A stretch of DNA of 32,000 bases from Candidatus Iainarchaeum sp. (GTDB lineage Archaea; Iainarchaeota; Iainarchaeia; Iainarchaeales; 0-14-0-20-30-16): contig JAQTTP010000001.1 in assembly GCA_028710695.1 (NCBI GenBank), positions 150,001 through 182,000 on the forward strand, given 5' to 3'. The notes below the pieces were generated by a model. It was not told the DNA's origin, did no database searches, and saw only the letters and a program-made list of their open reading frames with translations. Position numbers and translations under genes: made by a program. Below are positions 1 through 32,000 of the stretch, one piece after another. Position 1 is the stretch's first letter; the number at the start of each line of letters is the position of its first letter.

Positions 1-24
1 AAAACAATATAGGAGTTGAATAAA

Positions 25-270
25 ATGAATGGAACAGTAAAATTCTACAATGTAAAGAAGAGATTTGGATTCATAACTGGGGAAGACAGCAAAGATTACT
101 TTGTTCACTTGTCTGGTGTTGAAAAGGGAAATTTTTTAACAGAGAATTCAAAAGTTGAGTTTGAAGTTGAAAACGACGAAAAAGGTCCTAAGGCAGTTAA
201 TGTTAAATTAACAGAACCAAACCCACCAAGAGAAAGAAAGCCAAGAAAGACTGAAGACGAAGAAGAATAA
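25..270 (+). CDS. Cold-shock domain (CspA-like) protein with charged C-terminal tail
   Basis: ORF track 16..270. GTVKFYNVKKRFGFIT and DYFVHLSGV match the RNP1/RNP2-like CSD motifs. AGGAG at 11-15 favours ATG at 25 over TTG at 16. The tail PPRERKPRKTEDEEE extends past the CSD core. Confidence 0.85.
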   Translation: MNGTVKFYNVKKRFGFITGEDSKDYFVHLSGVEKGNFLTENSKVEFEVENDEKGPKAVNVKLTEPNPPRERKPRKTEDEEE

Positions 271-293
271 AATCTAATTTTTTAGATTATGCT

Positions 294-848
294 TTAGAGG
301 GCATTATGCCCTTTATCTTTTTTCATTCTATCCGCAACATTGTATCTCTCGTCATTAGGATAGAATGTGGCGTAATATTTCTGGAATAATCTTGATTTTG
401 TAAACTTTCTTAAATTTGTGGAGATTGCTTTTATCATTTTTGGTATTGCATCGAATTTTGACAAGAACTTTACCATTTTGTCGCCTTTTATTGCTTCGTG
501 TACAATTGCCTGGCCAACAAGGATCTTTTCTGTTTCTGCAAATATCAAGTAAGTTCTATTTATTGCTCCAAAAATAAGCCCAAATGGAAATACAGCAAGG
601 ATATCTAACCAGTGATGTGTGAAGAAGAACCTTACATTTTTTGACCTTTTGTAAATTATGATTAAATCAGTTCCAAATACTACAATAACTAATATGTCAA
701 TAATTTCAAATACAAGTTGCATACCGGGGAGTTTTGTATTACCAAAGATACTATAAAATATTACAAAAATAAGTAGAACAAGAACAAGTGGCATGATTCT
801 GCTGTTTATTCTGTCAACTTTTTTTAAGAAGGGGCTAAGTTCTCCCAT
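294..848 (-). CDS. Multi-pass membrane protein resembling the S1-S4 part of ion-transport channels, without a pore region
   Basis: 184-aa ORF with hydrophobic helices IMPLVLVLLIFVIFYSIF, LVFEIIDILVIVVFGTDLIIIY and HHWLDILAVFPFGLIFGAI (S3-like W-x-x-D-x-x-A-x-x-P). A K/R-dotted segment follows. The protein ends without a pore helix or selectivity filter. Confidence 0.45.
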   Translation of the reverse strand: MGELSPFLKKVDRINSRIMPLVLVLLIFVIFYSIFGNTKLPGMQLVFEIIDILVIVVFGTDLIIIYKRSKNVRFFFTHHWLDILAVFPFGLIFGAINRTYLIFAETEKILVGQAIVHEAIKGDKMVKFLSKFDAIPKMIKAISTNLRKFTKSRLFQKYYATFYPNDERYNVADRMKKDKGHNAL

Positions 849-974
849 ATTTATAATAAAACAAACCTATTTAAGTGATTTTCTATTTATAAACGAGATC
901 CGGCTAGTTTTTTAAGATAATAGCCCCTTATTTTTATAGAATAAATGGTATAAAGGGTGGAGGAGGGGTAAAAG

Positions 975-1133
975 ATGCCAGTAAATTATTCTATTGCAAG
1001 CGGGCCGGGTGCCTGCACATGTGGTGGTTGTGTTCATTATAAGCCATTTCCAGATAATCCAAAGAAAGGAAAATGCTTTAGTAGCGAAGTAGAATGCTCT
1101 GGGCATTGTAAGTTCTTTAGATATAAAAGGTAG
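975..1133 (+). CDS. Small cysteine-rich protein (52 aa, 6 Cys, 2 His), probable metal binding
   Basis: Hand translation: MPVNYSIASGPGACTCGGCVHYKPFPDNPKKGKCFSSEVECSGHCKFFRYKR, stop TAG 1131-1133. Strong GGAGGAGGGG 5-14 nt upstream of the ATG and T-runs downstream. It is below the ORF-track size cutoff. The listed antisense ORF 912..1106 overlaps it. Confidence 0.6.
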   Translation: MPVNYSIASGPGACTCGGCVHYKPFPDNPKKGKCFSSEVECSGHCKFFRYKR

Positions 1134-1147
1134 ATTCCCGCCTTTTT

Positions 1148-1951
1148 TTATTTTTTTGCTAAATAAATCGGAAAAATAAAATCAAGTAGGTAACCTGTTT
1201 TTGTTATCTTAATGTTTTTTGGTTGTACTTTTGATTTTAAAATTATCTTTTGTATTTTTTCTATTTCTATCTTTGTGAAATCATATCTTTCTATGTGTTC
1301 TTTTTCTGTTAGTTTCATATTATTTGACTTGCCAATAAGTTTTAATTCTTTAAAGCCAGCTTTTGAATATAATTCTGAAATACTTTCTTTGGATTGAAAA
1401 TGCCTTTTGCCTATTAGCTTGTTTGAAGCATAAATTTTATCTGCTAAATCTCTGTCTTTATTTGTTGGCATTGCTGCACAACAATTTATGAACAGACCAG
1501 ATTCTGTTAAATGTTTTTTAATGTTTTTTAGCGCCTTGACCTGTAATTTTTCTTTGTAAATATAATCCAAAGAGGAACGCATAATAATTAAATCAAACTT
1601 TGTGCATAGATCACAAGTTAGAATGTCTGCAAGAACTTTTTTTGTTTTTGGATTTTTATTTTCATCTAATTGTTTTTGTGAAATGTCTAATAAGGTAAGT
1701 TCTGACTTTATGTTATGTTTTTTGAGAGAAAGAATTAGTTTTTCTCCTAGGAGACCATTACCGCCTGCAACATAAAGGATTTCAATTTTCTTTTTGTTTA
1801 ATTTTTTTATGTGTGGTAGGCAAGCTTTAATAAAAAGATTAATATTTGTTGTATCTGAAAAATAAGAATTATAAGTTTTATTCCAATTCTTTCCAAGAAC
1901 ATTTTTGTCAGTTTCTAAATTATTCTTGGAAATCTTTGTTATTTTTTGCAT
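1148..1951 (-). CDS. Class I SAM-dependent methyltransferase
   Basis: ILYVAGGNGLLGEKL is a glycine-rich SAM motif I, followed by an acidic LLDIS motif II. Its ATG overlaps the stop of the upstream gene (TAATG on the minus strand). Confidence 0.7.
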   Translation of the reverse strand: MQKITKISKNNLETDKNVLGKNWNKTYNSYFSDTTNINLFIKACLPHIKKLNKKKIEILYVAGGNGLLGEKLILSLKKHNIKSELTLLDISQKQLDENKNPKTKKVLADILTCDLCTKFDLIIMRSSLDYIYKEKLQVKALKNIKKHLTESGLFINCCAAMPTNKDRDLADKIYASNKLIGKRHFQSKESISELYSKAGFKELKLIGKSNNMKLTEKEHIERYDFTKIEIEKIQKIILKSKVQPKNIKITKTGYLLDFIFPIYLAKK

Positions 1952-2484
1952 TAAAATCTTCCTTTAGTCCAAAATTCTTTTGGTAATTTTAATAATATTT
2001 TTCTTAGAACTATATAATCAATGTCTTTTTTTATTACTTCAATAACTTGTTTATCGCGCAAAACTTTTTCACTTGTTCTATTTGTATCTATTATGGTTTG
2101 CAATTTTGTAATATACAATGCTTCTGTGTTCAAACAATTTAAATAAATCTTTTTATATTTTATTTTTTTTGTTTGCTTGAGAAATATTTTTGTTCCGAGT
2201 AAAGATGTATGTACATCGAAAGTAGTATTATTTTTACTTAATCTTACATAATTATGTTCTGAATTTTTGTTATTGCTCTGAAAATCTATTTTCCAATTTT
2301 TGTTTTTGAACTGATCTTTTATTTTGTTTAATAATTCTTTATTTTTTACATAGATGTCTATATCTGCAGAAGTTTCTAAACCAGTTGCCAGATGACTACA
2401 AAAACCGCCGAATATAACATAATCATCAATGTTATCTAATGCTTGTGTAATTTCATCCATTTCTTTTGTAATTCTAGAATCCAT
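1951..2484 (-). CDS. Pol-beta-fold nucleotidyltransferase family protein
   Basis: FGGFCSHLATGLETSADIDIYV fits the G-G-x13-D-x-D nucleotidyltransferase signature. The start was moved to Met40 of ORF 1951..2601 (ATG 2482-2484) because the upstream 39 codons read through a tRNA gene. Confidence 0.6.
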   Translation of the reverse strand: MDSRITKEMDEITQALDNIDDYVIFGGFCSHLATGLETSADIDIYVKNKELLNKIKDQFKNKNWKIDFQSNNKNSEHNYVRLSKNNTTFDVHTSLLGTKIFLKQTKKIKYKKIYLNCLNTEALYITKLQTIIDTNRTSEKVLRDKQVIEVIKKDIDYIVLRKILLKLPKEFWTKGRF

Positions 2485-2486
2485 AA

Positions 2487-2558
<72 letters not shown>

Positions 2559-2564
2559 CTATGC

Positions 2565-2587
2565 CTTTCTTTTTCCAAAAAAGAAAG
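2565..2587 (-). promoter_or_regulatory. A/T-rich palindrome 7 nt upstream of tRNA-Thr, candidate promoter element
   Basis: CTTTCTTTTT-CCA-AAAAAGAAAG, a 10-bp perfect inverted repeat. It has the same offset and core as the element upstream of tRNA-Phe. Confidence 0.4.
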
Positions 2588-2678
2588 CCGTAAGTTCCCA
2601 CAAAGAAAAAGGAACAAACTATATTTTATAATGACAAAAAATTTATATTACAAAGGTTTTATTCTTATGTGATAAGGT

Positions 2679-3107
2679 ATGAATAAACAATTTAGAATCT
2701 ATAAATCTAATTCTCAAAAGAATGGAACTGCGATGTCAGTAGATATAAACAAAGAAAAGCAAAGCATTTTCTTGGAGTTTGCAAAGCAGAAACCAGATGA
2801 CACGTTTGATTGGGAAAAGAAGCTTACAATAAAATTATCTTTGAGCGAACTTGCAAAAGTTTGTGTGTTTTATAGAAATAAAACCGCAGAAGTAACGTTT
2901 TTTCATGATCCTTCTAAAGGAGAATATAAGGCCAGTTTTAAGAACGCTGTTTTGAAAGTATCACGCGGAACTAATAATTATTATTTAAAGTTAAATCAAC
3001 AGGAATTGGACGGAAACCTGAATTCAATTTTGGTTAATGTAACAGAAGAAGAAATGTATTCTTTGTGTTTGATATTTGATAGAATGATTCAAGATAGTTA
3101 TCTTTAG
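2679..3107 (+). CDS. Whirly-like single-stranded DNA-binding protein
   Basis: 142 aa. FDWEKKLTIKLSLSE, FFHDPSKGE, VLKV and VNVTEEE blocks align by eye with plant Why1 (YDWSRKQVFSLSVTE, FFHDPFKGK, VLKV, IPITRAE). AAGG precedes the ATG. Confidence 0.6.
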   Translation: MNKQFRIYKSNSQKNGTAMSVDINKEKQSIFLEFAKQKPDDTFDWEKKLTIKLSLSELAKVCVFYRNKTAEVTFFHDPSKGEYKASFKNAVLKVSRGTNNYYLKLNQQELDGNLNSILVNVTEEEMYSLCLIFDRMIQDSYL

Positions 3108-3431
3108 GTGAATAAAATGAAAAAGTTGAAAGTGCAAAAAGAGTTTATGGATTTTTTAAAAGAGTATAAAATAGTTGCTTTGGCAATTGCGTTTATTATG
3201 GGTGCTGCAGCAACTACTCTGATAAAATCTTTAGTTGACAACATAATAATGCCCATAATAACTGTGTTTATTCCAAGTGGTTCTTGGAAAACAGCAACAT
3301 ATAGTTTGGGGTCAATAGCGATTGGTTGGGGCAGCTTTTTGAGCGAGTTAATAAGTTTTTTTATAATAGCAGTTGTAGTTTTTATTGTTGTAAAAAAAGT
3401 TATGAAAGATGACAAAATCACAAAAGAATAA
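3108..3431 (+). CDS. mscL: Large-conductance mechanosensitive channel MscL
   Basis: FMDFLKEYKIVALAIAFIMGAAATTLIKSLVDNIIMPII matches the MscL N-terminus/TM1 consensus, followed by a second TM and a charged tail. The start may be ATG at 3117 rather than GTG at 3108. Confidence 0.85.
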   Translation: MNKMKKLKVQKEFMDFLKEYKIVALAIAFIMGAAATTLIKSLVDNIIMPIITVFIPSGSWKTATYSLGSIAIGWGSFLSELISFFIIAVVVFIVVKKVMKDDKITKE

Positions 3432-3492
3432 GTTCATTCTGGAATATCCCAAATCTTTGATTTGTGGATATGGTCTGTTTTTGGCAGACCGT

Positions 3493-3511
3493 GCCTTTTT
3501 TCTAAAAAGGC
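3493..3511. terminator. Hairpin with T/A runs between mscL and tRNA-Phe
   Basis: GCCTTTTT-TCT-AAAAAGGC, an 8-bp stem, 4 nt beyond the tRNA-Phe 3' end and 60 nt after the mscL stop. It gives an oligo-T stretch on both strands. Confidence 0.4.
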
Positions 3512-3515
3512 TGGA

Positions 3516-3589
3516 TGGGAAGAGAGGGATTTGAACCCTCGACACTTAGGTCTTCAGCCTAATGCTCTTCCGGACTGAGCTACCTTCCC
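3516..3589 (-). tRNA. tRNA-Phe (anticodon GAA)
   Basis: Hand-folded: GGGAAGG/TCTTCCC acceptor (one G-U), GCTC-AGTCCGGAA-GAGC D arm, TTAGG-CTGAAGA-CCTAA anticodon arm, GAGGG-TTCAAAT-CCCTC T arm, discriminator A. 74 nt, no CCA, no intron. Confidence 0.9.
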
Positions 3590-3595
3590 ACGATC

Positions 3596-3621
3596 CTTTT
3601 TTCTTTTTAAAAAGAAAAAAG
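3596..3621 (-). promoter_or_regulatory. Perfect 26-nt A/T palindrome 7 nt upstream of tRNA-Phe, candidate TATA/promoter element
   Basis: CTTTTTTCTTTTT|AAAAAGAAAAAAG. The TTTTTAAAAA core lies about 15-24 nt upstream of the mature 5' end. Confidence 0.45.
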
Positions 3622-3703
3622 CCTACGTTTGCCAAAAAAGAAAATGGCTTCGCGTAAAACGAAAATAAGTAAGAATAACTAATGCTATTCTGTGTTTATT
3701 GGA

Positions 3704-4345
3704 TTAGTTTGCTTTGAATAATTTGTCCTGCATTTTCTTTACTTCTTCTTGTGAAAGCCTTTTGTGTATCTCTGCAACATACTTCTGTATTAATGCAGAT
3801 AAATCCATGATTCCGTCTTGTAGCTCGTACATTGAAATATCATACTTTTCAGGAGCAATTACCTCTACACTTGTTGGTGTGTAGAAACTAACAAAATAAA
3901 TTAATGTAGAAAAACTTTTTAAAGAAAGTGTTGCATCTATGTAGCCGAAAAACATATTGTCTTGCTCTAAAATTTCGGAAATTTTTGAATCATAAATAGT
4001 GAAATCCTTTTCATTTGTCATCATTTTTTCGATTTTTTCAAGATTCACTCTTACTAGGTCTTTGTCAATTCCTTGCAATTCGATAATTGCTCTTACTTTT
4101 AGTTTATAAGAATCATTCTCAGAGATTTGCTTCCTTTTCTTAACTGTTTCAATAATGTAATCGTCTAAAGTGTACTTTGTTGGGAACCCATCTTGCTTTT
4201 TTATTAAGCCTTGTTTTAGCATGTTATTTAGCTCTTTTGTTACCTGTGCATAGCCAATATCTAGCTGTTTGTTTATATCTTCTGCAGTTTTTGGTTCTGT
4301 AAGCAATAAAACAGCGATTTTTCTCTGCATTTCGGGAATTCTCAT
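3704..4345 (-). CDS. Winged-helix DNA-binding protein with an uncharacterised C-terminal domain
   Basis: N-terminus IAVLLLTEPKTAEDINKQLDIGYAQVTKELNNMLKQGLIKK is ArsR/MarR-like wHTH. The C-terminal ~130 aa has no motif I recognise. It is divergent from the pilin-like genes. Confidence 0.5.
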   Translation of the reverse strand: MRIPEMQRKIAVLLLTEPKTAEDINKQLDIGYAQVTKELNNMLKQGLIKKQDGFPTKYTLDDYIIETVKKRKQISENDSYKLKVRAIIELQGIDKDLVRVNLEKIEKMMTNEKDFTIYDSKISEILEQDNMFFGYIDATLSLKSFSTLIYFVSFYTPTSVEVIAPEKYDISMYELQDGIMDLSALIQKYVAEIHKRLSQEEVKKMQDKLFKAN

Positions 4346-4446
4346 AAAATATCACTAGAAAACTATAGATATTAGGGAGGAGTTACTTTTTTAAATAAGA
4401 ATGGTTTATTATATATGACTCTTATATGACTTTGGAGGTTATAATT

Positions 4447-4947
4447 ATGATTGGACAAAGAGGACAAGCGTTTAGTGTATTTAAGATTTTGATTGCAGCA
4501 ATTGTTGCACTAGCTATTTTGGGATTATTATTGAACATTATGGGATTAATTAGCTTTAACCCTGCAAACGAGCCAGAAACAGCAGTAAAGGACTTAGTTA
4601 AGAAGGCTTATAGTAGCCCATATGCTCCAGCATCAAGTGTTGTAACTTTTAGTTATCCTGATCACTATCAGATAACAAAAGCACAAATAAAAGAAGCAGC
4701 ATCATTAACTGATGAACAAATTGTATTTGTATCTCCTAATTCACAATCAATATCAGCACTATTTAGTGCAGAAGATTTTTCTTTAAAATTGGAAAATAGT
4801 GTAAAGAGTAAAGAAGCGCTTCTTTATGTGATTTGTGGTGCTAACCCAAATGATATTTCACAGAGTGTTCCAGAAGTGTTTGGAAACTTGTCTGCACAAG
4901 ATATTGGGGACGTAGTTTGTTATATCACAGTTGGCCCTAAGAAGTAA
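4447..4947 (+). CDS. Archaeal type IV pilin-like protein (class III signal peptide)
   Basis: MIGQRG|QAFSVFKILIAAIVALAILGLLL is a short basic leader, an RG/Q prepilin-peptidase-type site and a hydrophobic helix. GGAGG lies 9 nt upstream of ATG 4447, which is preferred over 4426. Confidence 0.7.
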   Translation: MIGQRGQAFSVFKILIAAIVALAILGLLLNIMGLISFNPANEPETAVKDLVKKAYSSPYAPASSVVTFSYPDHYQITKAQIKEAASLTDEQIVFVSPNSQSISALFSAEDFSLKLENSVKSKEALLYVICGANPNDISQSVPEVFGNLSAQDIGDVVCYITVGPKK

Positions 4948-4957
4948 GTGATCAAAA

Positions 4958-5149
4958 ATGTTTGAGAATATAAAGGGGTTCCTAAAAGAAAAGAAAGGGC
5001 AGAGTGAGTGGAACACCCTTTATATTGTCCTAATTCTAGCAATCGCAGCAGTTGTGCTAATTGCTGTTGTAAAACCCATGTTTAAAGGCACTACAAAGGT
5101 GGCAAGCAGCCAGCCAGTAGCGGGGACTCCTGCAGCGCCAACTAGCTAG
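4958..5149 (+). CDS. Small class III signal peptide (pilin-like) protein
   Basis: KEKKG|QSEWNTLYIVLILAIAAVVLIAVV fits the KGQ-S-x-E class III signal pattern. 63 aa, directly downstream of the larger pilin-like gene. Confidence 0.65.
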   Translation: MFENIKGFLKEKKGQSEWNTLYIVLILAIAAVVLIAVVKPMFKGTTKVASSQPVAGTPAAPTS

Positions 5150-5246
5150 ACACACTAACCTATTAGTTTATAAACGCCTACTTATACATATATAATTATA
5201 AGTACAAATTGTATTATTTTTAAAAAATAAATTCGGGGGTTGGTAC

Positions 5247-5957
5247 ATGTATACTACTTCTAAAGCTCCAGCAATGGCATATGATAGAGCAATAACTGTT
5301 TTCAGTCCAGAAGGAAAACTTTATCAGGTTGAATATGCAACAAAAATAATCGATAAAGGGACTCCAGCTTTGGCTGTAAAATACAAGGAAGGAATAGTAT
5401 TTTTGGCAGATTTGAACTTCGAGTCAAAACTGCTAGTTTCGGATACTTTGGAGAAAGTATTCAAGGTAGATGACCAAATATACCTTATCTCAGCAGGAAT
5501 GGCTGGAGATGCAAGGAGAATAGTGGAATTCGCTAGAGAAATGATCCAAGAAAATAGGATAATATACGGTGAGCCATTAGAAGTGCCATATTTAGCAAAG
5601 AAAATAGGAAGTATAAAGCAAGCATTCACTCAGTATGGGGGGATGAGGCCTTACGGAGTTTCATTCATAATTGTTGGAAAGGATGAAGATTTCCATATTT
5701 ATGAGACAGAGCCTTCCGGGTCAGTTGCAGAATACAAAGCATTAGCAATTGGAAGAAGTAGACAAAAAGCAATGTCTTTTTTTGAAAAGAATTACAAGGA
5801 AAATATTTCAGAAAAAGATGCAGTAAAATTATGCTTAAATGCATTGAAGCAAATTTATGACAAGGAAAAAATGGAATTGTCAAAAGTAAAAGTGGGAATC
5901 ATAGACGACAAAAAATCAAGGGTTTACAACCTTGAAGAATATTTGTCTAAAAACTGA
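5247..5957 (+). CDS. psmA: Proteasome subunit alpha
   Basis: YDRAITVFSPEGKLYQVEYA is the canonical alpha-subunit N-terminal signature. 236 aa. Confidence 0.95.
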   Translation: MYTTSKAPAMAYDRAITVFSPEGKLYQVEYATKIIDKGTPALAVKYKEGIVFLADLNFESKLLVSDTLEKVFKVDDQIYLISAGMAGDARRIVEFAREMIQENRIIYGEPLEVPYLAKKIGSIKQAFTQYGGMRPYGVSFIIVGKDEDFHIYETEPSGSVAEYKALAIGRSRQKAMSFFEKNYKENISEKDAVKLCLNALKQIYDKEKMELSKVKVGIIDDKKSRVYNLEEYLSKN

Positions 5958-5966
5958 GGGTTTTAG

Positions 5967-6653
5967 ATGGTCACAGTAGATAAGGCTATAGTTGCAAGCC
6001 ATGATAAAAATGGAAAACATTTTGAAATATTAGTGGATGCTGATTTAGCATTAGAAGTAAGAGAAGGAAAGCAAATAGAACAGGTGTTTGGAAACCTGTT
6101 GGCATCAGATGATGTTTATAAAGATGCGGGCAAGGGAGAAAGAGTGCCTTCAAAAGATTTGTTAGATGCTTTTAATACTGAAGAAATGCTTCCAATAGCA
6201 AAAGAAATAATTCTTGATGGAAGAGTGGAATTAACAACAGAACAGAAAAGGAAAAAATTAGAACAAAAGAGAAAAGAAATAATATTGTATATTTCTAAAA
6301 ATGCAATTAATCCTTTGACAAAAACACCACATCCACCACAAAGAATTGAGCTTGCAATTGACCAGGCAAGGGTTACAATAGATCCAACAAAACCAGTAAA
6401 AGCACAGATCGATAAAATAATAGAAAAGATAAAACCTATTTTGCCGCTATCTTTTGACCAGGACGTACTTAGTATGAAAATACCAATAAGTTTTGCAAAC
6501 AAAGTTCTTGGTTTTTTAAGCAAGTATGAAGTTGTAGAAAAAAAATGGAATAGTGATGGATTAAATATCAAAATAAAGATAAGTAGTGGCCTTAAACAAG
6601 AAGTAACAAATAATGTATATGCGGCTACTTCTGGAAAAGTAATGTTTGAATAA
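5967..6653 (+). CDS. SBDS-family ribosome maturation protein
   Basis: HFEILVDADLALEVREGK...VYKDAGKGERVPSKDLLDAFNT matches the SBDS/Sdo1 N-terminal domain. It sits in the conserved position after psmA. Confidence 0.9.
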   Translation: MVTVDKAIVASHDKNGKHFEILVDADLALEVREGKQIEQVFGNLLASDDVYKDAGKGERVPSKDLLDAFNTEEMLPIAKEIILDGRVELTTEQKRKKLEQKRKEIILYISKNAINPLTKTPHPPQRIELAIDQARVTIDPTKPVKAQIDKIIEKIKPILPLSFDQDVLSMKIPISFANKVLGFLSKYEVVEKKWNSDGLNIKIKISSGLKQEVTNNVYAATSGKVMFE

Positions 6654-6669
6654 AAGTGTGGTGTATATT

Positions 6670-7275
6670 ATGAAAGAAATAATTTTTCCCGGGGATGTTA
6701 TTAACGAAAATCTCAAACCTGGATTTGGAACCTATAAAAAAGATGGGAAAGTTTATTCCAAGTATTTAGGAATTTTGTATAAAGACGATGGAATAAAAGT
6801 AATCCCAATAACTGGAAAATATATTCCAAAAGAAAGTGACAATATAATTGGTGTTGTTTTAGAAGAAGATAATTTTGTGTATTTATTGGACATAAACAGC
6901 TACAAACAAGGTGTTTTGTTTAAGAGAGCAAATAGTGCAAAATTATATGATGTTTATTTGATGAGAGTAAACGGTGTAAACGAAGTTAGAGACGTTGAAT
7001 TAGAAGTAATTAGTAAATTAGCAAATGGAGAAGCAGTAAAAGTAAATCCAAAAAAAGTTGCAAGACTTATTGGAAAAAATAAATCTATGCAAACTTTGAT
7101 AGAAACAAAAACAAATACAAAAATCATAATTGGATTAAATGGAATTGTTTATGTAATTGGAAATAATATAGAAAAAGTGAAAGAGATAATAAAATTTATT
7201 GAAGATTACAGTCATGAGGATAATTTGACTAATAAGGTAAGTGAAGTTTTAGATAAAATGAATGTTAAAAAATAA
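6670..7275 (+). CDS. rrp4: Exosome complex RNA-binding protein Rrp4 (S1 + KH)
   Basis: IIFPGDVI...GFGTYKKDGKVYSKYLG...KVIPITGKYIPKESDNIIGVV is Rrp4-like N-terminal/S1, with a KH-like C-terminus. ATG 6670 is preferred over TTG 6646. Confidence 0.9.
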   Translation: MKEIIFPGDVINENLKPGFGTYKKDGKVYSKYLGILYKDDGIKVIPITGKYIPKESDNIIGVVLEEDNFVYLLDINSYKQGVLFKRANSAKLYDVYLMRVNGVNEVRDVELEVISKLANGEAVKVNPKKVARLIGKNKSMQTLIETKTNTKIIIGLNGIVYVIGNNIEKVKEIIKFIEDYSHEDNLTNKVSEVLDKMNVKK

Positions 7276-7285
7276 AGGTGTATAT

Positions 7286-7984
7286 ATGGTGAAGAAGAGA
7301 GTTGACGGACGAGAAATGAATGAGTTAAGACCAATAAAAATTGTTCCCTCAGTAATTGAGAGAGCAGATGGCTCCGCATATTTAGAGTGGGGTCAAAATA
7401 AAATGATTGTGGCAGTATATGGCCCAAAAGAAATGCTTCCAAAGCATTTAGCAGATTCACAAAGAGGAAAAATAAATTTTATCTACAGAATGGCGCCATT
7501 TTCAGTGCCAGAAAGAAAGAATCCTAAGCCAGGAAGGCGAGATATAGAAATTTCAAAAGTTGTTGGAGAGGCTTTGTCTCACGCAGTTTTATTAGAAGAA
7601 TTCCCTGGAATGGTAATAGATGTTTATGTTCAAATATTGGACAGTAACGCAGGAACAAGAGTTGCTGCTTTAACAGCTTCTTCAGTTGCTTTAGCTGATG
7701 CAGGAATTCCAATGAAAGATTTAGTTACTGCGGTTGCAGTTGGAAAAGCAAACGGAAACATAATTGCAGACTTAAATAAATACGAAGAAGATGCAGAAGA
7801 TGCGGTAGATATGGCATTTGCAATGCTTCCTGGGAGTGAAGAGATTGTATTGCTTCAGGCAGATGGGATCCTAAGCGAGGACGAATTTGACAAGGCAATA
7901 AAAATAGCAAAGGAAAAATGCCAAGAAGTAAAAAAACTGCAAATTGAGGCTTTAAAGTCAAAATTTAAGGCTTTAAAGGAGTGA
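7286..7984 (+). CDS. rrp41: Exosome complex exonuclease Rrp41 (RNase PH domain)
   Basis: RVDGREMNELRPIKI...RADGSAYLEWGQNKMIVAVYGPKE is the RNase PH signature. AAAGGTG lies before ATG 7286. Confidence 0.9.
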   Translation: MVKKRVDGREMNELRPIKIVPSVIERADGSAYLEWGQNKMIVAVYGPKEMLPKHLADSQRGKINFIYRMAPFSVPERKNPKPGRRDIEISKVVGEALSHAVLLEEFPGMVIDVYVQILDSNAGTRVAALTASSVALADAGIPMKDLVTAVAVGKANGNIIADLNKYEEDAEDAVDMAFAMLPGSEEIVLLQADGILSEDEFDKAIKIAKEKCQEVKKLQIEALKSKFKALKE

Positions 7985-7989
7985 TATAG

Positions 7990-8775
7990 ATGATAGACTA
8001 TTCTTATGATATTGAAATGGTAAAAGGAAGAATCGAAAAAGGAATAAGAACAAACAATAGAAAAGATGATGAATACAGAGAAATAAAGATTGAGACTGGA
8101 ATATTGAAAAATGCAGCAGGATCGGCAAAAGTAACTTTAGGAAAGACAATGATCTATGCTGGAACTAAGTTGGAAATAGGCACACCTTATCCTGATACCC
8201 CTGAAGAAGGTGGAATCACAGTTGGTGTAGAATTGAGCCCAATTGGTGCTCCAGAGTTTTATGCTGGTCCTCCAAGCGAAACATCAATTGAATTATCAAG
8301 AGTTGTTGATAGGGGTATAAGAGAAGCAAAAACAATAGATTTCAAGAAGCTTTTGCTTGTTCCCAAGGAGAAAGCTTGGTTTGTATATGTAGATATTTAT
8401 GTTATGAACCACGATGGGAATTTGTTCGACGCATGCCAAATAGCAGCAATGGCGGCTTTGAAAACAACAAAAATACCAAAAATAGATGAAGATTTTAACC
8501 AAATTAAAGGGGAATATGCAGGAAATTTGAAGCTAGAAAAGCTGCCTGTGCTTAACACATATTCAAAGATAAGTAATAAAATAATTTTGGACCCTGATTT
8601 AAATGAAGATTATGCAACAGAGGCAAGATTATCTATTGCTATAGATGATAATTTGAACATTTGTGCATTACAAAAAGGTGAAAAAGGGTTCTTCACACAA
8701 GAAGAATTGAAAGAGATAATAAAAACATCAAAGAAGAAGTATAAAGAAATGAGGAAAATTTTTGAAAAGTTATAA
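7990..8775 (+). CDS. rrp42: Exosome complex component Rrp42 (RNase PH-like)
   Basis: RIEKGIRTNNRKDDEYREIKIETG...AGSAKVTLGKTMIYAG is the Rrp42 pattern. It sits in the conserved position after rrp41. Confidence 0.9.
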   Translation: MIDYSYDIEMVKGRIEKGIRTNNRKDDEYREIKIETGILKNAAGSAKVTLGKTMIYAGTKLEIGTPYPDTPEEGGITVGVELSPIGAPEFYAGPPSETSIELSRVVDRGIREAKTIDFKKLLLVPKEKAWFVYVDIYVMNHDGNLFDACQIAAMAALKTTKIPKIDEDFNQIKGEYAGNLKLEKLPVLNTYSKISNKIILDPDLNEDYATEARLSIAIDDNLNICALQKGEKGFFTQEELKEIIKTSKKKYKEMRKIFEKL

Positions 8776-8786
8776 AAGGTGAAAAC

Positions 8787-9173
8787 ATGACAATATCATC
8801 CGGATTTGGATCAAAATATGGAAGAAAAATAAGAAGAAAATACGATAATGTTACACAAGGCTATAAATTCAAGAAACTAGTTTGTCCTTTTTGTGGAATG
8901 AAGAAAGTGACAAGAGAAGCTTCAGGGATATATGAATGCCTTTACTGTAAAAAGAAATTTGCTGGTGGAGCATACGAAGTTGAAACAAGAATAGGAAAAA
9001 CAATAAGAAGCTCAATGGCAAAGAAAAATGTGAAAGAATTAGAAGTATTTTTGGAAGAAGAAACAAAGATAGAAGATAAAGGCGAAAAAGAAGAAAAGGC
9101 TGAAAAAGAGGAAAAAGTAGACAAAAAAGAAAAAAAGCAAAAAAAAGAAAAAGCTAAAGAGAGTGAGGAATAA
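8787..9173 (+). CDS. rpl37ae: Ribosomal protein L37Ae (eL43) with a K/E-rich C-terminal extension
   Basis: GSKYGRKIRRKYDNV...CPFCGMKKVTREASGIYECLYCKKKFAGGAY is the L37Ae zinc ribbon. About 55 extra residues follow, rich in K/E (EDKGEKEEKAEKEEKVDKKEKKQKKEKAKESEE). Confidence 0.9.
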   Translation: MTISSGFGSKYGRKIRRKYDNVTQGYKFKKLVCPFCGMKKVTREASGIYECLYCKKKFAGGAYEVETRIGKTIRSSMAKKNVKELEVFLEEETKIEDKGEKEEKAEKEEKVDKKEKKQKKEKAKESEE

Positions 9174-9310
9174 TGGTTGTCTATAAATGCATAAGATGCG
9201 GGGCAGAATTCGAGTCTTTAATAGATGGTGAAGTAAGATGCCCACAATGCGCCTTTAGAGTTATAGAGAAAAAGAGACAAAGATTTGCAAAGTCTGTAAA
9301 AGCAATATAA
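9173..9310 (+). CDS. rpoP: DNA-directed RNA polymerase subunit P (Rpo12)
   Basis: Hand translation, 45 aa: MVVYKCIRCGAEFESLIDGEVRCPQCAFRVIEKKRQRFAKSVKAI. It has a CxxC...CxxC zinc ribbon and the typical VKAI C-terminus. Its ATG overlaps the L37Ae stop (TAATG). It is too short for the ORF track. Confidence 0.85.
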   Translation: MVVYKCIRCGAEFESLIDGEVRCPQCAFRVIEKKRQRFAKSVKAI

Positions 9311-9332
9311 CTCTCTTTTTTTATTGATTTTT

Positions 9333-9803
9333 ATGACTAATCTGATTACAACTTCAAGAAAGCCAGGAAGAAACCTGAGAAAGTTTGTTAGGCAGGTTTG
9401 TCCAATCTTTAATACTAAATATTTTGTTAGAGGGAAAACATCAGTAAAAGAACTTGCAGAATATTTGGAGTATGAAGGATATGACAAGTTGATTGTTGTA
9501 TCTGAATTTAAAGGAAATCCGGGATCTTTGATAATTTACACAAGCAAAAATGGATTTTTTAAACAAGAAAGAAAATACAAAATTACTTATTACAAGCTTT
9601 CTGAGAAGAAGATGCAGTTCCCTAAATATGAAATAGAATTGGAAGACAAAGAAAACAAAGACTTTTTCAAATATCTGGGGACAGAAAATGAAAAAGTAGA
9701 CGCAAAGATAATTGATGATAAGGGAATAATAAAAATAAAAAAAGGAAAAGATACATATCTGAGTTTTAAGGTAGAAAAAGTGGTGGAAAAATGCCTGAAA
9801 TGA
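9333..9803 (+). CDS. Brix/Imp4-domain ribosome biogenesis protein
   Basis: MTNLITTSRKPGRNLRKFVRQ is a typical archaeal Brix N-terminus, and the gene is in the conserved position after rpoP. ATG 9333 is preferred over TTG 9324. Confidence 0.75.
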   Translation: MTNLITTSRKPGRNLRKFVRQVCPIFNTKYFVRGKTSVKELAEYLEYEGYDKLIVVSEFKGNPGSLIIYTSKNGFFKQERKYKITYYKLSEKKMQFPKYEIELEDKENKDFFKYLGTENEKVDAKIIDDKGIIKIKKGKDTYLSFKVEKVVEKCLK

Positions 9804-10015
9804 AGATTTTTATAACTGAGAATTTTAAAGATATATATAAAATAATAACTCAGGAGAAAGAGATTAATAGTAGAACAAAAACTGAGTTCAACCTGAAGAA
9901 AGACGGGTTGGAGATAGTAACAAAAGCAAAAGATTATGTTGCTTTAAGAGCAAATATGAACTCTCTTTTGCAGAAGCTTGCATTAATAAATAATACTTAT
10001 TCGGAGAAGAGGTGA
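9791..10015 (+). CDS. pcc1: KEOPS complex subunit Pcc1
   Basis: TEFNLKKDGLEIVTKAKDYVALRANMNSLLQKLALI aligns by eye with Pyrococcus Pcc1 (EIDFKLEGKKIILDIKATDSSALRGTVNSYLRWIKAAI). The gene is in the conserved superoperon position. Confidence 0.75.
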   Translation: MPEMKIFITENFKDIYKIITQEKEINSRTKTEFNLKKDGLEIVTKAKDYVALRANMNSLLQKLALINNTYSEKR

Positions 10016-10022
10016 ATAATTT

Positions 10023-10376
10023 ATGGATCAAAAAGAAATAATGGAATTTAATAACTATAGTAACCAGATGAATATGCTTAATGCTCAAACTATGAACATA
10101 AAAGGAATGATGGATAAAATAAAAGAAAACATAGATGAGTTAAATAAAAGCAAGGAAACACATGGTTACAAGAATTTGGGATTAGTTTTGATAAAGAAAC
10201 CAAAGGCAGATTTGGTAAAAGAGTTAGAAGAAACTAAAAAGTCTTTAGACTTGAGATTAAAGACTATTGATAAGCAAGAGAAGATTGTTTCAGCAAAGTT
10301 AGAAGAACTTAAAGCTAAGTTCGAGTTAGAACAAAAGAAACAAGAAAAAGATGCTGAAAAGAAGGATAAGAAATAA
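10023..10376 (+). CDS. pfdB: Prefoldin subunit beta
   Basis: 117-aa coiled coil-hairpin-coiled coil layout with central YKNLGLVLIKKPKADLVKELEE. Conserved position after pcc1. Confidence 0.85.
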   Translation: MDQKEIMEFNNYSNQMNMLNAQTMNIKGMMDKIKENIDELNKSKETHGYKNLGLVLIKKPKADLVKELEETKKSLDLRLKTIDKQEKIVSAKLEELKAKFELEQKKQEKDAEKKDKK

Positions 10377-10431
10377 TTAAGATAAGAGTTTAGAAGTAAG
10401 GTATATTAATCCCTTACTCTATTTTTATATT

Positions 10432-11223
10432 ATGCCTAGAAAACAGCCACAAAAAATTGCAACAAAAAAACAATATGTTGCCCCTAAATGTATAGAACTC
10501 AGGGGGAAAGATGTAAGTATTTGGCAGACTAAAGAACGTAGAGATATGGTTCAGTGGAAATTAGAAACTGATCCACCAGATATTGCTAGAAGGCGGTTGG
10601 CACTTCTTGCTAAAGGTACAAAAAAATGCCTTGGGCAAAAAAATGTGACTATTTTTGTGAAAAATGTAACTCAAAAAGAATTAGATATAATTGATAAGTT
10701 AAGGAAAGCTGGAATATTTACAGAAATGCCTTTTGATTTTAAATTAAAAACTGCCGGCGGTCGTGAACGTGGGCCAATGGGCTTTTTAAATGCTGGTGAA
10801 TCTTTTGCCAAGGCTACGATAAGGGCAAATAATGCAAAATTAAGAGCCATGTTTATGCCAGTAGCTGACATTATTGGGCAGATGCATGCTTTAGGTGTAG
10901 AGCACGGGCATGTGACTACAAGCAACGTTCACATCCATAATGGGCGCTTGTGTTTAGTTGATTTTTCAATAGCTGAACAACACTTAGTTGACTGGAATTC
11001 TGTGGGTAGTATCTATAATGCATTTGTAAGAGATTATACTACTAGAATAACAAGAAGCAAAAGCCAATATGCAAATATGACTTTTTGTAAAGAATTTTTC
11101 AGAAGAATGATTTCTCATTATCCTACATCAGAACAAATAAAAAGTGAATTAATTAATAAACTGAATAATGATTTGGAAAATTATAGATCCAGGGATTTAT
11201 TGCCTTATCATGGGCCATGTTAA
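10432..11223 (+). CDS. Bud32/RIO-like atypical protein kinase homologue lacking the catalytic-loop Asp
   Basis: IGQMHALGVEHGHVTTSNVHIHNGRLCLVDFSIAE aligns with Bud32 (HxDLTTSN...DGRLYLIDFGLxE). A P-loop-like RGKDVSIW and a KER lysine lie in the N-lobe. The region is visibly richer in G+C than its neighbours. Confidence 0.6.
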   Translation: MPRKQPQKIATKKQYVAPKCIELRGKDVSIWQTKERRDMVQWKLETDPPDIARRRLALLAKGTKKCLGQKNVTIFVKNVTQKELDIIDKLRKAGIFTEMPFDFKLKTAGGRERGPMGFLNAGESFAKATIRANNAKLRAMFMPVADIIGQMHALGVEHGHVTTSNVHIHNGRLCLVDFSIAEQHLVDWNSVGSIYNAFVRDYTTRITRSKSQYANMTFCKEFFRRMISHYPTSEQIKSELINKLNNDLENYRSRDLLPYHGPC

Positions 11224-11234
11224 TTTGTAAGTTT

Positions 11235-11975
11235 TTATATTTTTATTTCTGTTTTTTTACAGTTATCTAGGACAATTAGTTTTGTATTTTTTAACTTCTC
11301 TGAAGCTCTTTCTTTGAGTTTATCCATATTTGTTTTTATTAGAGAAAATGTGTTGTAGTGCATAGGTATTGTTACTTTGGGTTCTGTTTTCCTCGCAAAA
11401 GCAACGAATTCAAAAATATCCATTGTGAAAACTCCTCCGCAAGGAAGGATTGCAATATCTACTTTTACATCTATGTTTTGGTCGTAGGTATCACCTGCAA
11501 AATATATGTCTTTTTCTTGGTATTTTAATAAAAATCCAACACTATACTGGGATTGTGGGTGTTGTGCAGGAACTACGATAACATCCATATTTGCGACCTT
11601 TATTTTATCATCTATTTTTATTGTTCTTTTTTGTGAGTTTTCAAGATCTAATTGGTTTGTTACTAATGATGGTGCAATAACTGGGCAATTATCCCTTTTT
11701 GCTAAAAATTCAACTGCACCTTTGTCAAAGTGGTCAAAGTGCTCGTGGCTAATAAAAATTGCATCTAGTTTTGGAATTGCTTCTTTTGTTATTTCTAATT
11801 TTTCTGCTGCCTCAAAATTATCTGGGGCATTGCTTCCAAAGAAAGGATCAAAAAGAATTGTTTTGTCAAAGAAGTTAATTAGAATAAAGCTGTGCCAGTA
11901 TTTTGTAATATAAATCTTGTCTTGTGTGCACTCCTCTACTTTTTTAGGCATTAACTTTTTTAGAAGTTGAACCAT
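11235..11975 (-). CDS. Metallo-beta-lactamase-fold hydrolase
   Basis: ISHEHFDHFD is the HxHxDH motif, with later His/Asp ligand candidates (PAQHP, FAGDT, PMHYNTF). The start is uncertain (ATG at 11975 or 11951; the ORF-track start at 12008 is TTG). TTTTTAAAG about 25-33 nt upstream of 11975 suggests a leaderless start. Confidence 0.75.
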   Translation of the reverse strand: MVQLLKKLMPKKVEECTQDKIYITKYWHSFILINFFDKTILFDPFFGSNAPDNFEAAEKLEITKEAIPKLDAIFISHEHFDHFDKGAVEFLAKRDNCPVIAPSLVTNQLDLENSQKRTIKIDDKIKVANMDVIVVPAQHPQSQYSVGFLLKYQEKDIYFAGDTYDQNIDVKVDIAILPCGGVFTMDIFEFVAFARKTEPKVTIPMHYNTFSLIKTNMDKLKERASEKLKNTKLIVLDNCKKTEIKI

Positions 11976-12235
11976 AAAATATATTGGATGGAATAGCTTT
12001 AAAAACAACTTAGTTAATAATTATCATACTATAATGCCTTTTTTCACCGTTTTTACCTTAAATTACTTCGAAAATAGCCTCCCAAAGCCCCCTTTGCCAA
12101 AAGGTAACTTTTTTAAAGCAATGTCCTTCTATAATAATATATCTAATCACAAAGCAAGTTTTTCCGAACCGAAACTTCTTTAAGATTAAGACATTTCATA
12201 AGATAATTGGATTTTTTGATAAAAGGTGAATAAAA

Positions 12236-12655
12236 ATGGTTAGTGTTTATGACGTACATCACAGTAAGCTTATAGCTGCTGTGGCTAAAGAACTTAAGGA
12301 AAAGGTAGAAGCACCAAAGTTTACTGTTTTTGCAAAAACAGGAAAGATGAAAGAAAGGTCACCACAAGATATAGACTGGTACTACTCTAGATTGGCTGCT
12401 GTTTTTAGAAAGTTTTATGTAAAAGGAACAATAACAACAAATGTATTGACTATTCTTTATGGTGGAAAGAAGAACTACGGAGTAGAGCCAGAGCACTTTT
12501 GTAAAGGATCTGGGGCTATAGCAAGACATTGTGTTCAGGATCTTGAGAAATTAGGCTATTTAAAGAAAACAGATAAAGGAAGAACAATAACTCAAGCAGG
12601 TAGAACTTATTTGGATAAGGTGGCTTATACTATAATTAAGTCTGAGAAGAAGTGA
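12236..12655 (+). CDS. rps19e: Ribosomal protein S19e
   Basis: VYDVHHSKLIAAVAKELKE...DWYYSRLAAVFRKFY...GSGAIARHCVQDLEKLGY is the eS19 pattern. AAAGGTG precedes the ATG. Confidence 0.9.
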   Translation: MVSVYDVHHSKLIAAVAKELKEKVEAPKFTVFAKTGKMKERSPQDIDWYYSRLAAVFRKFYVKGTITTNVLTILYGGKKNYGVEPEHFCKGSGAIARHCVQDLEKLGYLKKTDKGRTITQAGRTYLDKVAYTIIKSEKK

Positions 12656-12660
12656 TAAAG

Positions 12661-12846
12661 ATGAAAGATTCAGGTATTAAGGAATATTTAATTTCACAAA
12701 GAAAGAAAATGAAAGCAGGAGTATCTGGTGCCCCAGTATGGGTTATGATGAAATCCGGAAAAAGAATCTGGAATAAAAAAGGAAAAAGACACTGGAGAAG
12801 AACTGAGTTTGGACACGAGTATGACCGAGTTATTGGGAAATACTAG
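12661..12846 (+). CDS. rpl39e: Ribosomal protein L39e
   Basis: APVWVMMKSGKRIWNKKGKRHWRRTEF matches the L39e core (PxWV..KT.R......RRHWRRTKL). A short extra C-terminal tail follows. ATG 12661 is preferred over GTG 12652. Confidence 0.85.
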   Translation: MKDSGIKEYLISQRKKMKAGVSGAPVWVMMKSGKRIWNKKGKRHWRRTEFGHEYDRVIGKY

Positions 12847-12864
12847 AACCAAAGGATTTAGGGT

Positions 12865-13287
12865 GTGATTATTGTGGTAGATACAAAGAATATTAAAGTT
12901 GGAATAAATGTAGTTGGAAAGCATAGAAAAAGAAGAGCAACATTTGCAATTAGATTTTTAAGAAAAGAAATCGAAAAGCACTTGAGAACTAAAGATTATG
13001 CTTTAGACAACAGCGTAAACAGTTTTGTTTGGAAAAGAGGAAAAGCAGAAAGCCCAACACAAGTTGATATGACTGTTTTAATGGAAAAAGTGCCAAGACT
13101 ATTTTTGGCAAACTCTCCAGAGCTGAAAGCTTACTTAGAAAAAGGTAAAGAAAAGAAGGAAGCTAAAGAGAAGAAAGCAGAGCCAAAGAAAGAAGATAAA
13201 AAAGAAGAAGTAAAGAAAGAGCCTGCAAAAGAAGATGCTAAACCAAAAGTAAAAGCCCCTAAAAAAGAAGCAAAGAAGAAAGAATAA
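12865..13287 (+). CDS. rpl31e: Ribosomal protein L31e with a K/E-rich C-terminal extension
   Basis: RRATFAIRFLRKEIEKHLRTKDYALDNSVNSFVWKRGKAESPTQVDMTV is the L31e core, followed by a ~50-aa tail EKGKEKKEAKEKKAEPKKEDKKEEVKKEPAKEDAKPKVKAPKKEAKKKE. GTG start as in the ORF track. Confidence 0.85.
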   Translation: MIIVVDTKNIKVGINVVGKHRKRRATFAIRFLRKEIEKHLRTKDYALDNSVNSFVWKRGKAESPTQVDMTVLMEKVPRLFLANSPELKAYLEKGKEKKEAKEKKAEPKKEDKKEEVKKEPAKEDAKPKVKAPKKEAKKKE

Positions 13288-13315
13288 GGGCGTTAAATTA
13301 AGGCAAGTAGGTGTT

Positions 13316-13335
13316 GTGACAAATTTTTTTGTCGC
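13316..13335 (+). terminator. Hairpin followed by a T-run after rpl31e
   Basis: GTGACAAA-TTTT-TTTGTCGC, an 8-bp stem with one G-U, followed by AGCCTCTTTTTT. Confidence 0.3.
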
Positions 13336-13356
13336 AGCCTCTTTTTTGTGATATTT

Positions 13357-14016
13357 ATGATTATAAAGAAGACTAATTTTAAGTCATATACAACAATAGG
13401 AATTTTTTGTTCAATTTCAGAGAACATTGCACTATTGCCATTGGATGCATCTGCTAAGTTTGAAGGAATAATAAAAGATGTCTTTGGGGTTGAGGTAATA
13501 AAAACAAGCCTTGGGGAAACAAACTTGCTTGGAAGCCTTTCAAAAATATATGGTAAGAAAGCGATTGTATCTAATATTACAACAGATAAAGAGATTAAGT
13601 ATTTAGAAGACCTTGGATTGAAAACTTTGAGATTGAATGCTTACCACGCAGTTGGGAATTTGATTTCAGTAAATAAAAATGCAGCTTTATTGAGCAAAAT
13701 AATAAGTGATGCAGATAATAAAAAAATATCAAAGTTCTATTCTTTGGATTTTGATTCTTTTAATGTTGCAGGAACAGATTTAGTTGGGAGTGTTTTAGCT
13801 ACAACTGACGAGGCTTTTGCAGTAAGTTCTAGTGTTAGTGAAAAAGATTTTGAAAAAATAAAAAACTTGTTTAAAGTTGATGGAAATGTTGCAACTGTAA
13901 ATTATGGTGACGGGTTTGTTTCAAATGGGTTGCTAGTTAATACTAAAGGTTTAATAGTTGGTGAAAAGACAACTGGATATGAAATAATGAGATTGGATGA
14001 AATCTTTAGAAAATGA
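13357..14016 (+). CDS. eif6: Translation initiation factor 6 (aIF6)
   Basis: Repeated pentein-like units (IGIFCSISENIALLP, LLGSLSKIYGKKAIV, AVGNLISVNKNAALL, LVGSVLATTDEAFAV, FVSNGLLVNTKGLIV). It follows rpl31e as is typical in archaea. ATG 13357 is preferred. Confidence 0.85.
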   Translation: MIIKKTNFKSYTTIGIFCSISENIALLPLDASAKFEGIIKDVFGVEVIKTSLGETNLLGSLSKIYGKKAIVSNITTDKEIKYLEDLGLKTLRLNAYHAVGNLISVNKNAALLSKIISDADNKKISKFYSLDFDSFNVAGTDLVGSVLATTDEAFAVSSSVSEKDFEKIKNLFKVDGNVATVNYGDGFVSNGLLVNTKGLIVGEKTTGYEIMRLDEIFRK

Positions 14017-14032
14017 TATTTGAGGTGGGATT

Positions 14033-14503
14033 ATGGCTGATACTAAGGAAACTAAAAAACCAGAAAAACAAGTAAGACAAATACAAATGACTCCAGAAAT
14101 GGCAAAGAATATAGTCAAGATAAGTAGACAGAATTTGAATAAAGTATTACAAAGAAAAGCACAAGTTGAACAAGGAATTCTTGGTTTGGATGCAACTTTG
14201 GCTAATGTTGATGCTCTACAAAATAACACTGATGAGCAAGGAATGATAAATTTGGGAAATGGGGTGTTTGTTTCATTAAAATTCCCTGAAAACACAAAGA
14301 AAGCATTATTCCAAATTGGAAACGATATTTTAATAGATAAAGAGTTTTCAGAAATAAAGAAAGTATTGGATTCAAAGAGATTGAATTTACAAAAAGAATA
14401 TGAATTTTTAATAAAACAAGAAGGAGAATTAACAGAAAATTTGAATAAGCTTTATTTCTACCTTTCAAATGTTGAAAAAGCAGTAAAAGAAGCAAAGAAG
14501 TAA
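14033..14503 (+). CDS. pfdA: Prefoldin subunit alpha
   Basis: Two long helical segments flank a central beta region (MINLGNGVFVSLKFPENTKKALFQIGNDILIDK). Conserved position before ftsY. GAGGTGGG precedes the ATG. Confidence 0.8.
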   Translation: MADTKETKKPEKQVRQIQMTPEMAKNIVKISRQNLNKVLQRKAQVEQGILGLDATLANVDALQNNTDEQGMINLGNGVFVSLKFPENTKKALFQIGNDILIDKEFSEIKKVLDSKRLNLQKEYEFLIKQEGELTENLNKLYFYLSNVEKAVKEAKK

Positions 14504-14529
14504 AATAGAAAGATCTGCGGGGCGGAGAA

Positions 14530-15783
14530 ATGTTCAAGTTGCTTAAGTCTGCATTTTCAAAAGTTGCAGACGTATTAAAATCAAAAAAAGAAGTTATAGA
14601 AACTCCTGCAGAAAAACCAGAAGAAACAAAGGTTGTTCCAAAAGAAGAACCTAAGCAAGAAATAAAGGCGGAACAAAAGAAAGAAGAAATAGTTAAAGCA
14701 GTAAAAGAAATAAAAAAAGAAAAGGAAAAACCAAAACAAAAAGAAATAAAGCCAAAGGAAGAACCTAAAGAGCAAAAGGTAGAAGAACCAAAAACAGAAA
14801 ACAAAGACAAACCACAACTAAACAAAGAAGAGCCAACTCAAACCAAAGCAAAGGAAAAACAGGATAAAGTTGTTGACAACCTACATGGCAGCAAAGAAAA
14901 AGAACTAGTTTCTGCCCCTTCTTTTAAAACAAAATTAAAATCTCTTTTTTCTGAAAAAATATCTTTATCTGAAAATGATTTAAAAGATATAAAAGAAAAG
15001 TTTGAAATTGTTCTATTGCAAAGTGATTTTTCTGTTGAAATACTTGATTCTATTTTAAATAATTTTATTGGAAAATTGAAGTTAGGAATTGAAAAGAAAA
15101 AGAATCTAGATTCTGAAATAAAAGAAAAATTCTTAGAAACTCTATTTGAGTTAGTTACTTTAGATAAAGGTACATTATTTTCATTATCTGCAAAACCAGC
15201 AAAGATACTATTCGTTGGCCCAAATGGTTGCGGAAAAACAACAACTATTGCAAAGCTTGCAAAGATGATTTTAGATAACAAAAAGAGCGTTGTAATGGCA
15301 GCAGGCGATACTTTTAGGGCGGCATCTATAGAGCAGTTGAAAGAACATGCAAATAATTTAAAAGTACCAATTATTGCAGGGAATTATGGTAGTGACCCAA
15401 CTTCTATTGCTTTTGATGCTGTAACTTTTGCAAAAAATAAAAATATTGATTATGTTTTAATTGATACTGCGGGAAGACAAGAAACAAATTCTTCTTTAAT
15501 GAATGAACTAAAGAAAATGAAAAGAGTAATAAATCCAGATTTAGTGATTTATGTTGCAGAATCTATTGCTGGGCAGGCAGTTGTAAACCAAGTTAAGGAA
15601 TTTGAAAAAGAAATTGGAGTTAATGCCTTTATTATTACAAAAGCAGACGTAGATTCAAAAGGCGGGACAGCTTTTTCTCTTAATATTTTCTTTAAGAAGC
15701 CAATATTATTCTTAGGAACTGGGCAAGGATATAAAGATTTAGTTCTATTTGAAAAAGATGCTTTACAAGGTTTATTTGAGTGA
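14530..15783 (+). CDS. ftsY: Signal recognition particle receptor FtsY
   Basis: GPNGCGKTTTIAKLA (G1), DTAGR (G3) and ITKADVDSKGG (G4/G5-like). The N-terminal ~130 aa is a K/E/P-rich A-domain. Confidence 0.95.
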   Translation: MFKLLKSAFSKVADVLKSKKEVIETPAEKPEETKVVPKEEPKQEIKAEQKKEEIVKAVKEIKKEKEKPKQKEIKPKEEPKEQKVEEPKTENKDKPQLNKEEPTQTKAKEKQDKVVDNLHGSKEKELVSAPSFKTKLKSLFSEKISLSENDLKDIKEKFEIVLLQSDFSVEILDSILNNFIGKLKLGIEKKKNLDSEIKEKFLETLFELVTLDKGTLFSLSAKPAKILFVGPNGCGKTTTIAKLAKMILDNKKSVVMAAGDTFRAASIEQLKEHANNLKVPIIAGNYGSDPTSIAFDAVTFAKNKNIDYVLIDTAGRQETNSSLMNELKKMKRVINPDLVIYVAESIAGQAVVNQVKEFEKEIGVNAFIITKADVDSKGGTAFSLNIFFKKPILFLGTGQGYKDLVLFEKDALQGLFE

Positions 15784-15787
15784 TTTT

Positions 15788-16312
15788 ATGCTAATTGTTT
15801 TTAGGTATGGGCATAGGGCCTTTAGAGATATAAGGGTTACAACCCATTGTGCTCTTGTTTCGAGAGTTTTTGGAGCAGATAAGTTAGTTTACTATGGGCA
15901 AAGAGATGACTCTTTTGAAAAATCCTTACAAAAAACAGTTGGACAATGGGGTGGAAAGTTTAAAGTAGAATATGCTGAAGACTTTGTTGATTACCTGACA
16001 AAAAAGAAAGAAGAAGGATTTAAAATAGTCCACCTTACCATGTTTGGAGTAAATCTTCCTGATTTTGAGCCTTATTTTAAAAAACTGAGAAAAGAAAAAA
16101 AGATTCTTATTTTTGTGGGCGCAGAGAAAGTTCCTGGAGAAGTTTACAAAATTGCAGATTACAATGTTGCTGTTGGGAATCAGCCACACTCTGAGATTGC
16201 TGCTTTGGCTGTATTTTTGGACAGGCTTCAAGAAGGTAAGGAACTTAAGAAAAAATATCCAGGGGCAAAAACAAAAATAAAAAACGGTTTTAGGAATACT
16301 TTAAAAGAATAA
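15788..16312 (+). CDS. trm56: tRNA (cytidine56-2'-O)-methyltransferase aTrm56 (SPOUT)
   Basis: MLIVFRYGHRAFRDIRVTTHCALVSRVFGAD, VHLTMFG and IFVGAEKVPGEVYKIADYNVAVGNQPHSEIAALAVFLDRL closely parallel Pyrococcus aTrm56. ATG 15788 lies just after the ftsY stop. Confidence 0.9.
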   Translation: MLIVFRYGHRAFRDIRVTTHCALVSRVFGADKLVYYGQRDDSFEKSLQKTVGQWGGKFKVEYAEDFVDYLTKKKEEGFKIVHLTMFGVNLPDFEPYFKKLRKEKKILIFVGAEKVPGEVYKIADYNVAVGNQPHSEIAALAVFLDRLQEGKELKKKYPGAKTKIKNGFRNTLKE

Positions 16313-16360
16313 AATATAAAAGTAGGGCAAGAATCGCCCTAGTTAGGCAAAGAAATTGGT

Positions 16361-16553
16361 TCATGCCTTTCTTAGTTCTCTGAACACAGTCATATTTGAG
16401 ATTCCTAAAGCGCTTGCTATGTCTCTAGTACTAAAACCATCAGCATATAGAGAACAAATTAGGTCTGTTCTAGAATTGTCCTTCAGAGTGATGCCAACAA
16501 TATGAATTAGCTCCTTCTGCGAAATATCTTGATATTAAATTCTTGTTACTCAT
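16361..16553 (-). pseudogene. Frameshifted or atypically initiated small Hin/resolvase-type HTH gene
   Basis: GGAGGGTG plus ATG (16551-16553) opens MSNKNLISRYF..., which stops after 27 codons. The +1 frame encodes ISQKELIHIVGITLKDNSRTDLICSLYADGFSTRDIASALGISNMTVFRELRKA up to TGA at 16361-16363 but has no ATG/GTG/TTG start. Confidence 0.45.
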
Positions 16554-16668
16554 GATTGCATCACCCTCCGTATACATAAAATATGAAGAATATGGGGCTA
16601 CAAAGGTTTTTAAATGGGTGTAACTGGGGTTACGCAGGCTTTTAAAAGAAATCACTCTGGATTTAAGT

Positions 16669-17319
16669 ATGAACAAATTCATCTTTGACATGGACGGGAC
16701 TCTGTATAATTTCAAAGATGCTATTCCTGGAAAGTTTTATGATACCGGTTTTTACAGTGATTTAAAAAAGAACATCTATTCTTATCTTGGAGAAAAAATG
16801 GGTTTTAATAGAGAAAGAATTGATAAAGAACTGGCTGTTGCGGTCAGAGACTTTAATGGGGAATATAGTTTATATTTTGAAAAAGTCCACGGGATAGACA
16901 GGTATGAGTATTTAAGTAAAGTATTTAGCTTGGATCCTGAAAAGCATATAGTAAAAACAAAAGGACTTCCAGAGTTTTATGCTAAGATTAAGGACAGATC
17001 ATTAATACTAACCACTGCGCCAAAATCCTGGGCAAAAAAGGTATTAACTTATTTAGAAATAGTGGACTATGTTGGTGATAATTTAATAACTGGGGAACCA
17101 GATATTAGAAAGCCAAATCCTCTTGTATTTATTAATGCTCTAAAAATGCTTAAATCTGAACCAGAAAATACTTATTCTATTGGAGATCAAGAACATTCAG
17201 ATATAATTCCCGCAAAGAATATTGGGATAAAAACAATAATTGTTGGAAAAAGTAAATCTGCAGATTACGAAGTTAAGGATACAAAAGAATTGATGAAACT
17301 GGTCGAGGAACTGTTATGA
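16669..17319 (+). CDS. HAD-superfamily hydrolase, nucleotidase-like
   Basis: FIFDMDGTLYNF (motif I DxDGT), LILTTAP (motif II), IRKPNP (motif III Lys), IGDQEHSDIIPA (motif IV). Its stop overlaps the start of the nucleoside hydrolase (ATGA). Confidence 0.8.
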   Translation: MNKFIFDMDGTLYNFKDAIPGKFYDTGFYSDLKKNIYSYLGEKMGFNRERIDKELAVAVRDFNGEYSLYFEKVHGIDRYEYLSKVFSLDPEKHIVKTKGLPEFYAKIKDRSLILTTAPKSWAKKVLTYLEIVDYVGDNLITGEPDIRKPNPLVFINALKMLKSEPENTYSIGDQEHSDIIPAKNIGIKTIIVGKSKSADYEVKDTKELMKLVEELL

Positions 17320-18224
17320 AAAAAATAATAATTGACACGGATCCAGGACATGATGACGCCTTAGCAATAATGCTTGCAGAAAAAAGTCGGATGTTTGATA
17401 TTCTTGCAATTACTACTGTTGCAGGAAATACAACAATTGAAAAAACAACAAGAAATGCAAAATATGTTTTAGATCTTTTGGATTCAAAAATCCCTCTATA
17501 CTCTGGATCCGAAAAGCCAATAAAAAGAGAATTAATAAAAGCAGTAGTGCATGGGGAAAGTGGACTTGCGGGAATAGATCCAGAAGGGGAAGTAGAACTA
17601 ACAAATAATGCAGTGGATATGATTTTAAAATTAGTAAAAGAAAATCCTGAAGAAATAACTTTAGTAACTTTGGGCCCTTTGACAAATATTGCAAGGGCAA
17701 TTCAGAGAGATCCAGATGTTATGAAAAAAGTAGTAGAAATTGTGGCTATGGGCGGAGCAATAAAAGTTCCTGGAAACAAAAACAGGGTTGCAGAATTTAA
17801 TTTTTTTGTAGATCCCGAAGCAGCAGATATTGTGTTTAGATTTCCTGTGAAAAAAACAATTGTGCCTTTAGATGCTTGTAATAGGATTAAATTGTCTTTA
17901 GATGATTTCAAGAAAATAAAAAACCAAAAAATACGGGGGCCAGTTTTGAAAATGATGGGCCCGTACATAGAAAATATAACTGCGGATGCAGGCGTGAGAG
18001 GGGCATTAATGTATGATCCTCTGACTGTATATTATTTGATTAACCCTGACTCCGCAAAAACTAAAATCTACGATTTAGTAATTGAGACTAAGGGTGAGTT
18101 TACAAGTGGGATGTGTGTTCTAGAATTGAGAAAAAGGGTAAAGAAAGAAAAAAACATTCTAGTTGTAGAAAAAATTAATAGAGAAAGTTTTAAGAAAGAT
18201 TTTATTGAGATTCTTGGACGATAG
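17316..18224 (+). CDS. Inosine/uridine-preferring nucleoside hydrolase
   Basis: IIIDTDPGHDDALAIMLA is the IUNH aspartate-cluster fingerprint (DTDPGxDDA). 302 aa. Confidence 0.9.
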   Translation: MKKIIIDTDPGHDDALAIMLAEKSRMFDILAITTVAGNTTIEKTTRNAKYVLDLLDSKIPLYSGSEKPIKRELIKAVVHGESGLAGIDPEGEVELTNNAVDMILKLVKENPEEITLVTLGPLTNIARAIQRDPDVMKKVVEIVAMGGAIKVPGNKNRVAEFNFFVDPEAADIVFRFPVKKTIVPLDACNRIKLSLDDFKKIKNQKIRGPVLKMMGPYIENITADAGVRGALMYDPLTVYYLINPDSAKTKIYDLVIETKGEFTSGMCVLELRKRVKKEKNILVVEKINRESFKKDFIEILGR

Positions 18225-18304
18225 GTTTAGATGAAACAAATAATTTTAAAGGTTCGTAACAAATGTTACAGTTCATTAAATGCCTTTTCTGCCTTGAAAG
18301 AGGT

Positions 18305-19300
18305 ATGGATGAAATACAACTGGCAAGAGAGTTACTGAAAATAAACTCTGTTTCTGGGAACGAACTGGAGATAGGGAATTATATTGTAAATCTCTTAAGG
18401 CCTTACTTTAAAATAAAAAAACAAAAAGTGGGGAATTCATTTAATATTTTTGCATATATTGGGAAACCAAAGCTGATTCTTAATACTCACATAGATACTG
18501 TGGCCCCCTTTTTTGAAGTAAAAGAAAACGAAAGATATTTGTATGGGCGTGGGGCTTGTGATACAAAAGGTCTAATGGCTTCTATGCTCTGTGCAGGAAT
18601 TGATGCTGCTAAAGAGGGGGTCAAAGATTTTGGAATTTTGTTTACTGTGAGGGAAGAAACTGATTTTGCAGGAGTGAAAAAGGCAATAAATCTTGTAAAT
18701 CCAGAAATTATGATCGTAGGTGAGCCAACAAATTTTGATTTTGTAGTTGGACAAAAAGGAATTATTTCCGCAAAAATAATTGCAAGAGGAAAAACAGCAC
18801 ACTCTGCAACACCAGAGAAAGGAGACTCAGCTATCTCAAAACTTTTGGATGTATTACAAAAAATACAGAAAATGATCTTGCCTACAAGTCCGCAGTTAGG
18901 ACCTACTACATTAAATATTGGAAAAATATCTGGGGGGGTTGCCTCAAATATTGTGCCAGATTATGCGGAAGCAAGTATTTCTTTTAGGCTTGCTTGCGAT
19001 AGTAAGATAATATTAAATGACTTGAATGAGATTTGTAAAGGCCTGGAATTACAAATAATAAATTGCTATGAATACAAAATAACAGATTCTGGCTTTCTGA
19101 AAAGTTTCAAAAATAAGAAAATAGTTTTGCCTTATTTTACGGAAATGGGCTTTTGGAATTGTAAGGCATTTATATTTGGGCCTGGGCAAGCAAAATATGC
19201 ACACTCAAAAAATGAGAAAATAAGAAAAATAGATATTGTGAAAGGAAGAAAAGAATACCTAAAGTTGATCCGGTGGTCTTATAACACAAAAAGACTCTGA
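18305..19300 (+). CDS. M20-family metallopeptidase (ArgE/DapE/LysK-like deacylase)
   Basis: LNTHIDTVAP, GRGACDTKG and VREETDFAG are M20 metal-ligand and catalytic motifs. AAGAGGT precedes ATG 18305. Confidence 0.8.
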   Translation: MDEIQLARELLKINSVSGNELEIGNYIVNLLRPYFKIKKQKVGNSFNIFAYIGKPKLILNTHIDTVAPFFEVKENERYLYGRGACDTKGLMASMLCAGIDAAKEGVKDFGILFTVREETDFAGVKKAINLVNPEIMIVGEPTNFDFVVGQKGIISAKIIARGKTAHSATPEKGDSAISKLLDVLQKIQKMILPTSPQLGPTTLNIGKISGGVASNIVPDYAEASISFRLACDSKIILNDLNEICKGLELQIINCYEYKITDSGFLKSFKNKKIVLPYFTEMGFWNCKAFIFGPGQAKYAHSKNEKIRKIDIVKGRKEYLKLIRWSYNTKRL

Positions 19301-19627
19301 AAATTCGGCCTTTTGCTTGCATTCTTCATAAAACAGTGACACCCAGTCATGATTATACTGTTCACAAGCAGTTGCAATTTTATGTGCTTGCCAATATGTA
19401 AAGCAATTAAATTTCATTAAACTAAATTCGATAACTTCATGTTTTAAATTTCGTTCCTGAGTTTCTTCAGGCATAGCAGAATCAAGCCAAATATCATATT
19501 CTTTTTTTAAGGCTGTGAAGCCAATGGTTTTTGCAGCAAAATAATTCATTGCAGCATAGTCAAGTAATAGTTGTGGATCAACAAGTTTAACATTGAAATC
19601 TAAATAACTAAATCCATTCAATCCCAT
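19259..19627 (-). CDS. Hypothetical protein
   Basis: 122-aa ORF with no motif I can assign. Its 3' end overlaps the convergent M20 gene by 42 nt. Confidence 0.4.
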   Translation of the reverse strand: MGLNGFSYLDFNVKLVDPQLLLDYAAMNYFAAKTIGFTALKKEYDIWLDSAMPEETQERNLKHEVIEFSLMKFNCFTYWQAHKIATACEQYNHDWVSLFYEECKQKAEFSESFCVIRPPDQL

Positions 19628-19760
19628 GTGTCATCACAAGCAATTAATTTATATACTGCACGAGCATATATAAATTTTTTCCTTATTTTGATTAATTTTT
19701 CATTATAAAAAGAGAATTTAATAATTAAAAAATAAAAAAGAAGAGGACATTATGATAATT

Positions 19761-20171
19761 TTATAGTCCTTTTTTCCTTGGTTTGCCTAATTTACCTTTT
19801 TCTAATGGTTTTGGTAAAGGCATCAGATGGTGTCCAAACCTGTAAATCATTATTCCTAATATGAACACTACTATCCAACCGAATAAACAAGCCATTGGTT
19901 TTAATGCTAGCTGAATCATCTGGTTACTATTGAAATATACTTGATTTGGATATAGCATTAATCCTGTATCATTGAAAGCAGCTTGCTTACAATCTAAAAT
20001 ATAATTTTCTCCAAGATCTGTGTAACATCTGTCTAGATGATCAGAAACAGTCCACATCTGGATTAAACTCCCTATGCTTGCTAAGATTCCGAATATACCA
20101 ATGAAAAATATAAAAGCACCAATCAATTTCAAGCCGTGTGTATTTTTTCCTACTCTAAGAACTCTATGCAT
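19761..20171 (-). CDS. Hypothetical membrane protein (two predicted TM helices)
   Basis: LKLIGAFIFFIGIFGILASIGSLI and MACLFGWIVVFILGIMIY are hydrophobic helices. The C-terminus is basic (KGKLGKPRKKGL). Confidence 0.5.
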   Translation of the reverse strand: MHRVLRVGKNTHGLKLIGAFIFFIGIFGILASIGSLIQMWTVSDHLDRCYTDLGENYILDCKQAAFNDTGLMLYPNQVYFNSNQMIQLALKPMACLFGWIVVFILGIMIYRFGHHLMPLPKPLEKGKLGKPRKKGL

Positions 20172-20332
20172 ATTTAGCCCCCTATAATTATTACCTGATT
20201 TTTCAATATATATTAATCTTTAAGCTTTTTATACTTATCTAAAAATTGTTCAAAATACCTGCAGAGAATAGAAAAAAATATATACTCCTAAATAGTGTGT
20301 TTAATATAACATTAAAGAAGTGACACTCAACA

Positions 20333-21457
20333 ATGGAAGAAGATGAGGGATCGTTAAAAGTTAAAAAGCCTCCCCTCGGTTTGGCAAAAAAAACCGATTG
20401 GAGAACTATTCTACGCGATAGCGTCAGTACTCCTACGGCCCTTGCTAATTCTTTGAATTTATCTAAAGATGAAATTTCTGAAGTCTGTGATAATTACCCT
20501 GCAATGATTAATCCTTACTACCTATCTTTGGTAAAGAAAAAAGGAGACCCGATCTACAAGCAATGTGTTCCAGATGTGAAGGAATTACAAGATTATGTTG
20601 GCGAAGAAGACCCTCTCTGTGAAGAGCCAGATCACCAGCAAAGAAAAGGGGTTCCTTCTTTAGTAACACATAGATATCCGGATAGATTATTATTTAGAGT
20701 TTCAAACCAATGTGCAATGTTCTGTAGGTTTTGTACTAGAAAGAGAAAGGTTGGGCACCCGAAAAAGAATCCAACCCCAAAAGAGATTTCTGAAGCAATA
20801 ATTTATATAAAAAACCACTCTGAAATAAGGGATGTAATTTTGTCTGGTGGAGACCCACTAATGTTAGGTGATAAACAGCTTGAAACAATAATAAGGAACG
20901 TTTATAACATTCTGAAAAAAAGAAAAAACAGCATAATAAGAATTGGAACTAGAATGCCCTGTGTTTTGCCACAGAGAGTAACAAAGGGGCTTTGTAGAAT
21001 GCTGAAGAAATACCACCCTCTGTTCATAAACACCCACTTTAACCATCCTTCTGAAATAACTCCCGAAAGCAGAAAAGCCTGCGGGATGCTAGTAGATTCT
21101 GGGATTCCTATGGGAAATCAAACTGTTTTGCTGAAGGGGGTAAATGACGACCCTGCAGTAATGAAAGAATTGGTTCAAGGGCTGATAAACATGAGGGTAA
21201 GGCCATATTATCTTTATCAAGCAGATTTGGTAAGGGGAACAAATCACTTTAGAACTACAGTCCAAAAAGGATTAGAGATATACAAGGCGTTAAGGGGCCA
21301 TACATCTGGGTTGTGTGTTCCGAATTATGTTATTGATGCTCCGGGTGGTGGGGGAAAGATCCCTCTGTTGCCAGAATATGTAGTTTCTATTAGTAAGGAC
21401 AAAGTGGTTTTAAAGAATTATGAAAACAAGAAGTTCGAATATTTACAAATAGAATGA
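20333..21457 (+). CDS. kamA: KamA-family radical SAM aminomutase (lysine 2,3-aminomutase-like)
   Basis: THRYPDRLLFRVSNQCAMFCRFCTRKRKVG (CxxxCxxC cluster in KamA context), SGGDPL, and the N-terminal NPYYLSLV...DPIYKQCVP motif. Confidence 0.85.
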   Translation: MEEDEGSLKVKKPPLGLAKKTDWRTILRDSVSTPTALANSLNLSKDEISEVCDNYPAMINPYYLSLVKKKGDPIYKQCVPDVKELQDYVGEEDPLCEEPDHQQRKGVPSLVTHRYPDRLLFRVSNQCAMFCRFCTRKRKVGHPKKNPTPKEISEAIIYIKNHSEIRDVILSGGDPLMLGDKQLETIIRNVYNILKKRKNSIIRIGTRMPCVLPQRVTKGLCRMLKKYHPLFINTHFNHPSEITPESRKACGMLVDSGIPMGNQTVLLKGVNDDPAVMKELVQGLINMRVRPYYLYQADLVRGTNHFRTTVQKGLEIYKALRGHTSGLCVPNYVIDAPGGGGKIPLLPEYVVSISKDKVVLKNYENKKFEYLQIE

Positions 21458-21464
21458 ATTGTCT

Positions 21465-21809
21465 TTACCTAATTATTTTCTCTGTTTTTAGATTCAGAAT
21501 CCTGCAAGCATGTAAAAGATTGTAATCATCACTGTGTAAAGTGGCTTTTTTTTCTAAGGCAAGAGCAATAACCTCTATGTCTGTTTCGGAAAGTTTTAGC
21601 TTGTTCTTTTTCTTGATTTCTTTTACTTTTTTTACGCTCTCCTCAGAAGGGTCTTGGATTTTTAGTTTTCCTATAGAGATTGCATTATTTAATTTGGTTC
21701 TGAATTCGAAATCCTTTATTTCTGAGATAACGGAATTTGTAATATAAGCCTCTGTTTCTATTGGCCCGAAATTGTTTAGTATCGCAGAAGTATCAAAAAC
21801 ATTAACCAT
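21465..21809 (-). CDS. PIN-domain ribonuclease (Nob1/VapC-like)
   Basis: VFDTSAIL, VISEIKD, SETDIEVIALALE and LHSDDYNL supply the four PIN acidic positions. 114 aa, with no zinc ribbon and no adjacent antitoxin-sized ORF. Confidence 0.7.
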   Translation of the reverse strand: MVNVFDTSAILNNFGPIETEAYITNSVISEIKDFEFRTKLNNAISIGKLKIQDPSEESVKKVKEIKKKNKLKLSETDIEVIALALEKKATLHSDDYNLLHACRILNLKTEKIIR

Positions 21810-21900
21810 ATTACAAAGAAGAACGAAATAGAATATAAATTAAATACCACACATTTGCGCAAAAGAAACCTTTTTATACTGTTTGTGTGGTATTGATAAT

Positions 21901-22782
21901 ATGCAATTAGTTACTAAAGGGATTGGAAAAGGCAAAGTATATTATTTACATCATACCAGAAGGGAAGGGAAGGAGTACAAAAACTATGACCTATATCTTG
22001 GAAAAGTACTGCCTGGAGACCTAGAATTTAGAAAATATGCCTTTTTTGAAGAGGTTTATGCTGATGTATTTAAGGAAATAGTTCGGATTAAGGAAAAAAT
22101 AAAAAAAGAAGAAAAAAATATGCCGCTCTCTGTAGAAAAGAAGAACTTATTTCAATTTGGAATTAAGTTTACATATAATACAAATAGAATTGAAGGCAGC
22201 ACACTAAGCATTAAAGATACTAAAGACGCAATAGAAGATAATATCTTGCCAGATCGTAAACCAATATCAGATGTAATTGAAGCAAAAAAACACCAAGAAC
22301 TATTTTTAAAAATAATTGAATCAAAAGAAGACGTAAGTTACTCAAGCATTTTATATTGGCATAAATTTTTATTTACTGAAAGCAAGGGGGATATCGCAGG
22401 GAAAGTTAGAACTTATCCTGTGTGGATTTCAGGATCCAAATTTAACCCCCCTGGACCAAATGAGGTTGACTTTGAACTTAAGGATTTTTTTAAATGGTAT
22501 GAAAAAAATAAACAAAAACTAGATCCAATTATTTTATCGTCTTTAGTACACTTTAAATTTGTGTCTGTGCATCCTTTTGGAGACGGAAACGGAAGAATTT
22601 CAAGGCTTATGATGAATGCAGTTTTAAATAGATTTAGATATCCTTTATTTATAATAGATTACAAAAATAGACGTGGATACTATAATGCTTTGGAAAAGTC
22701 TAATGTAGAAAATAATGAACTACATTTTGTGGCTTGGTATTTGAAAAATTATTTGAAATATTTGAAGAGTGATAATAAATGA
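21901..22782 (+). CDS. Fic-domain protein (class II, internal inhibitory motif)
   Basis: HPFGDGNGRISRLMMN is the Fic active-site motif HxFx(D/E)GNGRxxR. An N-terminal TNRIEG fits the (S/T)xxxE(G/N) autoinhibitory helix. ATG 21901 is preferred over TTG 21883. Confidence 0.9.
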   Translation: MQLVTKGIGKGKVYYLHHTRREGKEYKNYDLYLGKVLPGDLEFRKYAFFEEVYADVFKEIVRIKEKIKKEEKNMPLSVEKKNLFQFGIKFTYNTNRIEGSTLSIKDTKDAIEDNILPDRKPISDVIEAKKHQELFLKIIESKEDVSYSSILYWHKFLFTESKGDIAGKVRTYPVWISGSKFNPPGPNEVDFELKDFFKWYEKNKQKLDPIILSSLVHFKFVSVHPFGDGNGRISRLMMNAVLNRFRYPLFIIDYKNRRGYYNALEKSNVENNELHFVAWYLKNYLKYLKSDNK

Positions 22783-23678
22783 TGAAAGCGGTATTATTAG
22801 GAAGTGTATCTAGCAAGCCGACTACTGAGAATTTTACTTCTTGTATGCTTGTACAGAATGAGGCAAAAGTTTACTTATTTGATGCCTGTGAAGGAGTACA
22901 GATGAGAATAATGCAATCTGGAATAAGCTTTATGAAAATAGATTCTATTTTTTTGAGCCACTTTCATGCAGACCATATTTTGGGAATTCCTGGGCTTATT
23001 GCAACAATGGAATTATCAGAAAGGCAAAGCCCATTGAATATATTTGGGCCAAAAGGAATTAAGCAAAGAGTTTCAGAGATTTTAAATTTGATGAATATTG
23101 GACACTCTTTTAAAATAAATTACAAAGATCTGAGCGAGGGGAAAGTTTTTGAGAATGAAAAAGTAGAAATTTATGCGAAAAAATTTATTCATAGAATATT
23201 GAATTATGGATTTATTATGAAAGAAAAAGACAAGGTAGGGGAATTTAATAGAAAAAAAGCAGAGAAACTTCTTCCGCCTGGGCCATTATATAAACAATTA
23301 CAAGATGGGAAAACAGTAACTTATAATGGAAAGAAAATAAAGCCGGAAATGGTAATGGATTATAACAAAGGCAGAATTGGAAAGAAGATTGGGTATATTG
23401 TTGATACTTATGATAAGGGCTATGAAAAATTTATCGGCAATGCAGATATTTTGTTTCATGAGTCTTGCTTTATGAAAGAAGAAGAAAAGAGAGCAAAGCA
23501 GACAAAGCACTCAGTAATGGAAGATGTAATAAAAATCTCAAAAAAAGCAAAAGTAAAAAAACTAGTTCTGTTTAATTATAGTAATAGGTATTTAGAAGAC
23601 TTGGAAAAAACAAAAAAGAAAATAAAGTCTAAAGATATTGTATTTGGAAACGATTTAGATTGTTTTGAACTAAAATAA
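22779..23678 (+). CDS. rnz: Ribonuclease Z-like metallo-beta-lactamase (tRNA 3' endonuclease family), divergent last motif
   Basis: LFDACEGVQMRI, SHFHADHILGIPGLI (HxHxDH), LNIFGPKG, IHRILNYGF, IVDTYD, FHESCF and KHSV follow the RNase Z motif order. The ATG overlaps the Fic stop (ATGA). Confidence 0.75.
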   Translation: MMKAVLLGSVSSKPTTENFTSCMLVQNEAKVYLFDACEGVQMRIMQSGISFMKIDSIFLSHFHADHILGIPGLIATMELSERQSPLNIFGPKGIKQRVSEILNLMNIGHSFKINYKDLSEGKVFENEKVEIYAKKFIHRILNYGFIMKEKDKVGEFNRKKAEKLLPPGPLYKQLQDGKTVTYNGKKIKPEMVMDYNKGRIGKKIGYIVDTYDKGYEKFIGNADILFHESCFMKEEEKRAKQTKHSVMEDVIKISKKAKVKKLVLFNYSNRYLEDLEKTKKKIKSKDIVFGNDLDCFELK

Positions 23679-23695
23679 CTGTTGCGGGGATTATT

Positions 23696-24079
23696 ATGAA
23701 GGAAGTTTTGAGGAAAGCAAAAAAGACTAAAGATGAAGTTCATTTGGTGAGGCCTGTTTCTTTTAAAGAATTTAGGTCACACTTTTCAAAGAAGAAAAAA
23801 ATACATATGTCAAAATCAACTTTGTCTAGGCTGTCTGAGCAGACAAAAATCTTAATACACCAAAAAAAGATAAAAATAATAATTGAAAAAATAAGGGGAA
23901 GACCAATAGAAGCAGATCCTAAACTGTTGGCAAAAGCAATATCTTTATACAAATCTGGATTTTCTTATAGAGAAATTGAAAAGAAAATTGGAATGCCAAA
24001 AAGTAGCGTACATTATATTGTAAAAAAAGCAAAAAGAAAAAAAATAAAAACAAAGAAAGGGCATTATTCAATTGATTAA
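23696..24079 (+). CDS. Lys-rich protein with a resolvase/Hin-type C-terminal HTH and no recombinase catalytic domain
   Basis: RGRPIEADPKLLAKAISLYKSGFSYREIEKKIGMPKSSVHYIVKKA is the GRP-plus-HTH_7 layout of serine recombinase C-termini. The N-terminal 70 aa lack a resolvase core. Confidence 0.55.
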   Translation: MKEVLRKAKKTKDEVHLVRPVSFKEFRSHFSKKKKIHMSKSTLSRLSEQTKILIHQKKIKIIIEKIRGRPIEADPKLLAKAISLYKSGFSYREIEKKIGMPKSSVHYIVKKAKRKKIKTKKGHYSID

Positions 24080-24960
24080 TAGGTTAAAAGATAAACCCTT
24101 TCATTGTGAACTAAGAATATTGATTCTATTCTTGAAAATATCTCTGCTGTGCCTAAATTTGACATCCTTTCTGTAATTCTATTTCTTGCATTCACTGTTG
24201 ACCCAAGTTCAAAGAGGCCAAATCTTCCAAATACGTATGTTGCCCCCTCTTTTAATGGTTCTAATGTATCCCCCACTTTTAGCACGAAACCGCTTTTTGT
24301 TTTTGCTATAACTGGGCTTTCAAGAATTAGCGTTTTTGCATCTATGTGGTCGTGGTTTAATACTACCCCGGAGTTCTCAACAATCTGAACTTTTGATTTT
24401 TCTGTAAATTCTGCAAGTTTTCCTGCTATCTGCCTTAACGGGCTTCCACTAGTATATGATGCTTTACCAACAGTCTCTAAAATATCTCTCTTTGTCTGGT
24501 CGTGCCAACCTCTATTGAATCTTTTTATGTGGAGACCGCCATTGCTGTCAACAAAAAATACACTTTCAACAGGTGCAACTTTACTTTTATTAATTCTTAC
24601 TACATTTTGGGACATAACTAATCTTGTTTTTCCATCCCATACAATAAGGCCAGATGCCCCGAAAATATAATGTACTCCTTTAGATAATAAAACTGGTGGT
24701 GCATCTGGGCTATTAAAAAATACCTTGTTTTCAATTTTTTCTAAACGGTACATATTAGTAGATTCTGTACCATGCCCTGTGCCCATGGCAGAAACTATTC
24801 CGTTTGCTCTGTATACCGCAGTTTCTGTTGCCCTTGCTTGTTTTCTTACAAAAGAATTTGCAGGCATTTTTGTATGTTCTGTTTCTCTATCAATATGTAT
24901 TTCTAAATTTGGCTTTCTAAGTCTTCTAGCTATCTTTCTAAATAACTCCCCCATAAACAA
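24076..24960 (-). CDS. Hypothetical protein with an internal duplication
   Basis: 294-aa ORF with no family recognised. Two related units: KGVHYIFGASGL...VESVFFV and EGATYVFGRFGL...IESIFLV. No signal peptide or TM helix. Confidence 0.55.
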   Translation of the reverse strand: MFMGELFRKIARRLRKPNLEIHIDRETEHTKMPANSFVRKQARATETAVYRANGIVSAMGTGHGTESTNMYRLEKIENKVFFNSPDAPPVLLSKGVHYIFGASGLIVWDGKTRLVMSQNVVRINKSKVAPVESVFFVDSNGGLHIKRFNRGWHDQTKRDILETVGKASYTSGSPLRQIAGKLAEFTEKSKVQIVENSGVVLNHDHIDAKTLILESPVIAKTKSGFVLKVGDTLEPLKEGATYVFGRFGLFELGSTVNARNRITERMSNLGTAEIFSRIESIFLVHNERVYLLTY

Positions 24961-24975
24961 CCACTTTTTAAATAT

Positions 24976-25524
24976 CTAAATATTCTTTAGGTTCCAATTT
25001 TTTATAAATCTACTCTTTGGAATTTGGTTTTTTATTGTATTATCTAAACAAATACCCATGCCCACTATTTCGTCTCCAAATTTTATTATTTTGTAGCCAC
25101 GTTCTAGAGGCTCTTTTAGAACAAGATCTTCCCCTCTCAAATATGATAATAAGTCAGATTCTTTTATTTGGTAAAGGTTTTTTGTTGCGTGCTTTCCAAA
25201 AATTTGAATAAAATTTGTTGTTGCTTTTTTATTGTCATCAAAAGGATTACGTAAAGCTCGTAGGCCAACAGTATTTATTTTTAGGCCGGAGTTAATAAAT
25301 GCAAGTGCTTGTGTTGATTTTTTTGTGGAAATCCAAAGATCTTTTCCTCTTTTTATAAATTCATAACCTTTGAAAGCTTTGCTAGGAATTCCAAACTGAG
25401 ATTCTAGATAATTGAAAATTACTAATTCCTCTTTTTTGCTTAATAGCTGATATTCTATTTTTTCATAATTTTTGTCAGGAAAAAAGCCCCTATCTTCGCT
25501 TTGTGTGGCCATATTCTTACGCAC
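24976..25524 (-). CDS. PUA-like C-terminal half of a split RsmF/NSUN-type RNA m5C methyltransferase
   Basis: GLRALRN...YLRGEDLVLKEPLERGYKIIKFGDEIVGMGICLDNTIKNQIPKSR resembles the RsmF C-terminal PUA-like domain (LKNxYPK ending). The first ~23 codons are an out-of-frame reading of the upstream methyltransferase 3' end. Confidence 0.6.
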   Translation of the reverse strand: MRKNMATQSEDRGFFPDKNYEKIEYQLLSKKEELVIFNYLESQFGIPSKAFKGYEFIKRGKDLWISTKKSTQALAFINSGLKINTVGLRALRNPFDDNKKATTNFIQIFGKHATKNLYQIKESDLLSYLRGEDLVLKEPLERGYKIIKFGDEIVGMGICLDNTIKNQIPKSRFIKNWNLKNI

Positions 25525-26387
25525 CTCTTAATTTGTTTGTCTATTTCGAAATCCTTGTACTTTGTTAATCCATTTGATTGATTAACACCATCAAATTCAA
25601 CAGGTTTTATTTCAATATCAAATTCTTTTAATACTCTGTTTACAACCAACTCATTTTCTTCTGGAGAAATTGTACAAGTAGAATAAATAATTGTTCCTTT
25701 TGGTTTTGTTGCAGTAATTGCTGCCTTTAATAATTCATATTCCAATTTTGCAGAACCGCTGACAAAGTTTGGGCCCCATTTGTGCTTGATTTTTTCGTCT
25801 TTGAACATCGTTCCTTCTAAAGAGCAAGGGGCATCTAATAATACCTTATCAAATGCTTCAGGCATTTTTCTAAAATATCTGCCATCATTTCTTGTTATAA
25901 CTGTATTTATAATTCCTAATCTTTCTAGGTTGTCTTGTAATGCTTGAATTCTTTTTTGGTTTGGTTCGTTTGCAACAATTAGACCTTGGTTTTTCATATC
26001 CATGCCTATTTGAGTTGTTTTTGACCCTGGCGCAGCAGCAAGATCCAAAATGGACTCATCTTCCTCTGCCTCCAAAGGAATTACTGGAAGCATAGAACTT
26101 GCATCTTGGACATAAATTTTTCCTAAAAAATGTTCTAAAGTGTTTCCTAAGGACGCACCAAAAGCATTAACAAAAAAGCCGTATTTATACCATTCCATTT
26201 GTGTTAATTTAAACCCTTTGGCTTCTAATGATTCTTTAACCTCTTTAGGGCTTGCTCTAAGGGAATTTACCCTGAATGATTTTAGAGGGGGCTCAACTAA
26301 TGCCTTTTTGAAGTCATCGATTTCTTTCTCGGGAAGTATTTCTGTAACTTTTTCTAAAAACAATTTTGGTATCTCTTGTGTTTGCAT
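25455..26387 (-). CDS. NOL1/NOP2/Sun-family RNA (cytosine-C5) methyltransferase, catalytic part
   Basis: ILDLAAAPGSKTTQI (SAM motif I), LLDAPCSLEGT (motif IV Cys), IIYSTCTISPEENE (motif VI Cys), and the family-typical ending RIWPHKAKIGAFFLTKI. Confidence 0.9.
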   Translation of the reverse strand: MQTQEIPKLFLEKVTEILPEKEIDDFKKALVEPPLKSFRVNSLRASPKEVKESLEAKGFKLTQMEWYKYGFFVNAFGASLGNTLEHFLGKIYVQDASSMLPVIPLEAEEDESILDLAAAPGSKTTQIGMDMKNQGLIVANEPNQKRIQALQDNLERLGIINTVITRNDGRYFRKMPEAFDKVLLDAPCSLEGTMFKDEKIKHKWGPNFVSGSAKLEYELLKAAITATKPKGTIIYSTCTISPEENELVVNRVLKEFDIEIKPVEFDGVNQSNGLTKYKDFEIDKQIKRCVRIWPHKAKIGAFFLTKIMKK

Positions 26388-26410
26388 ATATGACTTTATG
26401 GCAGATATTA

Positions 26411-26418
26411 TTTATAAA
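26411..26418 (+). promoter_or_regulatory. TATA-like box upstream of the GNAT gene
   Basis: TTTATAAA lies 23-30 nt upstream of ATG 26441 with no Shine-Dalgarno sequence in between. This is consistent with a leaderless archaeal transcript. Confidence 0.3.
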
Positions 26419-26440
26419 GAAATACTTTCTTATTTTTTTT

Positions 26441-26992
26441 ATGAAGCCAAGAAAACCAGAGCGAGCAATAAGGGAACTGGGCGTAACAACAAAAGAACGA
26501 GCCAAAGAGGTCCATGGTCTTGCAGTAGAAGAATTAAGACGAAGAAATGGGGAACTTCTTGAGATGGTTCCCCGTAAAACACGAGTATACAAGAATGAAC
26601 ATCTTGGCCTTTGGCATATTGACCTGGCGGGCATTGGCGAAGCAATGGTTGAAAAAGATGAGCTCTATGGAGATCGTTTCCTTTTTGTATCTAGTTTTAA
26701 TGTTGGTGACCCTGGAAATGGGCATAGCGGCCTAAGAAAACAAAAACTTGGGTCTATATTATTAAATATTATTAAGGGGCTGGCAAAAAGAGAAAAAAAA
26801 CAAGCTGTTTTTTTGGTTTGTAAAGGCAAAGTAAGAGAATTTTATGAAAAAAATGGGTTTGTAAAATTTAAATCTGCCGGGTCAGATTCTGATGGTGCAG
26901 AATCACATGTAATGGTATTCTTTTTAGACGCAAAGTTGAAAGAATGGTTTAAGAAAGATCCGCGAGGCCTTATAGACGAAATTATAATTTAG
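26441..26992 (+). CDS. GNAT-family acetyltransferase with an Arg-rich, G+C-rich N-terminal extension
   Basis: LRKQKLGSILLNIIKGLAKRE (motif A-like R/Q-x-x-G-x-G/A region) and REFYEKNGFVKF (GNAT motif B ending). Start moved to Met26 of ORF 26366..26992 (ATG 26441). Confidence 0.6.
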   Translation: MKPRKPERAIRELGVTTKERAKEVHGLAVEELRRRNGELLEMVPRKTRVYKNEHLGLWHIDLAGIGEAMVEKDELYGDRFLFVSSFNVGDPGNGHSGLRKQKLGSILLNIIKGLAKREKKQAVFLVCKGKVREFYEKNGFVKFKSAGSDSDGAESHVMVFFLDAKLKEWFKKDPRGLIDEIII

Positions 26993-27026
26993 TAAAGAAT
27001 TTTAACCTTGCCGCTCATTTTTGTAC

Positions 27027-28229
27027 ATGCATTTTATAAAATACGGGCATCTTGTAAAATCAAAATTTGGGGTAATCCTTCTTGCAACCTTGATTTGGCT
27101 TGCAGCAGATAGAATGCTGGAATATGTAATGCCACTATATCTGGAAGGTATTGGGAAATCTTATTTTGAAATTGGTTTGCTTTTGTCATTGACTGCTTTG
27201 GGCGGACTTTTATTTGATTGGCCATTAGGAAATTTGTCTGATGCAACAAGTAGAAGAAAGATAATGTTTACAAGTGTGATTTTATCAATAATTGCTTCGG
27301 CCCTTATTTTTATATTTGAAATAAATTGGGTTTTGACAATATTGATTTTGGTTTGGAGTATTGCATACCAAATGTGGTGTGTTCCGCGTGATGCTTATCT
27401 TGCAGCACATACAGACCACAACAAAAGGTCAAGAGAATATGGCCTGTTTAATGAAGTTGTGGATATTGCGGAAACAATAGGTCCACTAATCTGTGGTGCT
27501 TTGCTTCTATATTTGGGTTATAGTGGGATAGTAAGTATTTATGCAGTGATGCTTGGAATTGCTGCTTTGATAATATTATTTTTCATTGCTGAAACAGACC
27601 ACCGGTCTATGCTTAAAGCAATTCCCCAAAGTTTTAAATTTTCTGCTTTTATAAGAGATTTAAAAGAGTTGAAGTATCTTGGTTCATTTGGATTATTGCT
27701 ATTATTTTATTCTTTTAGTTTCATGGCTTTAGATAATGTTATTTTCTTGTTTGAGCCACTTTTTTGTACATCTGGTGGGCTTGGTCTTTCACTTTCTCTC
27801 GCAGGTCTATTGATGGCATTCTTTTCAATACCTGGAATTCTATTTTCATATTTGTTTGGACTGATTGCAGATAAAATTGGAAAAAAGAAAGTGCTTTTTG
27901 CAGGAATGATTTGTATTGGTTTAAGTTTGATTCTTTTTGTGAGTACAAAAAATATTGTTTTACTATTTGCGTTTGCATCCTTATATTCAATAGGAGCGGC
28001 AATGTTCCTTCCATCTCTGAATGGGCTTATTGTTGACTTGTCATTTGGACATCAAAAAGGAAAAATTGTTGGGCTTTGGGATTCTTTTACAGATTTGGGA
28101 TATTTTATTGGTCCACTTATTGGCGGAATAATTGCGGAATTTTATGGCCTGAGGGAAGTATATATTTCTTTGGGAGTGTTTTTTATTGCTATAAGCCTAT
28201 TGATTTTTTTCTTTGTTAAAAGAAAGTAA
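27027..28229 (+). CDS. Major facilitator superfamily transporter
   Basis: About 12 hydrophobic helices. GNLSDATSRRKIM between TM2 and TM3 and LIADKIGKKKVL in the second half match the MFS signature G-x-x-x-D-(R/K)-x-G-R-(R/K). ATG 27027 is preferred over TTG 27021. Confidence 0.85.
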   Translation: MHFIKYGHLVKSKFGVILLATLIWLAADRMLEYVMPLYLEGIGKSYFEIGLLLSLTALGGLLFDWPLGNLSDATSRRKIMFTSVILSIIASALIFIFEINWVLTILILVWSIAYQMWCVPRDAYLAAHTDHNKRSREYGLFNEVVDIAETIGPLICGALLLYLGYSGIVSIYAVMLGIAALIILFFIAETDHRSMLKAIPQSFKFSAFIRDLKELKYLGSFGLLLLFYSFSFMALDNVIFLFEPLFCTSGGLGLSLSLAGLLMAFFSIPGILFSYLFGLIADKIGKKKVLFAGMICIGLSLILFVSTKNIVLLFAFASLYSIGAAMFLPSLNGLIVDLSFGHQKGKIVGLWDSFTDLGYFIGPLIGGIIAEFYGLREVYISLGVFFIAISLLIFFFVKRK

Positions 28230-28253
28230 TATAAACTGCTTTCTTCTTTTTTT
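28220..28253 (+). terminator. Hairpin plus T-run after the MFS gene
   Basis: AAGAAAG-12 nt-CTTTCTT overlaps the stop codon and is followed by CTTTTTTT. Confidence 0.35.
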
Positions 28254-28255
28254 AT

Positions 28256-28338
28256 TGTGATTTTATGGGCAAGAAAGCAATTTATAAATAAATTGTTTCA
28301 AGAACCATAAAATATATGGTGTGATTTTATGGGCAAGA
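28256..28338 (+). repeat. 19-nt perfect direct repeat pair in the RuBisCO upstream region
   Basis: TGTGATTTTATGGGCAAGA occurs at 28256-28274 and 28320-28338. A TTTATAAATAAA TATA-like stretch (28281-28292) lies between the copies. Each copy carries an ATG-GGC-AAG start. Confidence 0.9.
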
Positions 28339-28406
28339 TGTTGCTATACATATTAATACTAATTATTATTGTTCTTGTTGTTCTAATGTTAACTGGTGTT
28401 ATCTGA
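28329..28406 (+). CDS. Candidate 25-aa hydrophobic micro-protein or leader ORF upstream of rbcL
   Basis: Hand translation: MGKMLLYILILIIIVLVVLMLTGVI, stop TGA 28404-28406. It ends 19 nt before the rbcL ATG, and its start lies in the second repeat copy. Confidence 0.35.
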   Translation: MGKMLLYILILIIIVLVVLMLTGVI

Positions 28407-28425
28407 GAGGGTATGAGGGATTTCT

Positions 28426-29733
28426 ATGGCTGGAAAGATTGAATGGTATCATGAATTTGTGAATAAAAAATATAACCCCAAACCAAATGATGTTAAAGTA
28501 CTTTTTAAATACAAACCTGCAGAAGGTATGACTAAAGAAGAAGTAATTGGAAGGGTTGCTTCTGAGAGCTCGTCAGGAACCTGGACAACACTTGCCAATA
28601 GACCAAAGCTTTTGAAGAAGGTAATGGCTTATGGTTATGATTATGATAAAGACTATGTGAAAATAGCTTATCCAAGAATTTTATTTGAAGATGGCTCTGT
28701 TCCTTGTATGATGTCTGGAATAGCAGGAAATATTTTTGGGATGAAAGCAGTAGAAGGATTGAGACTGCAAGATGCAGAGCTTCCAATGGATTATGTTAAA
28801 GGTTTTAAAGGCCCCAAATTCGGACAAACTGCAATACAAAAAATCTTTAAGAGAAAGCACGGCCCAATAACTTCTGTTGTACCTAAACCGAAAGTGGGCT
28901 ATACTTCTAAAGAGCATGCTTATTTTGTTGCAAAGCAGGTTTGGAGTGGTGGAATTGATTGTGTTAAAGATGACGAGAATTTAACAAATCAAAAGTTTAA
29001 CAAATTTGCAGATAGGGTGAAATATCTTGCAAAGGTTAGGGACCAAGTAATGAAAGATACAGGGGATATCAAAGATGCTTTCATTAACTGTACTTCTCCA
29101 ACTCTAAAAGAAATGGAAAAAAGAGTAAAAATGGTTCATGATTATGGATTTAATTATTTTATGTTGGATTTAGTAGTGGGCGGTTTTACTGCTGTTGGAA
29201 CTGCAGTGGAATTGAGCTATGACTATAAAATGGCAATACATGGACACAGAGCTATGCACGCGGCCTTTACAAAAAATCCAGATCACGGAATTTCAATGCT
29301 TTTCTTAGCAAAGCTTTACAGGCTTATGGGTGTGGATAATATTCACACAGGTACTGTTGTTGGAAAGCTTGACGGCAATGAAAAAGAGATAATGGCAATG
29401 AAAGATATGATTATGGAGCCAAAGGTTGATGAAATAAAAAACATAAGGCTGGCTCAGAAATGGGGCAAGATAAAACCATCATTACCAATATCTTCCGGGG
29501 GTTTACATCCTGGATTGATTCCTGCGGTTTTTGATGTTTATGGGACAATGAACATAGGTCTACAATTAGGTGGTGGAACACAAGGCCATCCAGATGGAAT
29601 TGAGGCAGGGTCTAGAGCAATGATGCAAGCAATAGAGGCTCACAGACAAGGAATAGAATTGAAAGATTATGCTAAGAACCACAAAGAATTAGCAAGAGCA
29701 TTAGAGAAATGGGGTGTCATGAAGCCTATTTAG
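28426..29733 (+). CDS. rbcL: Ribulose-1,5-bisphosphate carboxylase/oxygenase large subunit, form III type
   Basis: ESSSGTWTT, GNIFGMK, VPKPKVG, GGIDCVKDDENL (carbamylated Lys plus Asp/Glu metal ligands), IHGHRAMHAA, IHTGTVVGKLDG, SSGGLHPG and QLGGGTQGHP. No small-subunit gene nearby. GAGGG precedes the ATG. Confidence 0.95.
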   Translation: MAGKIEWYHEFVNKKYNPKPNDVKVLFKYKPAEGMTKEEVIGRVASESSSGTWTTLANRPKLLKKVMAYGYDYDKDYVKIAYPRILFEDGSVPCMMSGIAGNIFGMKAVEGLRLQDAELPMDYVKGFKGPKFGQTAIQKIFKRKHGPITSVVPKPKVGYTSKEHAYFVAKQVWSGGIDCVKDDENLTNQKFNKFADRVKYLAKVRDQVMKDTGDIKDAFINCTSPTLKEMEKRVKMVHDYGFNYFMLDLVVGGFTAVGTAVELSYDYKMAIHGHRAMHAAFTKNPDHGISMLFLAKLYRLMGVDNIHTGTVVGKLDGNEKEIMAMKDMIMEPKVDEIKNIRLAQKWGKIKPSLPISSGGLHPGLIPAVFDVYGTMNIGLQLGGGTQGHPDGIEAGSRAMMQAIEAHRQGIELKDYAKNHKELARALEKWGVMKPI

Positions 29734-29758
29734 TTTGCACTAAATAGCTTCAGGGCTC

Positions 29759-29782
29759 AAAACTTTTTAGCTAAAAAGTTTT
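29759..29782. terminator. Perfect palindrome between convergent genes (bidirectional terminator candidate)
   Basis: AAAACTTTTTA-GC-TAAAAAGTTTT, an 11-bp stem with T5 runs on both strands. A second 7-bp hairpin ATTTAGT-TTGC-ACTAAAT (29728-29745) spans the rbcL stop codon. Confidence 0.5.
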
Positions 29783-29811
29783 TCACTATGAAGCCGATGT
29801 AATCTTTTTAT

Positions 29812-30789
29812 CTATCTGGACACGGCTTTGCCTTGTTCAGCCCTTTTTTTCCAATATCTTAATCTAGCATCTACTTGATCTGGAGTAACAGTTCTACCTA
29901 AGGCATTTGAAATTTGCGCAGGTTTAAGGCCTTTCTGCGCCAATTCTCTAATAATTTTATTTTGCCTTTCGATTTCTGCAAGAGAATGTTGTGTTGGGCC
30001 CCGTGGTCTGTTTGGAAGTTGTTGCCTTTCAGTTGATCTGGCTCTTACCCTCATTATAACACTTACTCTGTCAAATCTAAACTTAAAGCCGCTCTTTTCT
30101 AGTTCGGCATTTAATTTTCTCGCAATATCATCTAATTTTGTTCCCTTTAAATATTCTGAAAGAATCAAAGCATTTTGTTTTTTTAATTCTCCGATTGAAA
30201 AAGAACTCCCTGGAAAAGGTCTTAAGTCTTTTATGTGTTGTGGGACTTCAGATAAATAGTTTACTATTGATGTTATGCTCATGCCAAGTAACTCAGCAAG
30301 GTCCTCATTTGAGAGCCTAGGATCTTCTTTTACTAATCTGGCAACTTCTGCAATCTTTGGGTTTACTGGGTCTTGTTTATGTAAAGAATATTCCGCATCC
30401 CAATATTTTCTTACTGCTTCTAGATCAGCATCTAACAGCATTTTTCCAGTTTCTCCAGAATATTGTGGAAGACTTAAAACATCACTTATTTGTGCCCCAG
30501 CATCTAGCCGTTCTTTAAGATCGTGCCGTCTTGTAATATTTTCTTCTCTTTGCCCTACTATTGCTGCTCTTTTTCCAACTGGCACATGAAGGCCTTCTCT
30601 TTCTAAATCCAACAATATTTTCCCTGCTTTTCCATATGAAAAGCCATGTTCTTGAACTAATTCTGTTGCTGTTACGGACCCATGTTTTTTAATGATGTCT
30701 AATGCTCGTTTTCTTTCTGTTCGATAATCTTTTATTTGTTGTTTTCGTTCTTGCCCGTATTTCTTTCTCCAACCGGTTCTTATTTTCAT
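29812..30789 (-). CDS. Multi-HTH DNA-binding protein of unknown family, compositionally atypical
   Basis: At least three HTH-like segments: SVTATELVQEHGFSYGKAGKILLDLEREGL, LSNEDLAELLGMSITSIVNYLSE and LKPAQISNALGRTVTPDQVDARL. It is Arg-rich. ATG 30789 is preferred over TTG 30804. Sampled 60-nt lines give 45% G+C. Confidence 0.55.
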   Translation of the reverse strand: MKIRTGWRKKYGQERKQQIKDYRTERKRALDIIKKHGSVTATELVQEHGFSYGKAGKILLDLEREGLHVPVGKRAAIVGQREENITRRHDLKERLDAGAQISDVLSLPQYSGETGKMLLDADLEAVRKYWDAEYSLHKQDPVNPKIAEVARLVKEDPRLSNEDLAELLGMSITSIVNYLSEVPQHIKDLRPFPGSSFSIGELKKQNALILSEYLKGTKLDDIARKLNAELEKSGFKFRFDRVSVIMRVRARSTERQQLPNRPRGPTQHSLAEIERQNKIIRELAQKGLKPAQISNALGRTVTPDQVDARLRYWKKRAEQGKAVSR

Positions 30790-30831
30790 GTAAAAAATAG
30801 GCAAAAGAAGTATAAAAAGCTATTGTGTAGG

Positions 30832-31569
30832 CTACTTTTTAGACTTGCTGTTCCAAAGGGCATAGAAATAGTCTCTGTGTGTTTGCGCCATTTCTTTGCT
30901 GTGTATCATAAAAGCAATAATATTTTCTTTTGATACTAACTTTAGAACTACTTTGTCCCCATATATCCAAACAGTTTGAGGATTGGTAAAAGTTTTTGGA
31001 AGATATTTTACAGAAACAAATTTTTCGGTTATTAATTTTTTGTAATATTTTTTCCCAGTCTCTGTTGGTGTCACTAGAACTTTTCTATGGATTTTTTTGT
31101 TAATTCTCTTTTTATTAAATATATCTAAATATATTGGATAAAGATCTGGCGCATTTCCTGATGACCCAATAGTAAGCCATTCTTTTCCAGTGTTTATTAT
31201 ATCGTCAAAGATTGCTTTTATTCCTTCTTTACCTTCATATGTTTCTGAAAATATGTTTGTTTTCTTTACTTTGTATTTTTCTTCTAAAGCAGAAATTTCA
31301 GTATCAATATTGTTATTATACTCCTCTAAAATGTGTTTAATTTTTTGTGGATTTGTTGCTATAAAATATTTTTTGTTTCCTTTAGAAAAATGAGACACTA
31401 AGCCTTTTTCTATTAACCTGTTTAAGGCATCATATGTCGCCCTTCTATGTAGATTTGTTTTTTTTGATATGTTTGTTGCAATGTCATTTTCTACAGCAAT
31501 TAAGTAATAATAACATTTTATTTCATTAGTAGTTAATCCTATTTGCTTAAGGCCTGAAAAATTATCCAT
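30832..31569 (-). CDS. TrmB-family transcriptional regulator
   Basis: LKQIGLTTNEIKCYYYLIAVENDIATNISKKTNLHRRATYDALNRLIEKGLVSHFSKGNKKYFIATNP is a TrmB N-terminal wHTH. ATG 31569 is preferred; the ORF-track GTG at 31617 is possible. Confidence 0.75.
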   Translation of the reverse strand: MDNFSGLKQIGLTTNEIKCYYYLIAVENDIATNISKKTNLHRRATYDALNRLIEKGLVSHFSKGNKKYFIATNPQKIKHILEEYNNNIDTEISALEEKYKVKKTNIFSETYEGKEGIKAIFDDIINTGKEWLTIGSSGNAPDLYPIYLDIFNKKRINKKIHRKVLVTPTETGKKYYKKLITEKFVSVKYLPKTFTNPQTVWIYGDKVVLKLVSKENIIAFMIHSKEMAQTHRDYFYALWNSKSKK

Positions 31570-31656
31570 ATTGGTATTTATGTCCGAAAAGATTATATTT
31601 GTGGTGCTATTAAGCACACCATTAATATAAATAGGGGGTCATGTCAGAAAACTAGT

Positions 31657-32000
31657 ATGAAGAAATTGATTTGGATAGTTGGGCTATTATTGATTTTGGT
31701 GCTTGTTTTTGTAACATATTACTCTGTACAAAAAAATGCAATTACTGTGGGCGTAATAATCCCCCTTTCTGGCTCTGTTGCTGATTTGGGTTTACAGTCA
31801 AAAAACGGATTTGATCTTGCAATAAATGAGGGCATAGAATTTGAATTTATTTTTGAGGACTCTGTAGGAGACAAAACTGCAGCAATTAACGCTTATAATA
31901 AATTAGTATCTGCAGATAATGCAAAGATAATAATTTGTCAGTTGGGCGGGGTATGTGATGCTTTGGCAGACATTGCTAAAGATAATGATGTTATTCTGTT
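31657..32000 (+). CDS. ABC transporter substrate-binding protein (LivK/branched-chain amino acid type), 5' partial at window edge
   Basis: Hand translation: MKKLIWIVGLLLILVLVFVTYYSVQKNAITVGVIIPLSGSVADLGLQSKNGFDLAINEG... This is an N-terminal anchor plus the I-x-V/I-G-V-I-x-P-L-S/T-G pattern of the Peripla_BP_6 family. It runs off the window end. Confidence 0.6.
   Translation, partial: MKKLIWIVGLLLILVLVFVTYYSVQKNAITVGVIIPLSGSVADLGLQSKNGFDLAINEGIEFEFIFEDSVGDKTAAINAYNKLVSADNAKIIICQLGGVCDALADIAKDNDVIL

Follow-up and report, generated by a model that had tools for sequence, protein, structure and literature searches.

The window analysed here, a 32-kb stretch of DNA, encodes a single Whirly copy, the ORF at 2679..3107 on the + strand. 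The coding sequence starts with an ATG at 2679 and ends with a TAG at 3105-3107, stop codon included, and specifies a protein of 142 aa (16.6 kDa, pI 8.8). It is flanked on one side by a tRNA-Thr(GGU) gene on the opposite strand (2486-2559, -) and directly 3' by mscL (3108-3431, +; PF01741, E = 5e-20), with a gap of 0-9 nt; both neighbours are the ones between which a preliminary description had placed the gene. Two tRNA genes flank the Whirly gene in the window. The shared strand and near-zero gap suggest that Whirly and mscL are possibly co-transcribed in this genome. The pairing was found again at one further locus (L014), and other neighbours occur at L001-L003 and L018-L037. Since it is not kept in other genomes, we regard mscL as context and not as a functional partner.

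A putative archaeal promoter precedes the gene at 2634..2649 (+). Archaeal promoters are built from BRE and TATA elements, and this region, as read from the sequence, comprises an A-rich BRE-like run followed by TTTATATT (2642-2649), a box 30-37 nt 5' of the Whirly ATG that would make it a BRE/TATA-type promoter. The orthologues at L001 and L002 each have their own AT-rich TATA-like box upstream. The window as a whole is AT-rich (GC ~32%).

The window also encodes an exosome superoperon (proteasome-alpha, SBDS, Rrp4, Rrp41, Rrp42 and L37ae) located 2 kb from the Whirly gene, together with prefoldin, S19e, L31e, aIF6, FtsY, aTrm56 and a RuBisCO large-subunit homologue that is probably form III. 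Because the window carries proteasome-alpha, SBDS, the three Rrp proteins, L37ae, S19e, L31e, aIF6 and aTrm56, the genome is archaeal; it is of DPANN type and related to Diapherotrites. At the genomic level, the nearest loci come from an uncultured archaeon (79% identity) and from two MAGs of Candidatus Diapherotrites (49-54%). No OB-fold SSB or RPA was found among the genes of the 32-kb window.

The Whirly ORF is a real gene under purifying selection. Comparison with the L001 orthologue gives pN = 0.13 and pS = 0.78, and dN/dS is ~0.2 against the Diapherotrites copies. Selection of this kind is strong across orthologues that are 49-91% identical.

[quoted passage not shown] It matches the Pfam profile at E = 8.5e-13 and 48.8 bits, well above the gathering score of 23, and residues 27-126 align with positions 30-130 of the 136 in the profile. 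No other Pfam family is significant, the best being C2_GRDP (E 0.0035) with 17.9 bits and a gathering score of 27. Pfam gave no PUR-alpha match and no MRP match even at E ≤ 10, and a search of NCBIfam returned nothing relevant. Using phmmer against PDB sequences, p24 was recovered at E = 1.3e-5 along with WHY1, WHY3, WHY2 and StWhy2; three non-Whirly matches, to an amiloride-sensitive sodium-channel (ENaC) subunit, have insignificant E-values of 0.25-0.47. A profile of the wider family (A2, 114 sequences) aligns with p24 over the full domain at E = 3.2e-25 and with MRP1 at E = 5e-3, and 84 of the 114 aligned relatives individually match PF08536. Profile-profile comparison of the archaeal clade with plant and algal sequences (hhalign) gives a probability of 99.0% and E = 4.5e-18.

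The preliminary description had proposed a Whirly homologue in an archaeal genome from residue matches seen by eye, and all of these were reproduced in HMMER and MAFFT alignments with p24, AtWHY1 and AtWHY3. I7-Y8-K9 corresponds to SIYK of plant Whirlies, FLEFA (31-35) to LLQFA, FDWEKK-x4-LSLSE (43-57) to YDWSRK-x4-LSVTE and FFHDPSKG (74-81) to FFHDPNKG. VLKV (91-94) is the same in plant Whirlies, and VNVTEEE (119-125) aligns with IPVTKAE or IPITRAE. The proposed homology is borne out by the profile search, by the profile-profile comparison and by structure prediction followed by Foldseek.

Structure prediction assigns the protein, with high confidence, the Whirly fold of two repeats. AlphaFold2 performed poorly with only 6 close homologues (pLDDT 56.6), a run superseded by one with the 114-sequence alignment, whose monomer model has a pLDDT of 96.3 and a pTM of 0.89. 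DSSP assigns this model the topology β4-α-β4-α (β1-β4, α1, β5-β8, α2), with two antiparallel β-sheets of four strands each and two helices, as is typical of Whirlies. Repeat 1 (2691..2879, +; residues 5-67) would comprise β1 5-9, β2 17-24, β3 29-37, β4 49-53 and α1 55-67. Repeat 2 (2889..3101, +; residues 71-141) would comprise β5 71-76, β6 87-96, β7 100-109, β8 114-122 and α2 123-141, and the Pfam and PDB alignments span this region. The FFHDP block, whose position outside a Whirly-like fold would have spoken against homology, lies within it at the end of β5. In a Foldseek search of the PDB, the top 14 places all go to plant Whirly chains, those of p24, WHY1, WHY2, StWhy2 and WHY3 (1l3a, 4koo, 4kop, 3n1h, 3r9y, 4koq; E 3e-8 to 5e-7, TMq 0.68-0.78). 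MRP1 and MRP2 follow with TMq 0.67-0.74, and PUR-alpha is far behind (TMq ~0.4, E ≥ 1.5e-4).

Plant Whirlies are homotetramers with a core of helices and radiating sheets that bind ssDNA nonspecifically (PMC3245945, PMC7549692). By analogy, the window protein may well be a tetrameric, sequence-nonspecific ssDNA-binding factor of genome maintenance, an accessory SSB without an OB fold, and we put the probability of this reading at roughly 60%. As in plant WHY1 and WHY2, the helices of four protomers would come together at the centre of a whirligig tetramer. Its β-sheets, facing outward, would then bind ssDNA with low sequence specificity, by contacting phosphates and by stacking bases between the sheets of neighbouring subunits. 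Inside the cell, such a tetramer could coat and protect ssDNA at breaks, stalled forks and R-loops and restrain illegitimate annealing.

The same tetramer surface could instead bind or anneal ssRNA, which would make the protein chiefly an RNA-binding protein or RNA chaperone like MRP1/MRP2 and ChmC. Whirly folds that bind RNA are known from MRP1/2, ChmC and maize WHY1; MRP1/2 are the next-best structural matches here, and ChmC favours ssRNA (Kd 58 nM) over ssDNA (184 nM) (PMC11077065). We consider an RNA role unlikely, since the sequence kinship is with the DNA-binding Whirlies and not with MRP (3e-25 against 5e-3) and a Pfam match to MRP is lacking. Further evidence on this question comes from the gene neighbourhoods described below.

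The core residues that the window protein has in common with plants are Y8, K9, A18, D44, W45, K48, H76 and E125. Conservation was counted over 159 family domains. The FDWEKK motif (residues 43-48; 2805..2822, +) is the counterpart of plant YDW[SE][RK]K, and W45 is present in 152 of the 159 domains, D44 in 142 and K48 in 134. In the FFHDPSKG block (residues 74-81; 2898..2921, +), H76 is invariant (159/159). The Glu at the start of α2, E125, occurs in 152 domains and is replaced by Asp in the remaining 7. Y8 is found in 145 domains, and the position of K9 holds Lys in 135 and Arg in 17.

The window protein lacks the KGKAAL motif of plant Whirlies. In a MAFFT alignment with p24, WHY1 and WHY2, its positional equivalent is the β1-β2 hairpin K9-S-N-S-Q-K-N-G-T-A18 (2703..2732, +), which continues into M19 and places N11 or G16 where the second Lys is expected. 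Between K9 and A18 the archaeal clade has 8 residues, plants 3 and the phage-like members 7, and the β2-β3 connection spans 10, 24-25 and 38-47 residues, respectively. KGKAAL is an ssDNA-binding motif whose second Lys (K67) is needed for 24-mer assembly (PMC3245945); with this Lys missing, plant-style cooperative assembly is therefore not to be assumed for the window protein. Algal and Marchantia Whirlies are also without KGKAAL (PMC9070903), so the motif defines a higher-plant subgroup and not the Whirly family. The terminal Trp, which plants and the other examined members of the archaeal clade keep, is lost in the immediate clade of the window protein, made up of this protein and P0001-P0006.

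The Whirly family is small, rare and patchy. A profile search of 1.84 billion representatives returned 219 at E ≤ 1e-3 and 22 at E ≤ 1e-10. The archaeal chromosomal clade within it consists of ~20 clusters at 50% identity, scoring 93-163 bits. Its members include proteins from Diapherotrites MAGs, from Micrarchaeia (order Norongarragalinales) and from a Candidatus Micrarchaeota MAG, as well as proteins encoded between AspRS and FEN1. The rarity and patchiness argue against Whirly as a general DPANN SSB.

The archaeal neighbours are housekeeping genes (tRNA genes, methyltransferase, tRNA-intron endonuclease, HIT, NAC, MscL). The neighbours of 25 archaeal loci were compared; 20 further loci of the clade came from metagenomes. 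No universal partner was found across the 25 loci, and synteny is confined to sub-lineages. One sub-lineage has the order methyltransferase, tRNA-Thr, Whirly; another has tRNA-intron endonuclease, HIT and Whirly, followed by NAC on the opposite strand. No replication or repair partner is conserved across the archaeal loci. At one of them, on a 313 kb contig, Whirly abuts a gene of the RecJ/Cdc45 type (DHH-DHHA1) on the same strand. Several neighbours are RNA-related and would suit an RNA-binding protein (tRNA genes, tRNA-intron endonuclease, Trm1 and, at a distance of 2 kb, the exosome superoperon), but such neighbours vary across the archaeal clade. For an SSB-like role, the absent KGKAAL, the lost terminal Trp and archaeal loci that lack a conserved repair partner all count against it.

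Some members of the archaeal clade possess P/Q/S/T-rich N-terminal extensions of roughly 100-200 aa, which recall the polyQ and PRAPP regions of plant Whirlies. They suggest another possibility, that the protein is an abundant architect of the nucleoid or a regulator of transcription, as was proposed for barley WHIRLY1 and potato PBF-2. The window protein is small and mildly basic (pI 8.8), and Whirlies first became known as a transcription factor and have been described as nucleoid architects (PMC9070903). Compaction in plants, though, requires the PRAPP motif and not the Whirly domain, and the window protein is without an extension; the patchy distribution, too, speaks against a core chromatin function. 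We judge this role improbable.

Whirly relatives are also encoded on viral contigs of 38-154 kb in IMG/VR. The large Whirly-bearing contigs of the AAA ATPase/exonuclease type measure 109-160 kb, a 116 kb one being from IMG/VR. At L004, L005 and L010, Whirly and an AAA ATPase gene belong to an array in which all genes point the same way; ClpP is encoded at L005 and L010 too, and L004 and L010 add a group II intron RT+HNH as well as a DnaQ-like exonuclease. RNase H adjoins Whirly at L004 and L005, the two Logan contigs. A 195 kb phage-like contig labelled Acinetobacter sp. has Whirly directly after a RecA-like recombinase, with an RNA ligase, an intein-bearing family-A polymerase and a DNA methyltransferase 3' of it; this position is the slot usual for an SSB. 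The replication and recombination placement holds for several members on contigs of 109-195 kb, and some others are known from short contigs. The location of viral relatives in modules for DNA replication and recombination speaks against a chiefly RNA-binding role.

No PHROGs family exists for the phage-like members, and tblastn with one of them against 50,697 GenBank phages gave no match, so the viruses that carry them are known only from metagenomes. The family also holds plant- or algal-like sequences with N-terminal extensions that resemble transit peptides. In comparisons with plant Whirlies, the archaeal clade is far outscored by short phage or bacterial members, P0144 and P0094 among them.

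Given the viral-contig members and the patchy distribution of the family, we also weighed whether the gene was acquired recently from a virus, or domesticated, and serves in virus-host conflict. It would then be a stand-alone sensor of nucleic acids, a decoy or the remnant of an integrated element beside tRNA genes. Its position between two tRNA genes is in keeping with such an origin, and in the defence proteins Shedu and Menshen, domains of the sPC4/Whirly fold are the proposed sensors. Searches of PADLOC and PHROGs gave no match, however, and neither a nuclease or effector partner nor an integrase or compositional anomaly was found at the locus. Housekeeping flanks at all archaeal loci and strong purifying selection among the orthologues likewise oppose this scenario, and we hold it to be very improbable.

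The contexts of the phage-like genes, which belong to replication and recombination, the single RecJ-like archaeal neighbour and the physical interaction of plant WHY1/3 with RNase H1C (PMC9070903) would fit the ssDNA-coating role that we favour. The adjacency of Whirly and RNase H in phage-like contigs mirrors the WHY1/3-RNase H1C pair in chloroplasts and hints at an ancient functional pairing.

Relationships within the family were estimated from a neighbour-joining tree of 159 domains (Kimura distances, 100 bootstraps). The clade of the window protein has 98% support and the plant core 62%, and support at deeper nodes is ≤14%. The tree supports only shallow clades and gives no direction for Whirly evolution. 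Its point estimate groups plants with the short KGKAAL-bearing members and with the phage-like members at 6-12% support, and we rejected this grouping as evidence. Among prokaryotic and viral members, the group closest to plants is not the archaeal clade. The preliminary description had suggested that an archaeal member would bear on the origin of the fold. Such a member does exist, but a clade that is not the one closest to plants, joined through deep nodes of ≤14%, says less about that origin than expected.

We tentatively speculate that Whirly is an old, rare family of ssDNA-binding proteins without an OB fold, belonging to large phages and a DPANN clade. Plant organellar Whirlies might descend from the phage/bacterial branch in which KGKAAL and the long β2-β3 insertion are already present, and the archaeal clade, independent of it, might supply an accessory SSB or, in some genomes, the main one. 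This reading, if true, would mean that Whirly is no plant invention and that in large phages it takes the place of an SSB next to genes for RecA/UvsX-like proteins, RNase H and exonucleases. A phage origin of the plant organellar Whirlies, if true, would have a counterpart in other organellar replication proteins, which likewise have phage ancestors.

The novelty of an archaeal Whirly is modest, and the database labels predate our analysis. The exact window protein already bears a precomputed PF08536 label in a public assembly, and a clade member from Candidatus Norongarragalina meridionalis (VVB67067.1) was deposited as "Whirly transcription factor". A plant study used unspecified bacterial and archaeal Whirly-like sequences as its outgroup (PMC11712025), and prokaryotic defence proteins and the jumbo-phage protein ChmC are already known to have the Whirly/sPC4 fold. 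We found nothing specific in the literature on Whirly in DPANN archaea or other prokaryotes and no characterisation of archaeal PF08536 members; the DPANN genome literature that we checked does not mention Whirly. A review still describes Whirlies as plant-specific (PMC9070903). A minimal DPANN Whirly with relatives in phage modules shows the family to be broader than plants and gives archaeal genome maintenance a further candidate for an ssDNA-binding protein of non-OB type. A domain-only protein of 142 aa also offers a route to the core function of Whirlies without 24-mers, targeting peptide or autoregulatory tail. The Whirlies in the SSB slot of phages, with their plant-like features, are a more intriguing lead than the archaeal member.

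Plant Whirlies (StWHY1/p24 of PBF-2, AtWHY1/2/3 and StWHY2) are of the same family and fold as the window protein, at 21-27% identity. Both have YK, [FY]DWxxK, [FL]FHDPxKG, the invariant His and the Glu that opens α2. Unlike plant Whirlies, the window protein is archaeal and chromosomal; it has neither a targeting peptide nor a variable N-terminus, and its β1 begins at residue 5. The hairpin is 5 residues longer than in plants, the β2-β3 insertion is short and the terminal GW is gone. The C-terminal autoregulatory tail of plants (Glu271/Trp272 of StWHY1) is likewise absent, the chain stopping 1 residue past α2. The window protein is thus a minimal, domain-only Whirly outside the plant organellar subgroup.

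Members from phage or bacterial contigs (P0160, P0164, P0079, P0144; L004, L005, L010, L015) fall in the same Pfam family, are of similar size (145-190 aa) and are also without a targeting peptide. They possess the plant-like trait of a long β2-β3 insertion that has REG at its end; P0094 and P0144 have the exact KGKAAL.

The kinetoplastid gRNA-binding proteins MRP1/MRP2 have the same type of fold and form a tetrameric whirligig; they differ in being RNA-binding heterotetramers with marginal profile similarity. ChmC of a jumbo phage (PhiPA3 gp61) is a Whirly-fold homotetramer from outside plants that binds single-stranded nucleic acid (PMC11077065). It is built of β-β-β-α repeats, has a disordered C-terminal tail and an RNA preference and lacks sequence similarity to known proteins, whereas the window protein is a true PF08536 member with β4-α repeats. 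TIF1 of Tetrahymena, a distant Whirly homologue known from outside plants, is implicated in replication and the S-phase checkpoint (PMC2377264) and is eukaryotic and nuclear.

PUR-alpha and PC4-like domains, including the sPC4/Whirly N-terminal domain of Shedu and DUF1508, belong to the same broad superfold and bind single-stranded nucleic acid. Their structural match is weak, and the window protein is neither fused to a nuclease nor encoded in a defence context. Compared with the defence systems Shedu type 1A and Menshen (NsnA), it stands alone among housekeeping neighbours. OB-fold SSB and RPA would do a similar job, the coating of ssDNA, with an unrelated fold; ThermoDBP (PMC4041433), a non-canonical archaeal protein, indicates that archaea can employ SSBs of non-OB type.

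Upstream of the Whirly gene, a listed 216-aa ORF (window 1951-2601, minus strand) overruns the tRNA-Thr gene (2486-2559). Because it crosses the tRNA on the same strand, its first ~40 residues are translated tRNA, and the true start of this gene is probably the Met codon at 2484 or beyond. Its product has a weak, sub-threshold match to NTP_transf_5 (nucleotidyltransferase).

The window encodes several other proteins. A cold-shock-domain protein with a charged C-terminal tail (PF00313, E = 1e-18) is located at 16-270 on the plus strand; cold-shock-domain proteins are not known to be common in archaea. A cluster at 21465-23678 comprises a PIN_6 ribonuclease, a Fic/DOC-domain protein and a tRNase Z-like metallo-β-lactamase, and is followed by a small HTH protein (23696-24079) with a sub-threshold transposase HTH match. 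An RsmB/F-type RNA methyltransferase (24976-26387, minus strand) is encoded in two ORFs with a 70-nt overlap, one carrying the N-terminal and methyltransferase domains (25455-26387, minus strand) and the other the PUA domain (24976-25524, minus strand). A frameshift or a sequencing error could account for this arrangement, or the gene may be genuinely split. The RuBisCO large-subunit homolog of the related archaeal locus L001 (2609-4219) ends in a lysine-rich C-terminal tail of ~60 aa that looks histone H1-like, whereas its counterpart in the window (28426-29733) lacks this tail.

Among the archaeal loci examined, only L030, on a 313 kb metagenome contig, has a DNA-metabolism gene next to Whirly. 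There (4575-6423), a RecJ/Cdc45-type DHH-DHHA1 gene on the Whirly strand ends ~10 nt 5' of Whirly and encodes a 471-aa protein with a possible OB-like N-terminus.

Some archaeal-clade Whirlies (P0009, P0011 and P0157; L008 6001-7050) carry low-complexity N-terminal extensions of roughly 100-200 aa that are rich in P, Q, S and T. These extensions resemble the N-terminal polyQ and proline-rich regions of plant WHIRLY1, as well as the disordered tail of ChmC. Plant-type features of another kind occur in two short metagenomic proteins of 145-152 aa from phage or bacterial contigs (P0094 and P0144; ENA and JGI/IMG). Both lack a transit peptide, yet they share with plant Whirlies the exact KGKAAL ssDNA-binding motif, have a β2-β3 insertion resembling the plant one, and score far above the archaeal clade against plant WHY1/2.

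Phage-like contigs also place Whirly beside genes of DNA metabolism. On the 195 kb contig L015, which is labelled Acinetobacter sp. and resembles a jumbo-phage genome assigned to a bacterium during binning, the region 4611-6480 has a 452-aa RecA-like recombinase immediately 5' of the Whirly gene. An RNA ligase, an N6/N4 methyltransferase and a family-A DNA polymerase with a UDG and an intein are encoded nearby. A group II intron-type reverse transcriptase with HNH endonuclease occurs a few kb 5' of Whirly in the large phage-like contigs L004 (1-978) and L010 (4522-5914), and ClpP is likewise encoded 5' of the gene in L005 and L010. Directly 3' of Whirly, L004 (5001-6156) and L005 (5001-6180) encode an RNase H; the ORF at the equivalent position in L010 (8004-9139), an IMG/VR contig, has no Pfam match. 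Plant WHY1/3 are reported to bind RNase H1C physically (PMC9070903), an interaction that the gene adjacency in L004 and L005 parallels.

Follow-up and report, generated by a model that had tools for sequence, protein, structure and literature searches.

The window analysed here is a 32,000-nt stretch of low-G+C archaeal DNA (33% G+C) from a Candidatus Iainarchaeum genome of 0.9 Mb, which is assembled in 27 contigs and is 86% complete. An open reading frame (ORF) on its plus strand is preceded, in order, by rrp42, rpl37ae, a Brix-type gene, pcc1 and pfdB, and is followed on its 3′ side by a convergent gene for a metallo-beta-lactamase-fold hydrolase. The ORF and the features directly 5′ of it are:

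9791-10015, plus strand: pcc1 (Pfam Pcc1, 30.8 bits), given as context only
10023-10376, plus strand: pfdB, prefoldin beta (Pfam Prefoldin_2, 49.1 bits), given as context only
10396-10431, plus strand: conserved element before the ORF, a 6-bp hairpin (10396-10401 with 10412-10417) followed by a T-run and then the ATG
10432-11223, plus strand: kinase-fold ORF, 263 aa, ATG start (ORF call)

The start codon is backed by an N-terminus common to homologues at 70-72% and 51-54% identity. The encoded protein has a pI of 9.8 and a basic N-terminal tail, with seven Lys or Arg against one acidic residue in the first 25, and ends in ...PYHGPC. Pfam matches and coordinates place pcc1 and pfdB directly 5′ of the ORF, as the initial annotation had stated, and these two genes are the tail of the conserved archaeal exosome/proteasome superoperon. 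The hairpin that follows them, at 10396-10417, has an A/T-rich loop (TATATTAAT), and the ~45 nt before the ATG hardly differ from those of the same-genus locus, despite a coding synonymous divergence of 0.5-1.0. The hairpin and T-run may be a terminator of the preceding operon, a promoter of the ORF itself, or both, and their conservation suggests that the ORF is set apart from the superoperon transcript.

The initial annotation had noted raised G+C and considered a horizontally acquired paralogue. The two 60-nt lines it pointed to, at 10741 and 10861, do have 47% and 48% G+C, but this is unremarkable, as 31 of the window's 533 lines have at least 45%. The ORF as a whole has 35% G+C. Acquisition from outside is not supported, given its third-position G+C, which at 24% is like that of its neighbours (21-33%), an orthologue in the same place in the sister species, and three paralogues in the genome. 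The protein and its same-genus orthologue have 71% identity, against 82-98% for the neighbours, five of six of which are at 89% or more; dN/dS is 0.19 for the ORF and 0.01-0.10 for the neighbours. The ORF evolves faster than its neighbours, yet is under purifying selection.

Catalytic loop, N-lobe and predicted fold

The features within the ORF are as follows:

10660-10680, plus strand: candidate Lys-Glu pair, K77 (10660-10662) and E83 (10678-10680), placed by model secondary structure
10903-10926, plus strand: catalytic loop H158-G-H160-V-T-T-S-N165, from the sequence and from alignments to kinases and Bud32
10909-10911, plus strand: His160, in place of the catalytic Asp (codon within the catalytic loop)
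10960-10968, plus strand: D177-F-S, the DFG equivalent (sequence)
10987-11124, plus strand: family C-lobe motifs W188, F198-x-x-D201-Y202 and Y230-P231, from the family alignment and hhalign columns

The ORF had been described as a Bud32-like kinase homologue with His at the position of the catalytic Asp, and three independent alignments agree with that description. HMMER against PDB sequences aligned the loop with the HRDxxxxN...DFG found in many kinases and with the plant Bud32 loop HGDLTTSN, and the profile of the family described below likewise aligned it with KSR, MELK and M. jannaschii Bud32. NCBIfam Bud32 models matched the ORF at E 5e-10, and a profile-profile comparison (hhalign) against 23 archaeal Bud32 proteins gave 99.1% probability and E 1e-18, with His160 on the invariant Asp. 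A conserved Asp was looked for at the catalytic position, and all three alignments put His160 there instead. In the sequence and alignments DFG is changed to DFS, while metal-binding Asn165 and Asp177 are retained. Because the three alignments agree, both replacements, Asp by His and Gly by Ser, are real, and on this alignment evidence the placement of His160 on the catalytic Asp position is far beyond chance. The hhalign columns also align F198-x-x-D201-Y202 to the Asp of the Bud32 alphaF 'AVDL', Y230-P231 to Bud32 'GY', and the M-x-F...Gly122 region to Bud32 I-x-M-x-x-I-x-G. By the sequence definition, under which at least one of the beta3 Lys, the HRD Asp and the DFG Asp is missing, the ORF is a pseudokinase, with His160 for the HRD Asp, the DFG Asp present and the Lys possibly K77; falling under this definition does not show loss of activity.

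The N-lobe is a different matter. In the profile-profile comparison the N-terminal ~77 residues had no match to the Bud32 profile, the alignment beginning at Bud32 column 46. Two elements proposed in the initial annotation are not supported here: the RGKDVSIW stretch, taken as P-loop-like, does not align to the Bud32 GAEA loop, and the lysine of KER does not align to the Bud32 beta3 lysine. K34 is not conserved in the close subfamily alignment. The AlphaFold model has helices at residues 34-44 and 49-60, a strand at 73-80 and an alphaC-like helix at 81-92. K77 in IFVK, at the end of the predicted beta3, would be a better candidate for the beta3 lysine than that of KER, and it could form a Lys-Glu pair with E83 at the start of the alphaC-like helix. 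Among 83 aligned family sequences, position 77 is Arg in 39, Lys in 14 and another residue in 30, and position 83, the alphaC Glu, is Glu in 25 and Gln in 17.

AlphaFold2, run with a 63-sequence alignment, gave a model with pLDDT 94.4 and pTM 0.89. Foldseek searches of the PDB returned kinases only, with 1253 kinase matches at E ≤ 1e-3. The best length-normalised matches were Bud32/PRPK (8k20_B, TM 0.50/0.61; 6wqx_C, 0.49/0.55) and WaaP (6dfl_A, 0.49/0.52), and the top match by E-value was also a WaaP. From these scores the kinase fold is therefore nearest to minimal atypical kinases, yet close to none of them. The predicted kinase fold, with the catalytic-loop Asn and the metal Asp conserved, marks the protein as protein-kinase-like.

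The family and its distribution

When 1.84 billion representative proteins were searched exhaustively with phmmer, 84 relatives came up at E ≤ 1e-3, and almost all are 210-280 aa long. In their catalytic loops the motif is H-(G/N/R/K)-H-P-H-x-x-N, after which comes (I/V)-D-F-(K/S)-x-A. The ORF is a member of a rare, uncurated DPANN-archaeal kinase-fold family with the signature H-x-H-P-H-x-x-N ... D-F-(K/S). Members with an organism name belong to Candidatus Diapherotrites / Iainarchaeum and, in the case of at least one distant member, to Altiarchaeota. The ORF scores 213 bits against the family profile over profile positions 13-229, in a profile whose alignment itself included the ORF.

In an 83-sequence alignment Asp177 is invariant and Asn165 near-invariant, being present in 82 sequences. 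Next come H158 and G122 (80 each), then H152, D201 and Y230 (78 each), and F178 (76), W188 (75) and F198 (74) are also conserved. Mean column identity is only 17% in the 63-sequence alignment. The family evolves fast, and on these counts its conservation is highest in the catalytic constellation of the C-lobe. Of 79 family rows, 65 have His at position 160, 9 have Asp and 3 have Asn, which leaves 70 without the catalytic Asp; the residue after DF is Lys in 41 rows (DFK) and Ser in 17 (DFS), Ser being that of the ORF's subfamily. A second His stands at position 162 in 63 of 83 sequences, but the ORF and its subfamily have Thr there. Compared with the His/His/Arg pattern of the family, the ORF has His160, Thr at position 162, and Lys at position 77, where 39 of 83 have Arg. 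Judging from these residues, its subfamily is a Bud32-like variant of the family pattern.

A maximum-likelihood tree was rooted with the RIO-like gene of the genome (contig C18). It places a Bud32 clade (support 93) apart from the family clade (support 94), and the ORF protein and its two closest homologues form one group (support 99). All 14 Bud32 proteins in the tree have Asp at the catalytic position and DFG. Within the family, the residue at position 160 switches among Asp, His and Asn at least 10 times on this tree; members with Asp160 nest within the family, and two members of the ORF's own subclade have Asn (HGN). Since these two HGN members occur, an ionisable residue at position 160 would not be strictly needed in that subclade. 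Such repeated switching fits a side chain whose task, hydrogen bonding or acid-base, is common to the three residues. Asp160 members keep Lys77 in 5 of 9 cases, and His160 members mostly have Arg77 and Lys or Ser after DF; an acidic residue after DF is found in 5 of 9 Asp160 members against 2 of 65 His160 members, these being raw counts with few independent supported pairs. Such linked changes at position 77 and after DF hint at coordinated remodelling of the site. We believe that a family-wide Asp-to-His change with Asp/His/Asn interchange offers a natural experiment on the need for a 'catalytic base'. As the His is family-wide, selection is purifying and the model has a pLDDT of 94, the active site looks remodelled and maintained rather than decayed. 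The question of 'pseudokinase or ATPase-only' protein raised in the initial annotation concerns a whole conserved family, and not one decayed gene.

Four family copies are present in the genome, three with HGH and one with HAD. The three besides the ORF are 232-257 aa long, two of them with HGH and DFS and one with HAD and DFE. The retention of four divergent copies with a consistently changed active site in a very small DPANN genome suggests a maintained function. Family presence in other genomes was scored by a match at E ≤ 1e-20, as looser thresholds also take in ordinary Bud32, and the family was found in 32 of 215 species genomes of the phylum (23 of 79 genera); it is thus accessory and patchy. 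Genomes have up to four to six matches, in some cases with tandem pairs.

The gene order Pcc1-PfdB-ORF-hydrolase recurs in the same-genus genome only, and the ORF's neighbours are absent from the flanks (~1.5 kb) of 18 other family loci of the phylum. Other members adjoin DNA ligase, GatB, TrmB, RNase HII/RtcB, ScpA or GNAT genes, or lie between UbiA and RadA. When flanking ORFs of 27 loci were compared all-against-all, no partner was conserved in more than three loci, and the three that share a ScpA-like gene came from genomes of one taxonomic family. The gene neighbourhood points to no particular substrate. A DNA-repair theme was also considered, as ligase or RadA adjoin members in three contexts; it did not recur in the loci of the phylum, and the genome's own DNA ligase and RadA are far from its family paralogues.

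Neither Pfam nor NCBIfam has a dedicated model for the family. Of 63 members, 37 match Pfam Kdo, and Pkinase, APH, ABC1 and RIO1 (8 of 63) are also matched, weakly; 61 match NCBIfam arch_bud32 weakly, with a best E of 1.5e-12. Public labels of members are 'hypothetical protein', 'lipopolysaccharide kinase InaA family protein', 'Bud32' and 'serine/threonine protein kinase'. Present annotation thus masks the family as 'hypothetical', 'Bud32' or 'LPS kinase InaA', and automatic 'Bud32' labels on its members would overcount KEOPS subunits. No extra Pfam domain was found in longer members (300-457 aa). PADLOC and PHROGs gave weak, generic kinase matches and no defence or phage origin. In the papers searched, the motif string did not occur in a relevant sense, and those on KEOPS made no mention of such paralogues.

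Relation to known kinase families

When HMMs for Bud32, RIO and Kdo kinases were compared, Bud32 came out as the closest curated family, and all specific NCBIfam models stayed below their cut-offs: arch_bud32 (TIGR03724) scored 39.2 bits against a cut-off of 125, over model positions 38-133 only, Rio1 (NF041310) 14.9 bits against 480, and KdkA (NF002475) 14.4 bits against 142. Pfam Kdo (PF06293) matched residues 81-184 with 26.3 bits against a gathering score of 21.3, and this match does not discriminate because true Bud32 proteins also match the model.

With Bud32/PRPK (TP53RK; TIGR03724; 8k20_B, 6wqx, 8unk_B) the ORF shares a minimal kinase fold of ~200-260 aa and a basic character, and the two are homologous from alphaC through the C-lobe (hhalign, 99.1%). 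Common to both are the motifs L..aG(I/V).(V/T)E.P, M-x-(F/Y)...G and (M/L)H...(I/V)xHG, the metal Asn, (I/V)DF, the alphaF Asp and a late Tyr, and the ORF's subfamily keeps the T-T-S of the Bud32 loop. The differences lie in the His for the catalytic Asp, in DFS or DFK for DFG, and at the two ends of the protein. The Bud32 alignment has an invariant N-lobe set (G7 A8 E9 A10, K21, R23, K26 and Y28) and a conserved C-terminal E.RGRY tail (E184, R186, R188 and Y189), and the profile-profile comparison found no match in the ORF for the GAEA loop, the beta3 Lys block (K..R..K.YR) or the tail. Instead the ORF has two extra N-terminal helices and its basic tail. Its family forms a separate clade and is multi-copy and patchy, whereas the genome has a single Bud32 elsewhere.

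RIO kinases (Rio1/Rio2) resemble the ORF in having a small atypical archaeal kinase fold, and the ORF adjoins ribosome-biogenesis genes; unlike the ORF, which is far below the Rio1 cut-off, the genome's RIO-like gene keeps HGD (HGDLSEYN / IDMS). The likeness to Kdo/WaaP kinases (PF06293; 6dfl_A) consists of the weak Pfam match above the gathering score, a fold TM of ~0.5 and a compact C-lobe. The ORF is without their catalytic Asp, scores far below the cut-offs of the KdkA and RfaY models, and has no LPS context. JAK JH2 (HGN) and HER3 (HRN) are pseudokinases with a substituted catalytic Asp, some of which bind ATP and have weak activity. As in the ORF, their HxD Asp is replaced and the Asn and DFG Asp are kept; in contrast to it, they belong to eukaryotic signalling proteins, as domains in which the Gly-rich loop and the beta3 Lys are intact, while here a whole archaeal family has His, usually with a second His and Arg, in a conserved pattern.

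Possible functions

We consider it somewhat better than an even chance that the ORF is a stand-alone, functional member of an uncurated minimal kinase-fold family that is related to Bud32 but distinct from it. In such a protein, Mg-nucleotide would still be bound in the usual cleft, through Asn165, Asp177 and Gly122 after the hinge-like M-x-F. The N-lobe would be rebuilt, without a Gly-rich loop, with two extra helices, and with Lys77 here but Arg in most members. The protein would depend on ATP, working as an enzyme or a switch, with His160 standing in for the catalytic Asp; this His might act as general base, form a hydrogen bond, or perhaps take up a phosphate transiently. The strong basicity of the protein and its tail would fit RNA or another anionic partner. 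True catalysis and nucleotide binding without turnover appear about equally probable, because three features speak against catalysis: the N-lobe has no Gly-rich loop, position 77 and the alphaC Glu vary, and HGN variants occur in the ORF's own subclade.

A non-catalytic pseudokinase, in which the fold persists as a scaffold or switch that binds a ligand or nucleotide, and the His, Asn and Asp hold nucleotide, metal or an anionic partner instead of transferring phosphoryl groups, is a possible but less probable account. It would agree with the lack of a Gly-rich loop, with a position 77 that is mostly Arg or non-basic, with the poorly conserved alphaC Glu, with the absence of the catalytic Asp in most rows and with the His/Asn interchange in the ORF's subclade, and fast evolution with paralogue expansion is common for binding modules. 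However, the conservation of H158, H160, H162, N165, D177 and F178 at so low a mean column identity would be unusual for a pure scaffold, and Asp160 members nest within the family.

Improbable, though not negligible, is a new catalytic class, in which His160 would accept the gamma-phosphate to form a phospho-histidine intermediate or the protein would carry out a different nucleotide-dependent reaction. RIO kinases work through a phospho-enzyme intermediate and give a precedent for a phospho-His. The conserved His is usually accompanied by a second His two residues on and by a Lys after DF. If it were true, DPANN archaea would have enzymes with a chemistry undescribed for Bud32, RIO or Kdo-type kinases.

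The position of the ORF one gene from pcc1, its closeness to Bud32, the resemblance of HGHVTTSN to the Bud32 HGDLTTSN, and the lack of a detected Cgi121 in the 86%-complete genome (15.5 bits, below cut-off), which says nothing specific about the ORF, could all be explained by a KEOPS-associated Bud32 paralogue that docks on Kae1/Pcc1 and there regulates t6A synthesis, either inactive itself or active as an ATPase only. We regard this regulator, as suggested in the initial annotation, as quite unlikely. A search of the genome for canonical Bud32 and Kae1 found both on other contigs, Bud32 on C5 (175 bits, above the cut-off of 125; HGDLTAQN, DFG) and Kae1 on C23 (239 bits), and the ORF is not the cell's tRNA-modifying Bud32. 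The GAEA loop and RGRY tail are unmatched in the ORF; in KEOPS structures, the C-terminal tail of Bud32 contacts Kae1. The ORF falls in a clade separate from Bud32, its family is confined to 32 of 215 genomes while Bud32-length matches occur across most of them, and other members lie in unrelated contexts. Adjacency to pcc1 holds within the genus only, and there pcc1-pfdB ends a conserved superoperon, with the hairpin and T-run between pfdB and the ORF.

Some database labels would make the ORF an ordinary kinase of small molecules, of the Kdo/WaaP/InaA or APH type, a reading that seems slightly less probable still. The Pfam Kdo match just above the gathering score, shared by more than half of the 63 members, the WaaP match at the top of the Foldseek results by E-value, and many divergent paralogues that would suit diverse small substrates speak for it, as does the family's His two residues past the catalytic position, H-x-[D/H]-x-H-x-x-N being typical of small-molecule kinases and UbiB. 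Against this, the catalytic Asp of those enzymes is missing, KdkA reaches only 14 bits, 61 of 63 members score higher with the Bud32 models, and archaea of this kind are not known to have lipopolysaccharide.

Finally, pseudogene decay or recent transfer from a foreign source, for which the raised G+C of two lines and the non-canonical catalytic residue might be cited, is very improbable in view of a dN/dS of 0.19, the intact orthologue at the same position in the sister species, the high pLDDT, the neighbour-like third-position G+C and the conservation of the His across the family.

Paralogues of the kinase-fold gene

The 0.9-Mb source genome (G000) was found to carry three further paralogues of the 263-aa kinase-fold ORF, with identities of 22-30% over the aligned parts.

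G000 contig C19, 69229-69912 (-): paralogue at locus L003, flanked by ScpA
G000 contig C11, 33019-33663 (-): paralogue at locus L006, flanked by GNAT and GTPase genes
G000 contig C19, 33849-34493 (+): paralogue at locus L004, flanked by TrmB, RNase HII and RtcB genes

The genes flanking each paralogue are unrelated housekeeping genes. Two of the three paralogues have the HGH/DFS motifs, and the remaining one has HAD/DFE. On a Logan contig, a giant gene (L031:3-4730, - strand), the product of which reaches at least 1576 aa on that contig, adjoins an orthologue of a C19 paralogue.

Elsewhere in the phylum, some genomes carry two members of this DPANN family in tandem, an arrangement indicating that the family expanded by local duplication.

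Genome G002, contig C144, 723-1343 and 1432-2079: tandem pair at L011
5540-6337 and 6732-7358: tandem pair at L034

Divergence and active-site residues

The block at window positions 7990-12008 was compared with L029, the corresponding locus in a second species of the genus. Of all genes in the block, that for the kinase-fold protein was evolving fastest by a wide margin: its product is 71% identical in amino-acid sequence to its counterpart in L029, whereas Rrp42, L37Ae, Brix, Pcc1, PfdB and the MBL hydrolase are 82-98% identical. In the family alignment (ORF numbering), Asp160 tends to go with a retained Lys at position 77 and with Glu or Asp as the residue that follows DF (position 179). 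In members with His160, position 77 tends to be Arg, and DF tends to be followed by Lys or Ser. Judged from the alignment, the active site may have changed in a coordinated manner at these three positions, a pattern that has few independent comparisons behind it.

Neighboring elements and a Cgi121 candidate

Two further features were located, one directly beside the ORF and the other next to the canonical Bud32 gene.

Window 10396-10431: 6-bp hairpin with an A/T-rich loop, followed by a T-run, between pfdB and the ORF
L001:2079-2621 (-), G000 contig C5: 181-aa ORF directly upstream of, and co-directional with, canonical Bud32

The 181-aa ORF had no Pfam match, and because the KEOPS subunit Cgi121 was not detected in the source genome, this ORF could be a divergent Cgi121. 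The hairpin and T-run may serve as a terminator, a promoter or both; about 45 nt here hardly differ between the source genome and the same-genus genome, although synonymous divergence of the flanking genes is 0.5-1.0.
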